This document shows positions 1-64,000 of a DNA stretch of 64,000 nt, piece after piece. Below the pieces are notes generated by a model that did no database searches, was not told where the DNA came from, and saw only the letters and a list, made by a program, of their open reading frames with translations. The stretch is taken from the sequence record NC_054930.1; one strand, written 5' to 3'. Numbering within the stretch: the stretch's first letter is position 1; every line of letters begins with the position of its first letter. Source of the stretch: Escherichia phage PP01. Made by a program: the position numbers and the translations under genes.

Positions 1-1474
1 TTTCAGCAATATCACGCCAAGTAAATAAAAGAGCAATATCAATTCGTGCTTTTTCACCTTGACTAAATGAAGCATAACTAAAATCTTCACGACCACGGGA
101 TTTAATTGTCTCATTAAATTCTTCATCTAATGTAAACACATAATCCGCTTCCATTATTTTAAGATAATGGTTAATCTGCTTATTAAATAATGGAATGTAC
201 TTTTTAATAATAGCACCTTTAATACCAGAATCTTTGAGCATATCAGTCAAAATTCCTCGGTGGTATTTTTCCATTACTAAATTAGTTTTTGTCTTAACAA
301 TTTTATCAAGTTCTTCTTGAAGCAGTGCTATTTCATCAGCATGGTCAATAAACTCAGAAGATGCTTTTTCTATAGCCGCTTTAACCTTTTTAGCTTTATC
401 TACCGTCGTGATTAGAGATTGCTTTTTATTGCGAATATCATTTGCCAACGACTGTTGGGTTTTAATATTATCTCGGTATTCATCAACAAGAACTTTTAAA
501 TTATCACGATGTGTTGAAAGCTGTTCAAACGAATGCGTACATTCAGAAACTTTATCTTTAATTTTAGAAACAACTTTATCACCGGAACTTAATTGTGACA
601 AACAGGTTGGACATAATCCACCTTCGTGATACATATTAATGACTTTATTATACGAGTCAATTTTTGATTTAATTAAAACTGCTTCTTGACCGATTTTATT
701 AAATGCATCAGTAGGGTCTTCATCTAAAACAATATTAACTAATCTTTCGTTAGCTTCTTCTATTTCCGATTTTAGCGTTCTAGCTTCTTTTGCCAAATCA
801 TCATACATATTTTGCAGACGAGTAAGGTTGTCACCCGTTAATTTTTTCTGGCGTTCAACGTTATCATTATATATTTTAATTTGTTGGATAATACTATCTT
901 TTTTAACATCAAGCACTTGGTTCTGCGAATTTAATTCACGTATTAGTGCTTTATTAAGCTTATCCATTTCAGCTAATGTTCCTACCTCAAGCAAGTCTTC
1001 CACAAGCTTTCTTCGTGCAGGGGTCGACAAACCCATGAAAGGGGTATACCCTGCTGTACCAAGAACAACAATCTGCTTGAAACTGGCATATGACATTCCG
1101 ATAAGCTGTTCAAATTCTGCTTGGAAATCTTTACTGCTGGCAGATTCATTAAGACGTGTACCGTTAACGGTGATTTCGAAAACGTTTGGTTTTTGTCCTC
1201 TTTTGATATAGTACTTTTTCTCATCATATTCCATCCACAGTTCAACTAAAAGTTCTTTCTTATTTGTGCTGTTTATTAATTGACCTTTCTTTACATCACG
1301 AAATGGCTTGCCAAAAAGCCCAAATGTGATGGCTTCTAGCATAGTAGACTTACCACCGCCATTTCGCCCAGTAATAAGAGTTTTTTGAACCTTATCTAAT
1401 TGAATGTCAACTCCATTTTGACCAACTGACATTATATTTTTATATTTTACTCTATTAAGTTTAAATGATTTCAT
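1..1474 (-). CDS. 46: Recombination endonuclease subunit gp46 (SbcC/Rad50-like ATPase); 3' part cut by window edge
   Basis: Minus-strand frame open from window start to an ATG at ~1472-1474; N-terminus MKSFKLNRVKYKNIMSVGQNGVDIQLDKVQKTLITGRNGGGKS with Walker A. Absent from ORF track because it has no in-window stop. Confidence 0.85.
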   Translation of the reverse strand, partial: MKSFKLNRVKYKNIMSVGQNGVDIQLDKVQKTLITGRNGGGKSTMLEAITFGLFGKPFRDVKKGQLINSTNKKELLVELWMEYDEKKYYIKRGQKPNVFEITVNGTRLNESASSKDFQAEFEQLIGMSYASFKQIVVLGTAGYTPFMGLSTPARRKLVEDLLEVGTLAEMDKLNKALIRELNSQNQVLDVKKDSIIQQIKIYNDNVERQKKLTGDNLTRLQNMYDDLAKEARTLKSEIEEANERLVNIVLDEDPTDAFNKIGQEAVLIKSKIDSYNKVINMYHEGGLCPTCLSQLSSGDKVVSKIKDKVSECTHSFEQLSTHRDNLKVLVDEYRDNIKTQQSLANDIRNKKQSLITTVDKAKKVKAAIEKASSEFIDHADEIALLQEELDKIVKTKTNLVMEKYHRGILTDMLKDSGIKGAIIKKYIPLFNKQINHYLKIMEADYVFTLDEEFNETIKSRGREDFSYASFSQGEKARIDIALLFTWRDIAE

Positions 1475-1489
1475 TTTGTATCCAATTGT

Positions 1490-2344
1490 TCACAATGAAG
1501 AAAATTCTTTAACTAAAGCCTGTAATGAAGCCTCTATTGGATATCCATTCTTAACTAACATTTTCCTAAACATTACATGTTTAGGACGATTATATGATAT
1601 CCACAATTCATACAATTTATCTTTATTATCCCAATGATAGCCTTTTCGTCGAGATGCTATATGAGCTTTTCTAATCTCCGGATTTTTCCAACTAGCAGCT
1701 ACTGAATTTGATATAGCTATTTTATATTCAGGTTTTGATAAAGCAGCACGAACAGCCTTTTGGTGTTTAATTTTATTTTCTTCGTTATTAAACCATTCCC
1801 TTGAAGCCATTGAAATTTTTTGTTTTGTTTTAAAATTATTTAATCTTTCTTTATTATCTTTCCTATTTTTTGCTACTGAAAAATATTTTAATGCCCTTTC
1901 TCTAGCAGCATTTCTATTTTGCGGATTTGAATAATACTGTTGAAGCCTTTTTGATATTGTGTCACTTACATCTTGTTTTATAAAACTATATTCAGCAGCT
2001 ATTAAATCAACTTCGGCTAAAGATAAATTTTTATATGTTTTTCCTGACATCATTCTATTTAAAGCATTTAACATTTTTCCATTTTTACCTTTTGCTAATA
2101 AGAAGTGTGCTTTAAAATGATTAAAATGACTTAAATTAACTAAATTCCATGTAGATTTTAAATATTCAGGAAATATTGATTTAGGAAGCACGTGGTGTGC
2201 TTCCGTTTTACCTGGAGTTTTAACAGTTGAATTCACAGAAATAAAATTAATGTAAGACTTGGCGTCTTCTTCACTCAACGCTAATTTTTCAACTAATTCC
2301 TTTATTAAAAATTCATCATTAATGTCAAGTTTAAAATTCTTCAC
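1490..2344 (-). CDS. Free-standing HNH-family homing endonuclease-like protein (Mob-like), 284 aa
   Basis: ORF track; HNH-like motif EAHHVLPKS...NLVNLSHFNHFKAH; basic C-terminal half; GTG start overlapping the stop of the upstream small ORF. Confidence 0.6.
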   Translation of the reverse strand: MKNFKLDINDEFLIKELVEKLALSEEDAKSYINFISVNSTVKTPGKTEAHHVLPKSIFPEYLKSTWNLVNLSHFNHFKAHFLLAKGKNGKMLNALNRMMSGKTYKNLSLAEVDLIAAEYSFIKQDVSDTISKRLQQYYSNPQNRNAARERALKYFSVAKNRKDNKERLNNFKTKQKISMASREWFNNEENKIKHQKAVRAALSKPEYKIAISNSVAASWKNPEIRKAHIASRRKGYHWDNKDKLYELWISYNRPKHVMFRKMLVKNGYPIEASLQALVKEFSSL

Positions 2345-2556
2345 AAAAGATTCCTTTTAATGTATCTTTTAGACCATTCTATCATATCATCATAATCTAA
2401 AAAGTATTCATCAAATTCAGCCATGCAAACAACACCTTGTGCTGTTTTTGATGTAATATAAATTATTCCAACATATCTAGAATCTTCTTCGGTATAATCA
2501 ATGTTTGCTATGAATTCATCATTAATGTCAAATGTCGAAAACTTCACAGTATGCAT
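2341..2556 (-). CDS. Hypothetical small protein (~71 aa; start taken at internal Met)
   Basis: ORF track 2341..2604; internal start MHTVKFSTFDINDEF avoids overlap with upstream ORF and shares the ...DINDEF N-terminal motif with the adjacent HNH ORF. Confidence 0.4.
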   Translation of the reverse strand: MHTVKFSTFDINDEFIANIDYTEEDSRYVGIIYITSKTAQGVVCMAEFDEYFLDYDDMIEWSKRYIKRNLL

Positions 2557-2791
2557 CCTTAATACAAGATACAGCCATATCTCGCAATGATTTAGGTGTG
2601 TCATTATCTAAAATGTTGAAGTTAAAAGATACAGCCCAGTCAGTGCAGACCGTAACCTTTTTAATACAATTATCTTCAACCTCTAGCGGTTCAAACCAAT
2701 ATTCAATAATTTCTTTATGCCCAATATCATCTTTTACTTCGCATTCAAAATGCTGACTCATCATAACATTTTTAAATTCATCAAAAGTCAT
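2528..2791 (-). CDS. Hypothetical protein, 87 aa
   Basis: ORF track; same strand as neighbours; stop overlaps the next gene's start. Confidence 0.45.
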   Translation of the reverse strand: MTFDEFKNVMMSQHFECEVKDDIGHKEIIEYWFEPLEVEDNCIKKVTVCTDWAVSFNFNILDNDTPKSLRDMAVSCIKDAYCEVFDI

Positions 2792-3807
2792 TGTGTTGCC
2801 TCTACATATAACTGATTTGCATATTGAATAAGTGCTTCGCGGTCAGAATCAGTGATGTCTGGAATTGCATTAATATATTCTTCCATCAACGTTTGAAGAG
2901 ATTGAACTTCAACTTCTTCACTATCATCTGACTCGACAGAGTTATCAATCTTTGACACAACTCGTAATGAATGCACAACTTTTTCTAGTTCAGATTCGAA
3001 CTTCGTTAGATTTTTGTCTACTTCAGTTACTATAACACGTACTGATAGATTTGTAAAATCTTTATAGTCAATTTTTCCTTTAAATGGATAATGAATTCTA
3101 CGATGCCAGGTAGTATTGTTTGGAATAAATTCCATTCGTTCTGTTTCTGTATCAAACATCCAGAACCCGCGAGGGTCATTCTCGTCACCTGCAGTTAGTG
3201 TCCATGGTGTCCCAATATATCTGACGTTTGCAGCCTCAGAAATAGTATGGAAGTGACCAGACCACACTTCTTTATAAGTCTTAAGGAAATCAGGTTCAAG
3301 ACCGTGAGATTTCATTCCTTTATAAAAATAAAATCCATTCAGTTCCCAGTGACCAACACAAAAAGAAGCAGATGAAGTTTTGATGTGTTCAAGAATTTCA
3401 CCAGTATTTTCTTCGCACATCCAAGGAATTAAATCAATCAAACATCCGTCAAAATCTACTGTAGTAGGCTTATCATATACTTTAACATTAGGATATTTAG
3501 CCAAAAGCTCAGTAGAAGCATTTGGAGTTAAAGTATTTTTAAAGTGCATATCATGGTTTCCTACAACAGTATGTAGGGTAATACCAGCATCATCAAGCAT
3601 TTGAACTATTTCACGAGCGAACTCCATAGTTTTATGCGTGATTGCTTTTCGCACATCAAAAATATCGCCGTATTGAATCCATGTAGTAATTCCGTTTTTC
3701 TTAGAATATTCTATTGCTTGTTTAATTCCATCCAACTGAATGGATTGAACCCACTCATCATCGGCTTTAACACCTAAATGCCAATCACCTAAATTTAAAA
3801 TTTTCAT
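2788..3807 (-). CDS. 47: Recombination nuclease subunit gp47 (Mre11-like metallophosphoesterase)
   Basis: 339 aa, same length as T4 gp47; phosphoesterase motifs GDWHLG, GDIFD, GNHD, GHWE, GHFH. Confidence 0.9.
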   Translation of the reverse strand: MKILNLGDWHLGVKADDEWVQSIQLDGIKQAIEYSKKNGITTWIQYGDIFDVRKAITHKTMEFAREIVQMLDDAGITLHTVVGNHDMHFKNTLTPNASTELLAKYPNVKVYDKPTTVDFDGCLIDLIPWMCEENTGEILEHIKTSSASFCVGHWELNGFYFYKGMKSHGLEPDFLKTYKEVWSGHFHTISEAANVRYIGTPWTLTAGDENDPRGFWMFDTETERMEFIPNNTTWHRRIHYPFKGKIDYKDFTNLSVRVIVTEVDKNLTKFESELEKVVHSLRVVSKIDNSVESDDSEEVEVQSLQTLMEEYINAIPDITDSDREALIQYANQLYVEATQ

Positions 3808-3967
3808 ATATCAAGAACCGTCATTGAAATGCAAAATAAAATTATTGAAATAAATCCATCTGGAGTACTAAAGAACCCAATCCAACATGCTCTGGTGAAT
3901 AGATAAAACGCTAGAAAAAGTATCACATATCCAAGAAATATCATTATATCAAACTCCGTATAAAGCT

Positions 3968-3985
3968 AAAGGGCCGAAGCCCTTT
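3968..3985 (-). terminator. Stable stem-loop with UUCG tetraloop on the minus-strand RNA, at the a-gt stop
   Basis: aaagggc-cgaa-gcccttt palindrome (loop reads UUCG on the minus transcript). Confidence 0.5.
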
Positions 3986-5186
3986 ATTTTGTAATAATGT
4001 CAAACTGTTCTTTAAAGCAGAAGCTTGAATCTTGATGCTGATACAAAAATTCATAAGCTTTTTCGCGTTCACGGTCATAAAGAGCTCGGTCAGATGACAG
4101 TTCTTTAATACGCTCAAATGTTGATTCCATGTCATTTTCATCAAACCAAACGATACCGCTATCATGAGAAATTAACGGAGTATTATCAACACGGAATTTT
4201 AAATTTTCGCCAGTAGATTTCCAAAATACCGGAATTGTTCCACACGCACCAAGCTCGAGATGAGTATATTCTAAAGAACGCTGTAGATATTTTTTATCTA
4301 ATTTACTCAGCTGATAACCAAATCCGGATTTACTCATGCGTTCAAGCATTTCGCTATTTACATAACGGTCGAGAATTTGCGTTGGCAAATTAGGAGCAAT
4401 TTTAATTTGGTCTACTTGATGAAGACGATAATACTCGTATGGAATTCCTTTTTCTTTAATAGGAATGAACGCTGGAGAACGTTCCAGACCTTCCATAACA
4501 GTACTTAGTCCTGCAGGTTTAAGATGTTTTTCGTGAAAATCAAACATCTGATAAAAGCCTTTCCATGTAGTAGTACGACCAATCCAACGGTTGATATTCA
4601 TGTTAATTTCAGAAACATCTTTCCAGTAAGTTGATCGAACCTTCGCAATATCCATAGGAGGCTGAAAGTTATATACGGTCGGTGCTTCTTCAATATCATC
4701 AAACAAAGAAACTGTTTCTGGATACCATTCTTTCATTAAAACTTTATTAAAATCACCATTATCAGAATGGCTAAAAATAACATCAGCTCGACGAACAGTT
4801 TCTTCTAATCCCAAATTTCGGCGCAAAGAAAGAGAAGAATGGTCATGTTGATAAACTACAACACGAACCGAAGGTTTAATGTTATCAATAATTTTTTTAT
4901 AGTTATTAATCGTGTCTTCTTCAACTGAAGTAGCAGGAACTGAATTGATAATTAGAATATCACAATCATTTACCAACTTAAGTGTTTTATCGTATTCTTT
5001 TGCCAATAAAACCGGAATTGAAAATGACTTATAATCATGTGCGCAATTACGAGTAAATGATTTATCTTTAGCATAAACCAAAGTTACTTCATGACCATTT
5101 TTAATAAACCAATCACGTTGCTCAAGAGAAAATTTAGTTACACCACAACCTTCAAGACCTCGAGCCATAAAAATGCATACTTTCAT
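3984..5186 (-). CDS. a-gt: DNA alpha-glucosyltransferase (HMC-DNA glucosylation)
   Basis: 400 aa, same length as T4 alpha-GT, and N-terminus (MKVCIFMARGLEGCGVTKF...) matching my recollection of it. Confidence 0.88.
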   Translation of the reverse strand: MKVCIFMARGLEGCGVTKFSLEQRDWFIKNGHEVTLVYAKDKSFTRNCAHDYKSFSIPVLLAKEYDKTLKLVNDCDILIINSVPATSVEEDTINNYKKIIDNIKPSVRVVVYQHDHSSLSLRRNLGLEETVRRADVIFSHSDNGDFNKVLMKEWYPETVSLFDDIEEAPTVYNFQPPMDIAKVRSTYWKDVSEINMNINRWIGRTTTWKGFYQMFDFHEKHLKPAGLSTVMEGLERSPAFIPIKEKGIPYEYYRLHQVDQIKIAPNLPTQILDRYVNSEMLERMSKSGFGYQLSKLDKKYLQRSLEYTHLELGACGTIPVFWKSTGENLKFRVDNTPLISHDSGIVWFDENDMESTFERIKELSSDRALYDREREKAYEFLYQHQDSSFCFKEQFDIITK

Positions 5187-5253
5187 TTAATATCCTCATT
5201 GTTTTGGTTTATTTTACCAAAAATTTATAAAGCAATATAGGAGCCGAAGCTCC

Positions 5254-5426
5254 TATCCACATAATACACCATACAGAGGCTCATTAGAGCTTCTAAATTT
5301 TATGCGCTTATATGTTATAGTTCCTTCTGCTTTAGCTTTATCATGAGACTCTTTAAAGCGTCTCATCATTTCTACTTTAGAGGAACGAATTTTATTATAA
5401 TCTATTTCAGAAGTCTGGGCGTTCAT
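5254..5426 (-). CDS. Small hypothetical ORF (~57 aa), below ORF-track cutoff
   Basis: Hand translation of minus strand: MNAQTSEIDYNKIRSSKVEMMRRFKESHDKAKAEGTITYKRIKFRSSNEPLYGVLCG; stop lies in a UUCG hairpin; coordinates approximate. Confidence 0.3.
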
Positions 5427-5429
5427 CTT

Positions 5430-5636
5430 TCACAGTTGCCACCATTTTTTGACTTGATAAGAATCAACCCACACTTTCATATTAGGGTCTGCTCTTACAA
5501 TAGGAGGATTAACTTCTTTGATTGAACTATCATGGTATTCTTTTTCAGAAATTTTCACGCAAAGATGACCATTCAAAGATTCAGTAAATCCTGCATTAAT
5601 TTTAAGACGCTTGAATTTTACGTGTGTAAGCATCAA
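5430..5636 (-). CDS. Hypothetical protein, 68 aa
   Basis: ORF track; co-directional early-region ORF. Confidence 0.4.
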   Translation of the reverse strand: MMLTHVKFKRLKINAGFTESLNGHLCVKISEKEYHDSSIKEVNPPIVRADPNMKVWVDSYQVKKWWQL

Positions 5637-5919
5637 TCATATCCTCAATCTGCGATCTAGTAGTCTTCCAAAGAATACTAATAAGTTCATCGTTATATGG
5701 CTGTTTTAGAATATCCCGACTTTTCTTGATAGCATATTCGTATTGAGCAAAATTATTGTTTTCAGCTGCAATCTGAGCGTGCTTGTAAAGACGGTTCAGT
5801 TCGCGTTTGTTTTTAGACAATAACTTATTTGCTTTTCTTTCTGCTTCAAGACGGTTCTTTTCTTCAATAGAAGAAATAAGCTTTTCCACTTCATCATTAA
5901 TTTCGGGTTTATCAGTCAT
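5602..5919 (-). CDS. Hypothetical coiled-coil protein, 105 aa
   Basis: ORF track; charged heptad-rich sequence. Confidence 0.5.
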   Translation of the reverse strand: MTDKPEINDEVEKLISSIEEKNRLEAERKANKLLSKNKRELNRLYKHAQIAAENNNFAQYEYAIKKSRDILKQPYNDELISILWKTTRSQIEDMIDAYTRKIQAS

Positions 5920-5920
5920 A

Positions 5921-6139
5921 TTATTTCTCTAATATAAAATAAAAATCATCATCTGTTAAATGATACCGATAGTTTAATTCTACACCATTAGATTTAAAAG
6001 CGGTATCATACGGATTTTCTGGATCAATATCAATGTCAAGAGCTAAAACTTCCCTGAGATACATTTTAAGTAAATAGGGAATAGCTTCAACTTCAGGTAT
6101 TTCTTCCAAGAATCCGGAGAGGTTAATCGTTAGCCTCAT
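5921..6139 (-). CDS. Hypothetical protein, 72 aa
   Basis: ORF track; tightly packed with neighbours. Confidence 0.5.
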
Positions 6140-6680
6140 ATAAAAAATCCAAACTAGGAGAATCGTCTACAACACTTTTCTTTTCAGCCCCTGGTGTTCT
6201 ATAGGTTGATTCTTCGTAATGCGTCATTTTATCGTAGATGTCTTGAATAAAAGTTTCATCTACTAACGCAACCATATCGTCGTCACGACTGTCATAGACA
6301 TTGTGAACGAAGTAACTATATTTCTTTGCAACTTCCTTACGTTCTTTTTTAATACGTTGGACGAATGCATTAAAACAAGCTTGAGTTATATATGCATGTG
6401 GGTTTTTATATTTCGTTTCATCAAAATTATGAAGCCCCTTAATAGAAGCTTCTATACCATCTGCAATCATTTCTTGTTTCCAAGACTGGGTGTATCCTGA
6501 AAAGTTGAAACGTTTAGATAAGCCTTCTGCAATAAGCATAATGGCTAATCCGATGGTATCATTCTGACGAACTACTTTATTTGGGTCTTTATTATTTGCT
6601 AATTCTGTTTTCCAATCAATAATAGCTTGTAAAAGCTCTTTATTGTTTACGTAATTATATTTAGGCTTAGTTTCTGACAT
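6123..6680 (-). CDS. 55: Late-transcription sigma factor gp55
   Basis: ORF track 6123..6686; sequence [30 protein letters not shown]... matches T4 gp55 (185 aa when started at MSETK). Confidence 0.92.
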
Positions 6681-6758
6681 TTTCACCTCTTAGCTCAATT
6701 CATAGATCTATTATATCATAATATTTGAAGATCTATCTTAAAGCATAGAGGATATCAG

Positions 6759-7028
6759 TTATCTAAGTAAACAGTATGCTTGGAATACTTTCTCCATCAT
6801 CTTTTTAAATTCATGAATATCTATATAATGACTAGTTAGATCAGCATGATATAAAAAGTCTAAAAACTTTTCATGTGTACTAACATATTCACTTTCATTT
6901 AATTCAGAAACATGGCTTTCCCAATATCCAACACCAGTCTTATTTGGGAAAAATGAAATTTTCATGTATTGGTCAACATAGAAAATGCCATAATTTTCAA
7001 TAGTAATAGAAATATTAATAAATTTCAT
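6759..7028 (-). CDS. Hypothetical protein, 89 aa
   Basis: ORF track. Confidence 0.5.
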   Translation of the reverse strand: MKFINISITIENYGIFYVDQYMKISFFPNKTGVGYWESHVSELNESEYVSTHEKFLDFLYHADLTSHYIDIHEFKKMMEKVFQAYCLLR

Positions 7029-7240
7029 ACATTCATCAACTTAGCCGCTTCGAGAGCTGCATCTAGTGAATCAAATTGATCGACATATTCAATCAGTTTG
7101 CCGTAATTAGCGTATAACCACCATTGGCTAAATTCATACTCAAGGATAAATCCATTTCCTTCAATTTGAGTTAAACCAATGCCATTTGTATTTACTTCAT
7201 ACCCAGCAAGACGTAAATCGTTAATAAGAGCTTCGTTCAT
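7025..7240 (-). CDS. Hypothetical protein, 71 aa
   Basis: ORF track; start/stop overlap with neighbours. Confidence 0.5.
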   Translation of the reverse strand: MNEALINDLRLAGYEVNTNGIGLTQIEGNGFILEYEFSQWWLYANYGKLIEYVDQFDSLDAALEAAKLMNV

Positions 7241-7242
7241 AA

Positions 7243-7569
7243 TTATACCTTAGTAATTTTCAGGTCTGCAAATTTTTTCTTGCGTTGATTTTTCATACGA
7301 CGAATAGTTTTATCGGAAATTTCATGCTTTTGATAAGCTTTAGATTCTACACCAAAAGCTTTAACATCAAATTCTGACAAGATATATTGAACCAACAATT
7401 CACGGACAGTATTTCGTCCAATTTTCTGATCATTCTGTTTCATCGTCTGATGAAGCTCTTTTTCCCATTTATCCAAAATTTGAGGAGTTACAATATCGCC
7501 TTTTTCTAGCAAAGAAACTACTTTATCATATGCGTAAGAATTGATGGCGTTTTTAATTTGAATAGTCAT
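7243..7569 (-). CDS. Hypothetical protein, 108 aa
   Basis: ORF track. Confidence 0.55.
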   Translation of the reverse strand: MTIQIKNAINSYAYDKVVSLLEKGDIVTPQILDKWEKELHQTMKQNDQKIGRNTVRELLVQYILSEFDVKAFGVESKAYQKHEISDKTIRRMKNQRKKKFADLKITKV

Positions 7570-7608
7570 ACATTATCCTCAATTACGTTAAAATTTTATT
7601 ATCCAAAA

Positions 7609-7622
7609 AGGGCCGAAGCCCT
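7609..7622 (-). terminator. UUCG-tetraloop stem-loop after the 66-aa ORF
   Basis: agggc-cgaa-gccct palindrome immediately 3' of the ORF stop on the minus strand. Confidence 0.45.
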
Positions 7623-7822
7623 TAGCTAAACTGTTTGGCACCCTTCCAGCCTTCGTACATCATTGCGACTGACAATGACAAAGCTCCTTCGCATGCTGCA
7701 TACTTATTATTCCAGAACCAATTTAGAAAAACTTCATCCTCAATACCATTGTGTTTCATGTTCTGGAAAAATTTGGCGCGTTCTTCACGAAGCTTTTGCG
7801 ATAACATAGATTCAGGATTCAT
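7622..7822 (-). CDS. Hypothetical protein, 66 aa
   Basis: ORF track. Confidence 0.45.
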   Translation of the reverse strand: MNPESMLSQKLREERAKFFQNMKHNGIEDEVFLNWFWNNKYAACEGALSLSVAMMYEGWKGAKQFS

Positions 7823-7961
7823 TTAAATTTTCCAGTTACCGTTTTCATCAATAAATTTAATCCAGTCATTTACTGACCACTTAGTTGTATCGCCTTTTGG
7901 AGTAACATTTAAAGTATATAGCCCTTGCTTAAAAAGCATTCGTTTGATATTCATATTTTCC

Positions 7962-8294
7962 TCAGCTGTAACGATAGCACTCGTTTGATTTACGCTTAGC
8001 AACTAGTTGAGAAGTATTATAATCAAAATCATCGTCAATGTAAACTGATTTTTTCAACTTTCTTACTTCACCACGTAATTGGCGATTTAGCTCATCTTTA
8101 ACTTCTGAATCAATACCTTTCATTCTACGCCATTTATCTGAGCGAAAAATGTTTTCAACCATATCTTTATGACTTACACCGTCTGGAGCTTTACGCTTTC
8201 CAAAATAGTCATAATCACGCACTTTTAAGTCTTTACGACGATACGTTTTACCCATGGAGTTTAATTTCCTTAGCAACTGAACTAAATGCAGCAC
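7962..8294 (-). CDS. Hypothetical basic protein, 110 aa
   Basis: ORF track. Confidence 0.5.
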   Translation of the reverse strand: MLHLVQLLRKLNSMGKTYRRKDLKVRDYDYFGKRKAPDGVSHKDMVENIFRSDKWRRMKGIDSEVKDELNRQLRGEVRKLKKSVYIDDDFDYNTSQLVAKRKSNECYRYS

Positions 8295-8430
8295 GATCGC
8301 AAATCATGCGTTTATGTAACTTGAGTATAATATAGCAAACTTCAAAACTATTTACATGAGTAACACGAACAGCATTACCATTAATGAGATAATACTGTCC
8401 CTTTTTAATTTCTTTATCAACCACAACCAT
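8248..8430 (-). CDS. Hypothetical protein, 60 aa
   Basis: ORF track; sits directly downstream of an early promoter. Confidence 0.35.
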   Translation of the reverse strand: MVVVDKEIKKGQYYLINGNAVRVTHVNSFEVCYIILKLHKRMICDRAAFSSVAKEIKLHG

Positions 8431-8460
8431 ATCAAATCCTCAAAGGCAATTCATATGTTA

Positions 8461-8512
8461 ATAATACCACGGTTTGAACTTGTTGTAAACAACTTTGTGA
8501 AAAATATTTTAG
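8461..8512 (-). promoter_or_regulatory. T4-type early promoter (-35 GTTTAC, extended -10, A/T-rich upstream element)
   Basis: Plus strand reads ataataccac...tgtaaacaactttgtgaaaaatatttt, the reverse complement of the conserved early-promoter pattern that recurs across this window. Confidence 0.6.
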
Positions 8513-8588
8513 GGAATGACAAGAAGGGAACGATAGCTTAGAATGGTAATATACAGAATGCGAGAAAGAAAGGCCCAGAGGGCCCGTC

Positions 8589-8882
8589 TTAATCTTCTAT
8601 GATATCTCTATCATATCCAAGTGAAATGAGAGTTTCTTTGAAGTGTTTAATGTTCTTTTGTCTAGAATCATTAATGAAAATGACTGGATAACGAATGTTA
8701 AGAGATGTGAATCCAGCGCGTTTAGCAAGAGATACAATCAGCGGACGATCATACTCAATCTTACCATTATTTGTAAGAACTTTATAGAAAGTAAAAGGAG
8801 CATTGAGCTCCTTTAGAAGTTTTGTAACTGATTGACATCCAGGACAACGACCTACTTCATCTGGAATTCCATAGACTTCAAT
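8589..8882 (-). CDS. nrdH: Thioredoxin-fold redoxin (NrdH/glutaredoxin-like, CPGC active site); start codon uncertain
   Basis: ORF track 8589..9041 contains EVYGIPDEVGRCPGCQS; its first ~53 codons overlap ORF 8884..9195 and no in-frame ATG/GTG/TTG follows the overlap, so the true start may be non-canonical. Confidence 0.55.
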   Translation of the reverse strand: MEVYGIPDEVGRCPGCQSVTKLLKELNAPFTFYKVLTNNGKIEYDRPLIVSLAKRAGFTSLNIRYPVIFINDSRQKNIKHFKETLISLGYDRDIIED

Positions 8883-8883
8883 C

Positions 8884-9195
8884 TTATTCTTTAAGTTCGA
8901 GTTTTGTTCCACGAGAAATAATTCCTTGGTAAGCCCAATAAGGAGGATTAACAGAATCCTCACCAGAGTTTTCTTCAGGAAAATAAACCTGGATAACGAA
9001 GCCGGATTCATCAAAGGTAAAATAAACCGTAGGCAGTTCACCTAACAAATCGGCACGAGCGTTGATTTCTTCGAGGTCTTGTTCACGTCCAGCCCAGAAG
9101 CTTGGGTTCAGACTACATTCATAGAAATAATAGTCATTACCGAACATATCAAAACCATTCCAACTCTCTACTACATACCGCTCAAAACTAATCAT
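8884..9195 (-). CDS. Hypothetical protein, 103 aa
   Basis: ORF track. Confidence 0.5.
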   Translation of the reverse strand: MISFERYVVESWNGFDMFGNDYYFYECSLNPSFWAGREQDLEEINARADLLGELPTVYFTFDESGFVIQVYFPEENSGEDSVNPPYWAYQGIISRGTKLELKE

Positions 9196-9197
9196 AA

Positions 9198-9413
9198 TTA
9201 AGCCTTTTTATCAAGAACAGCATTCAGCTTATTAGTAATTTTATCCAGACGCTCATTGAACTCACTAGAAGATAGTCCTTTTTCTGGAGAAATCAAACTA
9301 ATCACGAAAAATATAGCAATAAAAGGAATAAGGAAAATAGCTCCAACTGCCATAAACAAAAAGAATGTTACGGTTGTAAGAAAATCAGCTAAACCTTTAC
9401 GAAATTTATACAT
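9198..9413 (-). CDS. Small membrane protein, 71 aa
   Basis: ORF track; hydrophobic span LTTVTFFLFMAVGAIFLIPFIAIFFVISLI. Confidence 0.5.
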   Translation of the reverse strand: MYKFRKGLADFLTTVTFFLFMAVGAIFLIPFIAIFFVISLISPEKGLSSSEFNERLDKITNKLNAVLDKKA

Positions 9414-9528
9414 ATTTTACCCTTAATTAATTAACCAAGCATTGATAAGCACTAAACTATATTGGGAATAAAATTCTGGACCAAAATGAAAAATCATATC
9501 ATTTATAGTATCCATAATGTAATTCAAT

Positions 9529-9999
9529 TTAATCATGTTTCCACACCCCATCGGTATTTGACCAAAGTCGCTGATTATCTGATCCTCGCCACAGCTTTTT
9601 GGTCGGAAGATTTTTCTCATACTTCCCATCAATAATAACATCAACATATTTAAGCATTTCTAGTTGTTTAATATCTTCAAACTTATATCCTGTCCACAAC
9701 CAAATGCTTTTATTTGGATAAAGATTTTTTACTGTTTGAACAATGCAATGAACAACATCTCGGTTATCAGGATAGAGAGGGTCTCCTCCAGTTATAGTTA
9801 ATCCTTCTATATAATCATTATTCAAACATTCAATTAATTGTTCCAGCGTTTCACCAGTGAATGGAATGCCATTTCTAGCATTCCATGTTGATTTATTATA
9901 ACACCCTTCACATTTATGCAAACAACCTGTAACGAAAAGAACGACCCTGCAACCAGGGCCATTCACAAAGCAGCACGGGTATATTCTGTCATAATTCAT
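9529..9999 (-). CDS. nrdG: Anaerobic ribonucleotide reductase activating protein (radical SAM)
   Basis: ORF track 9529..10020; Cys cluster CCFVNGPGCRVVLFVTGCLHKCEGCYN; start at MNYDRIYP gives 156 aa as in T4. Confidence 0.85.
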   Translation of the reverse strand: MNYDRIYPCCFVNGPGCRVVLFVTGCLHKCEGCYNKSTWNARNGIPFTGETLEQLIECLNNDYIEGLTITGGDPLYPDNRDVVHCIVQTVKNLYPNKSIWLWTGYKFEDIKQLEMLKYVDVIIDGKYEKNLPTKKLWRGSDNQRLWSNTDGVWKHD

Positions 10000-10826
10000 A
10001 ATAATATCCAATTTTTCCAAGCTTCATCAGTAGAATTACAGCGTTTTAGTATAAGATGTCTAGAAACTTTTATGGCATTTGAGCACTTTTTAATTGAATC
10101 ATATTTAATACCGTCAACTGAAACGGTTTTGCTAGTTGGAGAAATTTTTCCATACATTGGATTTTTTGAACCAACTTGAAGTCCTTTTAAAGCTTTTGAA
10201 AGCTTTTGTCTAGATTCCAATGACATGGGAGAATTCTTTTTACCTTCAATAATTCGCTTGCGATGAAGTTCGCGTTCTTCTTCACTCAAAGAATTGTAAT
10301 ATTTTTTAACACCGTTTGATATAGATAATTTATCTTTCTCAGACCGCTCTCCAGCTAATTTACTTCTAACATCTTTTCGCTTCATAGCTATGCTTACGGC
10401 TTTATTTAAATTTGCTTGATGCTCTGGCGTACGTTTATATTTCTTTAAAGCACGTGAAATAGCTATTTTAGTTTCTTCTGTTCTCTTTTTACCTTTATTT
10501 GCTAAACTATTTTTGCGGCGATGTTCAAGTGTCTGTTCATAGGCAGTTCCACCTTTTCCACCAGGTTTAATATTATATGTATTTTCTTTTAGACAATACT
10601 CTTCGGTTACAAGTTCAGCTTCTTTATCATACATTTGTTTTTCATTATCAAAAACATGTAAAATTTCTTTATTAAAATTTTTTCTACCATATTTTAATAA
10701 AGCGGCACGAATCAATGTTCCTGACCCCATATAACCGTCATTTATGTTATCGGTGCTATGCGCACCGATATATTCCTTTGAATTAATTATATTTGTTATT
10801 TTATAAATTATATAATACCTATGCAT
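9996..10826 (-). CDS. GIY-YIG homing endonuclease (Seg-like), 276 aa, free-standing between nrdG and nrdD
   Basis: N-terminal GIY-YIG module YIIYKITNIINSKEYIGAHST...YMGSG; N-terminal ~70 aa closely parallel segB in this window; basic C-terminal DNA-binding half. Confidence 0.8.
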   Translation of the reverse strand: MHRYYIIYKITNIINSKEYIGAHSTDNINDGYMGSGTLIRAALLKYGRKNFNKEILHVFDNEKQMYDKEAELVTEEYCLKENTYNIKPGGKGGTAYEQTLEHRRKNSLANKGKKRTEETKIAISRALKKYKRTPEHQANLNKAVSIAMKRKDVRSKLAGERSEKDKLSISNGVKKYYNSLSEEERELHRKRIIEGKKNSPMSLESRQKLSKALKGLQVGSKNPMYGKISPTSKTVSVDGIKYDSIKKCSNAIKVSRHLILKRCNSTDEAWKNWILL

Positions 10827-12636
10827 GTTTTACTCGTTTTACCATTTCTTTCATTTTACCTAAATTCCATGGAACAACGCTAGGAGTTCCAAGATAACCG
10901 CATGTTCTTCTTATGGTGTTCATCTTTTTAGGATCAGTTTCTCCACAAATAGAACAAACAAATCCGTTTTCAGTAGGAGTCATTTCATGGGTACTTCCAC
11001 ACGTAAAACATTTATCTACCGGCATGTTAACACCAAAATAATCTAAATGTTGTGCAGCATAATCCCATACGGCCTCAAGACCCTTTAAGTTATTTTTCAT
11101 ATCAGGAAGTTCAACATAAGAAATGTGACCGCCTGTCGCAATGAAATGATATGGCGCTTCACGAGAAATCTTTTCAAACGGAGTAATATTTTCTTCTACT
11201 GAAACATGGAAACTGTTAGTGTACCAGCCTTTATCGGTAACATCTTTTACGCTTCCATATTTTTCTGTATCGAGTTTACAGAAGCGATAACAAAGGTTTT
11301 CAGCAGGAGTAGAATACAAGCTAAAAGCAAAACCGGTTCTTTCAGTCCACTGCTTAAGACGAGCATTCATTTTAGTCAAAATTTCCTGTCCAATATCACG
11401 ACCGACAAGAATATTCAATTCGTGAATACCAATGTATCCTAGGGACACTGAACTTCTACCGTTTTTAAATAACTCAATTATGTCGTCATCAGGTTTAAGA
11501 CGAACCCCGAATGCACCTTCTTGGTAAAGAATAGGAGCAACAGTCGCTTTAACTCCTTTTAAGGAACTAATTCTACACATCAAAGCTTCAAAACACAAAT
11601 CCATACGTTCATTGAATAATTCAACAAATTTCTGTTCATTGAACTGTGTTCCAATATAAGAATCTAACGCGATGCGAGGAAGATTCAGTGTTACAACACC
11701 AAGATTATTACGTCCATCAAGAATTTCATTACCAGTCGAATCTTTCCATACGCTCAAGAAACTACGGCAACCCATTGGAGAAACAGGAACAGATGAACCA
11801 GTGATAGCTTTATTGTTCTTAGCTGAAATAATATCAGGATACATCCTTTTGCTTGCACACTCTAGAGCAAGCTGCTTAATATCATAGTTCGGATCGTCTT
11901 TATAAAGATTAACACCTTCTTCAACGAACATAACAAGTTTAGGGAAAATAGGAGTTATCCCATCACGACCAAGACCTTTAATACGATTTTTCAGAATTGC
12001 TTTCTGAATCATTCGTTCAGTCCAGTCAGTTCCCGTACCAAATGTAATTGTTACAAAAGGCGTTTGTCCGTTTGAACTAAAGAGAGTATTTACTTCATAT
12101 TCATAAGCTTGGAACGCATCGTATACGTCTTTTTCTGTTTTAGATTGGGCATAATTCAACGCGTCAGCGATTTGCCATTTTTCTGCATCCTCAATATGTT
12201 TTGCATAGGTGCGTTTAACATAAGGAGAAAGGACTTTATCTACATTCGCAAAAGTCGTTCCACCGTATTGATGGGAAGCAACCTGTGCAGTAATTTGTGC
12301 CATAATTGCAGTAGCAACACCGATTGATTTAGGAGTTTCAATCTGTGCATTACCGAGCTTAAATCCGTTCTCAAGCATTCCTTTTAAATCTACTAAACAG
12401 CAATTAGTAAATGGAAGAGCAGGGGAATAATCAATATCATGGAAATGAATAATTCCGCTTTCATGCGCTTTCATAATAAAAGACGGGACCATATTTTTGG
12501 CAATGTGTTTAGACACAATACCAGCCATAAGGTCCCGTTGAGTTGGAAAAACACGAGAATCTTTATTAGCATTCTCGTTTAAAAGGTCTTTATTAGTTTT
12601 ATGAATCAATCCTTCAATTTCTTTTTCAATTGTCAT
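10819..12636 (-). CDS. nrdD: Anaerobic ribonucleoside-triphosphate reductase (glycyl-radical enzyme), uninterrupted
   Basis: 605 aa; C-terminal Zn ribbon (CFTCGSTHEM...CSICG) and glycyl-radical motif RRTCGYLG; one continuous ORF with no intron. Confidence 0.93.
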   Translation of the reverse strand: MTIEKEIEGLIHKTNKDLLNENANKDSRVFPTQRDLMAGIVSKHIAKNMVPSFIMKAHESGIIHFHDIDYSPALPFTNCCLVDLKGMLENGFKLGNAQIETPKSIGVATAIMAQITAQVASHQYGGTTFANVDKVLSPYVKRTYAKHIEDAEKWQIADALNYAQSKTEKDVYDAFQAYEYEVNTLFSSNGQTPFVTITFGTGTDWTERMIQKAILKNRIKGLGRDGITPIFPKLVMFVEEGVNLYKDDPNYDIKQLALECASKRMYPDIISAKNNKAITGSSVPVSPMGCRSFLSVWKDSTGNEILDGRNNLGVVTLNLPRIALDSYIGTQFNEQKFVELFNERMDLCFEALMCRISSLKGVKATVAPILYQEGAFGVRLKPDDDIIELFKNGRSSVSLGYIGIHELNILVGRDIGQEILTKMNARLKQWTERTGFAFSLYSTPAENLCYRFCKLDTEKYGSVKDVTDKGWYTNSFHVSVEENITPFEKISREAPYHFIATGGHISYVELPDMKNNLKGLEAVWDYAAQHLDYFGVNMPVDKCFTCGSTHEMTPTENGFVCSICGETDPKKMNTIRRTCGYLGTPSVVPWNLGKMKEMVKRVKHA

Positions 12637-13106
12637 TTTAAACTCTTTCTAAGCTGCTTCTTAAATGAAGCTATTAATTGTGTTTTAGTGTCAGATTCAT
12701 TATATTCAAATCCTCTTTGAAGCATCTCAGCCATCATTTCCTCTTTTCCTAAACGAGAAAATTCCTTTGATTTATCTCCAACGAAGTTAGGGTGAATATT
12801 ATTTTGGGTGTAATCGGATTTTAAATAAGTAAGTAAATTTTCTAGCCATTCAAGATAATCAACACCTTGTCCCTTTAAGCCAGAACGATTGAATTTATGC
12901 TTCATTTGACCTTCTGCAGCATTACAGAGATTACATAGCAACCCACGTACCTTTCCTGCTTTTGGTCCATTTAATTCATGGTCATGGTCAAGGTGATTAG
13001 CTTGAACATCAGGATTTAGTTCTCGTTGGCAAATTAAGCATTTACCGTTTTGTGCATCATAAAATTTCTGTTTTTCTTCTTTGTATAATTTGCCAGTCAA
13101 TAACAT
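12633..13106 (-). CDS. 49: Endonuclease VII (Holliday-junction resolvase)
   Basis: 157 aa; Zn-binding CLICQ...HLDHDHE...CNLCN motifs as in T4 endo VII. Confidence 0.9.
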   Translation of the reverse strand: MLLTGKLYKEEKQKFYDAQNGKCLICQRELNPDVQANHLDHDHELNGPKAGKVRGLLCNLCNAAEGQMKHKFNRSGLKGQGVDYLEWLENLLTYLKSDYTQNNIHPNFVGDKSKEFSRLGKEEMMAEMLQRGFEYNESDTKTQLIASFKKQLRKSLK

Positions 13107-13112
13107 AATAAA

Positions 13113-13141
13113 ACCCTTACCTTGAATAGATAAGGGTATTT
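13113..13141 (-). promoter_or_regulatory. Stem-loop spanning the gene 49 ribosome-binding region
   Basis: accctta...taagggt palindrome immediately 5' of the gene 49 ATG on the minus strand; T4 gene 49 has a hairpin that sequesters its initiation site in the long transcript. Confidence 0.45.
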
Positions 13142-13147
13142 ATTATT

Positions 13148-13323
13148 TTCAAGTATTGTAAAACATTCGATGCAATCGCTTATATTGTCGAATCATCTTT
13201 TTAGTAGGACGAGAATAAGTTCCTATACAAGTGGTCATATTAGGGTCAGTAGGACTTCCTTTAATAAAAAGTTTCCAAACCTTACCGCCATTTAACTTTT
13301 CAGTATAAATTAATTCGGTTTTC
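13148..13323 (-). CDS. Small hypothetical ORF (~58 aa), below ORF-track cutoff
   Basis: Hand translation: MKTELIYTEKLNGGKVWKLFIKGSPTDPNMTTCIGTYSRPTKKMIRQYKRLHRMFYNT; coordinates approximate. Confidence 0.3.
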
Positions 13324-13324
13324 A

Positions 13325-13789
13325 TTAAAACGCTCGGTCAGAAAAAGAAATTTGAGTTTCAAGCCATTCAATATATTCTGCCGCAGCTTGCATCAAATTT
13401 CCTTCATAACCATCGTTATTTTCTTGTGCAGCTAATTTAGCTAATGCATATGAAATGCGTTCACCTTGAAAAGCGGCTTTAGGTTTATGAATAACTTGAT
13501 CAACTCGTTCTACGACCTCTTCAATTTCGCCATTTTCTGTGGATTCAGTATTCCACAAGCACCAATACGTAATTGGCTTATCATAGATGTTAATAATCTT
13601 TCCATCAGAAAGTTCAATTTCAATAATTCCAGTATCAGGTTCTATATCATCTTCGCATTCTTTTGCAAGTTCACGAACTTTAAAGACAGTACCTGCACTA
13701 AGTTCCGGCCAGTAATTACACAGCCCTTTATCAGCACGATTAATTCTAAACCACTTATCTACTGTAATCATGTCCCATCTCCATATCAA
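13325..13789 (-). CDS. Hypothetical protein, 154 aa (at the position of the 49-to-nrdC interval that holds pin in T4)
   Basis: ORF track; identity with T4 pin not verifiable from sequence alone. Confidence 0.5.
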   Translation of the reverse strand: MIWRWDMITVDKWFRINRADKGLCNYWPELSAGTVFKVRELAKECEDDIEPDTGIIEIELSDGKIINIYDKPITYWCLWNTESTENGEIEEVVERVDQVIHKPKAAFQGERISYALAKLAAQENNDGYEGNLMQAAAEYIEWLETQISFSDRAF

Positions 13790-13894
13790 TTAAGTCATTT
13801 ATCGTTGGTTCATTATATACTGTTTCTTCATCAGTGTAAACCGGTTCTTCCGGCTCTGGCTCTACAGTTTCCCATCTAGCCGCCCACCAGGGTT

Positions 13895-14215
13895 TTATAG
13901 CGTAATCCATTCTCGTATTGTCTGAGTTACTACGCGTTCACGAGGCTCGACTAGTTCAACAGTTGGAACTGCATAATACCAGTCAGAATGGTAAGAACCT
14001 GAGCGAGATTCATTTACGGAAACATGTACATTATGTTTCGGACTAAAATAAACGCACTGCCGATATTGGCATTTGCCATCTTGTACCCAATCTTCTATTT
14101 CGACAGGTTTAAGATAATCCGAAAAATCGAAATCATAATTTTCTGAAAATGCATCATGGTCTTCGATGATTTCACTCAGAACTGCATCAACATCTAATTT
14201 ATTTTCAATAGTCAT
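13895..14215 (-). CDS. Hypothetical protein, 106 aa
   Basis: ORF track. Confidence 0.5.
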   Translation of the reverse strand: MTIENKLDVDAVLSEIIEDHDAFSENYDFDFSDYLKPVEIEDWVQDGKCQYRQCVYFSPKHNVHVSVNESRSGSYHSDWYYAVPTVELVEPRERVVTQTIREWITL

Positions 14216-14226
14216 TTGTCACCACT

Positions 14227-14436
14227 TTAATTTCGCAATTTATTAAGTTCTTCATAATCAATCCAGGATTCTAATCCTGATGGCAAATCAGATTCAATTT
14301 CCCAAAGAAGCTCTTCAATTTTCTGAAGACGATCTAATTCTTCGGCAGGAATAGTAACCATTGACGGAGTTCTTGATACACTAATATCGTAAATCATATT
14401 TACCCCAGTTTGACCATGCAATCGCCATATTTCCAT
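14227..14436 (-). CDS. Hypothetical protein, 69 aa
   Basis: ORF track. Confidence 0.45.
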   Translation of the reverse strand: MEIWRLHGQTGVNMIYDISVSRTPSMVTIPAEELDRLQKIEELLWEIESDLPSGLESWIDYEELNKLRN

Positions 14437-14615
14437 TTAGAAATAGACTTTTCACCGTTAGAATAATAAACTTCGAGTTTAGCACGATTATTTTTAATTT
14501 GAATAACCTTTGCTGTCATCAAAGTTCCATACCCGTAATAAACTGCAACCTCATCACCTACATATACCGCGCTTCCGCGGTAGTCATGGATATAATCAGT
14601 TCCTTCGAGCATCAT
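14400..14615 (-). CDS. Hypothetical small protein, 71 aa
   Basis: ORF track. Confidence 0.45.
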   Translation of the reverse strand: MMLEGTDYIHDYRGSAVYVGDEVAVYYGYGTLMTAKVIQIKNNRAKLEVYYSNGEKSISKWKYGDCMVKLG

Positions 14616-14875
14616 TTAAAGTATTCCCGCAATTGGTCAAATCCACCAATATGACTTCCATCAGGAGCAAATACTTGTGGCATTGTCAACCCAATTTGAG
14701 TATCACGACCTAGTTTCGTCAGAAGCTCAGCGATTTTCTCATCATCAAAAACACCTTTTTCCGGCATAATGTTGATAAATTCAAATGGCTGTTTCTTCAC
14801 AGTCAAGAGACGTTTTGCATTATCGCAATACACACATTTATGGATGCTGCTATCATAACCATATACTTTAAACAT
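14612..14875 (-). CDS. nrdC: Phage glutaredoxin/thioredoxin
   Basis: 87 aa; active site CVYC; length and sequence as T4 NrdC. Confidence 0.88.
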   Translation of the reverse strand: MFKVYGYDSSIHKCVYCDNAKRLLTVKKQPFEFINIMPEKGVFDDEKIAELLTKLGRDTQIGLTMPQVFAPDGSHIGGFDQLREYFK

Positions 14876-14876
14876 A

Positions 14877-15119
14877 TTATTCCTTAATTCCTAGTACTTG
14901 TTTAAAAGTCTCGTCGTAATCAAGACTTTGACCTGTTTGTTCTTTATGTTTGTATATAATATCACTTACTTCTGATAGCATATTTTTATATGAACGAGTT
15001 AAAGCAGATTTAAGCACGCTATATCTATCAGGAAATTTACCGTGTTCATTATAATACGCTATTGCTAATTCACGGACTGCCTTTTCAGCAGTCTCCATAT
15101 ATTCTTTACGCTTTGTCAT
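14877..15119 (-). CDS. Hypothetical protein, 80 aa
   Basis: ORF track. Confidence 0.5.
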
Positions 15120-15402
15120 TTTCTTCTCGGTTAAATCGGTGTTTGCAATGACGGCATTTATAACGAAGATTACTAGTCTGCCAATGAACTAATTGTACCT
15201 GTTCGGTACCACATTCAGGACAATTAGGAACGTTTTTAGAAGCCCTTTCGCGACGTTCAACCATAGCCATAATGGCATCCCAAGCTGGAGGTTTAAAATC
15301 TAAATCGTCAGTAACTAGCAGTCCTTTATCAAACCCAGCGCATGGAGTCCATTCAGGAAAATCTGAAGCTTCGGCAATATCTTCTAATAAACGCTTTTTC
15401 AT
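15106..15402 (-). CDS. Zinc-ribbon protein, 98 aa
   Basis: CPECG...CRHCKH four-Cys ribbon. Confidence 0.5.
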
Positions 15403-16325
15403 TTCAGTACCTCAATAGCATCACGTAAACCATTTGCTTTGGCGGTTAAAGCCTTAATAACTTTAGTATGCTCTTCAATCTGTTTTTCAACTTCAATCAA
15501 ACGAGCACTGAGATATTCGCGTTCTTCTTTCATAGTATCATTCCCATGATTAGGCTTTGGCGTAGGTTTAAATTTACTAGGGTCCTTTAACTTAATAACA
15601 ACTTTAGTTTCAAACAGTGAAAGACCATAATTCGTATTATCATCAAAGGATTCAACTACGTCCATTTTAGACAATAACGTGCGAAGATTATAAGTCAAAG
15701 AACGAATCGTTTTATTATGTTTATTAGCTTCACATGGTTTCATATATGGAAGATTTTTATATATTTCATGTGGAGCACAAACAATAATTGACAATTCAAA
15801 TGGTCCATTCTGTGATGATGGAATGAATTTAGCCGTAACCCAATCTTTTACATTTACATTAATAGTACGGTCATCGCCATGACAAAACAGTCTACGAGAA
15901 TGCTTAAAAAGCATATTCACATTATTATTAAATTCATGTGAAAACTCACTAGCAAATTTTTCTTTACTATTTTTAGAAAACCATTCTTCTAAATAAGTTC
16001 TTTTCACGTCATTAATAATATTAAATGTAACAACATTAGCATTTGATACATTAGTCTCAATGTAGCTTGGATACATAAATTTTTTAACATTATTAACAGC
16101 TATCACAGAAGATAGTAATCGGGAACGTTTGAACCACTCTAGCAAAGAACCAAGAGAATGTGAATACGCATTTTGTGTATCTTTACAAATATGGTTTTCC
16201 CATCCAATATAGTCTAAAAAATCACGAAGAATATTATTGATTACTGCTCTATGTCCTATCTGATAATTACGATGTTTAGTAATAAGACTGTCAAAATAAT
16301 CAATATAATGTTTACGAGTTTTCAT
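15399..16325 (-). CDS. Hypothetical protein, 308 aa, with C-terminal coiled coil (array member 1)
   Basis: ORF track; Pro/Lys linker (KFKPTPKPN) then heptad-rich C-terminus ([31 protein letters not shown]). Confidence 0.6.
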   Translation of the reverse strand: MKTRKHYIDYFDSLITKHRNYQIGHRAVINNILRDFLDYIGWENHICKDTQNAYSHSLGSLLEWFKRSRLLSSVIAVNNVKKFMYPSYIETNVSNANVVTFNIINDVKRTYLEEWFSKNSKEKFASEFSHEFNNNVNMLFKHSRRLFCHGDDRTINVNVKDWVTAKFIPSSQNGPFELSIIVCAPHEIYKNLPYMKPCEANKHNKTIRSLTYNLRTLLSKMDVVESFDDNTNYGLSLFETKVVIKLKDPSKFKPTPKPNHGNDTMKEEREYLSARLIEVEKQIEEHTKVIKALTAKANGLRDAIEVLK

Positions 16326-16377
16326 GTTCTTCTCACTTGGTTAATGATTTATACTCCGAGCCATCCTTGGCTTTAAA

Positions 16378-17379
16378 TTACTTAATTAACTGTAAAGCTT
16401 GTTCCAAACGATCAAGGCGATTAACAGATTCTTCCCAAATCCTTTTAGCCTTCTCATATTCTTTCTGCGCTTTATTAGAAATTTCTAGAACTTCTTTATA
16501 AGCTTTTTCTAGTGCAATAACTTCTGGACGAATTTCTATCGGTTCAGGCGAATCGTCAAGACATTCCATTAGTTCTTCAAGGGTAGTTTCTTCTTTAGGA
16601 GTATTCACAATTTCATCACATTTTTGTTGGTAAATTTCTTTATCAGTCGGTGAGTACGTACGTTTCACTTCACGAAGGCTAATTATAATTTTATATCCTT
16701 CCCAACCACACATATTTTTGAAAGGATATGTATGAATACTTTTTACGGTTTCCATACAGCCCAAAGCCGCCTCTAATTGATAAGTTATAGTGCTAGCAAT
16801 TGAGAAAAATTTATTAATATTCTTTTGGTTAGCGTTTGGTGTAAAAAATCCATAATTCACAAAAATAGCTACTTTATTTTTATCAAGCTCATATTCTTTT
16901 ACGATAATCATATCAGAAGCCAAAGGATGAATTTGACGATAATCGCCATAACATAATTTAGAAGCTGATTTTAGAATCTGTCCTTTGAAAAGCCTGAAAT
17001 TACTAATCCAACGACGAGTAAAAATATTCTCAGGGTCTTCTTTATTATTAAGATGATAAGAATTAACATCACCGAACCAATTATATCCTACTACATCTTT
17101 AGTTCGTTTAATTTCTTTCCCAAATTTACCAAGAATATCTCTGTTGACTAAGTATGAAAGAAGACGAGACCCTTTAAAGGTTTTCTTAATGTCATCTTTA
17201 TCTGTACGACTAGAAATTTCACGAACTTCGTGAATAAATCTGCTGGAAGAAACAATGCTTACATCAATATTATTGAGCCATTGATTGATAATAGAAAGAA
17301 CACTATTCTGACTAGACATAGGTTTAACTTTATCATCAATAACGCTATTGAATGATTTGATATATTCGTTACGAGTCAT
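16378..17379 (-). CDS. Hypothetical protein, ~333 aa, with C-terminal coiled coil (array member 2)
   Basis: ORF track 16378..17430; start moved to MTRNEYIK, which has a GGAG ribosome-binding site and lies downstream of the early promoter at ~17408-17460. Confidence 0.6.
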   Translation of the reverse strand: MTRNEYIKSFNSVIDDKVKPMSSQNSVLSIINQWLNNIDVSIVSSSRFIHEVREISSRTDKDDIKKTFKGSRLLSYLVNRDILGKFGKEIKRTKDVVGYNWFGDVNSYHLNNKEDPENIFTRRWISNFRLFKGQILKSASKLCYGDYRQIHPLASDMIIVKEYELDKNKVAIFVNYGFFTPNANQKNINKFFSIASTITYQLEAALGCMETVKSIHTYPFKNMCGWEGYKIIISLREVKRTYSPTDKEIYQQKCDEIVNTPKEETTLEELMECLDDSPEPIEIRPEVIALEKAYKEVLEISNKAQKEYEKAKRIWEESVNRLDRLEQALQLIK

Positions 17380-17407
17380 ATTAATCTCCTCAGTAGAAAG
17401 TAAGAAC

Positions 17408-17460
17408 ATTATACCACATCCTTGTGGCAAAGTAAACTAGTTTAGTGCATTTAGTGCATT
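17408..17460 (-). promoter_or_regulatory. T4-type early promoter
   Basis: Plus strand attataccac...gtaaactagtttagtg (reverse complement of -10 / GTTTAC / UP pattern). Confidence 0.5.
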
Positions 17461-18327
17461 GTTCAGTTTAGAACGTTGCTTCGTGAGATTTTTGACTTTT
17501 TCTTGAGCTTTTTCTAGCATCTTTTCAGCTTCTAGCACTTCATTAGTTGCTTTAACGAGTTCATCATCTACTGCCTTGATAGACTTCTCAATCGCATCGG
17601 CATGCCATTTTTCAACAGGTTTAAGACTCGGATTTTCAACAGGAAGAAAATTCACTTTATTGAATTTCCATGCATCCTTATTACCTGAACTATACATCCA
17701 AAATTTAGGATCGTTTGATGAGTAATTGGATAAATTTAAATTTAAGTTATCTTGCACTTCTTGCTTTTTCTCTTGCGTGACTTCGTCCTTTCTCAAAAAT
17801 TCATATTTAAATGAAACGATCATATCAAGTTCATATGTTGTTGTGTCTAATTTAAATCGTTCGAAATGTTGTGAAATCTTAGACTGAACAGCAGCAACAA
17901 CATCCATATACTTAAATGCTTCTGTCAACTGCGATTTAAGACATTCGCAAATTGAAAGAGAATTTTTTGTATTAGGTTTAAAGCTAATTCGTGCAGTTCT
18001 GTTATTTTCTTTTAATGGTCTTACTTCCATCTGAAGAGTATAACCGTCAAATTTCAGGTTCTTTAAGTTAATGTCAGAACCTTTTAATCGACTAGCCGTC
18101 GACAAAATTTGCTTTAATTGTCTACGGAACAGAGCAATAAATCTCCATTCAATACGATAATGATTTGGATTGAAAAATCCAGATGATAAATCGACCTTAC
18201 TTTGACCAACGCCTTGAACAAATAGAGGATTTTTATAATCAATAGTTTTACAGAAATCGGTGAGTTGCTCACGAGCAGTCATTTGTGTAATATACCCCCG
18301 CTTTACTAAAATGACGTAACCATTCAC
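17437..18327 (-). CDS. Hypothetical protein, ~296 aa, with C-terminal coiled coil (array member 3); start uncertain
   Basis: ORF track; C-terminus EVLEAEKMLEKAQEKVKNLTKQRSKLNNALNALN. Confidence 0.55.
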   Translation of the reverse strand: MNGYVILVKRGYITQMTAREQLTDFCKTIDYKNPLFVQGVGQSKVDLSSGFFNPNHYRIEWRFIALFRRQLKQILSTASRLKGSDINLKNLKFDGYTLQMEVRPLKENNRTARISFKPNTKNSLSICECLKSQLTEAFKYMDVVAAVQSKISQHFERFKLDTTTYELDMIVSFKYEFLRKDEVTQEKKQEVQDNLNLNLSNYSSNDPKFWMYSSGNKDAWKFNKVNFLPVENPSLKPVEKWHADAIEKSIKAVDDELVKATNEVLEAEKMLEKAQEKVKNLTKQRSKLNNALNALN

Positions 18328-18463
18328 TGCTATTCATATATTTAAAGTGAATATCACGATTAACTTTATCAGGGTCTAAATTATTTTGGCACAAAAATGT
18401 CATAACATCACGAGTATAGCTGGCATTACGAACCATATCTTCAATTTGAGAACGAGTTTTCAT
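18269..18463 (-). CDS. Hypothetical protein, 64 aa
   Basis: ORF track; overlaps the 5' end of the downstream ORF. Confidence 0.35.
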   Translation of the reverse strand: MKTRSQIEDMVRNASYTRDVMTFLCQNNLDPDKVNRDIHFKYMNSSEWLRHFSKAGVYYTNDCS

Positions 18464-18471
18464 GGTGTTCC

Positions 18472-19305
18472 TTAAGATTTAAGTAAATCAACAATTTTAA
18501 TTAACTTTTCACGCTCAGATTTAGCTTTACTACTCAATCCAGATAGTCTGAAAATTTCATCGTCATATTGTTGAATAGAAATATTCAGCTCTTCAATCTG
18601 CTTATTAAAATAATCAATTTGTTCAGAATGTTTTTCGTTACTACGAACTGGTACAGGTTTTGTAGGCAATTTAGTTGAACTGGATTCATCCGGGCGATAA
18701 ATTAAAATACAACTTGAACCAATAGGGCATTTTGCACCAGATGAATATTCTAATGTTCCAGCTTCTTTTAAAACTTCAAAAGCTAAACAGAGATGATGCC
18801 CCATATTAACATAATCTGTAGAGTGAGCTCTGATGTAATAATCATCGCCACGAATACTAAATTTAAAGCATTTAAGGTCTTCTGTATTATTGGTCTTAAA
18901 AATCATTTGTTTATCTAGACCTTTAGCTAATCGAGCGCCTAATGCTAATAATCGGCGTTGATTTTCCCACAAATCCGCAATCATTTGATCGAATGATAAT
19001 TTTGGCATCAGTCGACCATAAAGGTCATATCCTTTATTATAATTACGAAGAATTTCACTCGCATTAATACGAGACAACGCTCCAATTTTATTAAGGGCTT
19101 TCATAATACGATTAGATAAACTCATTCCAGACCCGTTTGTTCGCTGTAAATGTTTTTCTAATCCAAATCCAATATCAACTTTAAACTTATCTAAAATTTC
19201 TGCATGAACATCTCTGTCGATAACATTCAAATCCAAAGTTGAGTTAAATCTATGAAAAAATTTATCTGGCTCTGCACTGCGAAATACAGTCCATTCATTC
19301 ATCAT
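18472..19305 (-). CDS. Hypothetical protein, 277 aa, with C-terminal coiled coil (array member 4)
   Basis: ORF track; linker LPTKPVPV then heptad-rich C-terminus. Confidence 0.6.
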   Translation of the reverse strand: MMNEWTVFRSAEPDKFFHRFNSTLDLNVIDRDVHAEILDKFKVDIGFGLEKHLQRTNGSGMSLSNRIMKALNKIGALSRINASEILRNYNKGYDLYGRLMPKLSFDQMIADLWENQRRLLALGARLAKGLDKQMIFKTNNTEDLKCFKFSIRGDDYYIRAHSTDYVNMGHHLCLAFEVLKEAGTLEYSSGAKCPIGSSCILIYRPDESSSTKLPTKPVPVRSNEKHSEQIDYFNKQIEELNISIQQYDDEIFRLSGLSSKAKSEREKLIKIVDLLKS

Positions 19306-19368
19306 TTTTTATTAACTAAAGATTTAATTACTGCATTGACATTATTAATTACTACTGACATATTTTCC

Positions 19369-19776
19369 TCACTCAATTTCAATTTTACTAAATACACAGA
19401 ATATGATTGAACAGACTACATAAGCACCACACACAGATTGAACTAATACCATCCCAAAGAACCAAACAATATTATCAAACAATGTTTGTTTTACGTCGAA
19501 AGGACGTAAACTTACAGTAATATTATCACCTTTTTCTATTGAAGAATACATCTCTGGGGAAATATATTCACTAAATCTATAACCGTCTTTGAGTTCATAT
19601 ACGGCAATAAACGATAAACTAGACCCTTTTCCTTGTGTTCCTGTAATGGTATTAACTACAGTAACATCATAATCTTTATAATGCATATAATCATTAATTG
19701 CGTAATAACCGTATGCAACTACTACACATAAACAACATATCAATAAATTCAATCTTTTAATTATCAACTGTTTCAT
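19369..19776 (-). CDS. Membrane protein, 135 aa (N- and C-terminal hydrophobic helices)
   Basis: ORF track; hydrophobic segments LNLLICCLCVVVAYGYY and IVWFFGMVLVQSVCGAYVVCSIIFCVF. Confidence 0.55.
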   Translation of the reverse strand: MKQLIIKRLNLLICCLCVVVAYGYYAINDYMHYKDYDVTVVNTITGTQGKGSSLSFIAVYELKDGYRFSEYISPEMYSSIEKGDNITVSLRPFDVKQTLFDNIVWFFGMVLVQSVCGAYVVCSIIFCVFSKIEIE

Positions 19777-19831
19777 AATAATCTCAATTAAAAGGGCTTA
19801 GAACCATTATACCATCCTTGGTATAAAGCGG

Positions 19832-20359
19832 TTATGCGAGTGCCGTCTTTAACCGTTCTTCAAACTTCCGAAGAGTATTTTGGCGTTCAGCTCTTTGCTT
19901 TTTGTAAGTTTCAATACGCTCTGAAATGAGAGTGTATCGTTCATTTACTGATTCTTTCATAAAATCAGGAATTTCACGAGAAGCTTTAATCTCGTCAAAT
20001 TTATCAATAACAGCTTGCTCTTCAGCAATTAAGTTATCATACATTAAAATATCTTTCTTGATGAACTCAATATCTTCTTGAGTTACACGAGATAATTTAG
20101 ATGCTTTATCCTTTTTGTACTGTTCGTTAGTATCACGAGACCAATGTAATGTACGATTTTTATTCGTATTCTTGTAAATTTCTACAATACCAATCTCATC
20201 AATAATAACGATCCAATTCCAGCGGGATTTGTAAATTTGTCCTCCATCAACAGCGATTTCACCTCCGATTGAGATGTCGTTAAAGAACTTGCTTTGTGCT
20301 TCAGATTTAAATTTACCATCGTTGTAATTTACTAAGTTGAAAATATCTTTAGCGTTCAT
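19832..20359 (-). CDS. Hypothetical protein, 175 aa
   Basis: ORF track; GGAGG ribosome-binding site; downstream of early promoter. Confidence 0.6.
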   Translation of the reverse strand: MNAKDIFNLVNYNDGKFKSEAQSKFFNDISIGGEIAVDGGQIYKSRWNWIVIIDEIGIVEIYKNTNKNRTLHWSRDTNEQYKKDKASKLSRVTQEDIEFIKKDILMYDNLIAEEQAVIDKFDEIKASREIPDFMKESVNERYTLISERIETYKKQRAERQNTLRKFEERLKTALA

Positions 20360-20392
20360 TTTCTGTTCCTCCGTAGTTGATAGTTGTATAGT

Positions 20393-20445
20393 ACCACAGA
20401 GGAACAGTCTTGTAAACCACTAAAAGAAACTTCTTTCACAATTTT
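20393..20445 (-). promoter_or_regulatory. T4-type early promoter
   Basis: Plus strand gttgtatagtaccac...tgtaaaccact. Confidence 0.6.
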
Positions 20446-20734
20446 TTCCACTGAACCATGCGCTCACTGCTTTCTTAGTCTCAGGAGCAGTGTTATCCAT
20501 AAACCATTCAAAGGCAGCCTTTTTATGATTCTGGAGGGCTTCTCGGGCTTTAATCTGCTCACGGTCTATTAACACTAACATGTGAGCCTTTCTTGTCACC
20601 ATGGGCTTCTTATGATTTTTTGAATACTCCCAGTCATTTGTCCATCGCATTGTTGTTGCGAACTGAAATACTGCTTCTTTAATTTTAGTTTCGTAAATTT
20701 CATGAGCCTTTGAGTATAACATCACTACCTCCAT
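20420..20734 (-). CDS. Hypothetical protein, 104 aa
   Basis: ORF track. Confidence 0.5.
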   Translation of the reverse strand: MEVVMLYSKAHEIYETKIKEAVFQFATTMRWTNDWEYSKNHKKPMVTRKAHMLVLIDREQIKAREALQNHKKAAFEWFMDNTAPETKKAVSAWFSGKNCERSFF

Positions 20735-20823
20735 TCACCAGTTTAATTCTAGTCATCTTTTTAATGGCAGTCCATATAATCTATTTCTGAACTGCCTTTT
20801 TGTCATAGAAGTCCTCTTATGAA

Positions 20824-21804
20824 TTATTTCAGAAGAGTAACCTCAGCAATTTCTTCCCAACCGTTTTTGTCGGTCATAATAAAGTCAGCAAGATAAAGAG
20901 CAGTACGCAGTGAAACATTGCGTAAACGATTAACATTAACTTTCATCCATGATAATGCTTTATAAGTTTCTTCATCAGAAAGACCGCGCTTTTGCATCAT
21001 GTCAGTTGAAAGAATAACATCTTCAACCCTGACCATAATTTCTTCATTAGTGTGAACACCCAAATCTAAATAAACCGAGCGGGACACTAATGCTTGTAAG
21101 TGTGGAGCAAGTTTAGTACCACGGTCTAATTCGCGGTCAATGTCAACGTTTGTGATAAAAACAATCGTTCCTTTAAATTCAAACTCACGGTCAATGCCTT
21201 TTTCTTCTAAGTAAGAAGATGCAGTGCTCCAGCAGACTTTACGGGTCTCTCCAGTGTCCAGAGCGGCTTTTAGAAGATTAAGAATGTCCATATCAGAGAA
21301 AACATCCACATCATCAATCAAAAGGACAGAATTCTCTTCACGATTATTCCAAAGCTGCTCATAAAGACCAATACCAGAGATTTTACCATTAATGCTTTTA
21401 TATTCAATGTATCCGTTATCATTTGCTTTATTTAAAGCTTTATCTAAAGAATACGTTTTACCAATACCTGCTGCGCCAGAGATAATTAATGAACGAATAT
21501 TTCCATTAATAATACCATTCGTCATCATTCCCATAACATTAAATCTTTTATTAATGCGGGTTTTCATATCTTCATACGATTCTTTAACTTCTTCAACTTT
21601 TACACCATCATATGAAATATCTGATTTGTAAACCCAAACACCGCGACGTTTACCGTCAATTTCAACAAAAACTTTACCATCTCCTTGTGCATCTACCGGA
21701 GCATTATCTGGGAACCATTCGCCTAAGAGCTCAAAAGTTCCAGAGATTTCTTTACCGAAGTAGATACCCTTATTGATAGTTACAGTTTTCATTTTATTCT
21801 CCAA
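20824..21804 (-). CDS. AAA+/P-loop ATPase, 326 aa
   Basis: Walker A GAAGIGKT, Walker B VLLIDDVD; GGAG ribosome-binding site; early promoter upstream. Confidence 0.7.
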   Translation of the reverse strand: MENKMKTVTINKGIYFGKEISGTFELLGEWFPDNAPVDAQGDGKVFVEIDGKRRGVWVYKSDISYDGVKVEEVKESYEDMKTRINKRFNVMGMMTNGIINGNIRSLIISGAAGIGKTYSLDKALNKANDNGYIEYKSINGKISGIGLYEQLWNNREENSVLLIDDVDVFSDMDILNLLKAALDTGETRKVCWSTASSYLEEKGIDREFEFKGTIVFITNVDIDRELDRGTKLAPHLQALVSRSVYLDLGVHTNEEIMVRVEDVILSTDMMQKRGLSDEETYKALSWMKVNVNRLRNVSLRTALYLADFIMTDKNGWEEIAEVTLLK

Positions 21805-21823
21805 ATCTGTATCAGTTGATAGT

Positions 21824-21878
21824 TGTATAGTACCATAAAGCTTTATGCTTGTAAACCGTTTTGTGAAAAATTTTTGAA
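21824..21878 (-). promoter_or_regulatory. T4-type early promoter
   Basis: Plus strand gttgtatagtaccat...tgtaaaccgttttgtgaaaaatttttg. Confidence 0.65.
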
Positions 21879-21883
21879 ATAAA

Positions 21884-21905
21884 AAGGGAGCCCGAAGGCT
21901 CCCTT
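21884..21905 (-). terminator. Rho-independent terminator / UUCG-tetraloop hairpin
   Basis: gggagcc-cgaa-ggctccc with a U-run on the minus transcript, right after the stop of the 337-aa gene. Confidence 0.7.
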
Positions 21906-21906
21906 A

Positions 21907-22920
21907 TCATTTATAATAACTTCGGTGGTTTTCAAGATAAACCCTCTCAAGGAAGTCATCCCAGAAACTCATGTCTACTTTTTGCTGCATACCGTTCTTA
22001 GAAGCTTCAATGGATGCTGCTTCTACTTGATCGACCACATCTTCCAAAAACTCTTGAACAGTTTTAAATGGATGCTTACCCAACTTCACGTCGAGAATAA
22101 ATGAAGCATCTTGGAGTGGATAAACCAAGTCACCAGTTTTGTAAATTTCCAATAGTTGGAGTCCACCACGACAAGCATGGCTCAAAGCTTTCCAGTCAAT
22201 GCCCTCATTCGCTTCAGCTTTACGAGCGCGTTCACCGTATTCGGCATCAAGTTTATTCAATGACTGCTTGAGCTCTGTAATTGATAACGTTGTTTGGTAC
22301 TTACGTCCAAGAACAGTATAGAACGTTTGCGGGCCTGTTTTCTCATGATTATGGAACACCCATTCACAGAACTCGTTTTCAGGGAGTCTGTGTTTGATAT
22401 CTTCTACTTTAGTACGACGAAGTCTATCAGGGATTCCTTCTTGATAATCAACCCACTGGTCAGGGATTTGATTAACTACTTTCAATACATCACGTAATGC
22501 GGCCAAACGAGAACCCTTGACACCGTATTTAGAAGCTTGCTTGCGGACATATCCTAAATAGGATTTCATGTTAGTTGTATAAAACCGTGAACGATTGTCT
22601 TGGATAAATTTCCATACATCAGGCAAATCAGATTTAACCACTAGTTCAGGCGGAGTGTGAAGCATATCCAATGCTACAGTTTCACCATCTGCTGCTAATT
22701 TAAAGAAATACTTAAGACTGTATAGTTCATGGTCAATATCATCTTTAGTGTTTTTAGATGATGTGTTGTTAGTGTTTTTACTCATATGCTCTTTAACATT
22801 TCCGATAAGAATATCGCGAGCACGAGGAACAAAGATTTCTTTAAAATCTACATCAGATTCTGGAGTAGAAGTTCCATAAAGATGACTACCAAAATAGCTT
22901 TTCATTACTGTTTTCATCAT
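21907..22920 (-). CDS. Putative Pol-beta-superfamily nucleotidyltransferase-like protein, 337 aa
   Basis: N-terminal GS...DxD-type motif YFGSHLYGTSTPESDVDF; remainder unassigned. Confidence 0.5.
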   Translation of the reverse strand: MMKTVMKSYFGSHLYGTSTPESDVDFKEIFVPRARDILIGNVKEHMSKNTNNTSSKNTKDDIDHELYSLKYFFKLAADGETVALDMLHTPPELVVKSDLPDVWKFIQDNRSRFYTTNMKSYLGYVRKQASKYGVKGSRLAALRDVLKVVNQIPDQWVDYQEGIPDRLRRTKVEDIKHRLPENEFCEWVFHNHEKTGPQTFYTVLGRKYQTTLSITELKQSLNKLDAEYGERARKAEANEGIDWKALSHACRGGLQLLEIYKTGDLVYPLQDASFILDVKLGKHPFKTVQEFLEDVVDQVEAASIEASKNGMQQKVDMSFWDDFLERVYLENHRSYYK

Positions 22921-23378
22921 TCAGCCTTATATTCAATAACAGGACATACTTTAGCTTTACGCGCTTTTAAAAATTCGACGATAATAGATTTCTTGGGTTG
23001 AATAGGAGGTAAGCCTTTATACGCCCTATCAATATTTTCTACATGTAAAGCATAATCCTTTTTCCATTTATAATCTTTATATTTTTCATGCAGTTGTGCA
23101 GGAATAACAAATGAACCGATAATAAGTAAAACAACCAAAAGCGCAAGTATAAATGCTGATGGAAGAAGAGTCCATAAACTACCGAAAATAAGCCAACGTT
23201 GTAGGCTTTCTGCACAAATAATTGTTAGCCCTACGAGTATAGTACACCCAAAAATAGAAACGAAAAATGTAGGAATGGCAATAGACCAAAAATATGCGCA
23301 TAGTGTCTTAGGTCGTTGCCATTCATCGTTAAACAATTTGAATAATTTATAGTGCCAAGAGTTTTCATTAATAATCAT
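22917..23378 (-). CDS. Multi-pass membrane protein, 153 aa
   Basis: ORF track; several hydrophobic helices. Confidence 0.55.
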   Translation of the reverse strand: MIINENSWHYKLFKLFNDEWQRPKTLCAYFWSIAIPTFFVSIFGCTILVGLTIICAESLQRWLIFGSLWTLLPSAFILALLVVLLIIGSFVIPAQLHEKYKDYKWKKDYALHVENIDRAYKGLPPIQPKKSIIVEFLKARKAKVCPVIEYKAE

Positions 23379-23380
23379 AA

Positions 23381-23902
23381 TTATCCTTTCATTGAAGGCG
23401 TAACGGTTGTTAAATACTTAATCATCGCTTCAGCTTCTGATTTTGATAATGAAATTTCTCCATTGTTTTGACGAATAGAAATAAAATCCGGATGACGGTC
23501 ACCACCAGCTTTTAAAACACACATATAAGTATCAGTTTCATCTTCAATATTTGAAATGATTGAAGCAGTTCCGCATGAATGCGGTTTTTGATAAATCAAT
23601 ACAGCTTTTCTTCCGCCATTTGACTGTTCATAAACTTTTAATACATCAAACAAATCACTTCTTTTATCAATAGCTAAAATGTTATTTTCATCTTCAATGT
23701 TAAATCCTTCGGATACTTCATAAAGTGTTACCCATAAATCACCGATGTCAATAACAGCATTTACTTTTCCACGGCTTTCAAGAGTATGACAAATTTTCTT
23801 GATTTCGTCATAACTCATTTTAATAATATCATCTCCTTGACTAAGAAAGATGTCATTTTTAAATTCAACACGAATTAAACCGCTTTCACTTGAAATAAAC
23901 AT
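23381..23902 (-). CDS. Hypothetical protein, 173 aa (tandem paralog A)
   Basis: ORF track; shares GFNIE...and C-terminal ...EA.A(M/L)(I/K).YL..V.P(S/T)M motifs with the next ORF. Confidence 0.55.
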   Translation of the reverse strand: MFISSESGLIRVEFKNDIFLSQGDDIIKMSYDEIKKICHTLESRGKVNAVIDIGDLWVTLYEVSEGFNIEDENNILAIDKRSDLFDVLKVYEQSNGGRKAVLIYQKPHSCGTASIISNIEDETDTYMCVLKAGGDRHPDFISIRQNNGEISLSKSEAEAMIKYLTTVTPSMKG

Positions 23903-23908
23903 ATTTCC

Positions 23909-24454
23909 TCACTTTGAAATCATAGTTGGAATAACAGAATCAAGATAAGTCTTTAGTGCAATAGCTTCGTCTTTGGTAAATGTGACAATATGCGATCGAA
24001 AATCATCAATTTGACGAATAGTTAAGACATCTCCATCTTCATAACATTTTGATACGTTTAAAACAGTTTCATCATTCTGATTGCAAGCGTTAGTAATAAT
24101 AGCATTGCAATTTTTAAACCATTTTAAACTATGTTTTCTTTCATTAGAATAATAAAAATATTTAATCTTAGTTATAAAATTATCCCAATTATTAATTGAT
24201 AAGCATATTGACTCGCTTTCAATATTAAATCCTGGGCATAAAGAATAGAAATGAATTTTATGCTCATCATTAATGCTTACAATTTTATCAGTATAAGAAT
24301 TTTCAATTTGGGTTAAACGAACAATTTCGTTAGGCGTAAAATATAGCATATCGTCTTCTTGTGTCAAACGATACATATTATTTACTTTTTCTATAGCCAA
24401 TTCACCAAAAAGTGAACTAACTTCTAATACTAATCGTTTCGCCTCACTCATCAC
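23909..24454 (-). CDS. Hypothetical protein, 181 aa (tandem paralog B)
   Basis: ORF track; paralogous to 23381..23902. Confidence 0.55.
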   Translation of the reverse strand: MMSEAKRLVLEVSSLFGELAIEKVNNMYRLTQEDDMLYFTPNEIVRLTQIENSYTDKIVSINDEHKIHFYSLCPGFNIESESICLSINNWDNFITKIKYFYYSNERKHSLKWFKNCNAIITNACNQNDETVLNVSKCYEDGDVLTIRQIDDFRSHIVTFTKDEAIALKTYLDSVIPTMISK

Positions 24455-24584
24455 TGTATACTCCTCTGAATCATATCAATAATGTTGTTCACCAGATTAT
24501 AAGTAAACATTGGGTAATTATATTGAATCATCACATACACAACAAACAAAATTTTCATTCTCTTCTCCTTGACAGTTGACAAGA

Positions 24585-24635
24585 TTACTATACCATAACC
24601 TTGCCAACTTGTAAACCATTAAATGACGTTTTCAA
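24585..24635 (-). promoter_or_regulatory. T4-type early promoter
   Basis: Plus strand tactataccataaccttgccaacttgtaaaccatt. Confidence 0.5.
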
Positions 24636-24780
24636 TAAAATTCTGAAGCTTTGTGTGAGCATCAACCATGATTTTCATTTCTTCTTTTGCGAAAGCTGTA
24701 CCTCTTTCCCGAGCAGAATACTCATAGTCAGAAACTGCATTAGCATATTCTTCAATTAGTTTCATTAAAAACATCTGCTT
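24610..24780 (-). CDS. Small hypothetical ORF (~56 aa), below ORF-track cutoff
   Basis: Hand translation: MKTEKQMFLMKLIEEYANAVSDYEYSAREGTAFAKEEMKIMVDAHTKLQNFIENVI; coordinates approximate. Confidence 0.3.
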
Positions 24781-24781
24781 T

Positions 24782-24976
24782 TCAGTTTTCATTATTCCAC
24801 CTAATCATTTCAAGATATTGAACTAACTTAGCTTTAGATTTATCCAAATCCTTTTTAGCTGCTTCTATACCGTCGTATGAATATCCTTCACAATGCTCAA
24901 CTGCTAATTGATATGAATCTATTTCAATATCACGTGCTAATTTAATGATTTTTTCAAACTGTTCGCGTGTTAGCAT
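24782..24976 (-). CDS. Hypothetical protein, 64 aa
   Basis: ORF track. Confidence 0.5.
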   Translation of the reverse strand: MLTREQFEKIIKLARDIEIDSYQLAVEHCEGYSYDGIEAAKKDLDKSKAKLVQYLEMIRWNNEN

Positions 24977-24978
24977 AC

Positions 24979-25218
24979 TTAAACTCTCGTATTATGATCG
25001 ATAATTTCATCAAGAAACATATCTAACGCTTCTAAAGCATTATCAACTTTAGCTTCAAGTTCATCAATACCTTTATTTGCAATGCCTGACGAAAACCAAG
25101 CAAAGTCACTAAGTTCCTCATCTGCTTTACGAATTAAAGCTACCAATTCTTTAATCTTATCCGCTTGTTCGATACTAATCATTATTCCACCACATATGAA
25201 AGAGAGAATATTGCACAC
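24979..25218 (-). CDS. Hypothetical protein, 79 aa
   Basis: ORF track. Confidence 0.5.
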
Positions 25219-25370
25219 GCCATGTGAGTTGCAACTTCATCACACATATTATAACGTTTCTTAAGAAGTTCTACAAGTTCTTCACTAGTAACTTCATCCA
25301 TGTCGACGAAAAAATCACCATTAATGATGACGTAGATATTTCCTTCTTGATTAAGTGCTTCAATTTTCAT
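25182..25370 (-). CDS. Hypothetical protein, ~62 aa (start at MKIEALNQ)
   Basis: ORF track 25182..25415; internal ATG has a GGAG ribosome-binding site and lies downstream of the early promoter. Confidence 0.45.
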
Positions 25371-25393
25371 GATGTTCTCCTCTTTATCCGATG

Positions 25394-25440
25394 GTTGTAT
25401 AGTACCACGGCTCAAACGAAAAGTAAACCGGTAAAATGAA
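25394..25440 (-). promoter_or_regulatory. T4-type early promoter
   Basis: Plus strand gttgtatagtaccacgg...aagtaaaccgg. Confidence 0.6.
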
Positions 25441-25442
25441 AA

Positions 25443-25462
25443 AAGTCTCCCGAAGGAGACTA
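25443..25462 (-). terminator. UUCG-tetraloop hairpin terminator
   Basis: gtctcc-cgaa-ggagac after the stop of the 128-aa gene. Confidence 0.6.
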
Positions 25463-25465
25463 ATG

Positions 25466-25852
25466 TTATTCGAGGGAAAGAAGATACTTACTCTGGTAAA
25501 ACATCCCAGTAATATCATCTATCGTGCTTTGAATGGCTGGAGGCATTTCTTTATAAATGCTATTAGATTGGTCTAGTATGCGATCAATCATTTTAATTGT
25601 GTCGGTAGGAAGTTTACTGGCATCTGGAATTAAAGGTGTGTATTTTCTACCAGAATACCCCAAATATTGCTCACCAAATTTATCAATCAAATCTGGCAAC
25701 TCGGAGAAAATAAAATCGTATGCTTTGTGTCTAGCATAACTTTTAGTTTCAAAATGCGCAGAATGAAAATAAGCTTGTGCAGCCATTAATAAACCTAAGT
25801 ATTCATCTGCCTTTGAAGGTTTTCCACTTTGTGAAAAGTCGCTGAATTTCAT
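25466..25852 (-). CDS. Hypothetical protein, 128 aa (rI.-1 position)
   Basis: ORF track; immediately downstream of rI on the same strand. Confidence 0.55.
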
Positions 25853-26142
25853 TCAGTCTCCAATTTAATGTTCATAATTCTAGCGTATGATTGTGCCATC
25901 TCCGCGCCTCGTTCTATACATTCAAAATCAGAAGAGCACGGGTCATTTTTATAGGTCGTTCTCATAAAACTATAGAACTGTTCAGATGATTCTACGCTTT
26001 TATTTTCAAAAAGCATATAAACATGTCTAATACCAGATTCCATAAATTTATCAAAATGAGGATCGACATTCGCTTCAATCGATGGAGATAAAACAAATGA
26101 CAATCCTAGCATGGCAAATAGTGCCGTTGCTTTTAAGGCCAT
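25849..26142 (-). CDS. rI: Lysis-inhibition regulator RI (signal-anchored periplasmic protein)
   Basis: 97 aa; N-terminal signal anchor MALKATALFAMLGLSFVLSPSIEA; length and sequence as I recall T4 RI. Confidence 0.8.
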   Translation of the reverse strand: MALKATALFAMLGLSFVLSPSIEANVDPHFDKFMESGIRHVYMLFENKSVESSEQFYSFMRTTYKNDPCSSDFECIERGAEMAQSYARIMNIKLETE

Positions 26143-26154
26143 AAAGGCCTCCTA

Positions 26155-26367
26155 TCATTTTTGTCCTGTATTTACTTTATGCCGATGCACGGCCTTAACT
26201 TTATCAAGGTATTTTTCAAAATTTCGCAATCTAGTATAGTCTGCCGGAGATTGGTTGAGTGATACTTCTCGACGCAAAGCTGAAATGATATTTCCAACTT
26301 CCCTACGAATTTCATCTAATTGAAGCACAGTAAGATTGCGAAGTTGCTTTTCAGTTAATTGTAGCAT
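26155..26367 (-). CDS. Hypothetical protein, 70 aa
   Basis: ORF track. Confidence 0.5.
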
Positions 26368-26409
26368 ATATACCCCTTTAGTTAGATAAACCTATTTATA
26401 ACTTTTGCA

Positions 26410-26991
26410 CTAACCGAGCTTTTTAGTTAATTCATTCCAATGTTTTCTACACAAAGAAACATAAATTTCATCACCTATACAGATTTGATTACCTTCTTTA
26501 ACTGGTGTTCCATCTTCCATTAATCGAGCTGTCATGATCGCTTTTTTGCCGCAATGACAAACTGCCTTTAGTTCAATAAGTTTATCTGCAATCGCTAAAA
26601 GTTCTTTAGAACCTTCAAATAATTTTCCAGCGAAATCAGTCCTTAATCCATAAGCCATAACAGGAACATTATATGTATCAACAATTCGGCTCAATTGATG
26701 TACTTGTTCAGTTTTTAAAAACTGAGCTTCATCTACAAATACGCAATGAATATCTTTTTGTGCTTCAGCCCATTTATAGAATTCGAAAATGTCCATATCA
26801 TCTGTAATAATATTCGCTTCCTGCTTAATTCCAATGCGAGAAACGACTTCACAGACAGAATCGCGAGTATCAATAGCAGGCTTAAGAACTAATACACTCA
26901 TTCCACGTTCTTTATAATTATGTGCAGCAGTCAAAAGAGAAGCAGATTTTCCAGCATTCATTGCTGCATAAGTAAAAATTAAACTCGCCAT
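26410..26991 (-). CDS. tk: Thymidine kinase
   Basis: 193 aa; P-loop MNAGKS; Zn-binding CHCGKKA...C..C motifs. Confidence 0.93.
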   Translation of the reverse strand: MASLIFTYAAMNAGKSASLLTAAHNYKERGMSVLVLKPAIDTRDSVCEVVSRIGIKQEANIITDDMDIFEFYKWAEAQKDIHCVFVDEAQFLKTEQVHQLSRIVDTYNVPVMAYGLRTDFAGKLFEGSKELLAIADKLIELKAVCHCGKKAIMTARLMEDGTPVKEGNQICIGDEIYVSLCRKHWNELTKKLG

Positions 26992-27000
26992 ATCACCTTC

Positions 27001-27186
27001 TTAAAGCGTATTCACATAAGCTATTAATTCGTTTTCTTTCTTATCAAACCGGTCAGCAAATTCTTCTTGTTGTTCGGGAGATAGCGGGCCGTATTCATCA
27101 TAAAAGGTGTTTGCTTCTGCATGCTCATCTAGAAGTTCATGGATAAGCTCAAACAATTTATCTTTTTGTTCTTTACTCAGACTCAT
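27001..27186 (-). CDS. Hypothetical acidic protein, 61 aa
   Basis: ORF track. Confidence 0.5.
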   Translation of the reverse strand: MSLSKEQKDKLFELIHELLDEHAEANTFYDEYGPLSPEQQEEFADRFDKKENELIAYVNTL

Positions 27187-27355
27187 ATATTAATTTCCAG
27201 GAGTTTTAAAATAATTCGCTTTTGCTTAAATATTTCCGTAGTTAAATGGTCAGTATCTTTTTGACCGATTCCAATGGCAAAACCTTTATTAACAGCGAGT
27301 TCAATTAAATTATCAAGCTCACGTAACACTTCATATTGTAACTCAAAATTATTCA
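27183..27355 (-). CDS. Small hypothetical ORF (~57 aa), below ORF-track cutoff
   Basis: Hand translation beginning MNNFELQYEVLRELDNLIELAVNKGFAIGIGQKD...; coordinates approximate (my hand count around here disagreed with the ORF track by 1 nt). Confidence 0.3.
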
Positions 27356-27580
27356 TTTTGGTTTACCTTCTTTAACGAAATCAGGATAAGGATAAAATCC
27401 TGAATAAAATCCTTCACCTTTATGATTGATGCATCCTTTATTAGAACAATAGCACCAATAATCGAAATCACAAGCCATTTCATCATTACATAAAGCAAAA
27501 ACAACTGGCCATTCACACTTTTCGCAGTGGGCATTTTTAAGAATACTAGTTTGGCTCATAACCATGTAACCTTTAAACAA
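27353..27580 (-). CDS. Cys-rich small protein, 75 aa
   Basis: ORF track; multiple CxxC pairs (CEKCEW, CNDEMAC, CYCSNKGC). Confidence 0.5.
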   Translation of the reverse strand: MFKGYMVMSQTSILKNAHCEKCEWPVVFALCNDEMACDFDYWCYCSNKGCINHKGEGFYSGFYPYPDFVKEGKPK

Positions 27581-27768
27581 TATTCTTCTACGTGCTGTTT
27601 ACGACCTTTCTTATCAATAAAGGTATATTCAACGAATGTTCCAATATAGTCTTTATCTACATCATGAGGACTATTAATTGGGCATTTAGTACGGCAAATG
27701 CGTTCCCATTGACGAATAATTTCCACTTTGTTTTTAGGATCAAACGGATGCGGGTAATGTACTTTCAT
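27556..27768 (-). CDS. Hypothetical protein, 70 aa
   Basis: ORF track. Confidence 0.5.
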   Translation of the reverse strand: MKVHYPHPFDPKNKVEIIRQWERICRTKCPINSPHDVDKDYIGTFVEYTFIDKKGRKQHVEEYCLKVTWL

Positions 27769-28219
27769 AATCCACCACTATTAAATCAATATCAGGAGTA
27801 AACATGTCGATTAATTTAGAAACCTTATCCCAATCACCGCCAGCAATACCACAACCTATGCGTGGAATGTAAATTACTGGTTTAAACAAAAGGGTCTCTG
27901 CCTGTAGATTTAATTCTATCATGCAGTTTACTAAAGCACCATAATCAAGATTAGGACCCGGTTCGTATTGCGTATACAGGTTATAGCACATACTAAATCC
28001 TGTAGGATTATGTTTAAAAACAATAGACATATCGCCTAATTTATCACGAGAACCGTACTCGGTAGTAGTTTTATCTATTTCTAAAATTTTGGGATAGGCT
28101 CTTGCTAATTGACCCGCTACACCAGAGCCCATTGTGTGGAAGCAGTTGCATCCGTGCGCAATAATATTACCTTGAAGAAATAGGGCGACAATATCGCCCT
28201 TGATATATTTTACAATCAT
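27740..28219 (-). CDS. Macrodomain-like protein (ADP-ribose binding/processing fold), 159 aa
   Basis: Macrodomain signature pattern GDIVALFLQGNIIAHGCNCFHTMGSGVAGQLARAYP ... PRIGCGIAGGDW. Confidence 0.6.
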   Translation of the reverse strand: MIVKYIKGDIVALFLQGNIIAHGCNCFHTMGSGVAGQLARAYPKILEIDKTTTEYGSRDKLGDMSIVFKHNPTGFSMCYNLYTQYEPGPNLDYGALVNCMIELNLQAETLLFKPVIYIPRIGCGIAGGDWDKVSKLIDMFTPDIDLIVVDYESTLPASV

Positions 28220-28557
28220 CTAGTACTCAATCCTCGATTATAAGAATCTACCAAACGGTCAACCATTGAATGACAAGCGGCTTTATCTTTCTCCTCCGCA
28301 ACTGAACATTCTAAGGTATTCCACTTTTTAGCATATCGTTTTAACAATGTATCATTTTTATATCTGCTTGATTTATCTCTTTCTCCGTCTTTATATGCAT
28401 ATATTAATTTCTGCGCAAATTCAGCTTGGCATGCTTTATTTTTCCCACAATAATCCGCGGCAGTACGGTTTACATACTCTCTAATTTCAGTATATGATGT
28501 ATCTGCTAACGCAGAAAATGAAATTAATCCTATACATAAAACCAAAATTTTAGTCAT
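28216..28557 (-). CDS. Secreted small protein with signal peptide, 113 aa
   Basis: N-terminal signal peptide MTKILVLCIGLISFSALA; four Cys. Confidence 0.55.
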   Translation of the reverse strand: MTKILVLCIGLISFSALADTSYTEIREYVNRTAADYCGKNKACQAEFAQKLIYAYKDGERDKSSRYKNDTLLKRYAKKWNTLECSVAEEKDKAACHSMVDRLVDSYNRGLSTR

Positions 28558-29095
28558 TTACTATTTCCAAAAGTTTATTATTTTTAAGGTAATTAGCCTT
28601 TTCTAGGACTTCAGAAGCATATTTAGAACCTGCTTTAACATTCCATCCCGAATTATAAGAGGATATCGCCTTTCTTATATCGCCCTTATGTATATTTAAC
28701 CAATAAGAAAGTTCAATGTACGCCCAGGAAGCTGAATTGGACCGTTTATTCAACATTCTTTTTATTTCAGCATCGGTCATATTATAACCAAGTTCCTTAA
28801 CTCTTGCTCGCATAGTCGGCAAATAATTTTGGAACATTCCATAGGCATGATGCTTTGGTTTAGATTTTAAATTAACTCCGGCAGAGCTTTCTTGCCATAA
28901 AATAGCAGCCATTATATGACCTAATCCGCTCTTATGGATATTTTTGTGTGTTTTATATTTTCCATCCTTAGAAAATTGTTCCCCGAATTGATACGCGTAA
29001 CGCATGTTATCGAGTTGGACATTACTGAAAGTATGCTCGGAGCTATGTGCCATCATAGAAATGGCCAATAGACCAGCGAGTAGTGCTTTTCTCAT
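28550..29095 (-). CDS. Secreted lytic-transglycosylase-like (SLT-domain) protein, 181 aa
   Basis: Signal peptide MRKALLAGLLAISMMAHS; SLT-like catalytic region LWQESSAG ... SYNSGWN. Confidence 0.55.
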   Translation of the reverse strand: MRKALLAGLLAISMMAHSSEHTFSNVQLDNMRYAYQFGEQFSKDGKYKTHKNIHKSGLGHIMAAILWQESSAGVNLKSKPKHHAYGMFQNYLPTMRARVKELGYNMTDAEIKRMLNKRSNSASWAYIELSYWLNIHKGDIRKAISSYNSGWNVKAGSKYASEVLEKANYLKNNKLLEIVND

Positions 29096-29102
29096 GCTTA
29101 CC

Positions 29103-29564
29103 TCATTGAGTTTTAATTACTGCTTTAGAAGCCTTTCCTGGTAAACGACGACTGTTAATAATTGCCATCCTGCATTGAAGCGACGGGTCTTTGAACTTCG
29201 CATTAGGTTTACAAACTGTAAATCCAAGCCAAAGATTTCCATCTGTGATTTCTAAACGCCCAGGACGATATTCAACCCCATCAATAAAATCCTCGTCAAT
29301 GTCAGGACGCGGAGGCATACTCAGGAATTCATTAACTTCTAAAACATGGTCTTTTATTTTATGGAATAATTCAAAAACATATGTCTCATCAATCTCCCGT
29401 TGAATTGCACGATCAAGAAGATGTTGAGAATATTTTAGATGAAACGATGAGACCCCTGCTGCTTTTGATGCCTCACGAATCTCATTGTTAATTTGACGAA
29501 ACTCCGACTCAAAGTGACGACGGAGCTTATTTCGACGGATAAAAACTTCTATGTTGATAGTCAT
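29103..29564 (-). CDS. regB: Sequence-specific endoribonuclease RegB
   Basis: 153 aa; sequence (MTINIEVFIRRNKLRRHFESEFRQ...) matches my recollection of T4 RegB; early promoter just upstream. Confidence 0.8.
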   Translation of the reverse strand: MTINIEVFIRRNKLRRHFESEFRQINNEIREASKAAGVSSFHLKYSQHLLDRAIQREIDETYVFELFHKIKDHVLEVNEFLSMPPRPDIDEDFIDGVEYRPGRLEITDGNLWLGFTVCKPNAKFKDPSLQCRMAIINSRRLPGKASKAVIKTQ

Positions 29565-29589
29565 GTTATTCTCCTCTTAACTGATAGAA

Positions 29590-29640
29590 AAATTATACCA
29601 CAGTCAAGAGGAAAAGTAAACAGTTATTCTTTAAATCTAA
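29590..29640 (-). promoter_or_regulatory. T4-type early promoter
   Basis: Plus strand aattataccacagtcaagaggaaaagtaaacagtt. Confidence 0.55.
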
Positions 29641-29944
29641 TCAATTTATTCATAGACTTTGAAACTTCTGCACGAACCTCATGTAGGTTTTTAAGCTGTT
29701 CAAGACGCTGCTCATAGTAAGCAATTTCATCTTCTTCGAGACAGTCCTGCGAATCTTCTTTAAGATAACGTGCATAGTCCTGGAAAGCTTTACGGACTAC
29801 TTCCTGGAAGTCATCAAGACTTTGAATTTTCTTAGGAGCAACAGATACACGACGAGGGGCAGTATAATATTCATAACCAAACCCTGCGCTTAATTGAGCC
29901 ATTAATATTTTTCCTCTGGTTGGAACACAGCACGACAAGCCCAC
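29624..29944 (-). CDS. Hypothetical protein, 106 aa
   Basis: ORF track. Confidence 0.5.
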
Positions 29945-30168
29945 ATACTGGCTTCTTTGAGTTTCGTTTTAGCAATAGTTAACTGATCGAGGCTTTCAGC
30001 ATAATTCTTTGCGAATTCACAGTCTTCACAATTATCTAGTGCTTCCCAGAATTCATCATACAAAGCATCAAAGATAAGTCCTAAACGAACTTCAGCATCT
30101 TTGATAGCATTCACTTTACCGATTTTCTCTTCAGTGTGCGGCTTATAACCTTTAATGTCTTCAATCAT
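29902..30168 (-). CDS. Hypothetical protein, 88 aa
   Basis: ORF track. Confidence 0.5.
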
Positions 30169-30382
30169 ATTTTACTTCCTCGCCAGTACATAAATCATAT
30201 TCAACTAAACGAATAGGTTCATGAATGCCATATCCCTGAACAGAAATTTCTGTCGTAGGATAAATTCCACTAATATCACCCATGTTCCATGCTTCATTAA
30301 ATTGCTGTTCGCCTGAATTACTAAACCACTCGGCGAAAGCATTTAGCACATCTTTAGAACCTTCAATAATTATCTTTGCCAT
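30161..30382 (-). CDS. Hypothetical protein, 73 aa
   Basis: ORF track. Confidence 0.5.
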   Translation of the reverse strand: MAKIIIEGSKDVLNAFAEWFSNSGEQQFNEAWNMGDISGIYPTTEISVQGYGIHEPIRLVEYDLCTGEEVKYD

Positions 30383-30756
30383 TACAAGCTCTCAGTAAAG
30401 GTACGAGCGATAACGTCGCGCTGCTGTTCCGGAGTCAGAGAGTTAAAGCGAACTGCATAACCTGATACACGGATGGTCAGCTGCGGATATTTTTCCGGAT
30501 GCTTAACTGCATCTTCCAGAGTTTCACGACGCAGAACGTTAACATTCAGGTGTTGACCACCTTCAATTTTAACCGTAGGCTGTGGTTCAATTTCAATTTC
30601 ACGGGCATGCAAACCGTAGAAAATTTCCGGGTCTACAAAAGAGTCCTCTTTAAAGGTTTTAGAGACAATAATTCGTGCTTGAATACCATCTTCAAAATAA
30701 ATAGTACCTTTATGCGTGCCTTCAAGAATTTGATATGCTTTCATATAACCTCTCAA
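30382..30756 (-). CDS. Autonomous glycyl-radical cofactor (GrcA/YfiD-like; T4 Y06I-type)
   Basis: C-terminal ~60 aa ([60 protein letters not shown]) look essentially identical to E. coli YfiD, including glycyl-radical motif RVSGYAV. Confidence 0.88.
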
Positions 30757-31082
30757 TTAGAAAATAAATTTATCCAAGATTGCTCTTTAATTAAAAATGG
30801 CTCAGAATCATATGCCATTAAACTTTGGGTAATTAGTCCTTTAAAAGGCCCATCAATAAATTCCATGGTAAAATATGGAATTTTATTCATTAATCTTGCA
30901 TTAGGAGCCGTGCACAAAACTCTGCATCCTTTGAATACACCTTTTTGTAATTTGTATTGCTTAGGATAAAATTCGCTCAAGACGTTGTTATTTGCCAAAA
31001 TTTCAAAATGATTCACCAATTTATTTTTAATAGTTTTTGGCGAAAAATAAAGATATTCGAAAAGTTGCGTATCTGTCATCAT
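30753..31082 (-). CDS. Hypothetical protein, ~109 aa (start at MMTDTQ)
   Basis: ORF track 30753..31133; start moved to avoid overlap with upstream ORF. Confidence 0.45.
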
Positions 31083-31618
31083 TGCATTCCAATTACGAAA
31101 AACTGCGGACGAGTAATACCACCAATGCAACATTTACTATTGCAACAGTAATGCACAGTTTCAATATGAATATCGTAAATTTTATCCATATCAGGAGCTT
31201 TAACAGGCTCATCAATTATATACAAAATTCGTGAAAGCGATAAACCTCTGAACTTACTTCCTTTATTGCCAATAAAACTACGCACAGAATCAGTAAATAA
31301 ACGAAAACGTATATCATCATTAGAATAACGCGAAAATTCCTTTTTAATGTTATTTGCAGAAATTTTAGCGTAAGCTGAAGTGTTAGAAAGAACAATAACT
31401 GTTCCACCATCATACAGCCAATTAGCAGCAAAGTTAGTCACAGCAGTTGATTTACCAGATTGACGTCCACCATCTAGTCGAAGTGTGCAATACTGTTTGA
31501 GTAAGTCTTCAAATGGTGGGATATAATCGTTTTTACAAATTTCTTCTACTCTAGCATCAGAATGGTGTGTAAAAGCATTCATCAGGGATAGATAAGGACC
31601 AGTTAAAAATGTTCTCAT
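31079..31618 (-). CDS. P-loop NTPase-like protein, 179 aa
   Basis: Walker A-like GGRQSGKST; sits at the locus where I expect denV in T4. Confidence 0.55.
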   Translation of the reverse strand: MRTFLTGPYLSLMNAFTHHSDARVEEICKNDYIPPFEDLLKQYCTLRLDGGRQSGKSTAVTNFAANWLYDGGTVIVLSNTSAYAKISANNIKKEFSRYSNDDIRFRLFTDSVRSFIGNKGSKFRGLSLSRILYIIDEPVKAPDMDKIYDIHIETVHYCCNSKCCIGGITRPQFFVIGMQ

Positions 31619-31770
31619 TTCTTCTCTCTAAATTTGGGCCATTCCGTGGCGCATGAATTGTCCATTTCTGTATTTACCCATTACCGCACTTGGGCTCGAC
31701 CTTATTACAGGTTGGCGGGAATCCCTCACAGAACCATGAGGTCCAGCTTGTTCCCATATTTCTTATTTGC

Positions 31771-32244
31771 TTATTTGAACGATTTAACGTACTGAATAGA
31801 ACCTTTACTATTCACAAAGGCAATTTTACCATTTTTGTTATACATGGTAGCAGTACGTTGATAGCCATAAGTTTGTTTACCAGATTGATAACCAACTAAT
31901 GCAAAATTATCTTCACCCATTTTATTCTGTTTAGCGCGAATGCGTTCATGACCATGTGCCATAAGAACCTTAGCATCACCAGTTGCAATGGATCGACGAG
32001 TTTTTTCATCTTCAACTGTATTAACAAAGTCGTCAAATGAATCAAATTTAGCATGAGATTTATTATACAGTTTTCCATCTACTGCATAATTATATCCTTG
32101 TACATCCATCTCAACTTCTGTACCATCATCTAATACAGCAGTAATTTTCTGTCCTTTTTTAAATTTCAAAAGATCAGTAAAAGATTCAGCAATAATTTGA
32201 GAATTAATAGCTGCTTCAGTAATAAATTCTTGATATGTTTTCAT
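31771..32244 (-). CDS. Internal (head-packaged) protein with capsid-targeting leader, 157 aa
   Basis: N-terminal MKTYQEFITEA matches the T4 IPII/IPIII capsid-targeting sequence; located beside e like the T4 ipII/ipIII genes. Confidence 0.7.
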   Translation of the reverse strand: MKTYQEFITEAAINSQIIAESFTDLLKFKKGQKITAVLDDGTEVEMDVQGYNYAVDGKLYNKSHAKFDSFDDFVNTVEDEKTRRSIATGDAKVLMAHGHERIRAKQNKMGEDNFALVGYQSGKQTYGYQRTATMYNKNGKIAFVNSKGSIQYVKSFK

Positions 32245-32260
32245 GTGTATCCTTTAATTT

Positions 32261-32578
32261 TTATTCTTTAGGGAAGTTTTTAGAATATGCATCATAAAGC
32301 TTATTTCCAATACGGCGGAAAACTCTAGCCGCAAAACGATTTTCTGGGTTTTTAATCATGATTTGCATCATATAAGTACCCGCGTCAGAAAGAGCTTCTT
32401 CATAGTACCCGTTAATTTCTTTAAGAGTCCTACGTTTACCGCCAGGACCATCAACAGTGATTTTCCATTTACCTGTAGAAGTGCGACTTGGCGGCTCAAC
32501 TTGTTCAATCCAGATATAACCGCCTTCTACACGTTGTCCTGCAGCAGATTCTGCAATAAATTCTTGATAGGTTTTCAT
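32261..32578 (-). CDS. Internal (head-packaged) protein with capsid-targeting leader, 105 aa
   Basis: N-terminal MKTYQEFIAESA; early promoter upstream. Confidence 0.7.
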   Translation of the reverse strand: MKTYQEFIAESAAGQRVEGGYIWIEQVEPPSRTSTGKWKITVDGPGGKRRTLKEINGYYEEALSDAGTYMMQIMIKNPENRFAARVFRRIGNKLYDAYSKNFPKE

Positions 32579-32629
32579 GTGTTTCCTTTAAATATTTTAA
32601 TTAGTAATTTGTCTCTTCAAGCAACTGTG

Positions 32630-33635
<1,006 letters not shown>

Positions 33636-33654
<19 letters not shown>

Positions 33655-33998
33655 TCACTCACAAACTCTTTCATTGATTCATTTTCAATATAAGACATGT
33701 AGCTATTATATTCTTTTAATTGTATTTTGTAATCCTTTTTTCTTTGCCAATTTATTTTAAAATTATCATAATGAAAATATAACATGGTACCAAAGAATGA
33801 AAATAATGAAATAATTTTAGTATAGTGAAGTTCACTCCAAACTTCTGTTATATTTACTGTGCCGTCGATGTTTAAAATAAGACAGTCAATTAACAATCCA
33901 AAAAGACTACCCGCAAGAGCTGCAGCCAACGCCACAGCAAAAATTAAAAATGACTCAGGAAGCGAATATTTGGCTTTATTTAGTTTTGGCTTTTGCAT
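33636..33998 (-). CDS. Small two-helix membrane protein, 120 aa (membrane paralog 1)
   Basis: Hydrophobic helices FLIFAVALAAALAGSLFGLLIDCLIL and IISLFSFFGTMLYF; basic tail WQRKKDYKIQLKEY...MKEFVSD. Confidence 0.55.
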
Positions 33999-34393
33999 CG
34001 TGATTCCTTAACAAATTTCATAATTTCATCAAATTCATACGCAGCAAGTTTAAGCTGATATTCCTTTTTAATCTTTTTACACTGTGCTTTCCAATCACGT
34101 ACGCGTTTACGATAATGCCTTCCTTGATACCAGTATCCTACCCAATTTACAGGTACTAATAAAAATGGAACTATTAATGGAAGAATTAGCATTAATACAA
34201 GTATTTCGCCAGAATCAATATCAGTCATAACATCTAAAACACCTCCAATAATCAATAGAATTACAAATGATATGAGTATAACAGGACCTATTAATACATC
34301 AGTAGAAATTAGCTGGCGCTTTAATTCATACTTCAAAGGTTTACTTGGAAGGTATAGTGATGGCTTTGACATATTCTCTACATTCCTTAACAA
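33980..34393 (-). CDS. Small two-helix membrane protein, 137 aa (membrane paralog 2)
   Basis: Same architecture and similar tail (KKIKKEYQLKLAAYEFDEIMKFVKE) as 33636..33998. Confidence 0.55.
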   Translation of the reverse strand: MLRNVENMSKPSLYLPSKPLKYELKRQLISTDVLIGPVILISFVILLIIGGVLDVMTDIDSGEILVLMLILPLIVPFLLVPVNWVGYWYQGRHYRKRVRDWKAQCKKIKKEYQLKLAAYEFDEIMKFVKESRCKSQN

Positions 34394-34949
34394 ATTTTTC
34401 TAGTAATAAATCGCTTTCAAAATTAGGATTTTCCACGAATTTATCAAAAAGATCATCAACGATAGTTAAGATATTCTTTTTATTAAGAATACGCTTATTT
34501 TCATATTTTGTTTCAGAATCAACTATAAGAGTAAAGAAATATTTCTTGCCCCGAAATTTTACAGTAGTATCAATATAGAATAAATTTGACTTTTGTAAAT
34601 TACGTTTAAACCATGCATCACTTAAACTATAAACGCCGAGATAATCATAATCGTCGTTTAAATAACAGACCGTCCATTCAGGAGAAACAAAATCAGTAAA
34701 TTCAACGTCAAAATCGCATGTTAATAAATGAATTGATTCAATGCTGTTAATAAGTATTCCAGGACGTATTAAAGACTTTTTACCTCTAGAAAATCTTCCA
34801 GAAAGACTTTCATCAGTTTCATATGAAGAACCCCAATAATAATTACGCCCTTCTGCCATACGTTTAAGAGCATTTAGTAATTGGTCTGGAACATCAACCT
34901 GTCTTTGGAACTCTTCAAACATTGAATTGAAATCACTTTGCATTTTCAT
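34341..34949 (-). CDS. Hypothetical protein, 202 aa
   Basis: ORF track. Confidence 0.55.
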   Translation of the reverse strand: MKMQSDFNSMFEEFQRQVDVPDQLLNALKRMAEGRNYYWGSSYETDESLSGRFSRGKKSLIRPGILINSIESIHLLTCDFDVEFTDFVSPEWTVCYLNDDYDYLGVYSLSDAWFKRNLQKSNLFYIDTTVKFRGKKYFFTLIVDSETKYENKRILNKKNILTIVDDLFDKFVENPNFESDLLLEKFVKECREYVKAITIPSK

Positions 34950-34968
34950 TCCTATTTACTCCAAGTAA

Positions 34969-34984
34969 TAGGGGCCGAAGCCCC
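34969..34984 (-). terminator. UUCG-tetraloop hairpin
   Basis: aggggc-cgaa-gcccct between two genes. Confidence 0.5.
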
Positions 34985-34990
34985 TTATCA

Positions 34991-35584
34991 TTATTTCAGA
35001 GAATTAATATATTCCTGAACATCGGCAGAGGTAGTTTCAACCCCAGAAATATTACCATTAAAGGTTTCAACTCGAGCAAGGGTATCTTCAATATCAACCT
35101 TAGTCAGTGCTGCAATTTCAACTACATCATCAGCAGTACTAATTCCAAGGGCATTTGCTGCGCGAGTTTCACGGATATATTCCAATTTAACTGCGAGTTC
35201 TTGACGAGCATCATCTAACTCAACTACTTTCTTGGCGATTTCAATTCGCATTTCAGCATAACCGTCAGCTTTAGTAGTCAACTGCTCAGCTGTTCGACGA
35301 TATAGTAAACCGAGTTTAGCATGCATTGTTACATCTTGACCTTCGGAAAGAAGTTTACGAATTTCACGCTCTTTTGATTCGGCTTGTCGATTCTTTTCGA
35401 CAATAAGTTCACGAATACGCTTTTCTTCATTAATAGATTTAACGGAAGCAGTTTTTAGATCTTTAATCTTATCAAGTAGTTTTGCTGCCGCAGCAGTATA
35501 CTGTTCTTCAACAGATAGATTTTTAGCCATAGCAGAACCAAGTTTAGTGCGAATAAACTCAACAATTTTCTTCAGTGTGTTCAT
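34991..35584 (-). CDS. Coiled-coil protein, 197 aa
   Basis: ORF track; long heptad-rich helical regions; no enzymatic motif seen. Confidence 0.55.
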
Positions 35585-35640
35585 AGTATTTCCTTAGGTT
35601 GGTATAATTAGATAATATCACGTTTTAATAGATTGTAAAC

Positions 35641-35976
35641 TTATTCTTCGTCTAGCTCGTCGATAAAGACGTTGATGGCCTCGATAACGGCATCATTGAT
35701 AGCCAATAAAATAAAATCATCGTCAGTACCTTTAGAAGATTCTAAAGCATTGATATATGCTTGGTTGGCGAGTTCCCAAGCCTTTTTAAAATAAGGAGCT
35801 TCATCATCAGGACAAATATCCCGCACGCCTTCAAAGATACGTTTGGCATAATCTAACACCCATTGTACAGGCATGTTTTGAGAACGTTCGTTAAACTCTT
35901 TAAAGTCCTTAGATTCAAAAAGCTCTTCAGGATAATTATTTCTATTACAAAAAGCTTTACTAAAGTTACGTTTCAT
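35641..35976 (-). CDS. Hypothetical acidic protein, 111 aa
   Basis: ORF track. Confidence 0.5.
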   Translation of the reverse strand: MKRNFSKAFCNRNNYPEELFESKDFKEFNERSQNMPVQWVLDYAKRIFEGVRDICPDDEAPYFKKAWELANQAYINALESSKGTDDDFILLAINDAVIEAINVFIDELDEE

Positions 35977-36032
35977 AATGTTTTCCTCATTTGTATAGGC
36001 TCATAATATCTCAATCATGAGCCTATGTAAAC

Positions 36033-36308
36033 TTATTTCATATTATTGAAATATTCTTCTGCGATTTCGTCGTTATCATGGTAAACTTTAGAAGACAGTT
36101 TAACATAACTTTCAGCAGTGAACATGTTAATCACAACCTTTACAGTATACCACTGACCGTCTTCATTGCCCATTACCGCATAAGTTTCAAACATCGGATG
36201 ATCAGGACCGATAACTTTAATATCATTCACTGTACGACCGAAATCTTCTGAAACACATTTCATAAAGAAGTTGAACAGTTCGCCGTAATTATCCATTTCG
36301 TTCTCCAA
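36033..36308 (-). CDS. Hypothetical protein, 91 aa
   Basis: ORF track; early promoter directly upstream. Confidence 0.55.
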   Translation of the reverse strand: MENEMDNYGELFNFFMKCVSEDFGRTVNDIKVIGPDHPMFETYAVMGNEDGQWYTVKVVINMFTAESYVKLSSKVYHDNDEIAEEYFNNMK

Positions 36309-36334
36309 GTTGTTTTCTGTATCAGTAGTTGATA

Positions 36335-36395
36335 GTTGTATAGTACCATGGAAGAACAGGGATGTAAACAGTTTTGTGAAAAATTTTTAAAAAAT
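36335..36395 (-). promoter_or_regulatory. T4-type early promoter
   Basis: Plus strand gttgtatagtaccatgg...gatgtaaacagttttgtgaaaaattttt. Confidence 0.65.
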
Positions 36396-36505
36396 TTTAG
36401 AGAATTCTAGGGTCAGGAGGGGCAATTAAAAGGTAGGATAATATATTATAAAGGGTATAAACCAAATGATGCCTAGAGAGGCCCGGAAAGGCCTAGATAC
36501 CAAAA

Positions 36506-36529
36506 AGCCCCAACCTTTCGGCTGGGGCT
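36506..36529 (-). terminator. Rho-independent terminator hairpin (repeat copy 1)
   Basis: agcccca...tggggct stem with a U-run on the minus transcript; near-identical copy at 37063-37086. Confidence 0.6.
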
Positions 36530-36536
36530 AAGAATG

Positions 36537-37010
36537 TTATTTGATTTGTTTAGCAGACCAAATGCGGTCTTTAATAATTTTTTGGATGTCTTCAACATAC
36601 TCTAGGTCATGAGCATGTGGATTATCTTTGAAACTATAAGCACGAGCTAGCTTTTGGCCTTCAGTTTTGATTACTAAAAGCTCTTTAAGGATAGCTTCAT
36701 ATCTGGAGATAATTCCTTTAACAATATTTTTTTCTTGTGCAGCTTTAGGATCTGCTTTAGGAGCAGGTTTACCCGAAGCCTTTGCAAAAGCAGCGCCAGT
36801 AGCAACTAGACTTTTCCAGGCCATACTAACCGCATTTCCTGTAAATCCTTCTGCTTTCATGCCGCGAGCAAATTGGAATCGCGATTCGTCAGAAGCATCT
36901 TTATAAGAATATTTACCCGCTGCAATGGCTGCTTTTGCGACAGCTTGAATTTCGGTGCTAGATGCTTCATTTAACACCGCTTCATTTAAAAATTGAGTAT
37001 ATGATTTCAT
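36537..37010 (-). CDS. Putative internal-protein-like gene with capsid-targeting-like leader, ~158 aa
   Basis: ORF track gives 36537..37187; start moved to internal MKSYTQFLNEA (resembles MKTYQEFIAEA), which has an AGGAAA ribosome-binding site and a TATAAATA late promoter ~40 nt upstream; Ala/Lys-rich basic protein. Confidence 0.55.
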   Translation of the reverse strand: MKSYTQFLNEAVLNEASSTEIQAVAKAAIAAGKYSYKDASDESRFQFARGMKAEGFTGNAVSMAWKSLVATGAAFAKASGKPAPKADPKAAQEKNIVKGIISRYEAILKELLVIKTEGQKLARAYSFKDNPHAHDLEYVEDIQKIIKDRIWSAKQIK

Positions 37011-37048
37011 CTTATTTCCTGTTTTAATTCGTGGATTTAATATACTAA

Positions 37049-37056
37049 TATTTATA
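37049..37056 (-). promoter_or_regulatory. Late promoter (TATAAATA)
   Basis: Plus strand tatttata, reverse complement of TATAAATA, located between the terminator hairpin and the 158-aa gene's start. Confidence 0.6.
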
Positions 37057-37062
37057 CTAAAA

Positions 37063-37086
37063 AGCCCCAACCTTTCGGTCGGGGCT
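37063..37086 (-). terminator. Rho-independent terminator hairpin (repeat copy 2), 3' of the tRNA/stable-RNA block
   Basis: agcccc...ggggct stem with a U-run on the minus transcript. Confidence 0.6.
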
Positions 37087-37094
37087 AAGCCTTG

Positions 37095-37400
37095 CGGCAA
37101 CCTTGTCGGGGTTCCACCTGCTAAGGCAAGTGTTTGTACGAAACGCCGGGATTCGAACCCGGTTATTAAGTAGTTGACGCTACTCAATATTTTTAAAAGG
37201 CCATATCTCGACCATATCCGAACGTTCCGTCAAAAACGCTACTCGGCTTATGGCAAAGATATTTCCTCGAATCGATAATTCGGTGCGCCGTTTCTGCTGT
37301 GATATAAGGGGGCATTAACAAAACATAAAGATTTATTAATGCCAGTCCTTACCCAGGGAACATCAGTCCGACGACTTACCGGTAGCGACCCGGTTTCTTG
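37095..37400 (-). ncRNA. tRNA-like stable RNA region (candidate counterpart of T4 species 1/2 RNAs)
   Basis: No protein-coding signal; T-arm-like CCGGGTTCGAATCCCGG on the minus strand (~37146-37162) without canonical acceptor pairing; lies between tRNA-Arg and a terminator. Boundaries not determined. Confidence 0.35.
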
Positions 37401-37402
37401 TT

Positions 37403-37479
<77 letters not shown>

Positions 37480-37482
37480 TAA

Positions 37483-38148
37483 TTAAAATTTCATTTTTCG
37501 ACCTTTAAACCATCCTTCTGGAATTGGGTCAGTTTTCTTAATACGTTTAGAAACTTTTTCATCCAATGAATGAATCCACATCATGCCAAATTGGGAATTC
37601 TTTTCACCTTGTTGGTGTTTATTTCTGGCGTGAGATTCTTTCATTTTATTAATAGTTTCAGGAGTATGGGTCTTACCCAAGAAAGATTTAGTATTTAAAA
37701 ATTTCTCTCTATACTTAGGATTATCCCAAAGCTGTTTAAACCTTTCTGAACCCATTTTACGATATTTTTCTTTAAGGTCTGGGTCGTTCTCAAATCTGGT
37801 TTTAAAAGCGGCAGCTCCTTTTAAGGAAGCTTCTTTCTTTTTATCCAAATATTCTTTAGTGTTTAAATGGTCCCAACCACCTTCACCACCTAATTTCAGA
37901 TTATAAACATCAGGGCGCTTTAAAAACTCTTCAGTCACAATATTCTTTTCTGACTCAAACATAGAGGTTTTATCGTCAAAGAACTCTAATATTTCTTTAG
38001 AAAAATTTTCTATACCATATTTATCTTGGGCTCTTTTTAATAATTTACCAGAACCCATATATCCATCATCTAAATTTTCGGTAGAATGAGCGCCTATATA
38101 GATTTTATTATTAATTTTATTTGTTATTTTATAAATGTAATGGAACAT
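37483..38148 (-). CDS. segB: GIY-YIG homing endonuclease SegB
   Basis: 221 aa; GIY-YIG motif HYIYKITNKINNKIYIGAHST...YMGSG; embedded in the tRNA cluster as in T4. Confidence 0.85.
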   Translation of the reverse strand: MFHYIYKITNKINNKIYIGAHSTENLDDGYMGSGKLLKRAQDKYGIENFSKEILEFFDDKTSMFESEKNIVTEEFLKRPDVYNLKLGGEGGWDHLNTKEYLDKKKEASLKGAAAFKTRFENDPDLKEKYRKMGSERFKQLWDNPKYREKFLNTKSFLGKTHTPETINKMKESHARNKHQQGEKNSQFGMMWIHSLDEKVSKRIKKTDPIPEGWFKGRKMKF

Positions 38149-38189
38149 AAATATCTCCTATTTCTAAGAGTATTTATGTTCCCAAAATA

Positions 38190-38261
38190 TGGCCCTGGGT
38201 GGAATTGAACCACCATCTGGCGATTATGAGTCGCTTGCTTGAACCTTCCAGCTACAGGGCC
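38190..38261 (-). tRNA. tRNA with anticodon CAT (Ile, AUA-decoding, by analogy to T4; or Met)
   Basis: Acceptor GGCCCTG/CAGGGCC, anticodon loop CTCATAA, T-arm GGTGG-TTCAATT-CCACC. +/-2 nt. Confidence 0.7.
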
Positions 38262-38267
38262 TTGATA

Positions 38268-38340
38268 TGCTGATTGACGGAATCGAACCGCCGACGTCCT
38301 CATTACAAGTGAGGTGCTCTACCTACTGAGCTAAATCAGC
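38268..38340 (-). tRNA. tRNA-Thr (anticodon TGT)
   Basis: Acceptor GCTGATT/AATCAGC, anticodon loop CTTGTAA, T-arm GGCGG-TTCGATT-CCGTC. +/-2 nt. Confidence 0.8.
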
Positions 38341-38347
38341 GAAATTA

Positions 38348-38434
38348 CGGAGGCGATAGGATTTGAACCTATGAGTCGCCGGAGCGACTGCCGGTTTTCA
38401 AGACCGGTGCATTAAACCACTCTGCCACGCCTCC
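38348..38434 (-). tRNA. tRNA-Ser (anticodon TGA), long variable arm
   Basis: Acceptor GGAGGCG/CGCCTCC, anticodon loop CTTGAAA, T-arm ATAGG-TTCAAAT-CCTAT; 2-nt spacer to tRNA-Pro. +/-2 nt. Confidence 0.8.
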
Positions 38435-38436
38435 AG

Positions 38437-38510
38437 TCTCCGCGGCAGGATTTGAACCTGCGACATTCTGCTCCCAAAGCAGACGCTCTACCAAACTGAG
38501 CTACACGGAG
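38437..38510 (-). tRNA. tRNA-Pro (anticodon TGG)
   Basis: Acceptor CTCCGTG/CGCGGAG (one G-U), anticodon loop TTTGGGA, T-arm GCAGG-TTCAAAT-CCTGC. +/-2 nt. Confidence 0.8.
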
Positions 38511-38522
38511 TAAATTAAATTT

Positions 38523-38594
<72 letters not shown>

Positions 38595-38600
38595 AAACTT

Positions 38601-38687
38601 TGGTACGAGAAGTGGGACTCGAACCCACAAGGAAATCATTCCGCAGCATTTTAAGTGCTGTGCCTTTACCAATTTGACCATTCTCGC
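38601..38687 (-). tRNA. tRNA-Leu (anticodon TAA), long variable arm, CCA encoded
   Basis: Acceptor GCGAGAA/TTCTCGT, anticodon loop CTTAAAA, T-arm GTGGG-TTCGAGT-CCCAC; 1-nt spacer to tRNA-Gln. +/-2 nt. Confidence 0.8.
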
Positions 38688-38688
38688 G

Positions 38689-38761
38689 CTGGGAATAAAG
38701 GACTCGAACCTTTGCATCCTGGAATCAAAATCCAGTGCCTTACCAACTTGGCTAATTCCCA
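38689..38761 (-). tRNA. tRNA-Gln (anticodon TTG)
   Basis: Minus strand reads TGGGAATTAGCCAAGTTGGTAAGGCACTGGATTTTGATTCCAG...GGTTCGAGTCCTTTATTCCCAG, matching my recollection of T4 tRNA-Gln. +/-2 nt. Confidence 0.85.
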
Positions 38762-38858
38762 ATTATTAACAAAGGCTCTCTAACAAGAACCCTTGATGAT
38801 AGAGGGTATTAATCAGTGCGGTATGAGTTAATAATAACAAATAATTCTTAAAGCATAT

Positions 38859-39146
38859 TTACCATTTATGATAATACATATTTACGATGCATTCAAGACC
38901 TAAAGGATTCTTGAAAATATCATATTCAAGAGGACCTTTTTCCGTTTCAATAAAGAAATCAAAGTTAACTGTATTAAATTTACGGTCTTCCTTCACTAAT
39001 TTAACTTGAGAAGATGAACGGTCAATGTAAACCTTTTCAACTTCAAAACATGTTAAAACGCCATAATCATCAATCAAGGCTTTAGCCGCGTCTTGATCAT
39101 ATTTATATCCATTTTCAATGGACGATACTTTAGCATAAAGAATCAT
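38859..39146 (-). CDS. Hypothetical protein, 95 aa
   Basis: ORF track; no capsid-targeting leader. Confidence 0.5.
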   Translation of the reverse strand: MILYAKVSSIENGYKYDQDAAKALIDDYGVLTCFEVEKVYIDRSSSQVKLVKEDRKFNTVNFDFFIETEKGPLEYDIFKNPLGLECIVNMYYHKW

Positions 39147-39148
39147 TA

Positions 39149-39558
39149 TCAGCCTTCATCAACAATAGTATGAGTGTGGGCATTTACGATTTGCCACCAG
39201 TCGAAACGATTGGAACCATAATCTGGTTTATTTTCATTTTCTTTAATGATATCACGCAGTTTATCTTCTGTTTCAGCATACGCAATTAAATCATCATATC
39301 CGCCACAAGGATAATAATTATCACCTGCGAATAAAAGAAAATTTACCTTAGATGGATTTACGTAATAATGGTCTTTAGGATATTTAGTTCCTCTCCAATC
39401 AGTTACTTCAACATAACGGTAAGAAAATCCATTTTTACTTTCAATCCAACTCCACGCTTCAAAAGGAGTATTAAAAACTTTATCAGGTATTAAATTACCT
39501 TCAAAATGAGAAGGATTTGCATAATCCCAGCATAAACATAGTATTCGTTAATACTCAT
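39149..39558 (-). pseudogene. Frame-disrupted gene: 22-codon ATG-initiated ORF followed in another frame by a ~133-codon stop-free frame with no ATG/GTG/TTG
   Basis: Hand translation of minus strand: MSINEYYVYAGIMQILLILKVI* from ATG ~39556-39558; adjacent frame open from ~39547 to ~39149 (...CWDYANPSHFEGNLIPDKVF...NAHTHTIVDEG). Either a frameshift pseudogene or a recoded gene. Confidence 0.4.
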
Positions 39559-39744
39559 CTATTCACCTTTAGAAATTTTATCCATAACGATAGCGATTAA
39601 ACCAATTAAAAATGCTACTACAAGCGAAAACACATTTTCTGCTGTAGTTAATAATCCGCATATAAATCCAACAAACATTGAAAAACTAAAAGCGGAAGCA
39701 GAAATTGCAATAGCAACATTTCGAATTAATTCACAACGTTTCAT
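39559..39744 (-). CDS. Small membrane protein, ~61 aa (start at MKRCELIRN)
   Basis: ORF track 39559..39804; internal ATG has a GGAG ribosome-binding site and lies downstream of the promoter; hydrophobic helices. Confidence 0.5.
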   Translation of the reverse strand: MKRCELIRNVAIAISASAFSFSMFVGFICGLLTTAENVFSLVVAFLIGLIAIVMDKISKGE

Positions 39745-39769
39745 TTTATTCTCCTCAGTAGTTGATAGG

Positions 39770-39830
39770 GTAATAGTATCACTACTAAAACCCCGTGTAA
39801 ACAACTTTGTGAAATTATTTTAAATCTTCT
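39770..39830 (-). promoter_or_regulatory. T4-type early promoter (repeat copy A, 3' of the ipI-locus gene)
   Basis: Plus strand ggtaatagtatcacta...gtgtaaacaactttgtgaaattattttaaatc; near-identical to the copy at ~40100-40160. Confidence 0.6.
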
Positions 39831-40072
39831 AATCGTTTCTTCATCTTAGAACCATTTTTAGCGATTTCTCCTGCGTCAGAGCATAATGCTAAAAGTGCTT
39901 TAACTTTAGTTTGGTCTCCTTTAAAAGACGAAGGATCGACTGCAGCAGCAAGTTCTTTAATACGAGAGAAAAGACGCTCAGCTTCAGCTAAAGCCATTCC
40001 AAGCTTTACTTCCATACCATGAGAAGATTCAGTGATAATAGTTTCTGTAGCAAACTCTTTATAAGTTTTCAT
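39815..40072 (-). CDS. Internal-protein-like gene with capsid-targeting leader at the ipI locus, 85 aa
   Basis: N-terminal MKTYKEFATETIITE leader; located between the tRNA region and 57B, where T4 carries ipI; sequence differs from what I recall of T4 IPI. Confidence 0.65.
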   Translation of the reverse strand: MKTYKEFATETIITESSHGMEVKLGMALAEAERLFSRIKELAAAVDPSSFKGDQTKVKALLALCSDAGEIAKNGSKMKKRLEDLK

Positions 40073-40099
40073 TTTATTTTTCCTAATTAATTTTGATGA

Positions 40100-40842
<743 letters not shown>

Positions 40843-40843
<1 letters not shown>

Positions 40844-41568
40844 TATAGTACCTTTAGTGTATTTTTAATTTTAGAAAAAAGTTCTTCAAGAGAACCATCG
40901 TTTGTAATTACTAAATCGCCATCACGAATTGGCAATCCAGCTTCTGTAATATGTGTATCATTGGATTTTTGACCAGGACGAACTACATGAATTACTGTAG
41001 CACCCATCGCCCTAGCCGCATCCATTTCATGATCTTGACGGGTATCAGGAACGATATAATAATCATAACCTGAGTTAAATTTATCAAGATAATCTAAAGC
41101 AAATAATTTTACCCAGTACATGCGGTCGAAGTTATTAACAATCAAATCCGTACCTAGGGCTTGCATCAGACGACGGACTGACCATTGATCTTCAATATTA
41201 TTTATAACGTCAATAATCTTGTTAAATGCTACGAAATTAACTGATTCTTGTCCTTCGTCATCAAAAACAAACACACCTTTAATTGGGCTTTTACCATTAA
41301 GATAGCAAAATGCTTGTTCCATAATGGTGATTACTTCTAATTTAGTCAGATTTAAATTAGTCTCACGATCATAGTCAATTCCTTCAAACTCTTTACGAGT
41401 TAAGCAAGGATAGTCAGTGTTTGCTGCAAATACTCCCCATGCATAAGCCAATGCATCCTTAATAGGACCAGCAAGTTGATATTTAACTGCAGAATAATTA
41501 TTCATAATAAAATCTGCAGTAGTATCTTTTCCACTACGCTTTACACCACTTAAAAAGATTAGTTTCAT
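40843..41568 (-). CDS. 1: Deoxynucleoside monophosphate kinase
   Basis: ORF track 40843..41607; start at MKLIFLSGVKRSGKDTTADF gives 241 aa as in T4 gp1; P-loop GVKRSGKDT. Confidence 0.9.
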
Positions 41569-41617
41569 ATGTTTCTCCTCAAATTTAATTAAGATTATAA
41601 CACACAAAACTGAAGCA

Positions 41618-42148
41618 TTAAACTTCTGCTATAATTTTTCCATCTTTTTCTACTTGAAAATACGTATAAGGAATCGTTGCTGTACATACTAAAGCCGGGT
41701 CTGAATCTTCTGTGTAGCTAAATTCTACTTCAGACAGGTCAGAAACCCAGGGCTTATAAAAATTTATTGACATCACGATTTCAGTTTTACTATTATCTAA
41801 AATGTAAAGCGTAATGTATTCAGGACCTGTTTTTTGGGCAGTATTTTCGCCTGTAAGATAGTTACTAGTTCCTAGCATCCATTCATACATTCCTATCCAT
41901 GACTTAAGCTCTTCATCAACTATAAATCTCACGATGAGTGGATCATACTCGAATGTAACACCTGGACGTTGTGCTCGGCCCAGTCCAAACGGCCCAGTCA
42001 CGGTATCAGTAACAGGTATTCTAATTCCTGGAATAGGAACTGACTGAGCATTTAAAGTAAAAGCAGATGTAGTATTACTATGTGGTATTGATACTACAAA
42101 GTTAGTTGTATTTGCTTGGTTAAAAATTTGTTGCAGAGCTTGCGACAT
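41618..42148 (-). CDS. 3: Tail completion / sheath stabiliser protein gp3
   Basis: ORF track 41618..42229 begins at a TTG; internal ATG (MSQALQQIFNQ) has a GAGGAA ribosome-binding site and gives 176 aa. Confidence 0.82.
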   Translation of the reverse strand: MSQALQQIFNQANTTNFVVSIPHSNTTSAFTLNAQSVPIPGIRIPVTDTVTGPFGLGRAQRPGVTFEYDPLIVRFIVDEELKSWIGMYEWMLGTSNYLTGENTAQKTGPEYITLYILDNSKTEIVMSINFYKPWVSDLSEVEFSYTEDSDPALVCTATIPYTYFQVEKDGKIIAEV

Positions 42149-42254
42149 ATATTCCTCATAATGCTTTATAACTGTTGGTGGTATAATGGGTCTAAGTCCC
42201 TTCCATTCAATTCCATTTAGAACAAACAACAGAAAAGAATGGAAGATAATAGAA

Positions 42255-43079
42255 TTAGATATTTGACCAGACTTTGTTTGCAGAGAAACGTTTTCCTTTT
42301 GAAACGAACTGCTGAAGTGGCATCAACACAACGTTCGCCCAGTCTTTCGGGGCGATTTCAACAAGGCTACCCATAATATTACCAGGTATATATGCCTTAA
42401 TCATTTGGTCTGCACCCCTAAATCCTTTCACTTGACTCCAATCAATTTTTAATTTCGTTTTATTAGTAATAGTAGGTGTATTTGAATATTGCTTTAAAAG
42501 CTCTTCTAGGAATTGCTGACGAGCTTTAGGTGGAATATAGTGCAAGTTTAATCCGTACATTAAATTATGCTTACCTAAACCAAGGTAAATTATCAAAGGA
42601 AATTTATCCCAGTAAGGAAGAGTTTCCTTGTGTTTAGCATCATAAGCAAAAGCATATATTCGTCCCGGCTGCGGGCGAACAACTTTATGCCCTTTTACTT
42701 GCTTAATAGTTTCAGCAAACCACTTTCTGGTTTTATTATTAATTGCTGCGCCTTCATTACGAATTTTATCGCGCAATGTTTGTCTGAATGAATTTATCAT
42801 AAGCAGTTGTCTTTCTTGCTTATTGAGTTTATTCATTGGTTTTGATTCAAGCTTTTGAATCTTTTCAGCCGTTTTAATTCCTGAAGCATATTTTGACATT
42901 GCTGAAGTAAACGTAGAGTATTTGATTCCTCTTTCTTCAGCAAATTGCTTTCCTGTCATTCCTTTTGCTTTGGCCTTTTTATATTCAAGACCTATCTGAA
43001 TCCATTTCTTTTCGTTTAATGATTGCTTAACCTTTGGAACTTGAGGAGTGCTTTCATTAATTATTTGAAAAATAGCCAT
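42255..43079 (-). CDS. 2: DNA end-protector protein gp2
   Basis: 274 aa; position and length as T4 gp2. Confidence 0.88.
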
Positions 43080-43531
43080 TATGCCCCCTTAAAGCCAAGA
43101 GCTCGTAATCCATCTTCTGTTAGAATTCTAAATTTTATTCCACGCTTTTCAGCTAAAGATTGTGCTGCTTTCCATTTGTCAGTATTAACAGAATATGTAT
43201 AAATTTCATTCATAAATCTTTTCTTCGCTGCAGTTGTTAGATGTGCCGGTTTAACTGGTGGTTGTGTTTCTTTTTTAGGTTTTATTTCAATAAAAAATTC
43301 TTGTCCAGAAGAATCTTTCATCCAAATATCCATGAAGTATCTACGTTTTTTCCCTTCTGCATTACAAAAATAAGGAATTACTGCTGTTTCACTACCCCAT
43401 GCAATAATTTCTGGATTTTTATCTAACCATTCAAAAAAGAATTTTTCCCAATTTGATCTATACGTAATTTTTTTAGGGTCACCTCTATACTTTGATATAT
43501 TTTTAGGAACCCATTTTCCAGAATATGCCAT
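43079..43531 (-). CDS. 4: Head completion protein gp4
   Basis: 150 aa; position and length as T4 gp4; divergent from gene 53. Confidence 0.88.
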
Positions 43532-43542
43532 TGGATTCTCCT

Positions 43543-43550
43543 TATAAATA
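43543..43550 (+). promoter_or_regulatory. Late promoter (TATAAATA) for gene 53
   Basis: Exact TATAAATA ~30 nt upstream of the gene 53 ATG, in the 4/53 divergent intergenic region. Confidence 0.75.
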
Positions 43551-43578
43551 GATAATATATTTATAAACAGGAGGGCCC

Positions 43579-44169
43579 ATGCTCTTTACATTTTTTGATC
43601 CGATTGAATATGCGGCCAAAACGGTGAATAAAAACGCGCCGACTATTCCTATGACAGATATTTTTAGAAACTATAAAGACTATTTTAAACGCGCTCTTGC
43701 GGGATACCGCTTACGTACTTATTATATCAAAGGTTCACCACGCCCGGAAGAATTAGCAAATACTATATATGGAAATCCACAGTTGTATTGGGTTTTATTG
43801 ATGTGTAATGATAATTATGATCCATATTATGGATGGATTACTTCGCAAGAAGCTGCTTATCAAGCATCTATACAAAAATACAAAAATGTAGGTGGAGATC
43901 AAATAGTATATCACGTGAATGAGAATGGTGAAAAATTTTATAATTTAATATCATACGATGATAATCCATATGTTTGGTATGACAAAGGTGATAAAGCTAG
44001 AAAATATCCTCAATATGAAGGAGCACTTGCTGCGGTCGATACGTATGAAGCGGCTGTTCTTGAAAATGAAAAACTTCGTCAAATAAAAATAATAGCAAAA
44101 TCAGACATCAATTCATTTATGAACGACCTTATACGTATAATGGAGAAATCTTATGGAAATGATAAGTAA
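43579..44169 (+). CDS. 53: Baseplate wedge protein gp53
   Basis: 196 aa; GGAGGG ribosome-binding site; start of the plus-strand late block. Confidence 0.9.
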   Translation: MLFTFFDPIEYAAKTVNKNAPTIPMTDIFRNYKDYFKRALAGYRLRTYYIKGSPRPEELANTIYGNPQLYWVLLMCNDNYDPYYGWITSQEAAYQASIQKYKNVGGDQIVYHVNENGEKFYNLISYDDNPYVWYDKGDKARKYPQYEGALAAVDTYEAAVLENEKLRQIKIIAKSDINSFMNDLIRIMEKSYGNDK

Positions 44170-45880
44170 TAACCTTAATTGGTTTGTTGGTGTTGTTGAA
44201 GATAGAATGGACCCATTAAAATTAGGTCGTGTTCGTGTTCGTGTGGTTGGTCTGCATCCACCTCAAAGAGCACAAGGTGATGTAATGGGTATTCCAACTG
44301 AAAAATTACCATGGATGTCAGTTATTCAACCTATAACTTCTGCAGCAATGTCAGGAATTGGAGGTTCTGTTACAGGGCCAGTAGAAGGAACTAGAGTTTA
44401 TGGTCATTTTTTAGACAAATGGAAAACTAACGGAATTGTCCTTGGCACGTATGGTGGAATAGTTCGCGAAAAACCGAATAGACTTGAAGGATTTTCTGAC
44501 CCAACTGGGCAGTATCCTAGACGTTTAGGAAATGATACTAACGTACTAAACCAAGGCGGAGAAGTAGGATATGATTCCTCTTCTAACGTTATTCAAGATA
44601 GTAACTTAGACACCGCAATAAATCCCGATGATAGACCACTATCAGAGATTCCAACCGATGATAATCCAAATATGTCAATGGCTGAAATGCTTCGCCGTGA
44701 TGAAGGATTAAGATTAAAAGTTTATTGGGATACCGAAGGATATCCGACAATTGGTATTGGTCATCTTATCATGAAACAGCCAGTTCGTGATATGGCTCAA
44801 ATTAATAAAGTTTTATCAAAACAAGTTGGTCGTGAAATTACTGGAAACCCAGGTTCTATTACGATGGAAGAGGCGACGACTTTATTTGAGCGTGATTTGG
44901 CTGATATGCAACGTGATATTAAATCACATTCTAAAGTAGGACCAGTCTGGCAAGCTGTCAACCGTTCTCGTCAAATGGCGTTAGAAAATATGGCATTTCA
45001 GATGGGTGTTGGTGGTGTAGCTAAATTTAACACAATGTTAACTGCTATGTTAGCAGGAGATTGGGAAAAAGCATATAAAGCCGGTCGTGATTCATTGTGG
45101 TATCAACAAACAAAAGGCCGTGCATCCCGTGTTACTATGATTATTCTTACGGGAAATTTGGAATCATATGGTGTTGAAGTGAAAACCCCAGCTAGGTCTC
45201 TATCAGCAATGGCTGCTACTGTAGCTAAATCTTCTGACCCTGCTGACCCTCCTATTCCAAATGACTCGAGAATTTTATTCAAAGAACCAGTTTCTTCATA
45301 TAAAGGTGAATATCCATATGTTCACACAATGGAAACTGAAAGCGGTCATATTCAAGAATTTGATGATACCCCTGGGCAAGAACGATACAGATTAGTTCAT
45401 CCGACAGGAACATATGAGGAAGTATCACCGTCAGGAAGAAGAACAAGAAAAACTGTTGATAATTTGTATGATATAACCAACGCTGATGGTAATTTTTTGG
45501 TAGCCGGTGATAAAAAGACTAACGTCGGTGGATCAGAAATTTATTACAACATGGATAATCGTCTTCACCAAATAGATGGAAGCAATACAATATTTGTACG
45601 TGGCGACGAAACTAAGACGGTTGAAGGTAATGGAACTATCCTAGTTAAAGGTAATGTTACTATTGTAGTTGAAGGCAATGCTGACATTACAGTTAAAGGA
45701 GATGCTACCACTTTAGTTGAAGGAAATCAAACTAACACAGTAAATGGAAATCTTTCTTGGAAAGTTGCTGGGACAGTTGATTGGGACGTTGGTGGCGATT
45801 GGACGGAAAAAATGGCATCTATGAGTTCTATTTCATCTGGTCAATACACAATTGATGGATCGAGGATTGACATTGGCTAA
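44153..45880 (+). CDS. 5: Baseplate hub / tail lysozyme / cell-puncturing protein gp5
   Basis: 575 aa; central lysozyme domain (MLRRDEGLRLKVYWDTEGYPTIGIGHLI) and C-terminal VxGxxxxxx beta-helix repeats. Confidence 0.95.
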   Translation: MEMISNNLNWFVGVVEDRMDPLKLGRVRVRVVGLHPPQRAQGDVMGIPTEKLPWMSVIQPITSAAMSGIGGSVTGPVEGTRVYGHFLDKWKTNGIVLGTYGGIVREKPNRLEGFSDPTGQYPRRLGNDTNVLNQGGEVGYDSSSNVIQDSNLDTAINPDDRPLSEIPTDDNPNMSMAEMLRRDEGLRLKVYWDTEGYPTIGIGHLIMKQPVRDMAQINKVLSKQVGREITGNPGSITMEEATTLFERDLADMQRDIKSHSKVGPVWQAVNRSRQMALENMAFQMGVGGVAKFNTMLTAMLAGDWEKAYKAGRDSLWYQQTKGRASRVTMIILTGNLESYGVEVKTPARSLSAMAATVAKSSDPADPPIPNDSRILFKEPVSSYKGEYPYVHTMETESGHIQEFDDTPGQERYRLVHPTGTYEEVSPSGRRTRKTVDNLYDITNADGNFLVAGDKKTNVGGSEIYYNMDNRLHQIDGSNTIFVRGDETKTVEGNGTILVKGNVTIVVEGNADITVKGDATTLVEGNQTNTVNGNLSWKVAGTVDWDVGGDWTEKMASMSSISSGQYTIDGSRIDIG

Positions 45881-46409
45881 TATACTTCCAATGAGCGCTG
45901 ATTTAGGAGAATCCATGGAAGGTTCTTCTATCGACGTCACCTTTACCGCTCAATTAGAAACAGGTGAAACGTTAGTATCTATAAATATAACTAGTTACGA
46001 AGAAACTCCTGGGGTTTTAGTAGAAGAAAATCGCTTATATGGAACATATGAATCTGTATTTGGTTTCGGAAATGACGCGTTGAAATATCGTTTAGGCGAT
46101 GAATTTAAAACTGCTGCTTCATGGGAAGAACTTCCTACTGATTCTGATACTCAGCTGTATTTGTGGAAAGCTCCTCAAAATCTCCAGAAGACATTCACTT
46201 ACGAAGTAACATTAATATATGACTACCAAGAACAAAGTGAATCTGGAGGTTCTGGCAGTAATTCTAGGTCATCTTCTGATACTACTGAACCGACAGATCC
46301 TCCTGCTCCAGTAAGAAAAACACTTGTTAAAAATTATACTAAAACTATAGTTGGAAATTGGAGTCGTTGGGCTAATAAATTGAGAAGCTATGTATATGAG
46401 AGGCCATAA
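45852..46409 (+). CDS. 5.1: Gene 5.1-like protein (start uncertain; overlaps gene 5 end)
   Basis: ORF track 185 aa; sits between 5 and 5.4. Confidence 0.6.
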   Translation: MMDRGLTLANILPMSADLGESMEGSSIDVTFTAQLETGETLVSINITSYEETPGVLVEENRLYGTYESVFGFGNDALKYRLGDEFKTAASWEELPTDSDTQLYLWKAPQNLQKTFTYEVTLIYDYQEQSESGGSGSNSRSSSDTTEPTDPPAPVRKTLVKNYTKTIVGNWSRWANKLRSYVYERP

Positions 46410-46703
46410 ATGTCAGGATTAAGTTATGATAAGTGTGTTACTGCTGGCCATGAAGCTTGGCCTCCAACAGCTGTGAATGCCACACAAAGTAAAGTATTCA
46501 CTGGAGGAATTGCTGTTCTAGTAGCAGGCGATCCAATTACAGAACATACAGAAATTAAAAAGCCATATGAAACACATGGCGGAGTGACACAACCTAGAAC
46601 TTCTAAGGTATATGTCACTGGAAAGAAAGCTGTTCAAATGGCTGATCCAATATCATGCGGTGATACTGTGGCTCAGGCATCATCTAAAGTATTCATTAAA
46701 TAG
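46410..46703 (+). CDS. 5.4: PAAR-repeat spike-tip protein gp5.4
   Basis: 97 aa; compact Cys/His-containing PAAR-like fold ([20 protein letters not shown]...). Confidence 0.85.
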
Positions 46704-46711
46704 GATTTAAA

Positions 46712-48694
46712 ATGGCAAATACCCCTGTAAATTATCAATTAACAAGAACAGCAAATGCTATTCCCGAGATATTCGTCGGGGGTACGTTTGCTGAAATAAA
46801 ACAAAACCTCATTGAATGGCTTAATGGCCAAAATGAATTTTTGGATTATGATTTTGAAGGCTCAAGATTAAACGTTCTGTGTGACCTTTTGGCTTATAAT
46901 ACGCTGTACATTCAACAGTTTGGTAATGCTGCTGTATATGAAAGCTTTATGCGTACTGCTAACTTACGAAGTTCAGTTGTTCAAGCTGCACAAGATAACG
47001 GATATTTACCTACGTCAAAATCTGCTGCGCAGACCGAAATTATGTTAACATGCACTGACGCATTGAATAGGAATTACATTACAATTCCTCGCGGAACTCG
47101 CTTTTTAGCATATGCAAAAGATACTTCTGTTAATCCATATAACTTCGTTTCTACCGAAGACGTTATTGCTATTCGTGATAAAAATAACCAATATTTTCCG
47201 CGTTTAAAATTGGCCCAGGGACGTATAGTAAGAACTGAAATCATTTATGATAAATTAACGCCTATTATCATTTATGATAAAAATATTGATAGAAACCAGG
47301 TTAAATTATATGTTGATGGAGCGGAATGGATTAACTGGACGAGAAAGTCAATGGTTCATGCTGGTTCAACATCAACGATTTATTATATGAGTGAAACTAT
47401 TGATGGAAACACTGAATTCTATTTTGGTGAAGGTGAAATTTCTGTTAATGCTTCTGAAGGAGCTTTGACCGCTAATTATATTGGAGGTCTTAAACCTACT
47501 CAGAACTCTACGATTGTTATTGAGTACATCAGTACTAATGGTGCTGACGCGAACGGAGCAGTCGGATTTTCATACGCAGATACATTAACAAATATAACTG
47601 TCATCAATATTAATGAAAATCCAAACGGTGACCCAGATTTTGTTGGGGCAGATGGAGGCGGTGATCCAGAAGATATTGAGCGTATTCGCGAATTGGGTAC
47701 TATTAAACGCGAAACCCAGCAACGATGCGTAACTGCGACTGACTATGATACATTCGTTTCAGAGAGATTCGGTTCTATTATTCAGGCAGTTCAGACTTTC
47801 ACTGATTCTACTAAACCTGGGTATGCATTTATTGCTGCTAAACCTAAATCAGGTCTGTATTTAACTACCGTACAGCGTGAAGATATTAAAAATTATCTCA
47901 AAGACTATAATTTGGCTCCTATTACACCATCAATTATTTCTCCTAATTATCTTTTTATTAAGACTAATTTAAAAGTCACATATGCTTTAAATAAACTGCA
48001 AGAATCCGAGCAGTGGCTTGAAGGTCAAATAATTGATAAAATTGATCGCTATTATACCGAAGATGTAGAAATTTTTAACTCGTCTTTCGCTAAATCTAAG
48101 ATGTTAACTTATGTAGATGATGCAGATCATTCTGTCATTGGTTCATCAGCGACTATTCAAATGGTTCGTGAAGTACAAAACTTCTATAAAACACCTGAAG
48201 CAGGTATTAAATACAATAATCAAATAAAAGATCGTTCTATGGAATCTAATACGTTTTCATTTAATTCTGGACGAAAGGTTGTAAATCCTGATACTGGTTT
48301 AGAAGAAGATGTATTATATGACGTTCGTATAGTATCAACAGACCGAGATTCTAAAGGAATTGGTAAAGTTATTATTGGTCCATTTGCTTCTGGCGATGTT
48401 ACAGAAAATGAAAACATTCAGCCATATACAGGCAATGATTTTAATAAATTAGCAAATTCTGATGGACGCGACAAATACTATGTTATCGGTGAAATAAATT
48501 ATCCGGCTGACATGATTTATTGGAATATCGCTAAAATTAATTTAACATCTGAAAAATTTGAGGTTCAGACTATTGAATTATATTCTGACCCAACCGATGA
48601 TGTTATCTTTACTCGCGATGGTTCACTGATTGTATTTGAAAATGACTTACGTCCACAATACTTAACTATCGATTTGGAGCCTATATCACAATGA
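46712..48694 (+). CDS. 6: Baseplate wedge protein gp6
   Basis: 660 aa, same length as T4 gp6. Confidence 0.93.
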   Translation: MANTPVNYQLTRTANAIPEIFVGGTFAEIKQNLIEWLNGQNEFLDYDFEGSRLNVLCDLLAYNTLYIQQFGNAAVYESFMRTANLRSSVVQAAQDNGYLPTSKSAAQTEIMLTCTDALNRNYITIPRGTRFLAYAKDTSVNPYNFVSTEDVIAIRDKNNQYFPRLKLAQGRIVRTEIIYDKLTPIIIYDKNIDRNQVKLYVDGAEWINWTRKSMVHAGSTSTIYYMSETIDGNTEFYFGEGEISVNASEGALTANYIGGLKPTQNSTIVIEYISTNGADANGAVGFSYADTLTNITVININENPNGDPDFVGADGGGDPEDIERIRELGTIKRETQQRCVTATDYDTFVSERFGSIIQAVQTFTDSTKPGYAFIAAKPKSGLYLTTVQREDIKNYLKDYNLAPITPSIISPNYLFIKTNLKVTYALNKLQESEQWLEGQIIDKIDRYYTEDVEIFNSSFAKSKMLTYVDDADHSVIGSSATIQMVREVQNFYKTPEAGIKYNNQIKDRSMESNTFSFNSGRKVVNPDTGLEEDVLYDVRIVSTDRDSKGIGKVIIGPFASGDVTENENIQPYTGNDFNKLANSDGRDKYYVIGEINYPADMIYWNIAKINLTSEKFEVQTIELYSDPTDDVIFTRDGSLIVFENDLRPQYLTIDLEPISQ

Positions 48695-51600
48695 CAGTAA
48701 AAGCACCTTCAGTCACTAGTCTCAGAATTTCCAAGTTATCCGCAAATCAGGTGCAAGTACGCTGGGATGACGTTGGTGCTAATTTCTACTATTTTGTAGA
48801 AATCGCTGAGACAAAAACAGACTCGGGGGAAAATCTCCCGAGCAATCAATACCGATGGATTAATTTAGGATATACAGCAAATAATAGTTTCTTTTTTGAT
48901 GATGCTGATCCACTAACATCATACATCATTAGAGTAGCTACGGCGGCGCAAGATTTTGAGCAGTCTGATTGGGTTTATACAGAAGAGTTTGAAACTTTTG
49001 CTACGAATGCTTATACATTTCAAAACATGATTGAAATGCAATTAGCCAATAAATTCATTCAGGAAAAATTTACTCTTAATAATTCTGATTATGTTAATTT
49101 TAATAATGATACTATAATGGCTGCATTGATGAATGAATCGTTCCAATTCAGCCCATCATATGTTGATGTTTCATCAATCAGTAATTTTATTATTGGTGAA
49201 AATGAGTATCATGAAATACAAGGTTCCATTCAGCAAGTATGTAAGGATATTAACCGAGTTTATTTGATGGAATCAGAAGGGATTCTATATCTTTTTGAGC
49301 GCTATCAACCCGTAGTTAAAGTATCTAATGATAAAGGACAAACCTGGAAAGCTGTAAAGCTCTTCAATGACCGTGTAGGATATCCTTTATCTAAGACAGT
49401 ATATTACCAATCTGCAAACACAACATACGTTCTAGGATACGACAAGATTTTCTACGGCCGCAAATCTACTGATGTTAGATGGTCAGCTGATGATGTCAGA
49501 TTTAGTTCACAGGATATAACATTCGCTAAACTTGGCGACCAATTACATCTAGGATTTGATGTAGAAATTTTTGCCACTTATGCGACTTTACCAGCGAATG
49601 TATACCGCATCGCAGAAGCTATTACTTGCACCGATGATTACATTTACGTTGTCGCCAGAGACAAAGTTAGATACATAAAAACGAGTAATGCACCTATAGA
49701 TTCTGATCCATTATCTCCGACATATTCGGAAAGACTTTTTGAACCTGATACCATGACTATAACCGGAAATCCTAAAGCAGTATGCTATAAAATGGATTCT
49801 ATCGGTGATAAAGTTTTTGCTCTTATTATTGGTGAAGTTGAAACATTAAATGCTAATCCGAGAACTTCAAAAATAATTGATTCTGTTGATAAAGGAGTAT
49901 ATGTTTTAAATCATGACGAAAAAACATGGAAAAGAGTTTTCGGTAATACCGAAGAAGAAAGAAGACGTATTCAACCCGGATATGCGAATATGTCAACTGA
50001 CGGTAAATTAGTTTCTCTATCTTCGAGTAATTTTAAATTTTTAAGTGATAACATTGTTAATGACCCTGAAACTGTGGTGAAATACCAGTTAATCGGTGCT
50101 GTTAAATATGAATTTCCTCGTGAATGGTTAGCTGATAAGCATTATCATATGATGGCATTTATAGCGGATGAAAAATCTGATTGGGAGACTTTTACTCCTC
50201 AACCAATGAAATACTACGCAGAACCGTTCTTTAACTGGTCTAAAAAATCTAACACACGTTGTTGGATAAACAACTCTGATAGAGCTGTAGTAGTTTATGC
50301 TGATTTAAAATACACCAAAGTTATAGAAAATATTCCGGAAACATCACCAGATAGATTAGTTCATGAATATTGGGATGATGGTGATTGTACTATAGTAATG
50401 CCAAATGTTAAATTCACTGGATTTAAAAAATACGCATCAGGAATGCTTTTCTACAAATCCTCTGGTGAAATAATTTCTTACTATGATTTTAACTATCGTG
50501 TGAGAGATACAGTAGAAATTATTTGGAAGCCAACTGGTGTATTTTTAAAAGCATTTTTACAAAACCAAGAGCATGAGACTCCTTGGTCACCAGAAGAAGA
50601 GCATGGATTAGCTGATCCTGATTTAAGACCATTGATTGGCACAATGATGCCTGATTCTTATTTGCTACAGGATTCGAATTTTGAGGCATTTTGCGAAGCA
50701 TATATTCAGTATCTTTCTGATGGATATGGAACTCAGTATAACAATTTACGAAATTTAATTCGTAATCAGTATCCACGAGAAGAGCATGCATGGGAATATT
50801 TGTGGTCAGAGATATATAAAAGAAACATTTATTTAAATGCTGACAAACGTGATGCTGTTGCGAGATTCTTTGAATCGCGTAGCTATGATTTTTATTCTAC
50901 TAAAGGAATTGAAGCATCATACAAGTTTCTTTTTAAAGTTCTTTATAATGAAGAAGTTGAAATTGAAATTGAATCTGGGGCTGGTACTGAATATGACATA
51001 ATCGTTCAATCTGATTCTTTAACTGAAGATTTAGTAGGACAAACGATTTATACAGCCACAGGAAGATGTAATGTTACTTATATAGAAAGAAGTTATTCTA
51101 ATGGTAAATTGCAATGGACCGTAACTATTCATAATCTTTTGGGAAGATTAATTGCTGGTCAAGAAGTTAAAGCAGAAAGACTCCCTAGTTTTGAAGGCGA
51201 AATTATTCGTGGGGTTAAAGGAAAGGATTTGCTTCAAAACAATATAGACTATATTAATAGAAGTAGATCATACTATGTAATGAAAATTAAATCCAATTTA
51301 CCTTCTTCCCGCTGGAAATCTGACGTTATTCGTTTTGTTCATCCAGTAGGATTTGGATTTATAGCAATTACTCTTTTAACGATGTTTATTAATGTTGGTT
51401 TAACTCTTAAACACACAGAGACTATAATTAATAAATACAAAAACTATAAATGGGATTCTGGATTACCTACTGAATATGCTGATAGAGTAGCTAAATTAAC
51501 TCCAACCGGTGAAATTGAGCATGATTCAGTAACAGGCGAAGCAATTTATGAGCCTGGCCCAATGGCTGGTGTAGAATATCCTCTTCCTGATGACTATAAT

Positions 51601-51789
51601 GCTGAAAATAATAATTCAATATTTCAAGGTCAATTGCCGTCTGAACGACGTAAATTAATGAGTCCTCTATTTGATGCTTCTGGAACAACATTTGCGCAAT
51701 TTAGAGATTTAGTTAATAAACGTCTAAAAGACAATATAGGAAATCCAAGAGACCCTGAAAATCCAACACAGGTTAAAATAGATGAATGA
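48691..51789 (+). CDS. 7: Baseplate wedge protein gp7
   Basis: 1032 aa, same length as T4 gp7. Confidence 0.93.
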   Translation: MTVKAPSVTSLRISKLSANQVQVRWDDVGANFYYFVEIAETKTDSGENLPSNQYRWINLGYTANNSFFFDDADPLTSYIIRVATAAQDFEQSDWVYTEEFETFATNAYTFQNMIEMQLANKFIQEKFTLNNSDYVNFNNDTIMAALMNESFQFSPSYVDVSSISNFIIGENEYHEIQGSIQQVCKDINRVYLMESEGILYLFERYQPVVKVSNDKGQTWKAVKLFNDRVGYPLSKTVYYQSANTTYVLGYDKIFYGRKSTDVRWSADDVRFSSQDITFAKLGDQLHLGFDVEIFATYATLPANVYRIAEAITCTDDYIYVVARDKVRYIKTSNAPIDSDPLSPTYSERLFEPDTMTITGNPKAVCYKMDSIGDKVFALIIGEVETLNANPRTSKIIDSVDKGVYVLNHDEKTWKRVFGNTEEERRRIQPGYANMSTDGKLVSLSSSNFKFLSDNIVNDPETVVKYQLIGAVKYEFPREWLADKHYHMMAFIADEKSDWETFTPQPMKYYAEPFFNWSKKSNTRCWINNSDRAVVVYADLKYTKVIENIPETSPDRLVHEYWDDGDCTIVMPNVKFTGFKKYASGMLFYKSSGEIISYYDFNYRVRDTVEIIWKPTGVFLKAFLQNQEHETPWSPEEEHGLADPDLRPLIGTMMPDSYLLQDSNFEAFCEAYIQYLSDGYGTQYNNLRNLIRNQYPREEHAWEYLWSEIYKRNIYLNADKRDAVARFFESRSYDFYSTKGIEASYKFLFKVLYNEEVEIEIESGAGTEYDIIVQSDSLTEDLVGQTIYTATGRCNVTYIERSYSNGKLQWTVTIHNLLGRLIAGQEVKAERLPSFEGEIIRGVKGKDLLQNNIDYINRSRSYYVMKIKSNLPSSRWKSDVIRFVHPVGFGFIAITLLTMFINVGLTLKHTETIINKYKNYKWDSGLPTEYADRVAKLTPTGEIEHDSVTGEAIYEPGPMAGVEYPLPDDYNAENNNSIFQGQLPSERRKLMSPLFDASGTTFAQFRDLVNKRLKDNIGNPRDPENPTQVKIDE

Positions 51790-52786
51790 TTCAAGTGTTA
51801 TCTATCGTGCGATAGTTACTTCAAAATTTAGAACAGAAAAAATGTTGAATTTTTATAATTCAATTGGAAGTGGTCCGGATAAAAACACTATCTTTATCAC
51901 ATTTGGAAGATCAGAACCGTGGTCATCAAATGAAAATGAGGTGGGCTTTGCCCCACCTTATCCAACCGATTCTGTATTAGGAGTAACTGACATGTGGACG
52001 CATATGATGGGAACAGTAAAAGTTCTTCCATCAATGCTTGATGCAGTTATTCCTCGTCGAGATTGGGGAGATACTAGATATCCGGATCCGTATACATTTA
52101 GAATTAACGATATTGTAGTGTGTAACTCAGCTCCTTACAACGCTACTGAATCAGGCGCAGGCTGGTTAGTATATCGTTGTTTAGATGTTCCTGATACCGG
52201 AATGTGCTCAATAGCATCTTTAACTGATAAGGATGAATGCCTTAAATTAGGCGGAAAATGGACACCTTCTGTTAGGTCAATGACTCCTCCTGAAGGTCGA
52301 GGAGATGCTGAAGGAACAATTGAACCTGGGGACGGGTATGTATGGGAATATCTTTTTGAGATTCCGCCTGATGTATCTATAAATAGATGCACGAATGAAT
52401 ATATCGTGGTTCCTTGGCCTGAGGAATTAAAAGAAGACCCGACTAGATGGGGATATGAAGATAATCTCACTTGGCAACAAGATGATTTTGGATTAATTTA
52501 CCGTGTTAAGGCAAATACTATCCGTTTTAAAGCATATTTAGATTCAGTTTATTTTCCTGAAGCTGCATTGCCAGGAAATAAAGGATTTAGACAAATATCA
52601 ATAATCACGAATCCTCTTGAAGCTAAAGCTCATCCAAATGACCCAAACGTTAAAGCTGAAAAGGATTATTATGACCCAGAAGATTTAATGAGGCATTCGG
52701 GCGAAATGATTTATATGGAAAATAGGCCACCTATTATTATGGCAATGGATCAAACAGAAGAAATCAATATTCTGTTTACATTTTAA
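51782..52786 (+). CDS. 8: Baseplate wedge protein gp8
   Basis: 334 aa, same length as T4 gp8. Confidence 0.93.
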   Translation: MNDSSVIYRAIVTSKFRTEKMLNFYNSIGSGPDKNTIFITFGRSEPWSSNENEVGFAPPYPTDSVLGVTDMWTHMMGTVKVLPSMLDAVIPRRDWGDTRYPDPYTFRINDIVVCNSAPYNATESGAGWLVYRCLDVPDTGMCSIASLTDKDECLKLGGKWTPSVRSMTPPEGRGDAEGTIEPGDGYVWEYLFEIPPDVSINRCTNEYIVVPWPEELKEDPTRWGYEDNLTWQQDDFGLIYRVKANTIRFKAYLDSVYFPEAALPGNKGFRQISIITNPLEAKAHPNDPNVKAEKDYYDPEDLMRHSGEMIYMENRPPIIMAMDQTEEINILFTF

Positions 52787-52789
52787 ATT

Positions 52790-52818
52790 AAGGGAGCCCA
52801 TGGGCTCCCTTTTTTCTT
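52790..52818 (+). terminator. Rho-independent terminator after gene 8
   Basis: gggagccca-tgggctccc hairpin followed by a run of T. Confidence 0.8.
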
Positions 52819-52826
52819 TATAAATA
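52819..52826 (+). promoter_or_regulatory. Late promoter (TATAAATA) for gene 9
   Basis: Exact TATAAATA ~25 nt upstream of the gene 9 ATG, directly after the terminator. Confidence 0.75.
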
Positions 52827-52850
52827 TTATAAACTCATAAGGAAACCGCT

Positions 52851-53717
52851 ATGTTCATTCAAGAACCAAAGAAATTGATTGATACCGGCGAAATTGGTAA
52901 CGCTTCTACTGGTGATATCTTATTCGACGGTGGTAATAAAATTAATAGTGATTTTAACGCAATTTATAATGCGTTTGGCGATCAGCGTAAAATGGCAGTA
53001 GCAAATGGCACCGGAGCTGATGGTCAAATTATCCATGCTACTGGATATTATCAAAAACACTCTATTGCTGAGTATGCAACTCCAGTAAAAGTTGGCACTA
53101 GACATGATATTGATACCTCTACTGTAGGTGTTAAAGTTATTATTGAAAGAGGAGAACTTGGCGATTGTGTTGAATTCATTAACTCTAATGGATCAATATC
53201 AGTTACTAATCCTTTAACGATTCAGGCTATTGATTCAATTAAAGGTGTTTCAGGTAATTTAGTAGTAACTACTCCATATAGTAAAGTTACTTTACGCTGT
53301 ATTTCATCTGATAATTCTACGTCGGTTTGGAATTATTCTATTGAAAGCATGTTTGGTCAAAGGGAATCACCAGCTGAAGGTACATGGAATATTTCTACAT
53401 CCGGATCAGTTGATATTCCACTATTTCATCGCACTGAATACAATATGGCTAAATTGTTAGTTACATGCCAGTCAGCAGATGGAAGAAAAATTAAAACAGC
53501 AGAAATAAATATTCTTGTAGATATTATTAATTCAGAGGTCATTTCTTCTGAATATGCTGTCATGCGAGTTGGGAATGAAACCGAAGAAGACGAAATCGCT
53601 AATATTGCATTTAGTATTAAAGAAAATTATGTAACGGCGACTATAAGTTCTTCAACTGTCGGTATGAGAGCAGCAGTTAAAGTTATCGCTACGCAGAAAA
53701 TCGGGGTGGCTCAATAA
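52851..53717 (+). CDS. 9: Baseplate long-tail-fibre attachment protein gp9
   Basis: 288 aa, same length as T4 gp9. Confidence 0.93.
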   Translation: MFIQEPKKLIDTGEIGNASTGDILFDGGNKINSDFNAIYNAFGDQRKMAVANGTGADGQIIHATGYYQKHSIAEYATPVKVGTRHDIDTSTVGVKVIIERGELGDCVEFINSNGSISVTNPLTIQAIDSIKGVSGNLVVTTPYSKVTLRCISSDNSTSVWNYSIESMFGQRESPAEGTWNISTSGSVDIPLFHRTEYNMAKLLVTCQSADGRKIKTAEINILVDIINSEVISSEYAVMRVGNETEEDEIANIAFSIKENYVTATISSSTVGMRAAVKVIATQKIGVAQ

Positions 53718-55522
53718 TGAAACAAAATATTAATATCGGTAATGTTGTAGATGATGGTACCGGTGACTACCTGCGTAAAGGTGGTATAAAAATAAATGAA
53801 AACTTTGATGAGCTTTATTACGAGCTTGGTGACGGTAATGTTCCATATTCAGCTGGTGCCTGGAAAACTTATAATGCTTCATCAGGACAAACATTAACAG
53901 CAGAATGGGGAAAATCATATGCCATTAACACTTCATCTGGAAGAGTAATTCTACAACTTCCTAAAGGAACTGTTAATGATTATAATAAAGTAATTAAAGC
54001 TAGGGATGTATTTGCAACATGGAATGTTAATCCAGTTACTCTAGTAGCCGCTTCCGGTGATACTATTAAAGGATCATCGTCATCAGTTGAAATTAATGTT
54101 CAATTTAGCGATTTAGAATTAGTTTATTGTGCTCCAGGACGTTGGGAATATGTCAAAAACAAACAAATTGACAAAATTATTAGTTCAGATATTAGTAATG
54201 TAGCACGTAAAGAATTTTTAGTCGAAGTTCAAGGACAAACAGACTTTTTAGATGTTTTCCGTGGAACTAGCTATAATGTTAATAACATCCGAGTAAAACA
54301 CCGCGGTAATGAATTATATTATGGCGATGTATTTAGTGAAAACAGTGACTTTGGCTCTCCTGGGGAAAATGAAGGAGAATTGATTCCTCTTGATGGATTT
54401 AATATTAGGTTAAGACAGCCTTGTAATATTGGTGACACTGTTCAAATTGAAACATTTATGGATGGTGTATCACAATGGAGAAGTTCATATACAAGACGCC
54501 AAATAAAAGTATTAGATTCAAAATTAACGTCAAAAACTTCTTTAGAAGGAAGTATTTACGTTACTGATTTATCAACAATGAAATCAATTCCATTCTCTGC
54601 ATTTGGATTAATTCCTGGAGAACCTATTAATCCTAATTCTCTTGAAGTTCGTTTTAATGGAATTTTACAGCAACAAGCTGGAACAGCCGGATATCCTCTG
54701 TTTTTGTGTGAAGGTGCTAATTCAGATACGCAAGCAGGATGTATATCTCTTGGTGGTGAATGGAAAGAATCGAATACAGATTATTCTATAGAATATGAAG
54801 ATGGAAAACCTGTCAGTCTTTTATTTGATAGAAAATTTGAATCCGGCGATATAATCGTTATAACATGGTTCAATAATGATTTAGGAACTCTTTTAGAAAA
54901 AGATGACATTATTGAATTAACTGATGACCGTTATGTTAGTAAAGGATCATCTACTGAAGTTACTGGTGATGTAGCCTTAACAGATTTTGATAAAATCGGT
55001 TGGCCAAATGTTGAAAAAGTTGATTCTTATACTAGAACGTATAATTCAATATCATCTATTTTCGATAGCATTTATCCTGTTGGTTCAATTTATGAAAATG
55101 CTATAAATCCAAATAATCCAGTGACTTATATGGGATTTGGTTCATGGAAATTATTTGGTAAAGGGCAGGTTTTAGTAGGATGGAATGATGATGTTACAGA
55201 TCCAAACTTTGCATTAAACAATAATGATTTAGATTCTAGCGGAAATCCTTCACATACCGCCGGTGGAACAGTTGGTACAACATCAGTAACGCTTGAAAAC
55301 GCAAATCTTCCTGCGACTAAAACTGATGAAAGAGTTTTAATTGAAGACGAAAATGGATCAGTTATTATTGGAGGATGTCAATATGACCCAGACGAAACTG
55401 GTCCTATATATACAAAATATCGTGAAGACTACGCAACAACAAACTCTTCACATACTCCTCCTGCTAATATTAGTAATATTCAACCGTCTATTACTGTATA
55501 CCGTTGGATAAGGATTGCATAA
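53717..55522 (+). CDS. 10: Baseplate protein gp10
   Basis: 601 aa (T4 gp10 about 602 aa). Confidence 0.93.
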
Positions 55523-56181
55523 TGAGTTTACTTAATAATAAAGCGGGAGTTATTTCCCGCTTAGCAGATTTTCTTGGTTTTAGAACTAAGAAAAATGATA
55601 TTTCGGTTATGAATAATCAGCCGGTAGGCGCTGTAACAATTTCACAAATAGCAAAAGGTTTTTATGACCCAAATGTAGAATCTGCTATCAATGATGTTAG
55701 AAATATGGCAGAGCAACAGGTTGGAGCTGTATTAATTAATATAAGTGGCGTATCTCCTACCGGAGTGCAACAAACAGACTATTGGTCATTTGAAGGAACT
55801 GTTACTGATACTTCAGCCAAACCAGGTGACCCAGTTATTGTTAACATGTTTGGTATTCCAGTTAAAGCTACTAACGGAATGACTTCAATTGAATTTACCA
55901 GTGCCGTTAGAATAGCTCTACAGGAAATGGTTGCAAAATTTATTGCAATTGATTCATTTGAAGACCATCCTACCATAGGAAATAAAATACAAGTTAAGTA
56001 TTTGGATAACCAAGAACATATCTTAGAGCAATACTCTGATAAAGGAATTACTTTCAAACAAGAAATAATTTCTCCTTCTAAACCTGGATATGGAACTTGG
56101 CAATTATTAGGTGCGCAAACTGTCACGTTAGATAGTCACACACAACCTACAGTATTTTATTATTTTGAGAGAATAGCATGA
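55522..56181 (+). CDS. 11: Baseplate protein gp11 (short-tail-fibre attachment)
   Basis: ORF track 55504..56181; start at [12 protein letters not shown] gives 219 aa as in T4 and overlaps the gene 10 stop (TAATG). Confidence 0.9.
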
Positions 56182-57734
56182 GTAATAATACATATCAGCA
56201 CGTATCAAATGAATCAAAATATGTTAAATTCGATCCAGTGGGATCGAATTTTCCTGACACTGTTACGACGGTGCAGTCTGCATTATCAAAAATAAGTAAT
56301 ATCGGCGTAAATGGTATTCCTGATGCATCTATGGAAGTTAAAGGAATAGCAATGATTGCATCAGAGCAAGAGGTTTTAGATGGAACAAATAATTCTAAAA
56401 TCGTTACACCAGCTACATTAGCAACAAGATTATTGTATCCAAATGCTACTGAAACTAAATATGGTTTAACGCGTTATTCAACAAATGAAGAAACATTAGA
56501 AGGCTCAGATAATAATTCATCAATAACACCGCAAAAACTGAAATACCATACTGATGATGTGTTCCAAAATAGATATTCGTCTGAGTCGTCAAACGGGGTT
56601 ATTAAAATATCATCTACACCTGCAGCTTTGGCTGGAGTTGATGATACTACGGCAATGACTCCATTAAAAACCCAAAAACTTGCAATAAAATTAATTTCAC
56701 AAATAGCTCCTTCCGAAGATACTGCATCAGAATCTGTGAGAGGTGTAGTTCAATTATCTACTGTTGCGCAAACTCGTCAAGGAACTCTCCGCGAAGGATA
56801 TGCAATTTCTCCGTATACCTTTATGAATTCTGTTGCAACACAAGAATATAAGGGTGTTATACGTTTAGGAACACAATCGGAAATTAACAGTAATTTAGGA
56901 GATGTTGCAGTAACAGGTGAAACACTAAATGGTCGAGGAGCTACTGGTTCTATGCGTGGAGTCGTCAAATTAACGACGCAGGCCGGTATTGCCCCCGAAG
57001 GTGATAGCTCTGGAGCATTAGCATGGAACGCAGATGTAATTAATACTCGCGGTGGACAAACTATTAATGGTTCTTTAAATTTAGATCATCTTACAGCAAA
57101 CGGAATCTGGTCGCGCGGCGGAATGTGGAAAAATGGCGATCAACCTGTTGCCACTGAAAGATATGCGTCAGAAAGGGTTCCAGTTGGAACTATTATGATG
57201 TTTGCGGGAGATTCAGCACCTCCGGGTTGGATTATGTGCCACGGTGGAACAGTGTCAGGAGATCAATATCCTGATTATAGAAACACAGTTGGAACAAGAT
57301 TTGGTGGTGATTGGAATAATCCAGGGATTCCTGATATGCGAGGTCTTTTCGTCAGAGGAGCGGGCACCGGCGGTCATATTTTAAATCAACGAGGACAAGA
57401 TGGTTATGGGAAGGATAGACTTGGTGTAGGATGTGATGGAATGCATGTTGGCGGTGTTCAAGCACAACAAATATCATACCATAAACATGCTGGTGCCTGG
57501 GGTGAAAATGGAAATAACAGAGGTTATGCACCGTTTGGCGCATCTAATGGCAGTGGATATTTAGGCAATGGTAGAAGCGCCGACTGGGACAACCATTTGT
57601 TCTTTACTAATGACGGATTTGAAATGGGTGGTCCTCGTGACTCGTTCGGCACGTTAAATCGCGAAGGATTAATTGGTTATGAAACTAGACCATGGAATAT
57701 ATCATTAAACTATATTATTAAAATTCATTACTAA
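56178..57734 (+). CDS. 12: Short tail fibre protein gp12
   Basis: 518 aa; Gly/Asn-rich C-terminal receptor-binding region. Confidence 0.92.
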
Positions 57735-57743
57735 GGATTACAA

Positions 57744-59201
57744 ATGATTGAATTAAAAGATTTACCTTTTGTTGATAGCGTTCCTGGCGAAGGTCAGGAA
57801 CGTATTTCATGGATTAAAAATGGTGAAGAAATACTAGGAGCTAGTACTAAGTATGGAAACGATGGATCAATGAATAGACCAACTGTTTCCGTGTTTAAAA
57901 ATGTCGAAGTTCTTGATGAAAATGTGGGAATTCTTAAAACTGCCGTTGAAACATCACAGGAAGATATTAAAACAATTCAAGGCATTTTAGATGTATCAGG
58001 AGATATAGAAGCACTATCGCAGATCAGCGTTAATAAAAATGATATATCAAATTTAAAGACACTCACAAATGAACACACTGATATATTAAATGGTACAAAT
58101 ACTACAGTTGATCGCATTCTTTCTGATATAGGTCCATTTAATGAGCAAGCAAATTCAGTTTATAGAACGATTAGAAATGATTTGCTGTGGATTAAAAGGG
58201 AATTAGGACAATATGCTGGACAAGATATTAATGGTCTTCCTGTTGTAGGAAATAGCAGCACGGGAATGAAGCATCGTATCATTAATAATACAGATGCTAT
58301 AACTTCCCAAGGAATACGTCTAAGCGATTTGGAAGAAAAATTTATTGAATCTGATGTAGGTTCACTGACAATTGAAGTCGGAAATCTTAGACAAGAACTT
58401 GGACAAAGACCATCTTCATTCAGTGAAAGCATATATTCACGTGTGCATAATTTAGATCAATCTCAGATTAATCTTAGTTCCGAAATTAAATCTATCAAAA
58501 CTTCTATTGGATATCCAGGAAATACTTCAATAATCACAGATGTCAATGTCAATAGTCAAGAAATTTCAGCTTTAAATGATGAACTAAATAAAAGCGGAGG
58601 TGTTAAACAACGATTAACTATTATTGAAACATCGATTGGTTCAGATGATATTCCTTCTAGTATTAAAGGTCGAATTAAAGATAATACTACTTCTATTGAA
58701 TCTTTAAATGGAATTGTAGGTGAAAACACCTCGTCTGGTTTAAGAGCCAATGTTTCATGGTTAAACCAAATTGTTGGAACTGATTCTAGCGGTGGACAAC
58801 CTTCTCCTCCTGGGTCTCTTTTAAATAGAATTTCAACAGTTGAAACTTCCGTTAATAGATTGAACAATGATGTTCAAAACTTACAAGTTGAAATTGGTAA
58901 TAACAATTCCGGAATTAAAGGACAAGTTGTAGCATTAAATAAATTAGTAAATGGAACAAATCCAAATGGCTCAACTGTCGAAGAACGCGGATTGACTAAT
59001 TCAATAAAAGCTAATGAGACTAACATTGCTTCAATTAATCAAGAGATTCGTAGCATTAAAAGCGATGTATCTTCATTACAAAGGGATGTCCAGACTTTAC
59101 AGGAAGCCGGTTATATTCCTGAAGCTCCAAGAGATGGGCAAGCTTACGTTCGTAAAGACGGCGAATGGGTATTGCTTTCTACCTTTTTATCACCAGCATA
59201 A
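57744..59201 (+). CDS. wac: Fibritin (whisker) protein
   Basis: 485 aa; long coiled coil and C-terminal foldon [27 protein letters not shown]. Confidence 0.95.
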
Positions 59202-59204
59202 CAT

Positions 59205-59220
59205 GGGGCCGCAAGGCCCC
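59205..59220 (+). terminator. GNRA-tetraloop stem-loop between wac and 13 (possible attenuator)
   Basis: ggggcc-gcaa-ggcccc; no strong T-run follows. Confidence 0.4.
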
Positions 59221-59232
59221 AAAGGATTTTAA

Positions 59233-60934
<1,702 letters not shown>

Positions 60935-60975
60935 TAAATATTATAAACTAATTAAAGCCCAGATTAGGAGAAGTC

Positions 60976-64000
<3,025 letters not shown>

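What the first reader, a model, noticed from the sequence alone, without database searches (positions are those of the whole stretch)
27353..29095. Macrodomain protein beside two signal-peptide proteins and small Cys-rich proteins
The 159-aa ORF carries macrodomain hallmarks (GDI..., HGCNC..., GSGVAGQL, PRIGCGIAGG), implying ADP-ribose or O-acetyl-ADP-ribose binding or hydrolysis. Immediately downstream are a 113-aa secreted Cys-containing protein and a 181-aa secreted SLT-like lytic transglycosylase (QESS...SYNSGWN); upstream are Cys-rich mini-proteins. T4-like phages encode ADP-ribosyltransferases, and hosts use ADP-ribosylation-based defences, so a phage macrodomain could regulate or reverse such marks. 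An early-expressed periplasmic transglycosylase is also unexpected and could act in superinfection or cell-wall remodelling.
Basis: partly seen in the sequence, partly recalled or inferred. Interest (0 to 1): 0.7.

Follow-up and report, generated by a model that had tools for sequence, protein, structure and literature searches.

The report
T4-type phage macrodomain (Tk.4/AdfM) gene block
This is the well-known tk.3–tk.4–vs–vs.1 early gene block of a T4-like phage; its macrodomain gene is a common but untested allele of T4 Tk.4/AdfM, which was recently shown to protect T4 from the bacterial DarTG2 DNA-ADP-ribosylating defence, so the finding is real but largely already explained.

Summary
The window is a Tequatrovirus (about 98% nt identity to many T4-like phages), and the genes are T4's tk.3, tk.4, vs and vs.1. 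The 113-aa "secreted Cys protein" is Vs, the "valyl-tRNA synthetase modifier" (97% to T4). The 181-aa SLT protein is Vs.1 (99% to T4).

The 159-aa protein has a confident macro fold (pLDDT 94.8). Its nearest structures are TARG1, Poa1p, BT1257 and DarG, not MacroD/YmdB/Af1521.

Three things go beyond the textbook reading:
- The window carries a different allele: 58% aa identity and saturated dS, against flanks with dS of about 0.1. It is found in 311 phage records, and T2, T4 and T6 all carry the other allele.
- The whole Tk.4 family has an invariant Gln where DarG and TARG1 have their catalytic Lys. It is closer to the validated phage ADPR-1''-phosphate phosphatase Adpp (39%) than to DarG (25%).
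- Vs has a conserved Sec signal peptide, although its reported target is cytoplasmic.

Verdict: already known, modest interest.

The parts
29592..29620 (-). Sigma-70-like early promoter upstream of regB (TTTACT-17-TATAAT with an extended TG). It is the likely start of the regB-vs.1-vs-tk.4-tk.3 transcript.
   Evidence: Best promoter match in the region, 10 of 12. It is only a consensus match: the total number of sites in the region was not above the shuffled expectation. The sequence is identical in T4.
29103..29564 (-). regB, site-specific endoribonuclease (context gene, first gene of the block)
   Evidence: Pfam REGB_T4 E 2.8e-68. 97.4% nt identity to T4 regB.
28550..29095 (-). vs.1: 181-aa predicted periplasmic SLT-family lytic transglycosylase. 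Signal peptide about residues 1-18; catalytic Glu69 in WQES; G86-M-F88-Q89; Y147-N148-S-G150.
   Evidence: 99% aa identity to T4 Vs.1. Pfam SLT above the gathering cutoff. 30 of 34 family members hit SLT, best E 1.3e-7. E69, G86/F88/Q89 and Y147/N148/G150 are invariant in 34 homologues. Signal-peptide heuristics.
28216..28557 (-). vs: 113-aa 'valyl-tRNA synthetase modifier', with a Sec-type signal peptide (cleavage predicted after SALA18) and 4 conserved Cys in the mature 11-kDa part. Its start overlaps the vs.1 stop by 8 nt.
   Evidence: 97% aa identity to T4 Vs. PHROG 1256 E 5e-40. Signal features and Cys positions are conserved in the homologues. The AF2 model is low confidence (pLDDT 61, four helices).
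27740..28219 (-). tk.4/adfM-family macrodomain, 159 aa, window-type allele. Key residues are H22, N25, G31-x-G33, Q84 and the loop P119-RIGCGIAGGDW130. Its start overlaps the vs stop (ATGA), and its 3' end overlaps tk.3 by 29 nt.
   Evidence: Pfam Macro E 3.7e-8. AF2 pLDDT 94.8, pTM 0.89. Foldseek top hits are TARG1, Poa1p, BT1257 and DarG, at E 5e-10 to 3e-8. 58% aa identity to T4 Tk.4. Active-site mapping.
28182..28200 (-). Perfectly conserved GC-rich hairpin (AGGGCGATATTGTCGCCCT) inside codons 7-13 of the macrodomain gene. It coincides with the 5' breakpoint of the allele replacement.
   Evidence: Terminator-like scan. Identity to T4 drops from 100% to 78% or less at about 28190. Whether the hairpin has a function is unknown.
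27556..27768 (-). tk.3: 70-aa protein with 3 Cys, function unknown (DUF7202)
   Evidence: Pfam DUF7202 E 1.2e-37. PHROG 2008. 89% nt identity to T4 tk.3, with a divergent 5' end.
27353..27559 (-). 68-aa Cys-rich protein (7 Cys), predicted phage zinc-binding domain. Absent from T4 at this position, present in T2 and T6.
   Evidence: Pfam Phage_zn_bind PF23895 E 4.2e-29. PHROG 2306. T4 comparison. T2 and T6 have ORFs of the same size at this position.
27001..27356 (-). Two small ORFs (57 aa at 27183-27356; 61 aa DUF7438 at 27001-27186) that take the place of T4 tk.1/tk.2 between tk and the zinc-binding ORF
   Evidence: PHROG 3452 and PHROG 653. Pfam DUF7438 E 3e-19. The alignment to T4 shows replacement.
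26410..26991 (-). tk, thymidine kinase (context gene marking the downstream end of the variable block)
   Evidence: Pfam TK E 6e-61. About 99% nt identity to T4 in the aligned part.

Best explanation
The 159-aa gene is the tk.4/adfM orthologue of a T4-like phage. It is a small single-domain macrodomain enzyme, made early from the regB promoter as part of a translationally coupled operon. It most likely binds ADP-ribose adducts and hydrolyses them to defeat a host NAD+-based defence. The most probable substrate is the ADP-ribosyl-thymidine that DarT2 places on single-stranded phage DNA, as inferred for T4 AdfM. If it does this, it uses Lys-independent chemistry (His22/Asn25/Gln84) that differs from DarG and TARG1.

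Shown here: the fold, the family placement, the orthologous position, active-site conservation, the allele replacement and purifying selection.

Shown by others, for the T4 allele only: the gene is required for DarTG2 resistance.

Inferred: enzymatic removal of ADP-ribose from DNA, which has not been shown biochemically even for T4 Tk.4, and transfer of that role to this allele.

The two neighbours are Vs and Vs.1. Both are predicted to be exported to the periplasm, and nothing links them functionally to the macrodomain beyond co-transcription.
For: - Identity and synteny: the gene order regB, vs.1, vs, macro, tk.3 ... tk is the same as in T4. Vs is 97% and Vs.1 99% identical to T4. The macro protein is 58% identical to T4 Tk.4 over its full length, E 8e-71.
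- Fold: pLDDT 94.8. TARG1, Poa1p, BT1257 and DarG are the top PDB hits.
- Function of the orthologue: tk.4 was the single significant hit in a T4 transposon screen on a DarTG2 host, and a clean knockout was sensitised (bioRxiv 10.1101/2025.11.20.689424). T4 lacking adfA and adfN stays DarTG2-resistant, which had predicted a further factor (PMC11825919).
- Active site: Asn25 aligns with DarG N22, one of the two DarG catalytic residues named in PMC13309987. H22, N25, Q84 and the G-x-G loops are present in 120 of 120 full-length homologues.
- Selection: dN/dS is 0.17 against T4 with dS about 2.2, so both alleles are maintained as functional genes.
- Expression: an early sigma-70-like promoter lies upstream of regB, and start/stop codons overlap throughout the block.
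Against: - The Lys shared by the two enzymes known to reverse thymidine-ADPr (DarG K80, TARG1 K84; PMC8883491; PMC13309987) is absent. The aligned residue is an invariant Gln, and there is no Lys anywhere in residues 78-112.
- The only Tk.4 allele tested, shared by T4, T2 and T6, has a rare diphosphate loop, GAGIGKGNW. The window has the family-majority GCGIAGGDW, which is nearly identical to the loop of the ADPR-1''P phosphatase Adpp.
- The protein is closer to Adpp (39% identity, E 1e-26) than to DarG (25%, E 2e-10).
- It falls far below the NCBIfam DarG equivalog cutoff, 28.9 bits against 250.
- No biochemistry exists for any Tk.4-family protein.
Confidence: 0.55

Rival explanations
1. It is an ADP-ribose-1''-phosphate phosphatase of the Poa1p/Adpp type. 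It would act on a small soluble ADP-ribose derivative rather than on DNA, for example the ADPR-1''P that RES-domain NAD+ phosphorylases (aRES) produce. The DarTG2 phenotype may then be a speciality of the derived T4-type allele. The two activities need not be mutually exclusive.
For: - It is 39% identical (E 1e-26) to Vibrio phage Gary Adpp, which was purified and shown to convert ADPR-1P to ADPR (bioRxiv 10.64898/2026.01.28.702374).
- It shares His22 with Poa1p H23, Gln84 with Adpp, and a diphosphate loop GCGIAGGDWD against Adpp's GCGLAGGDWD.
- T4 annotation has called Tk.4 an 'A1pp phosphatase' since the early 2000s. PHROG 335 is named 'phosphatase'.
Against: - Adpp works inside a NARP1 operon (Adps-Adpp-Namat). 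The window has no Adps or Namat homologue: tblastn gave nothing better than E 0.5. Only 64 kb of the genome could be examined.
- Without NARP1, dephosphorylating ADPR-1P would not rebuild NAD+.
- The only in vivo phenotype known for a Tk.4 orthologue is DarTG2 sensitivity.
Confidence: 0.22
2. It erases or tunes the phage's own protein ADP-ribosylation (Alt, ModA, ModB), or removes O-acetyl-ADP-ribose.
For: From general knowledge, T4-like phages encode three ADP-ribosyltransferases. TARG1-clade macrodomains can deacetylate OAADPr and cleave Glu-linked ADPr (PMC8883491).
Against: - Alt/Mod marks are Arg-linked (general knowledge; PMC3102197 was listed but not read), and no macrodomain class is known to hydrolyse that linkage.
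- There is no genetic linkage to alt or mod.
- The tk.4 knockout has no reported phenotype on a defence-free host.
Confidence: 0.06
3. It is a non-catalytic ADP-ribose binder or a stoichiometric inhibitor, for example sequestering DarT2 or a nucleotide signal, rather than a hydrolase.
For: The catalytic Lys is missing. Other anti-DarT factors act by binding: AdfB does so by direct interaction (PMC11481870).
Against: Polar active-site residues H22, N25 and Q84 are invariant across homologues down to 40% identity, which is typical of an enzyme. A close homologue, Adpp, is catalytically active. The protein is a single 159-aa domain with no extra interaction domain.
Confidence: 0.07

Closest known systems
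T4 Tk.4 = AdfM (anti-DarT factor Macrodomain; bioRxiv 10.1101/2025.11.20.689424)
   Same: It occupies the same genomic slot between vs and tk.3, in the same early operon. It has the same length class and the same H22/N25/Q84 residues, and is 58% identical over its full length.
   Different: It is a different allele. dS is saturated while the flanks are 97-98% identical. The diphosphate loop is GCGIAGGDW, against T4's rare GAGIGKGNW. The C-terminus is 4 aa longer and overlaps tk.3. It has never been tested against DarTG2, since T2, T4 and T6 all carry the T4 type.
Adpp, the NARP1-associated ADPR-1''-phosphate phosphatase of Vibrio phage Gary (bioRxiv 10.64898/2026.01.28.702374), and yeast Poa1p
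   Same: It belongs to the same Poa1p-like macrodomain subtype: His in the H-x-C-N-C motif, Gln at the DarG-Lys position (Adpp), and a near-identical GCG(I/L)AGGDWD loop. Identity is 39%, E 1e-26.
   Different: It is not in an Adps-Adpp-Namat operon, and no NARP1 genes were detected in the window. Phosphatase activity has not been tested. Poa1p itself has Ser, not Gln, at the aligned position and a long insert.
DarG antitoxin macrodomain, PhiKZ gp104 'AdfM' (PMC13309987) and human TARG1
   Same: It has the same macrodomain clade and fold (Foldseek E 1e-8 to 5e-10, TM about 0.72-0.82). The Asn equivalent to DarG N22 is conserved. The proposed biological role is the same, reversal of DarT2 thymidine ADP-ribosylation.
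   Different: It lacks the catalytic Lys (DarG K80, PhiKZ K78, TARG1 K84), which is an invariant Gln84 here, and it lacks TARG1 D125. It has no C-terminal DarT-binding domain. It is only 25% identical to DarG and scores 28.9 bits against the 250-bit cutoff of the DarG equivalog model.
BT1257 (PDB 2AFC/2FG1), Bacteroides thetaiotaomicron structural-genomics protein
   Same: It is the closest solved structure by sequence (E about 1e-10). It has His, Gln and the IGCGLAGGKW loop at the same positions.
   Different: It is a bacterial protein of unknown function, so it says nothing about the substrate.
T4 Vs.1 and family-1 lytic transglycosylases (Slt70/MltE type, Pfam SLT)
   Same: The 181-aa protein is 99% identical to T4 Vs.1. 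It has the E-S, G-x-F/M-Q and Y-N-x-G motifs, which are invariant across the family.
   Different: It is much smaller than the cellular Slt proteins. It shows no significant sequence match to any solved structure; the best is g-type lysozyme at E 0.46. Neither activity nor biological role has been demonstrated.

Membership tests
Macro domain superfamily (Pfam PF01661) | Sequence match above the curated threshold | tested here: met
   33.8 bits against a cutoff of 22, E 3.7e-8, covering profile positions 2-117 of 118.
Macro domain superfamily (Pfam PF01661) | Three-layer alpha/beta/alpha macro fold with a Gly-rich ADP-ribose-binding cleft | tested here: met
   AF2 pLDDT 94.8, pTM 0.89. 172 PDB matches at E<=0.001, and all the top ones are macrodomains. 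G31-x-G33 and G122-x-G124 are conserved.
Macro domain superfamily (Pfam PF01661) | Binds ADP-ribose or a derivative | not testable with these tools
   Needs ITC, a thermal shift assay or a co-crystal.
T4 Tk.4 / AdfM (anti-DarTG2 factor) | Orthologous position between vs and tk.3 in the regB-tk early block | tested here: met
   Same gene order as T4 NC_000866, with flanks 97-99% identical.
T4 Tk.4 / AdfM (anti-DarTG2 factor) | Full-length homology to T4 Tk.4 | tested here: met
   58% identity over 155 aa with no gaps, E 8e-71.
T4 Tk.4 / AdfM (anti-DarTG2 factor) | Same substrate-loop sequence as the experimentally tested allele | tested here: not met
   The window has PRIGCGIAGGDW. T4, T2 and T6 have PRIGAGIGKGNW, which occurs only in the small T4-type cluster.
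T4 Tk.4 / AdfM (anti-DarTG2 factor) | Required for plating on DarTG2 hosts | not testable with these tools
   Shown only for T4. It needs allele-swap plaque assays.
DarG / TARG1-type ADP-ribosyl glycohydrolases | Catalytic lysine (DarG K80, TARG1 K84, PhiKZ AdfM K78) | tested here: not met
   The aligned residue is Gln84, invariant in 120 of 120 homologues. There is no Lys in residues 78-112. The role of the Lys comes from PMC8883491 and PMC13309987.
DarG / TARG1-type ADP-ribosyl glycohydrolases | Catalytic-site asparagine (DarG N22, PhiKZ N23) | tested here: met
   Asn25 aligns with it and is invariant.
DarG / TARG1-type ADP-ribosyl glycohydrolases | NCBIfam antitoxin_DarG equivalog score, and the two-domain architecture with a DarT-binding C-terminal domain | tested here: not met
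   28.9 bits against a cutoff of 250. The match covers only the macro part, positions 2-142 of a 338-position model. The protein is a single 159-aa domain.
Poa1p / Adpp ADPR-1''-phosphate phosphatases | Conserved His of the H-x-C-N-C motif (Poa1p H23) | tested here: met
   His22 aligns with Poa1p H23 and Adpp-type H24. DarG has Asn there. That H23, S30 and F152 were the residues probed in Poa1p is known only from the PDB entry titles. The effects of those mutations were not read.
Poa1p / Adpp ADPR-1''-phosphate phosphatases | Significant homology to the biochemically validated Adpp (Vibrio phage Gary KNV71_gp137) | tested here: met
   39% identity, E 1e-26.
Poa1p / Adpp ADPR-1''-phosphate phosphatases | Embedded in a NARP1 operon (Adps-Adpp-Namat) | tested here: not met
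   The neighbours are vs and tk.3. No Adps or Namat homologue was found in the 64-kb window, best E 0.55. Compare Quinn and Gary.
Poa1p / Adpp ADPR-1''-phosphate phosphatases | ADPR-1''P phosphatase activity | not testable with these tools
   Needs an LC-MS assay on ADPR-1''P.
   NCBIfam NF001661 scores 16.5 bits against a cutoff of 291. The top 25 Foldseek hits are TARG1, Poa1p, BT1257, DarG and TTHA0132-derived designs, with viral Mac1 domains only after that.
SLT lytic transglycosylase (Pfam PF01464), for Vs.1 | Sequence match above the curated threshold, reproducible across the family | tested here: met
   23.4 bits against a cutoff of 21.3 for the window protein. 30 of 34 homologues match at E<=0.01, best 1.3e-7.
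SLT lytic transglycosylase (Pfam PF01464), for Vs.1 | Catalytic Glu-Ser, G-L/M-M/F-Q and A/S-Y-N-x-G motifs | tested here: met
   E69 is invariant and S70 nearly invariant (90% or more). G86, F88, Q89, Y147, N148 and G150 are invariant in the 34-sequence alignment. The motif definitions come from general knowledge of family-1 LTs.
SLT lytic transglycosylase (Pfam PF01464), for Vs.1 | Lysozyme-like fold, confirmed against solved structures | tested here: inconclusive
   phmmer and a 34-sequence profile against PDB sequences gave only a marginal g-type lysozyme hit, E 0.46.
Sec (SPase I) signal peptides, for Vs and Vs.1 | Positive n-region, 10-15-residue hydrophobic h-region, and small residues at -3 and -1 | tested here: met
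   Vs: MTK / ILVLCIGLISF / S-A-L-A|D. Vs.1: MRK / ALLAGLLAISMMA / A-H-S|S. Maximum 10-aa hydropathy is 3.0 and 2.4. The feature is conserved in the homologues despite sequence drift. This is a heuristic only, with no SignalP.
T4 Vs (valyl-tRNA synthetase modifier) | Sequence identity to T4 Vs | tested here: met
   112 of 115 residues identical, with a 2-aa deletion in the signal peptide. PHROG 1256.
T4 Vs (valyl-tRNA synthetase modifier) | Binds or modifies host ValRS | not testable with these tools
   This is the historical assignment. The HIDEN-SEQ preprint states that the biological role is not known.

The most novel reading that the evidence does not exclude
The tk.4 locus is a two-allele (or multi-allele) counter-defence cassette that T4-like phages exchange by recombination. 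The alleles would differ in substrate. The family-typical window allele, with an Adpp-like GCGIAGGDW loop, would be an ADPR-1''P or other ADPr-derivative hydrolase, or would counter a different DarT/ART variant. The derived T4/T2/T6 allele (GIGKGNW loop) would be specialised for DarT2 thymidine-ADPr. A corollary is that Tk.4-type macrodomains which do reverse DNA ADP-ribosylation use a Lys-independent mechanism (His22/Asn25/Gln84) not seen in DarG, TARG1 or PhiKZ AdfM.
Probability: 0.25. Interest if true: 0.55.

Novelty: already known. Interest (0 to 1): 0.3.

Why it matters
DarTG and other NAD+-consuming defences are widespread, and T4-like phages are leading candidates for phage therapy. Which anti-defence allele a phage carries could help decide its host range. 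This analysis shows that about half of sequenced Tequatrovirus-like genomes carry a tk.4 allele different from the one tested in T4. It also shows that the family lacks the catalytic lysine on which the accepted DarG/TARG1 mechanism depends. The published inference that AdfM removes ADP-ribose from DNA like DarG therefore deserves a direct biochemical test. It should not be copied onto every 'macro domain protein' annotation. Otherwise the locus is ordinary, conserved T4 biology.

Tried and rejected
- MacroD/YmdB/Af1521 membership: rejected.
- DarG membership: rejected, because the Lys is absent, the protein has a single domain, and it falls far below the equivalog cutoff.
- NARP1 association: no Adps or Namat in the window.
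- Rapid in-situ evolution or pseudogenisation as the cause of the 58% identity: rejected, because dS is saturated, dN/dS is 0.17 and the ORF is intact.
- Vs.1 against solved structures: neither the single sequence nor the 34-sequence profile gave a significant hit. The SLT call rests on Pfam, family-wide hits and invariant motifs.
- Vs structure prediction: only 6 homologues were available, so the model is low confidence (pLDDT 61). I did not run a fold search on it because the matches would be meaningless. Vs also has no hit in my Pfam copy or in NCBIfam.
- Literature: the Miller et al. 2003 T4 genome review (PMC150520) is not held. Searches for Vs localisation found nothing. The 'AdfM' search was mostly noise from DOI strings. 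The CmdTAC paper does not discuss phage macrodomains. AdfB turned out to be a binder, not a macrodomain.
- Sandbox: two scripts failed because locus L002 was not exported. I used the comparison tools instead.


Full report
**What is there.** The region 26.4-29.6 kb of the window is a run of minus-strand genes with overlapping start and stop codons. In transcription order they are:
- regB (29103-29564)
- a 181-aa ORF (28550-29095)
- a 113-aa ORF (28216-28557)
- a 159-aa ORF (27740-28219)
- a 70-aa ORF (27556-27768)
- a 68-aa ORF (27353-27559)
- two further small ORFs
- thymidine kinase (26410-26991)

Megablast of 26300-29700 finds 747 phage records. Of these, 472 cover at least 80% of the query, and the best are about 98% identical; they are Tequatrovirus genomes such as CrRp10, PE37 and teqskov. 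Against the T4 reference annotation the genes are regB, vs.1, vs, tk.4, tk.3 and tk. So the finding describes the classical T4 tk-vs-regB early block.

**The two signal-peptide proteins.** The 113-aa protein is Vs, the "valyl-tRNA synthetase modifier". It matches T4 Vs at 112 of 115 residues and hits PHROG 1256. The 181-aa protein is Vs.1, identical to T4 at 180 of 181 residues.

Vs.1's SLT assignment is marginal for the single sequence (Pfam 23.4 bits, cutoff 21.3). It is solid at family level:
- 30 of 34 homologues, down to 42% identity, hit SLT, with a best E of 1.3e-7.
- Glu69, G86/F88/Q89 and Y147/N148/G150 are invariant and S70 is nearly so. Together these make up the three signature motifs of family-1 lytic transglycosylases.
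- Searches against PDB sequences were not informative.

The SLT similarity of vs.1 and the "A1pp phosphatase" (macro) similarity of tk.4 were both reported for T4-like genomes by 2006 (PMC1524935). Neither is a new observation.

Both proteins have textbook Sec-type N-termini. The feature is conserved in the homologues although the sequence drifts.

**The macrodomain.**
- Pfam Macro scores E 3.7e-8.
- An AlphaFold2 model built on a 60-sequence alignment is very confident (pLDDT 94.8, pTM 0.89).
- Foldseek against the PDB returns TARG1, Poa1p, BT1257 and DarG as the best matches (E 5e-10 to 3e-8, TM 0.7-0.8).
- Sequence search gives the same set: BT1257 at 1e-10, Poa1p at 2e-9, SCO6735, DarG and TARG1.

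The YmdB-type NCBIfam model scores 16.5 bits against a cutoff of 291.

**What is known about the orthologue.** A November 2025 preprint screened a T4 transposon library on a DarTG2-expressing host (bioRxiv 10.1101/2025.11.20.689424). tk.4 was the single significant hit, and a clean knockout was sensitised. The authors renamed the gene adfM and proposed, without biochemistry, that it removes ADP-ribose from DNA as DarG does. This fits an earlier result that T4 and T2 lacking AdfA and AdfN remain DarTG2-resistant (PMC11825919). The same preprint reports that a vs knockout plates poorly on minimal medium.

**What differs in this window.**

*1. The allele.* The flanking genes are 97-98% identical to T4 at the nucleotide level, but tk.4 is only 65% (58% aa). 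The breakpoints are sharp, at about 28190 and about 27770. Nei-Gojobori estimates give dS of about 2.2 and dN/dS of 0.17 for tk.4, against dS of 0.09-0.12 for regB, vs.1 and vs. This is an old, functional allele brought in by recombination, not a decaying or rapidly evolving copy.

Both alleles are common. The window type (at least 90% identity) occurs in 311 phage records. The T4 type occurs in 224, with a further 159 at 80-90%. T2, T4 and T6 all carry the T4 type, so I found no DarTG2 test of a phage carrying the window-type allele.

*2. The active site.* DarG's catalytic residues are N22 and K80 (PMC13309987). TARG1 shares the lysine, and these are the enzymes known to reverse thymidine-linked ADP-ribosylation (PMC8883491). 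I confirmed my recalled DarG, TARG1 and Poa1p sequences against the PDB. Profile and MAFFT alignments then show:
- Asn25 aligns with DarG N22.
- DarG K80 aligns with Gln84. One BLAST alignment places a gap there instead. Either way, residues 78-112 contain no Lys.
- His22 aligns with Poa1p H23 and TARG1 H32, where DarG has Asn.
- His22 and Gln84 are present in all 120 full-length homologues retrieved.

*3. The diphosphate loop.* The window has the family-majority sequence PRIGCGIAGGDW. The tested T4 allele has the rare PRIGAGIGKGNW, which is confined to its own small cluster.

**A second characterised relative.** A January 2026 preprint shows that Poa1p-like macrodomains inside phage NARP1 operons (Adpp) are ADPR-1''-phosphate phosphatases (bioRxiv 10.64898/2026.01.28.702374). 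They let NARP1 rebuild NAD+ after attack by the RES-domain defence aRES. The Vibrio phage Gary protein was purified and shown to be active.

I located that gene, KNV71_gp137, between Adps and Namat (the same layout occurs in phage Quinn). The window protein is 39% identical to it (E 1e-26). It shares the His, the Gln and an almost identical loop (GCGLAGGDWD). By contrast it is only 25% identical to DarG (E 2e-10). The window contains no Adps or Namat, so it is not a NARP1-AP system.

Separately, the chimallivirus protein also named AdfM (PhiKZ gp104) is a true DarG2-like N23/K78 enzyme with demonstrated DNA de-ADP-ribosylation (PMC13309987). Two different macrodomain subtypes now carry the same name.

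**Most likely mechanism.** The gene is transcribed early from the sigma-70-like promoter upstream of regB (29620-29592). It is translationally coupled to its neighbours. I think the most probable role, at about 0.55, is the one shown genetically for its T4 orthologue. That role is neutralising DarT2 by hydrolysing ADP-ribosyl-thymidine on phage ssDNA, using His/Asn/Gln chemistry rather than a lysine.

The main rival, at about 0.22 and not mutually exclusive, is hydrolysis of a soluble derivative such as ADPR-1''P. Reversing the phage's own Arg-linked Alt/Mod marks, or acting as a non-catalytic binder, is unlikely.

I found nothing that functionally connects the macrodomain to Vs, Vs.1 or the Cys-rich mini-proteins (Tk.3/DUF7202, and a Phage_zn_bind protein that T4 lacks here but T2 and T6 have). 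The only link is co-transcription in a hyperplastic early region.

**Assessment.** Novelty: already known; the exact protein is present in GenBank phages (100% identical in Shigella phage Sfk20) and is often annotated "macro domain protein" or "phosphatase".

Residual interest (0.3) comes from three points: the untested, widespread second allele, the missing catalytic lysine, and the odd signal peptide on Vs.

Noticed in passing
window 28216-28557 (-), Vs: The protein annotated everywhere as 'valyl-tRNA synthetase modifier', which implies a cytoplasmic target, has a canonical Sec signal peptide (MTKILVLCIGLISFSALA|DTSY). Four Cys in the mature part (C37, C43, C84, C95) are conserved in all full-length homologues. 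In the low-confidence four-helix model they lie beside the two hairpin loops. The mature protein is 11.0 kDa. The gene's start overlaps the stop of the periplasmic SLT gene vs.1 by 8 nt. Export seems hard to reconcile with the textbook function. The HIDEN-SEQ preprint says the biological role of the modification is unknown and reports a minimal-medium plating defect for the vs knockout.
   Followed up: partly
window 28182-28200: A GC-rich hairpin (AGGGCGATATTGTCGCCCT, 8 pairs) lies inside codons 7-13 of the macrodomain gene. It is 100% conserved with T4 and sits exactly where identity to T4 collapses, at the 5' breakpoint of the allele swap. It could be a recombination boundary, an RNA element or a coincidence.
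   Followed up: no
window 27001-27559 compared with T4 (L002 3347-3717), T2 (L004 7475-8218) and T6 (L005 8183-8926): The tk.1/tk.2 slot is mosaic. T4 has tk.1 and tk.2. The window has a DUF7438 ORF, a 57-aa ORF and a 68-aa zinc-binding ORF. T2 and T6 have tk.1, a shortened tk.2, and ORFs the same size as the 57-aa and 68-aa ones. This is a second replacement next to the tk.4 allele swap.
   Followed up: partly
Literature: PMC13309987 and bioRxiv 10.1101/2025.11.20.689424: Two non-orthologous phage macrodomains were independently named AdfM. PhiKZ gp104 is DarG2-like (N23/K78) and has been validated biochemically. T4 Tk.4 is Poa1p-like (H22/N25/Q84) and has only genetic support. The Cell Reports paper states that no macrodomain Adf had been reported. 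This is a nomenclature collision and could lead to annotation errors.
   Followed up: yes
L001 (phage teqskov) 2751-3296, and other records listed: Annotation errors are being propagated in GenBank. Vs.1 is labelled 'endoribonuclease RegB domain-containing protein' in teqskov, and the same label appears among the features under the match in HY01 and PEC04. Vs is labelled 'valyl-tRNA synthetase' in many records. The T2 and T6 records (AP018813, AP018814) carry clearly wrong names across this region, such as 'tail sheath monomer' and 'terminase small subunit' on small early ORFs.
   Followed up: no
L005 (phage T6, AP018814) 9936-10166: At the vs.1 position T6 has only a 231-bp annotated ORF, followed by a gap before regB. 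This suggests vs.1 is disrupted or mis-called in T6. If it is really disrupted, vs.1 is dispensable for a classical T-even phage.
   Followed up: no
window 27740-27768: The window-type macrodomain gene extends 4 codons further than the T4 allele (…ESTLPASV against …EPLL). It therefore overlaps the start of tk.3 by 29 nt, where T4 has a 4-nt ATGA overlap. The 5' end of tk.3 is also divergent (tk.3 dS 0.71 against about 0.1 for the other flanking genes), so the recombination tract reaches into tk.3.
   Followed up: partly

Follow-up and report, generated by a model that had tools for sequence, protein, structure and literature searches.

The spare-part gene vs.6 of Escherichia phage PP01 is a mosaic whose radical domain was probably converted repeatedly by host grcA

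The gene vs.6 of Escherichia phage PP01 very probably encodes a Y06I-type spare part for pyruvate formate-lyase (PFL), and we read it as a mosaic in which the radical domain has repeatedly been converted by host grcA (probability about 0.85). Our analysis covered a stretch of 64,000 nucleotides (record NC_054930.1), which we call the window. Codons 1-59 represent the N-terminal half of GrcA in an old, AT-rich form that belongs to the phage lineage, and gene nucleotides 179 to 353 or 356 are copied from the radical domain of host grcA. The comparative data suggest that this copy was made when the phage gene recombined with homologous host DNA (gene conversion), and the conversion would have been independent at least in the Escherichia-phage and the Klebsiella-phage lineages and was probably repeated within each of them.

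The vs.6/Y06I gene and its function are already known and are ordinary for T-even phages, and in phage-genomics papers vs.6 appears among the conserved open reading frames, with the label Gly_radical. What is added here is evidence suggesting that host-to-phage gene conversion has occurred repeatedly and with a fixed junction. In the searchable literature, the scope of which did not extend to key older papers, we found no description of the nucleotide-level mosaic, of its recurrence or of its Klebsiella counterpart, and we do not claim priority.

Identity and genomic context of vs.6

The preliminary description of this DNA assigned the gene to positions 30382-30756. An open reading frame of exactly this extent is present on the minus strand, but its 5' boundary is probably not the translational start. 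The mechanical list of reading frames takes the earliest possible start codon, the TTG at 30756, which is located upstream of a GAGAGG motif. The ATG at 30744 is preceded by this Shine-Dalgarno-like motif and agrees with the T4 annotation, and from the sequence it is the likely true start. The coordinates of all features are summarized in Table 1.

Table 1. Coordinates of vs.6, its subregions and the nrdD/nrdG genes in the window
Feature	Position	Strand	Properties and basis
vs.6 coding sequence	30382..30744	minus	120 codons plus TAA; open reading frame list, orthologous 363-nt T4 coding sequence, 100% protein identity to T4
Shine-Dalgarno-like GAGAGG	30749..30754	minus	4 nt upstream of ATG 30744; read from the sequence
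Phage-type 5' half	30567..30744	minus	gene nt 1-178 (codons 1-59 and first base of codon 60); AT-rich, distant from the GrcA N-terminal half
Host-derived tract	30392..30566	minus	gene nt 179-353; copied almost exactly from the 3' half of E. coli grcA; codes for the structured radical domain
Gly95 codon (GGT)	30460..30462	minus	radical-bearing glycine of RVSGYAV; aligns to GrcA Gly102 and PflB Gly734
nrdD (605 aa)	10819..12636	minus	Pfam NRDD (573 bits) and Gly_radical; not part of vs.6
nrdG (156 aa from ATG)	9529..9999	minus	radical-SAM activase of NrdD; Pfam Fer4_12 (164 bits) and Radical_SAM

The encoded protein shares 100% of its amino acids with T4 Vs.6/Y06I (96.8% nucleotide identity), 94% with Vs.6 of RB69 and 64% with E. 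coli GrcA. In the T4 annotation the 363-nt vs.6 coding sequence is placed between vs.7 and vs.5, with e, the internal-protein genes and vs.8 upstream. The reading frames that flank vs.6 in the window align to T4 vs.7 and vs.5 at 90-99%, so that the gene order is conserved, and a 24-kb stretch around the gene is 95-96% identical to many Tequatrovirus isolates. In total, roughly 1,500 phage genomes have a match to vs.6. Judged by sequence and context, the feature is vs.6 of a T4-type phage (Tequatrovirus) and a member of the T4 Vs.6/Y06I orthologue group. The preliminary description had stated that T4 encodes a YfiD homologue, Y06I; with an identical protein and the same vs.7-vs.6-vs.5 order, this is borne out. 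The two phages also share the overlap of the vs.6 stop with the vs.5 start and the mosaic junction that is described below. Their vs.6 genes differ by about 10 synonymous nucleotides (six in the 5' half, four in the 3' half), and within the tract T4 carries the E. coli haplotype TTC whereas the window carries the E. coli haplotype TTA. A scan for promoters and terminators between positions 29800 and 31800 yielded sites that were no more numerous than in shuffled sequence.

Domain structure of Vs.6 and its relation to GrcA

Vs.6 is a stand-alone protein of 120 amino acids with a Pfam Gly_radical domain (PF01228) at residues 61-101 (66.8 bits, cutoff 22.2). Its best match among the PDB entries is 6OWR (YfiD/GrcA), which is followed by the C-terminus of pyruvate formate-lyase. 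When residues 61-120 were aligned to residues 68-127 of E. coli GrcA, all 60 positions were identical, including the RVSGYAV motif (residues 92-98 of Vs.6); at the DNA level this segment is 98-100% identical. In contrast, the N-terminal half is seven residues shorter than that of GrcA and only 13 of 40 aligned residues are identical (33%), with patches of the type ARxIVxK, ED and RE(I/V) being common to both proteins. The pairwise match is nonetheless significant (E = 2e-5), which indicates that the whole of vs.6 is an old grcA homologue and not a fusion to an unrelated sequence. These alignments agree with the preliminary description, which had noted a C-terminus of some 60 residues essentially identical to GrcA and a divergent N-terminal half.

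The NCBIfam equivalog model TIGR04365 (spare_glycyl) gives Vs.6 a score of 153.3 bits, which is below the cutoff of 170 and well below the 234 bits of E. coli GrcA. The reason for this is the divergent N-terminal half, since profile positions 25-126 alone match. Vs.6 is most aptly placed within the GrcA family, as a divergent branch of phage proteins that carries a host-identical radical domain. The domain logic of E. coli GrcA (YfiD, NMR structure 6OWR), with an N-terminal half for binding of damaged PFL and a C-terminal half that bears the radical, is probably also that of Vs.6, but the ung/eamB context of the chromosomal gene is absent from the phage. A second relative is the C-terminal glycyl-radical domain of PflB, which has the same fold, the same radical loop and the RVSGYAV motif and which is the part that the spare protein replaces.

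Predicted function in repair of pyruvate formate-lyase

In the part of PMC8683613 that relates the work of Wagner et al. (2001), YfiD and T4 Y06I are described as 14-kDa spare parts that obtain their radical from PFL activase, and complexes of Y06I or YfiD with oxygen-cleaved PFL are said to regain activity. The same paper (PMC8683613) assigns residues 61-127 of YfiD to a structured radical domain, which has the same fold as PFL residues 693-759, and residues 1-60 to a disordered region that is needed for binding of cleaved PFL and for efficient installation of the radical. Because the two phage proteins are identical, the published function of Y06I should apply directly to Vs.6 of the window; the assignment rests on one biochemical study, which was carried out with the identical T4 protein.

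Accepting this function, oxygen would cleave host PflB at its radical glycine and Vs.6 would bind the damaged enzyme, as has been reported for T4 Y06I. Host PflA would install a glycyl radical at Gly95, and the C-terminal domain of Vs.6 would replace the lost C-terminus of PflB so that activity is restored. The benefit might be that an infected cell in the micro-oxic gut still makes acetyl-CoA, ATP and formate. By analogy with GrcA, the host-copied part of the protein would essentially be the piece that fits the PflB active site and is recognized by PflA, and the phage-specific part would be the binding and regulatory half.

The window also contains nrdD and nrdG as separate genes at a distance of 18-20 kb from vs.6. 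The preliminary description had concluded from this co-occurrence that the phage carries two glycyl-radical systems. The presence of nrdD and nrdG is correct, but to count a second system is an overstatement, since Vs.6 comes without a phage activase or a phage target. According to the account of Wagner et al. (2001) in PMC8683613, a protein of this type uses host PflA and plugs into host PflB. Thus, the phage encodes one complete glycyl-radical system (NrdD and NrdG) plus a part for a system of the host. The two may nevertheless be connected metabolically. Class III ribonucleotide reductases use formate as reductant, and formate has also been discussed as cofactor of T4 NrdD. PFL makes formate and NrdD consumes it, and nrdD is therefore a likely downstream beneficiary of vs.6, as far as can be inferred from these pathways.

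Nucleotide evidence for a host-derived tract

In the nucleotide alignment with host grcA, which the preliminary description had proposed as a check, we observed an abrupt junction and no uniform divergence. Upstream of gene nucleotide 179 the phage gene and E. coli grcA agree at 78 of 178 positions, and downstream of this point at 182 of 185 (four-way alignment, Fisher p = 1e-35). A blastn comparison with 5,426 complete E. coli genomes matched grcA in every genome (best identity 98.4%), but over nucleotides 191-375 of the open reading frame only, and no match was obtained upstream of nucleotide 191 of the frame. When the whole 64-kb window was compared with the same genomes (megablast, three pieces), there was no match except at positions 30378-30566, and this segment matched grcA and more weakly pflB. 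As donor of the tract pflB was rejected, with 144 of 186 identical nucleotides (77%; 78.9% in megablast).

The base composition changes at the same place. The GC content is 0.47-0.53 within the tract vs 0.27-0.37 around it, and GC3 is 0.25 in the 5' half of vs.6 vs 0.40 in its 3' half. The junction corresponds to GrcA residues 67/68 and is thus located a few residues inside the structured domain. That this 5' junction stays fixed is probably explained by the end of phage-host homology at this point, the two genes being too dissimilar for pairing upstream of the sequence GAAGG. At its 3' side the tract ends at about gene nucleotide 353-356 in E. coli phages and at about nucleotide 338 in Klebsiella phages.

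Comparison with individual host alleles revealed how close the match is. The window tract differs from the allele of E. coli strain 503025 by one mismatch in 175 nt, and the longest perfect run is 152 nt. Over a 174-nt core (gene nucleotides 181-354) the window is identical to this best E. coli allele at 172 positions. T4 agrees with E. coli strain SK1144 at 174 of 174 core positions (longest perfect run 178 nt), and RB69 agrees with SK1144 at 171 and with the K-12-type allele of JM109 at 172 (longest perfect run to an E. coli allele 145 nt). For comparison, grcA of E. coli and C. amalonaticus are 92.5% identical over the core, and E. coli and Salmonella share about 84% over the last 186 nt of the gene. 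None of the other genera sampled comes as close to E. coli as the phage tract does. The tract thus nests within Escherichia and its capture from the host was recent, which is what the preliminary description had suggested.

Constraint on the protein is not sufficient to account for the nucleotide identity of the tract, since RB16/RB43-type phages encode the same 61 C-terminal residues with a nucleotide identity to E. coli of only 82-84%. Taken together, vs.6 combines the hallmarks of a host-derived mosaic: an abrupt change of identity, donor-like composition and nesting in the diversity of the donor.

Tract variation among Escherichia phages

When T4-type phages are compared with RB69-type phages, the identity is 97-99% in the tract but about 72% in the adjacent vs.5 and about 90% in the 5' half of vs.6 itself. 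The synonymous divergence between the two groups amounts to 0.39-0.47 in the 5' half and to 0.02-0.17 in the tract (p = 0.012 for T4 vs RB69).

Host polymorphism was determined in a sample of 28 grcA sequences of E. coli type, which came from genomes as well as from metagenome contigs. In this sample the tract has three polymorphic sites (gene nucleotides 204, 219 and 282), which form the haplotypes ATC, TTC, TTA and TCC and a single ATT in Escherichia sp. L004. The same three sites are polymorphic in the phages, the alleles are the same and all four main haplotypes were found. TTA is carried by the window and by L094, TTC by T4, Sf24, R5505, L092, L093, L096, Shf125875, p000y and L180, TCC by RB69, L091 and O157 typing phage 6, and ATC by Shfl2. 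TTC and TCC each occur on T4-type as well as on RB69-type 5' halves. Moreover, T4, L093, L096 and Shfl2 each match one particular extant allele of E. coli over 175 nt with zero mismatches.

A rough estimate puts the probability that the polymorphic sites coincide by chance at about 0.02, and at about 1e-3 when agreement of the alleles is included; these are modest statistics, because the sites are few, the host alleles were sampled unsystematically and SK1144 was picked as the best match of T4. Parallel mutation at hot third positions or recombination of a few alleles between phages could explain part of the shared polymorphism.

Klebsiella phages and other phage lineages

A corresponding pattern was observed with a second host genus. 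Here, the grcA reference of K. pneumoniae was taken from a chromosome that is mislabelled as plasmid, and a 'plasmid' grcA record of K. aerogenes was left out because it has a frameshift. Scans of IMG/VR and of metagenomes returned many bacterial grcA or pflB contigs that are labelled viral (e.g. L119, L159-L167), and these were used as host alleles only or ignored.

We found 106 records of phage isolates, almost all of them Klebsiella T4-like phages of the genus Jiaodavirus, that are 95-99% identical to the 3' tract of K. pneumoniae grcA and have the same junction as the E. coli phages. KPV15 matches the K. pneumoniae tract at 157 of 158 positions, and Nispero has a perfect run of 101 nt. The metagenomic phage contig L182 (165.7 kb) has 158 perfect nucleotides to K. 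pneumoniae grcA; this contig could in principle be an assembly chimera, but the isolate genomes show the same pattern. GC3 in the Klebsiella phages is 0.20-0.24 in the 5' half and 0.54-0.61 in the tract. The occurrence of Escherichia-type and Klebsiella-type tracts implies at least two independent captures.

Variation within the Klebsiella group may be seen by comparing L182, L181 and Roth19. Their 5' halves are identical at 174-176 of 177 positions and their last 25 nt are identical as well, yet within the 3' 186 nt they differ at 8-12 sites. If the 174-nt core is considered, the nearest host allele is a different one for each of them: L182 equals K. pneumoniae, L181 is nearest to a Raoultella allele and Roth19 is intermediate. 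On these sequence comparisons, repeated conversion within each lineage appears to be the most economical reading.

In other lineages the picture was different. When Salmonella grcA was compared with all phage records, no Salmonella-derived tract was detected, and the best match (83.8%) was to an E. coli-type tract only. No recent tract was present in the copies of RB16/RB43, Slopekvirus (phiKp5, KP15-like), IME-CF2 and CC31, nor in those of JSE/RB49, Providencia phages and T5-like phages, all of which have 72-86% identity to any of the sampled host alleles. The homologues of Pseudotevenvirus, Krischvirus, Karamvirus and jumbo phages are in the same range. In phiKp5 there may be a short patch of Klebsiella type, but its matches were too dispersed to support a claim. 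Judged from these copies, the conversion process is not universal among phage lineages.

Evaluation of alternative explanations

What keeps the tract so close to the host may be viewed in two ways. We are inclined to think that the radical half of vs.6 is continually rewritten from the chromosome of the current host, with a fixed 160-178-nt 'landing pad', and that the spare part thereby stays an exact match to the local GrcA, PflB and PflA. The tract would then be of Escherichia type in Tequatrovirus and Mosigvirus and of Klebsiella type in Jiaodavirus. The competing view, to which we assign somewhat less than even odds, is that the repeated conversions are selectively neutral and are not an adaptation but a by-product of active T4 recombination on host matches of at least 100 nt. 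Recombination of T4 with matching DNA in the infected cell is known to occur readily. In addition, the RB16-type gene has a diverged nucleotide sequence and the same protein, and the radical domains of E. coli and Klebsiella differ at only two residues (E/L and K/E). However, these two residues follow the host: in Klebsiella phages of two genera (Jiaodavirus and Slopekvirus) the residues are LLDAVEH, the Klebsiella type, and LEDAVKH is found in E. coli phages even where their nucleotides have diverged. This split hints at selection for a host-matched domain.

Considerably less probable is a single ancient capture in the T-even ancestor, after which selection on codons or mRNA would have preserved the nucleotide sequence of the tract and no later exchange would have taken place. 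It would explain why T4-type and RB69-type phages have exactly the same 5' junction, and the invariance of the 60 encoded residues indicates strong purifying selection. On the other hand, RB16/RB43-type phages have about 33 synonymous differences from E. coli in spite of identical residues, the four E. coli haplotypes recur in phages, and the synonymous divergence of the tract is 3- to 5-fold below that of the 5' half. The K. pneumoniae-type tract of Klebsiella phages from the same subfamily largely refutes the idea.

We regard it as very unlikely that Vs.6 is a spare part for oxygen-cleaved phage NrdD or a decoy by which host PflA is titrated. It is true that NrdD, too, belongs to the glycyl-radical enzymes, that nrdD and nrdG are present in the same genome and that one phage-genomics paper has speculated on a role in nucleotide metabolism. 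Yet the radical domain is identical to that of GrcA and matches the C-terminus of PflB, i.e. it is of the PFL/GrcA type without the NrdD-type RRTCGYLG, and the C-terminus of NrdD reads TIRRTCGYLG. A search of Vs.6 for a Pfam NRDD match gave none. Rescue of cleaved PFL by Y06I has been reported, in so far as the cited account of this work goes, and a domain that had to be compatible with NrdD would not tolerate conversion by host grcA.

A transfer in the opposite direction, in which E. coli would have obtained the 3' half of grcA from T-even phages, is more improbable still, although shared polymorphisms alone give no direction. GC3 of the tract is host-like (0.40 in the E. coli type, about 0.6 in the Klebsiella type) whereas the 5' halves of the phage genes have values of 0.19-0.25, and the two halves of E. 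coli grcA diverge about equally and in a way that tracks taxonomy (176/198 and 172/186 vs C. amalonaticus). This host-like composition of the tract, together with the parallel divergence of the grcA halves, indicates that the direction was from host to phage.

Finally, there is next to no chance that the host-identical stretch is an artefact (contamination with host DNA or chimeric assembly of the window), which its shortness (about 175 nt) and its exactly host-like sequence and composition might suggest, because the gene reads through both junctions as one uninterrupted frame, 647 phage records with an identity of at least 90% have this mosaic too, among them the references of T4 and RB69, which come from independent laboratories, and the tract contains phage-specific variants.

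Biological significance

The closest analogue known to us is found in cyanophages. Zeidner in 2005 and Sullivan in 2006 reportedly described intragenic recombination between host and phage in photosynthesis genes such as psbA. These systems resemble vs.6 in that a metabolic gene of the phage is a mosaic of phage-type and host-type sequence with evidence of repeated exchange. There are also differences. The phage studied here is a strictly lytic coliphage that degrades the host DNA, the exchange in vs.6 is confined to one stretch of about 160-178 nt whose 5' end is fixed at a protein-domain boundary, and several phages have tracts with zero mismatches to extant host alleles.

Infection under anaerobic or micro-oxic conditions may involve a functional chain in which repair of PFL yields formate and formate supports phage NrdD. 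The finding also bears on the question of how auxiliary metabolic genes of phages keep compatible with their partners in the host. The tract would be an unusually clean natural record of the flow of DNA from a chromosome to a virulent phage, though this phage destroys the chromosome. The record comprises base-perfect tracts, a fixed junction at a domain boundary, several donor alleles and two host genera, and the vs.6 tract could thus serve as a simple assay locus for the rates of host-to-phage conversion.

Occurrence of vs.6 in other phages

The vs.6 gene is distributed over unrelated phage families. Homologues were found outside the T4-like phages in T5-like phages, where the gene is located within the tRNA gene region, and in jumbo phages (phage contigs L115, L117 and L118; 345-357 kb). 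All of these T5-like and jumbo-phage proteins have an N-terminus of the MKAYQ type, and at the DNA level their radical domains reach at most 68-83% identity to any sampled host (119-145 of 186 nt for the jumbo contigs, 133-135 of 174 nt for the T5-like copy).

For Vs.6 of Providencia phage PSTRCR_127, we found that the radical domain (NVNVMNREMLLEAMEDPNKY...LTKEQQ) is closer in look to the C-terminus of PflB than to GrcA. Its donor may have been a gene of the pflB type or, alternatively, the grcA of a member of the Morganellaceae.

In Klebsiella phage vB_Kpn_AM_K4, the 5' half of the gene is identical to that of Roth19 at 170 of 177 positions, and a perfect match of 101 nt to K. pneumoniae grcA was observed. 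The length of this record much exceeds the Jiaodavirus genome size, and it may represent a concatenated or mixed assembly. For Klebsiella phage KPV15, L260 and the IMG/VR entry L116 are one genome of 167,034 bp. Here, the 5' half of vs.6 contains a frameshift, so that only a C-terminal ORF of 51 aa is annotated; the host-derived tract is still identical to K. pneumoniae at 157 of 158 positions. Either the frameshift stems from an error in sequencing, or vs.6 is a natural pseudogene in this phage.

Features of the window and of the compared records
Feature	Record and position	Strand	Remark
vs.6	L088:382-783		Providencia phage PSTRCR_127
vs.6 homologue	L089:1320-1688		Salmonella phage oldekolle, Tequintavirus
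vs.6, Jiaodavirus type	L262:1324-1686		Klebsiella phage vB_Kpn_AM_K4, 288,685-bp record
Region differing from T4	window 31079-33161	-	T4 gene content between gene e and vs.8 replaced
ORF	window 32261-32578	-	starts MKTYQEFI
ORF	window 31771-32244	-	starts MKTYQEFI
276-aa ORF	window 9996-10826	-	between nrdG and nrdD, overlapping both at its ends
K. pneumoniae chromosome	L172, CP125156.1		filed as plasmid, 5.37 Mb
GrcA-encoding contig	L034, NZ_JBQPOM010000029.1		labelled Vagococcus sp. WN89Y (Gram-positive)

Differences from T4 and the nrdD-nrdG interval

Between gene e and vs.8, T4 carries ipIII, ipII and denV, whereas the window has two other ORFs, which look like internal proteins. A tblastn search for denV gave no match anywhere in the window. 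When the 1.2-kb flank upstream of vs.6 was compared with T4, its first ~190 nt (around window 31750-31944) did not align.

The nrdD gene of the window is a single uninterrupted ORF of 605 aa. The neighboring 276-aa ORF has a GIY-YIG-like N-terminus (starting YIIYKITNIINSKEYIGAHS...) and is probably a free-standing homing endonuclease.

Database records with doubtful labels

The GrcA of the 'Vagococcus' contig is of the typical enterobacterial type (91% identical to E. coli), and this assembly is probably mislabelled or contaminated. Among the matches to grcA, several PLSDB 'plasmid' records turned out to be whole or partial chromosomes, from 4.1 Mb in Proteus through 4.8-4.9 Mb in E. coli and 4.9 Mb in Aeromonas to 5.37 Mb in K. 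pneumoniae. Our host grcA sequences were drawn in part from such records. Chromosomes labelled as plasmids in PLSDB are a pitfall for plasmid analyses.

Follow-up and report, generated by a model that had tools for sequence, protein, structure and literature searches.

Architecture of the locus

The 64,000-nt stretch of Escherichia phage PP01 analyzed here (NC_054930.1; hereafter the window) belongs to a T4-like (Tequatrovirus) genome. The region of interest, read on the minus strand, contains an Ip4-like internal-protein gene, a tract that encodes a structured RNA, and vs.8 (Table 1). The stop codon of the Ip4-like gene occupies positions 31771-31773, and the RNA starts 15 nt further on. In T4, the gene order is vs.7-vs.8-denV-ipII, with denV normally adjoining vs.8; in the window, denV is gone between vs.8 and the Ip4-like gene, an arrangement also seen in AR1 and in all T2 records. 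A tblastn search of the 64-kb window with T4 DenV returned no homologue (top E = 8.6 over 16 aa), in agreement with the original prediction that the window lacks a denV-like gene. The same prediction assigned a P-loop protein to the place of denV. The 179-aa ORF and its GGRQSGKST motif are present as claimed, but the protein is Vs.8, 93.6% identical to that of T4, and because T4 has vs.8 beside denV, this ORF is no denV replacement. The synteny is that of T4, with ip/denV genes upstream and vs.7 and vs.6 (GrcA) downstream. Both the P-loop gene and the absence of denV are thus ordinary features of the locus.

Vs.8 is matched by PHROG 1488 (phrog_1488) over residues 3-179 (E = 4.9e-80). Its Walker motifs are invariant among homologues (alignment A4), all of which start with M(R/K)(T)FLT. 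An AF2 model (pLDDT 80) consists of one alpha/beta domain, for which Foldseek returned weak matches to helicase, terminase and phi29 gp16 ATPase domains. A sequence search of the PDB gave no significant match, and Pfam gave only weak AAA matches, with Terminase_6N at 14.4 bits, below its cut-off of 22. The Walker A motif, RQxGK[S/T], resembles the terminase type, and phrog_2 covers residues 45-149 only (E = 1e-6). Assignment of Vs.8 as a terminase large subunit was rejected, as this 179-aa, single-domain protein lacks the C-terminal nuclease domain.

Table 1. Features of the ip-vs.8 interval and its flanking genes, in window coordinates.
Feature	Position	Strand	Evidence or remark
Ip4-like internal-protein gene (DUF7412), upstream of the RNA	31771..32244	-	Pfam E = 6e-96; AR1 annotation 'Ip4'
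Whole structured RNA, P0 5' strand to end of P5 hairpin	31636..31755	-	comparative
Three-way-junction core	31670..31723	-	covariance model R1, 69.3 bits, E = 4e-20
P0 5' strand GGGAA	31751..31755	-	pairs with UUCCC 31717-31721
P6 5' strand CUG, candidate pseudoknot strand	31744..31746	-	3 bp with CAG 31668-31670
P0a 5' hairpin CCUCAU-GGUUCU-GUGAGG	31724..31741	-	variants in T4 and L070
P0 3' strand UUCCC	31717..31721	-	pairs with GGGAA 31751-31755
P1 5' strand GCCA	31713..31716	-	pairs with U(G)GGU 31676-31680
P2 hairpin ACCU-GUAAUA-AGGU, GNRA-like hexaloop	31699..31712	-	covariation; RNAalifold, unguided
P3 mini-hairpin GCC-CAA-G(U)GC	31686..31695	-	middle-pair covariation
J3/1 joining strand GGUAA	31681..31685	-	invariant in A2 and A3; invariance partly imposed by the search pattern
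P1 3' strand U-G-GGU, invariant bulged G at 31679	31676..31680	-	column G45 invariant, alignment A2
P6 3' strand CAG, candidate	31668..31670	-	pairs with CUG 31744-31746
P4 hairpin GAA-AUGGACAA-UUC	31655..31668	-	lineage stem variants, moderate support
P5 hairpin GCC-ACGGAAU-GGC	31638..31650	-	invariant in T4-like versions, absent elsewhere
33-aa GTG ORF inside the RNA	31628..31729	-	frame of the T4-annotated Vs.8 N-terminal 40 aa
A-rich unstructured linker, weak Shine-Dalgarno GAGAG and vs.8 AUG (31616-31618)	31616..31635	-	sequence
vs.8, 179 aa, single-domain ASCE P-loop ATPase	31079..31618	-	Walker A GGRQSGKS, Walker B ILYIIDEP

A structured RNA in front of vs.8

Between the Ip4-like gene and vs.8, a structured RNA of ~120 nt is encoded on the vs.8 strand, and this element is almost certainly a real RNA structure under selection. 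Its sequence is near-invariant among T4 (about 64,810-64,938 of NC_000866), AR1 and the window, in which the R1 core match is present as a single copy. The tract had been described as less AT-rich than its surroundings, devoid of ORFs and containing self-complementary segments, so that it might hold a small RNA or regulatory structure. Its composition is indeed distinctive: 31619-31770 is 46% G+C, and the core at 31636-31755 reaches 52.5%, the window averaging 34.9% (sd 5.1). Just 0.2% of 120-nt segments are as G+C-rich as the element, and apart from the element itself they fall exclusively within the tRNA array or the RNA C/D region. The self-complementary segments proved to be helices with covariation support, and the idea of an RNA is now more strongly backed than when it was proposed, the tract representing a covarying, apparently pseudoknotted and widespread RNA family. 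The absence of an ORF does not hold strictly, as a 33-aa GTG ORF lies within the tract; its frame is not conserved, and we judge it to be a probable chance ORF.

A check by folding and covariance had been suggested for the tract, and it was the covariance that paid off. Single-sequence folds of both strands, compared to shuffles, revealed no unusual stability (z about 0), a nil thermodynamic signal, whereas covariation was found across relatives; the evidence for the predicted structure is therefore comparative, drawn from aligned sequences, and not thermodynamic. Rfam 15 gave no family match to the tract at E <= 10 and none to the element in eight related loci at E <= 0.5. ARAGORN and the Rfam tRNA model found the nearby tRNAs, never the element itself. 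No promoter or terminator flanking the element was found within the window. No description of it emerged from the literature, searched for vs.8, non-coding RNAs of T4, structured RNAs of phages and sequence strings; the 10,006 candidate viral RNAs catalogued in PMC10690425 lay outside this comparison. The RNA family is absent from Rfam 15 and, in the searches made, is restricted to phages.

Fold and covariation

In the plan shared by the family, helix P0 closes a 5' domain that often holds an inner hairpin (P0a), and this domain is followed directly by a three-way junction of P1, P2 (GUAAnA loop) and P3. The junction contains a C-N-A linker, a 3-bp P3, an invariant GGUAA strand and a P1' strand with an invariant bulged G, many of the invariant positions having been fixed by the search patterns used in sequence collection. 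A 3' strand, P6, is predicted to form a pseudoknot by pairing with the P0 domain. The T4-like versions add hairpins P4 and P5, which reach toward the vs.8 ribosome-binding site.

Covariation is concentrated in the core, where all five pairs free to vary do covary among 60 distinct sequences. Core pairs are standard in 91.6% of cases, compared to 76% after shuffling (0 of 500 shuffles reach the observed value) and 18-40% with slid partners, and up to five pair types are seen within P1, at the closing pair of P2 and at the middle pair of P3. Among the 60 distinct sequences, pairing is 98-100% at the inner three positions of P1, which show 3-5 standard pair types apiece. The P2 closing pair alternates between A-U and G-C, with one variant reading ACCA-GUAA-UGGU; the P3 middle pair is C-G in 41 sequences, U-A in 15, G-C in two, A-U in one and unpaired in one. 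In a compact 78-nt family (for example L041, 3080-3170), pairing is 95.3%, compared to 24-42% with slid partners, and P0, P6, P0a and P1 each contain two to three doubly changed pairs. RNAalifold, unguided, recovers P1, P2, P6 and P0a. Only the vs.8 strand is compatible with the G.U pairs.

Helix P0 displays compensatory variants in relatives (GGGAG/CUCCC, AAAGG/CCUUU, AAAGA/UCUUU, AAAGC/GCUUU and others); complementarity is perfect in 49 of the 64 sequences, with 13.3 expected, and the helix comprises 22 distinct pair types. In P0a, the U.G pair of the window is U-A in T4, and locus L070 carries a double change (CCUUAU/AUAAGG); elsewhere, the equivalent hairpin covaries and is capped by a GNRA or GACG loop. 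P6 spans 4-8 bp and covaries in other families (alignment A7). A family-wide longest-helix test was only marginal; P6 rests on within-family covariation, and the pseudoknot is best regarded as a candidate, well supported in one family and weakly so in the subfamily of the window. The P4 stem differs by lineage (GAA/UUC, GGU/ACC, UGGAU/AUCCA), and its AUGGAY loop motif is conserved in T4-like versions only. P5 shows zero variation, so covariation is uninformative about it either way.

Two alternative pairings were discarded: a CCC/GGG register of P1 with a long joining strand, since the register with the invariant bulged G fits all families, and the alternative P3 pairings from RNAalifold, which would produce mispairs wherever the middle position of P3 is G or A. 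In the T2 element, the invariant P2 G is replaced by U. A likeness may exist to the 3' end of 16S rRNA (GUAACAAGGU) and to the GUAAUA loop of 23S H44; these resemblances are weakened by the variability of the fifth loop base.

Distribution and genomic context

The same core occurs in rV5-like phages, in phages of ~45 kb, in a ~360-kb jumbo phage and in metagenomic contigs; zero copies were found in 185,579 bacterial and archaeal species genomes and in 5,426 E. coli genomes. In every T4-like locus examined with enough downstream sequence, down to 37% protein identity, the RNA lies 5' of vs.8, the gene upstream of it alternating between denV and ip genes. The distance from RNA to vs.8 is a few hundred nucleotides, rather than direct, in loci L020 and L037. 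The element is located ~5.4 kb from the tRNA cluster in T4-like phages, and its conservation far exceeds that of the flanking genes.

Outside T4-like phages, the element usually sits within tRNA gene arrays, on the same strand as the tRNAs, and some copies are accompanied by their own promoter or terminator. Two sigma-70-like promoters bracket the RNA in L067, and a terminator-like hairpin lies 3' of it in L047 and L048. The RNA-carrying non-T4 phages have no vs.8 homologues, and the proteins neighboring the RNA in rV5-like phages have neither a P-loop nor an informative Pfam match.

Proposed function and alternative readings

Wherever it is transcribed, the element would work as an RNA. The invariant junction is the predicted binding site for a conserved partner, be it a small ligand or a protein of host or phage, and the covarying helices would only scaffold it. 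In T4-like phages, the RNA would form the leader of vs.8 within the early ip-vs.8 transcript, and in the rV5-like, ~45-kb and jumbo phages it would be a free-standing small RNA within tRNA operons. The likeliest mechanism would be that of a stable small RNA serving in trans as a decoy or sponge, and action in trans as a factor-binding small RNA is the reading we tentatively prefer, conceding that it may well prove wrong. In favor of a free-standing RNA are its siting in tRNA arrays (in L047 right behind a tRNA), the lack of a following ORF in several families, the L067 promoters, the terminator-like site of L048, the L019 duplication described below, and a G+C content matched only by the tRNA and RNA C/D genes of the window. 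Classical labelling of small RNAs in T4 is reported to have shown only tRNAs and RNA C/D, which disfavors an abundant, stable element RNA in that phage.

In T4-like phages, the RNA may be functionally coupled to the Vs.8 ATPase, perhaps by forming a ribonucleoprotein with it or by being loaded or remodelled by it. This link is favored by the consistent 5' siting and by joint damage in T2, in which vs.8 carries two 2-nt deletions beside the altered element; the T2 case is a lone anecdote, since BYEP02 keeps the RNA intact despite a disrupted vs.8. A Vs.8 ribonucleoprotein cannot be general, as non-T4 carriers of the RNA lack vs.8 homologues. The fuller proposal, a new phage-specific RNA class whose junction binds and neutralizes, or senses, a conserved host factor (e.g., a component of immunity or translation) and which forms with Vs.8 a two-part T-even module, is speculative and, in our view, rather unlikely to hold as a whole.

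A cis-acting leader, riboswitch-like or protein-binding, in which a metabolite or protein (e.g., Vs.8) bound at the junction would set the translation or stability of the vs.8 mRNA, and copies in other phages would regulate their own downstream gene, is possible, if doubtful. It fits equally well with the strict vs.8 adjacency and with hairpins that reach the ribosome-binding site: the RNA is 5' of vs.8 in all T4-like loci examined, whichever gene is upstream, and the T4-like-specific P4 and P5 finish 18-30 nt ahead of the weak Shine-Dalgarno. The combination of an invariant junction, covarying helices and a putative pseudoknot is the design of known aptamers; in ~17 of 31 lineages, a short frame starting at the AUG of the P4 loop is either fused to vs.8 or terminates in an AUGA overlap; and the terminator-like hairpins of L047 and L048 follow the RNA. 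Against a leader, inspection turned up no competing pairing by which the ribosome-binding site could be masked or an antiterminator formed. A promoter separates the RNA from the next gene in L067 and FV3, several families have only tRNAs or no ORF downstream, an ip-like gene splits the RNA from vs.8 in L020, and the tandem duplication in L019 covers the RNA alone.

Considerably less probable is a self-cleaving ribozyme or an RNase recognition module that cuts polycistronic transcripts, which would free tRNA 3' ends in arrays and set the 5' end of the vs.8 mRNA in T4-like phages. The strand order P0-P6-hairpin-P0'-domain-P6' corresponds to an HDV-like nested topology, HDV-like 'theta' ribozymes are documented next to phage tRNAs (PMC10879173), the RNA follows a tRNA closely in L047 (3-4 nt) and L038 (about 20 nt), and the invariant nucleotides are grouped at the junction as in hammerhead-type cores. 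However, Rfam ribozyme models gave no match even at E <= 10, the P1'-P6' linker is variable (0-7 nt) with no conserved C, and the P3/L3-equivalent hairpin is dispensable, being missing in the ~46-kb phage family. Moreover, the most conserved part of the element is the counterpart of HDV's variable P4, and a cleavage site is not inferable. An HDV-like ribozyme is disfavored: the topology is alike, but the defining features are missing.

A protein-coding tract, either an N-terminal extension of Vs.8 or a conserved upstream micro-ORF, is very unlikely. Annotated Vs.8 lengths include such an extension (219 aa in T4, 195 aa in AR1), the largest protein cluster (P0001, 1051 members) is called in the 195-aa form, and an MDxxCAxEWP frame is seen in most lineages. 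The coding reading was nevertheless rejected on account of frame inconsistency among lineages. The T4 and AR1 extensions use different frames of the same nucleotides; an in-frame TAG breaks the extension in the window, and the T4 frame reaches vs.8 only via an insertion of 8-9 nt and loss of the TAG. Indels in the tract are not multiples of three, three lineages are shifted in frame with the nucleotides kept, and four have no AUG. Substitutions are compensatory in helices rather than biased to third codon positions, and the core is present in phages with neither vs.8 nor an ORF. Finally, a non-functional spacer or denV-deletion scar, suggested by the absence of denV at exactly this junction, has next to no chance of being correct, because T4 carries both denV and the element, which starts at the base after the denV stop codon, and the element is kept in unrelated phages beyond the conservation of its flanking genes.

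The reference record of T4, among the best-annotated genomes, reads a covarying, probably pseudoknotted RNA as protein, and the finding would correct the vs.8 gene model in a great many phage records, with homologues in about 1,000. To the T-even phages it would contribute a third type of RNA gene other than tRNAs, and it would define an RNA family kept by unrelated virulent phages in tRNA operons. Retention in that setting hints at a general role in the phage-host relationship, for instance as a decoy, as a sensor or in RNA processing. The P-loop and denV points are of interest solely because they correct the first reading.

Comparison with known systems

The pRNA of phi29 is also a three-way-junction phage RNA, and the element lies beside a gene for a small ATPase. 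Terminase ATPase domains and the N-domain of phi29 gp16 are among the closest structural neighbors of this ATPase, at a weak TM of about 0.5. There is no sequence or Rfam similarity between the two RNAs. The pRNA gene is not adjacent to gp16, and T4 packages its DNA with gp17 and gp16 and no RNA. The parallel is an analogy only. The antitoxin-like pseudo-ToxI and abiF RNA decoys are likewise small structured RNAs of virulent phages; they have bacterial originals, whereas the element has no counterpart in the 185,579 species genomes. Locus L041 has an Rfam-recognized abiF RNA about 470 nt away from its copy of the element.

Theta ribozymes, too, are small RNAs with nested pseudoknots located in phage tRNA arrays. 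Their helix strands follow each other as in the element, but helix lengths differ, and the element has neither the catalytic-C linker nor the P3/L3/P1.1 signature. The 3-bp P3 of theta contrasts with a hairpin of 4-6 bp, with a GNRA or GACG loop, that may be absent from the element altogether. With riboswitch aptamers and structured leaders, such as three-way-junction aptamers and the T4 gene 32 pseudoknot operator, the element shares a junction, covarying helices and a candidate pseudoknot, and a conserved, covarying domain of aptamer type is present. In T4-like phages, it also lies directly 5' of a gene, and only there is it part of a 5' UTR; on inspection it has no recognizable expression platform, and it has no Rfam match. 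RNA C and RNA D of T4 (rnaC, rnaD) are unrelated to the element in sequence and structure, R1 finding nothing in the RNA C/D region (rnaC at about 37150-37290), and the T4-like element, unlike them, fronts a protein gene away from the tRNA cluster. They are, as is the element, small, structured, G+C-rich RNAs encoded by phages; they are transcribed with or beside tRNA genes, a setting that the element shares in non-T4 phages.

A structured RNA upstream of vs.8

The tract between the Ip4-like gene and vs.8 of phage PP01 carries a ~120-nt element that is essentially certain to be a selected RNA structure. The ~135 nt separating the upstream stop codon from the vs.8 AUG are almost invariant among T4, AR1, BYEP02 and the window, and conservation begins exactly past the stop codon of the preceding gene, be it denV (T4) or ip4 (the window). 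Existing annotations translate part of this sequence: it becomes codons 1–40 of Vs.8 (219 aa) in the T4 reference record, and 16 extra codons of a 195-aa Vs.8 in AR1 (AP011113). The two extensions read the same nucleotides in different frames, the window has an in-frame TAG in its extension frame, T4 carries an insertion of 8–9 nt relative to the window, the extension frame shifts in other lineages with nucleotides unchanged, and all Vs.8 homologues align starting at M(R/K)(T)FLT. On these grounds, we consider the tract non-coding. The annotated T4 and AR1 starts are probably over-extended and wrong, because they use different frames of a structured RNA upstream of the conserved MRTFLT. A coding reading was rejected, as the frame is not conserved while the nucleotides are; a reading of the tract as a ‘scar’ was also rejected.

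Positions of the RNA element, its surroundings and related features
Feature	Record or locus	Position (strand)
vs.8	Window	31079..31618 (-)
Tract	Window	31619-31770
RNA element	Window	31636-31755 (-)
Match to covariance model R1	Window	31670-31723 (-)
P4-loop frame	Window	31616-31665 (-)
Ip4-like gene (DUF7412)	Window	31771..32244 (-)
RNA C/D homologue	Window	37050-37300 (-)
rnaC probe	Window	37218-37239
Vs.8 codons 1–40, T4	NC_000866; L003	64793-64912; 4294-4413
vs.8 pseudogene, T2	PV648364 (L088)	2396-3036
Split vs.8, BYEP02	OR757454 (L002)	2200-2500
rRNA-like stretch	IMGVR_UViG_3300042010_000030 (L047)	3349-3400 (+)
abiF RNA	IMGVR_UViG_3300045135_002002 (L041)	3624-3655 (-)

Core structure of the RNA element

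The core alignment (A2) supports a three-way junction composed of P1, P2, a C-N-A linker, P3, a GGUAA strand (J3/1) and the P1 3′ strand. P1 has 4–5 bp and an invariant bulged G in its 3′ strand; P2, stacked on P1 with no linker, reads N-CCU-[GUAAnA]-AGG-N′; P3 consists of G-Y-C, a triloop and G-(N)-R-C. The patterns used to collect the sequences account in part for how invariant P2, J3/1 and some of P3 are. Among 60 distinct sequences aligned to a covariance model of the core (R1), standard pairs occupy 91.6% of cells, against 76% after column shuffling (0/500 shuffles reach the observed value) and 18–40% with slid partners. Covariation with 0–1 exceptions is seen at the inner three pairs of P1, at the pair that closes P2 and at the middle pair of P3 (C-G 41, U-A 15, G-C 2, A-U 1), and G.U pairs arise only if the RNA is in the vs.8 sense. 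One divergent copy has ACCA-GUAA-UGGU in place of P2, which suggests that the P2 hexaloop is GNRA-like. The window contains a single R1 match (69.3 bits). The self-complementary segments singled out in the original prediction, with folding and covariance analysis across relatives as the check, thus form covarying pairs, and its small RNA or regulatory structure is borne out in a more interesting form than proposed.

Outer helices and hairpins

P0 pairs the five nucleotides directly 5′ of P1 with a segment 12–50 nt upstream. It is perfectly complementary in 49 of 64 unique sequences (13.3 expected with the 3′ strand shuffled), through 22 distinct complementary pair types, among them GGGAA/UUCCC in the window, and elsewhere GGGAG/CUCCC, AAAGG/CCUUU, AAAGA/UCUUU, GAGUG/CACUC, GCAA/UUGC and GGAAC/GUUCC. 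P0 usually encloses a covarying hairpin, P0a, often with a GNRA or GACG loop. The 5′ segment of P6 starts 1–4 nt past the P0 5′ strand and its partner lies just 3′ of P1, so that P6 crosses P0 as a pseudoknot. In a compact 78-nt family, the six helices together are 95.3% paired, versus 24–42% with slid partners, with 2–3 doubly changed pairs each in P0, P6, P0a and P1; unguided RNAalifold recovers P6, P0a, P1 and P2. P6 therefore appears well supported in some families and is tentative in the window, since a crude longest-helix test across all families was marginal and P6 of the T4 subfamily is only CUG/CAG. T4-like versions have two further hairpins, P4 (loop AUGGAY) and P5 (GCC-AnGGAAY-GGC), the latter invariant; both are compatible with the data but covary little. 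The position of each part in the window was verified on the sequence.

Within the P4 loop (AUGGAC) an AUG begins a frame of 16 codons, and its UGA overlaps the vs.8 AUG (AUGA). The frame continues in phase into vs.8 in 10 of 31 lineages; the two may be translationally coupled.

The vs.8 gene and the absence of denV

The window is a Tequatrovirus (T4-like) genome that keeps the T4 gene order vs, vs.1, regB, vs.3-vs.6 (GrcA), vs.7, vs.8, internal-protein genes, e, nudE, with the vs.8 region on the minus strand. The original prediction placed a P-loop protein where denV is expected; this was a misreading, as the ORF corresponds to vs.8, an ordinary T4 gene that lies beside denV in T4 (vs.8-denV-ipII-ipIII-e), by its 93.6% identity to T4 Vs.8 (tblastn) and its match to PHROG 1488 (E = 5e-80). 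Homologues occur in 1009 phage records (27 protein clusters), only in T4-like phages of enterobacteria, with invariant GGRQSGK[S/T] and IIDEP motifs. Pfam gave only sub-threshold matches (AAA_14, AAA_30, Terminase_6N), and a PDB sequence search no significant one. An AlphaFold model (pLDDT 80, pTM 0.82) shows a single RecA-like/ASCE domain, whose best Foldseek matches are weak (TM about 0.5): helicase domain 1, RecD, the P74-26 terminase ATPase and the phi29 gp16 N-domain. Motifs, model and matches together point to a putative small terminase/helicase-like ATPase.

What had been observed, namely the ORF, the missing denV and a tract richer in G+C than its surroundings, is confirmed. The Ip4-like gene directly adjoins vs.8, and T4 DenV has no tblastn match in the 64-kb window. 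This denV-less arrangement is common to the window, AR1 and all T2 records; BYEP02 has denV one gene further upstream, and denV is found in 1119 phage records. T2 is known from classical genetics to lack v-gene function, so natural denV absence is already known and unremarkable, and the facts behind the P-loop reading are ordinary.

Distribution and genomic context

Distant blastn matches to the central ~45 nt lie in intergenic DNA of rV5-like Vequintaviruses (FV3, PDX), of the 45-kb phage Ivi and of T4 relatives of the Moon, Karam and Winkler types. Scanning IMG/VR and metagenomes for the core pattern extended this to ~46-kb, 75–97-kb and ~360-kb (jumbo) contigs and to a group of contigs of saline or marine origin. 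None of 185,579 bacterial and archaeal species (one genome each) has a match to the pattern, and blastn with the 113-nt element gave none among 5,426 complete E. coli genomes. Rfam 15 gave no hit in the window at E <= 10, nor over the element in eight related loci at E <= 0.5. A literature search found no description of the element; its reach did not extend to a published catalogue (PMC10690425) of 10,006 candidates for structured RNAs in viruses, so the element may be listed there as an unnamed candidate.

The RNA lies 5′ of vs.8 in every T4-like locus with enough downstream sequence fetched, down to 37% Vs.8 identity. Most abut directly; L020 has an ip-like gene inserted between the two and L037 a longer spacer. 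Phage PEi20 (L019) has two RNA copies in tandem. Element-bearing phages outside the T4-like group lack vs.8, and their RNA is on the same strand as tRNA arrays: 3–4 nt past tRNA-Ser in L047, about 20 nt past the tRNA-Glu of a jumbo contig, and 250–350 nt before the arrays of ~46-kb contigs. Two sigma-70-like promoters (11/12 matches with extended -10, and 10/12) bracket the L067 copy, a terminator-like site lies about 50 nt downstream in L048, and a terminator-like hairpin follows the RNA in L047 by eye, where the scanner made no call; no promoter or terminator flanks the RNA in the window. Only the tRNA array and the RNA C/D region equal it in G+C content (52.5% versus 34.9% for the window).

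Several neighboring features were also noted. The homologue of the T4 RNA C/D region, the only non-tRNA segment as G+C-rich as the element, contains the published rnaC probe, followed by a tRNA-like T-arm (GGGTTCGAATCCCGG) and a terminator hairpin. In ~46-kb contigs (L010, L014, L021, L026, L057), copies of a ~20-nt motif, GTGCYNTTWYCGTTGTGR, bracket the RNA about 40 nt before it and about 110 nt after it. The motif, which turns up again between adjacent non-coding units, may serve as a promoter specific to the phage or as a processing signal. These contigs and the jumbo-phage copies share a conserved GAAAGCAAA leader before P0. In rV5-like L067/L059/L056 and L004, the motif YAGAGGGCTTGAWAGTGC is present on either side of the RNA; the next gene, with its own promoter, specifies a small protein whose N-terminus carries an AT-hook-like KKRRRRGRP motif. 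In L047, the 52 nt directly after tRNA-Pro (GAAGGUGGGCUUAGAAGCAGCCAUCCUUUAAAG...) align with the GTPase-associated centre of the large-subunit rRNA model (22–27 bits, E = 6e-5 to 3e-4), with an exact H43 loop; they have the appearance of a phage-borne mimic of the rRNA domain that binds L11/L10, within a tRNA array. In L041, an Rfam abiF RNA (RF03085; 45.4 bits, gathering score 37) immediately follows tRNA-Asn, with the element copy about 470 nt downstream; it may be an antitoxin-like decoy carried by the phage.

Possible roles of the RNA

We tentatively favor an RNA that would act as such, binding a conserved partner via its invariant junction, because copies stand free in tRNA operons, because the RNA has been duplicated in tandem by itself and because its G+C signature is that typical of stable RNA. 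A cis-acting leader or riboswitch-like role, to which the strict linkage to vs.8 points, is somewhat less probable. All laboratory T2 records (the tabulated one and the identical LC348380, MH751506, AP018813 and NC_054931) have a vs.8 pseudogene with two 2-nt deletions and, in a P2 base pair of the RNA that is invariant elsewhere, a G-to-U change; as both are altered, RNA and vs.8 might share a dispensable function, a weak hint because vs.8 is split in BYEP02 yet the RNA is intact. The BYEP02 split, a 77-nt tandem duplication across the Walker A region, may be real or may reflect an assembly error. Less likely still is that the element serves as a ribozyme or in processing, to which its HDV-like strand topology and its position after tRNAs lend some weight; the features that define HDV ribozymes are absent.

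Follow-up and report, generated by a model that had tools for sequence, protein, structure and literature searches.

The two genes that follow the lysozyme gene e in the window (the whole stretch of 64,000 nucleotides analysed here) encode a member of the Ip10 family and the internal protein Ip4. With good confidence, both can be regarded as head proteins that are packaged, cleaved by gp21 and injected, likely as inhibitors of the GmrSD type, and that are carried on a swappable cassette. The genes, their leader, the variability of the locus and the anti-defence hypothesis are already known from the literature and from public annotation, and the window contributes one more instance of a known allele combination. 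Exactly the same gene pair is found in the Shigella phages Sf25 and SH7 and in about 55 further records. The best whole-window match among the collection records is ~97%, and the window is a mosaic Tequatrovirus (a T2/T4-like phage).

The gene pair and its expression signals

The two genes, their upstream neighbour and the DNA between them are located as follows:

33175..33195, minus strand: two canonical T4 late promoters TATAAATA, just upstream of e
32667..33161, minus strand: gene e (T4-type lysozyme), the upstream neighbour (open reading frame, T4 annotation)
32579..32666, minus strand: DNA separating e from the first Ip gene; its T4 equivalent, the e-ipIII intergenic region, is about 95% identical
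32261..32578, minus strand: gene of the Ip10-family protein (open reading frame of 105 residues; product starts MKTYQEFIAESAAG)
32245..32260, minus strand: 16-nt spacer between the Ip genes, with the Ip4 ribosome-binding site (AAAGGATACAC)
31771..32244, minus strand: gene of Ip4 (open reading frame of 157 residues; product starts MKTYQEFITEAAIN)

An earlier note on this DNA had described two reading frames that open with the leaders MKTYQEFIAE (105 residues) and MKTYQEFITE (157 residues), and both frames and both leaders lie where it had placed them. Its remark that the sizes do not match those of the T4 proteins is also correct, as the T4 annotation gives 303 nt for ipII (100 residues) and 582 nt for ipIII (193 residues). 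The pair had, however, been placed upstream of e. All these genes are on the minus strand and the Ip genes hold lower plus-strand coordinates than e (32667..33161), so that they are downstream of it in the direction of transcription.

The motif AAAGGA(A/T)ACAC precedes the ATG of both Ip genes. The window, Sf25 and T2 differ at six to nine nucleotides of the Ip4 gene, and all of these differences are synonymous (none is non-synonymous), compared to one to three non-synonymous changes among the 21–22 nucleotide differences of gene e in the same three phages. The Ip10-like gene shares 86% of its DNA and 96% of its protein sequence with the RB69 homologue. These substitution patterns indicate that both genes are under purifying selection. 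Given the ribosome-binding sites, the exclusively synonymous changes in Ip4 and the hundreds of phage homologues of each protein, both reading frames are genuine genes rather than chance ones.

The DNA that separates e from the first Ip gene holds an element resembling a T4 early promoter (GTTTAC...TAGTAT), which overlaps an 8-bp stem-loop (AATTGTGA/TCACAGTT), as well as the ribosome-binding site; the fold has an energy of -16.9 kcal/mol (z -1.9). The spacer between the two genes lacks a separate promoter element, so Ip4 probably shares a transcript with the 105-residue gene. No canonical late promoter is found directly upstream of the Ip genes, and a 7/8 match to the late promoter (TATAAAAA) lies within the 3' end of e. 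No terminator-like site is found on the minus strand from e to the end of Ip4, and late expression by read-through from the e promoters over both Ip genes is plausible.

Capsid-targeting leaders and predicted processing

The leaders are encoded as follows:

32549..32578, minus strand: leader MKTYQEFIAE of the 105-residue protein, with a predicted gp21 cut after I-A-E10
32215..32244, minus strand: leader MKTYQEFITE of Ip4 (open reading frame and alignment with T4 leaders)

T4 IPII and IPIII share the leader of the 105-residue protein residue for residue, and the Ip4 leader is one residue off. In IPIII, the first 10 residues are sufficient for targeting to the T4 prohead core; among them, positions 4 and 7 are important for targeting, and positions 8 and 10 for cleavage by gp21, the prohead protease (PMC9026906). 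Tyr4, Phe7, Ile8, and Glu10 are intact in both proteins of the window, which thereby show the pattern of the capsid-targeting sequence (CTS), M-K-T-Y/F-x-E-F..., with Tyr/Phe4, Phe7, Ile/Leu8, and Glu10. The gp21 motif (L/I)-x-E occurs as IAE (residues 8–10) in the 105-residue protein, and as ITE (8–10) and IAE (18–20) in Ip4. Glu20 of Ip4 is invariant in 13 homologues, where the P3 residue is aliphatic, and lines up in a profile alignment with Glu19, the cleavage site of IPI. A propeptide of 20 residues is therefore possible for Ip4.

Cleavage after Glu10 is predicted to leave a mature product of 95 residues (10.8 kDa, pI 9.6) in the case of the 105-residue protein, and of 147 residues (16.5 kDa, pI 9.1) in the case of Ip4, or of 137 residues if Ip4 is cut after Glu20. 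Over both cuts, mature Ip4 would range from 15.5 to 16.5 kDa, with a pI of 9.1–9.3. T4 IPII (pI 9.56) and IPIII (pI 9.65) are as basic as these products. In leader, cleavage motif, locus, size and basic pI, both proteins thus read as CTS-bearing internal head proteins. A search of the accessible literature retrieves no report on virion proteomics or injection of these two proteins.

The following mechanism is proposed. The 10-residue N-terminal capsid-targeting sequence would attach each protein to the prohead's scaffolding core, and gp21 would then cut after Glu10 (I-x-E), with a further cut in Ip4 perhaps following the invariant Glu20. The mature proteins, small and basic, would remain in the head with the DNA and would enter the next host by injection. 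In T4, roughly 300 copies of each mature internal protein are ejected together with the DNA (PMC9026906).

Family assignment of both proteins

The 157-residue protein matches Pfam family PF24183 (DUF7412) over residues 1–157 (E 5.7e-96) and PHROG 3155, described as an internal virion protein (E 6e-102), and the records of ime09 and Shfl2 name it Ip4. A tblastn search finds homologues in 469 phage records, of which 290 reach an identity of at least 99%, and more divergent ones (61–72% identity) occur in T4-like phages of Klebsiella, Salmonella, and Serratia. When 1.8 billion representatives are searched exhaustively with a profile, Ip4 has only seven matches. These similarities identify the protein as Ip4, a member of a family that already bears this name.

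The 105-residue protein matches PHROG 3966 (E 2.7e-34), and is 71% identical to the protein called 'Ip10' in Shigella phage SP18 over 100% of the query, 72% identical to 'ip10' of VR7, and 96% identical to ORF124c of RB69. In VR7, the gene is annotated as 'similar to RB69 ORF124c and bacteriophage Pol Ip10'. The protein is found in 188 phage records and is, by full-length similarity, a member of the Ip10 family. A weak match to CsgH (E 0.09–0.15) was rejected as chance. A recent inter-genus transfer of the gene from Mosigvirus was considered as well; its nucleotide identity to RB69 (86%) is little higher than in the flanks (72–82%), so no such transfer is claimed.

Public annotation of the Ip locus between e and vs.8 is unreliable. 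In Sf25 and SH7, Ip4 and the Ip10-like protein are called IpIII/IpII or IpII/IpIII from size alone, and in many records the 105-residue protein is either 'hypothetical' or mislabelled IpII or IpIII by its size. The T2 record AP018813 mislabels Ip4 (6430–6903) as 'valyl tRNA synthetase modifier', and many of its small neighbours in that record also hold wrong names, such as 'tail sheath monomer' and 'major capsid protein'.

The view of the earlier note that these proteins are not the orthologues of IPII and IPIII is borne out by the alignment that it had called for, in which only residues 1–13 or 1–14 are shared with the T4 proteins. Homology of the cargo to T4 IPI, IPII, or IPIII is accordingly rejected, as the leader alone aligns. 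An apparent relation between Ip4 and IPI (BLASTP E 3e-4 with leaders) vanishes when the leaders are removed (E 14; hhalign probability 0.5%). Identity between the 105-residue protein and Ip4 is likewise confined to the first 10–13 residues, and, the leader aside, neither protein resembles Ip1, Ip2, or Ip3 in sequence or fold. Ip1, Ip2, and Ip3 are themselves mutually non-homologous, and the lack of homology to them is thus compatible with inhibition of GmrSD.

A hypervariable cassette locus

T4-like phages hold two hypervariable Ip loci, one between e and denV/vs.8 and the other next to 57B, and the gene pair is found in the first of them, between e and vs.8. The elements that delimit the exchanged DNA are:

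31760..32538, minus strand: segment without T4 counterpart (blastn boundaries)
32543..32596, minus strand: copy 1 of a 54-nt direct repeat (ribosome-binding site and leader codons), where the cassette that T2 lacks has its left junction
32209..32262, minus strand: copy 2 of the repeat (ribosome-binding site and Ip4 leader codons)
31079-31729, minus strand: vs.8, 94% identical to T4 vs.8

The gene order is e, ipIII, ipII, denV, vs.8 in T4, and e, Ip10-like, Ip4, vs.8 in the window. Homology between both loci (blastn) is limited to 33665..32539 and 31759..30001. The first block covers e, continues through the DNA between e and ipIII and reaches 13 codons into the first Ip gene, where it ends at 32539, and homology resumes at 31759, the position of the T4 denV stop codon. 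From this gap, 779 nt in the window replace 1433 nt in T4, a segment that comprises the IPIII cargo, ipII, and denV. No tblastn match to denV, encoding the endonuclease V of pyrimidine-dimer repair, is found within the whole 64-kb window.

T2 corresponds to the window minus exactly one unit (32542..32258), and holds Ip4 alone at this locus. The two copies of the 54-nt repeat are 85% identical, and the junctions between T2 and the window fall inside them (repeat search and blastn). T6 has no Ip gene between e and vs.8, and RB69 and VR7 hold different Ip combinations there. The pair represents, on the comparison of these loci, one allele at a locus known to be hypervariable, where cassettes are exchanged, gained and lost through recombination in the repeated ribosome-binding site and leader, and in the flanking promoter/stem-loop elements. 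Arbiol et al. note more than 30 Ip variants and, for the promoter/stem-loop elements at the two variable loci, give credit to Repoila et al. 1994 (PMC2839356). That the cargo varies while the leader stays constant has been on record since the latter work, as it is cited in PMC3012670, PMC2839356, and PMC12373910.

Relative to T4, the vs.8 gene downstream of the cassette has lost 9 nt and is interrupted by an in-frame TAG behind codon 33. What remains is only a product of 179 residues that starts at an internal ATG (31618), in agreement with the Sf25 annotation. The 150 nt downstream of Ip4 (31619-31770), a GC-richer stretch, were considered as an RNA element and have no Rfam match; they are the disrupted 5' part of vs.8.

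Other Ip-like genes and neighbours in the window

Elsewhere in the window, the following features resemble internal protein genes or differ from T4:

36537-37010, minus strand: open reading frame of 157 residues, product starting MKSYTQFLNEAVLNEA, with a CTS-like leader and a late promoter
37049-37056, minus strand: canonical late promoter TATAAATA of this frame, 39 nt upstream of it
37483-38148, minus strand: open reading frame of 221 residues of the GIY-YIG type, at the position of T4 segB
39815-40072, minus strand: open reading frame of 85 residues, product starting MKTYKEFATETIITE, PHROG 3499 'internal head protein', at the ipI locus

The frame at 37010..36537 is inserted between rnaC and e.8 relative to T4, and its promoter comes directly after a GC hairpin and a T-run. 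The leader of its product holds Tyr4, Phe7, Leu8, and Glu10, together with two L-N-E sites, and is retained in homologues (MKSYAEFLTE in Mosigvirus, MKFKEFLIE in a Klebsiella phage). The protein belongs to PHROG 2280, of unknown function, and occurs in about 510 phage records, being 'hypothetical protein' or unannotated among the matches listed. By these features, it is a candidate for an unrecognised internal protein at a third Ip locus.

The 85-residue frame (40072..39815) adjoins 57B and is near-identical to the T2 frame of 84 residues beside Ip7; T4 ipI is absent from the ipI locus of the window. The GIY-YIG-type frame lies between tRNA-Arg and the tRNA-Met/Thr/Ser/Pro/Gly/Leu/Gln cluster and, compared to T4, the tRNA set of the window (eight genes) contains Met and lacks Ile.

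Possible functions and their alternatives

T4 Ip1, Ip2, and Ip3 each block a distinct GmrSD, and Silas et al. 2025 (PMC12373910) proposed that every gene of the two Ip loci targets variants of this family. The suggestion of the earlier note that the pair may be an anti-restriction candidate agrees with this published hypothesis. From their locus position and their architecture, the proteins of the window most likely share the kind of job of Ip1–3. Each would act stoichiometrically rather than as an enzyme, and would block one particular subtype of the host type IV (GmrSD-like) restriction endonucleases that attack glucosyl-hmC DNA, the inhibition being proposed by analogy with T4 Ip1, Ip2, and Ip3. 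IPIII is active in the cytoplasm without its leader (PMC9391042).

An enzymatic role had been suggested for Ip4 on the basis of a segment described as rich in histidine and possibly catalytic. This segment, VLMAHGHERIRAKQN, comprises residues 93–107, and the description is overstated, as only two of its 15 residues are His. It is highly improbable that Ip4 is an injected enzyme using the histidines of this AHGH segment. His64 and His99 are invariant in the 13 closer homologues, which speaks for this reading, but His97 is replaced by Tyr or Phe in some of these close relatives. Moreover, all three histidines are replaced in the three distant homologues retrieved by the exhaustive profile search (E 1e-17 to 1e-22), which hold leaders such as MNFEQFLNES: His64 by Asp or Ala, His97 by Lys, Leu, or Tyr, and His99 by Tyr, Phe, or a gap. 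The residues invariant throughout the family are Gly, Asn, Lys, Ala, Tyr, and Thr, which do not provide an acid/base set. No enzyme family is matched in Pfam, NCBIfam, or the PDB by sequence or fold; the NCBIfam search with Ip4 returned nothing meaningful, and profile searches of the PDB gave no significant match. The AlphaFold2 models are poor, with a pLDDT of 50 for Ip4 and of 62 for the 105-residue protein, where residues 20–78 form a moderately confident core of three strands and a helix. Foldseek found nothing below E 0.06 in the PDB for either model, and only their own homologues in BFVD, namely K3 Ip4 for the 157-residue protein and a Cronobacter phage protein of 55% identity for the 105-residue one. 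With models of this quality, fold-based inference is not possible for either protein.

There are two further alternatives. The proteins might be mainly structural or morphogenetic, acting in the prohead core or as counterions of the DNA, as stand-ins for T4 IPIII and with no anti-defence target. T4 phages with a mutant IPIII are impaired in head assembly and have smaller bursts (PMC9026906), loss of IPIII halving the rate of head assembly, and both proteins of the window are basic like IPII and IPIII. Ip4 is also strikingly conserved and is the sole Ip at the e-vs.8 locus of T2, and ip4–10 showed no reproducible inhibition of the tested GmrSD variants (PMC12373910, Supplementary Fig. 9), although the alleles used may differ from those of the window. 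However, a structural requirement is not evident, given that T6 lacks an Ip gene at this locus and T4 mutants devoid of internal proteins are viable (PMC9026906). Furthermore, IPIII itself proved to be a GmrSD inhibitor, and the presence or absence of the 105-residue cassette among close relatives fits an accessory role, which makes a mainly structural function quite improbable.

Somewhat less improbable, but still unlikely, is that Ip4 and/or the Ip10-like protein neutralise a first-response defence outside the tested GmrSD classes, either a new nuclease subtype or another system, such as a different modification-dependent nuclease or a sensor of incoming DNA. The negative screens of common Enterobacterial GmrSD clusters (PMC12373910) and the occurrence of Ip4 homologues in T4-like phages of three further host genera point in this direction, and the cross-genus conservation of Ip4 would then reflect a broadly distributed, conserved target. 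Nevertheless, all three characterised Ips target GmrSD enzymes, and the diversity of these enzymes far exceeds the 15 groups tested (PMC12373910). Inhibition of a GmrSD-type enzyme by the injected proteins thus remains the likely reading, even though the conservation of Ip4 (290 records at 99% identity or more, and 61–72% across genera) is less typical of an inhibitor in a fast arms race. By acting at the front line against restriction, injected Ip proteins influence which hosts T4-like therapeutic phages can infect, and Ip4 and Ip10 are reasonable candidates for screens of defence inhibitors.

Comparison with known internal proteins

The closest parallel of the gene pair in T4 is that of IPIII and IPII, the GmrSD inhibitors Ip3 and Ip2, which occupy the same genomic slot, behind upstream regulatory DNA that is about 95% identical, and fall in a similar size range. 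Unlike the leader, the mature cargo of these proteins has no detectable similarity to that of the proteins of the window, and the size order of the two T4 genes is the opposite. T4 IPI/IPI* (Pfam PF11634), which inhibits the GmrSD of E. coli CT596, holds a leader related to those of the window, but is encoded at the other Ip locus, unlike Ip4.

By contrast with T4, known counterparts of full length exist for both proteins, and the implication of the earlier note that their cargo was an unrecognised variant does not hold. The 157-residue protein is the T2 protein, identical at 157/157 residues and encoded at the same locus, and is 99% identical to Ip4 of K3 (UniProt Q38388). In T2 and K3, the length, the leader, and the site downstream of e are all as in the window, with no difference noted at the protein level. 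The 105-residue protein belongs with the Ip10 proteins of Pol, SP18, VR7, and RB69 (ORF124c), with which it shares homology over the full length, the leader and a place in the variable locus flanked by e and vs.8, while differing from the named Ip10 proteins at about 28% of its residues.
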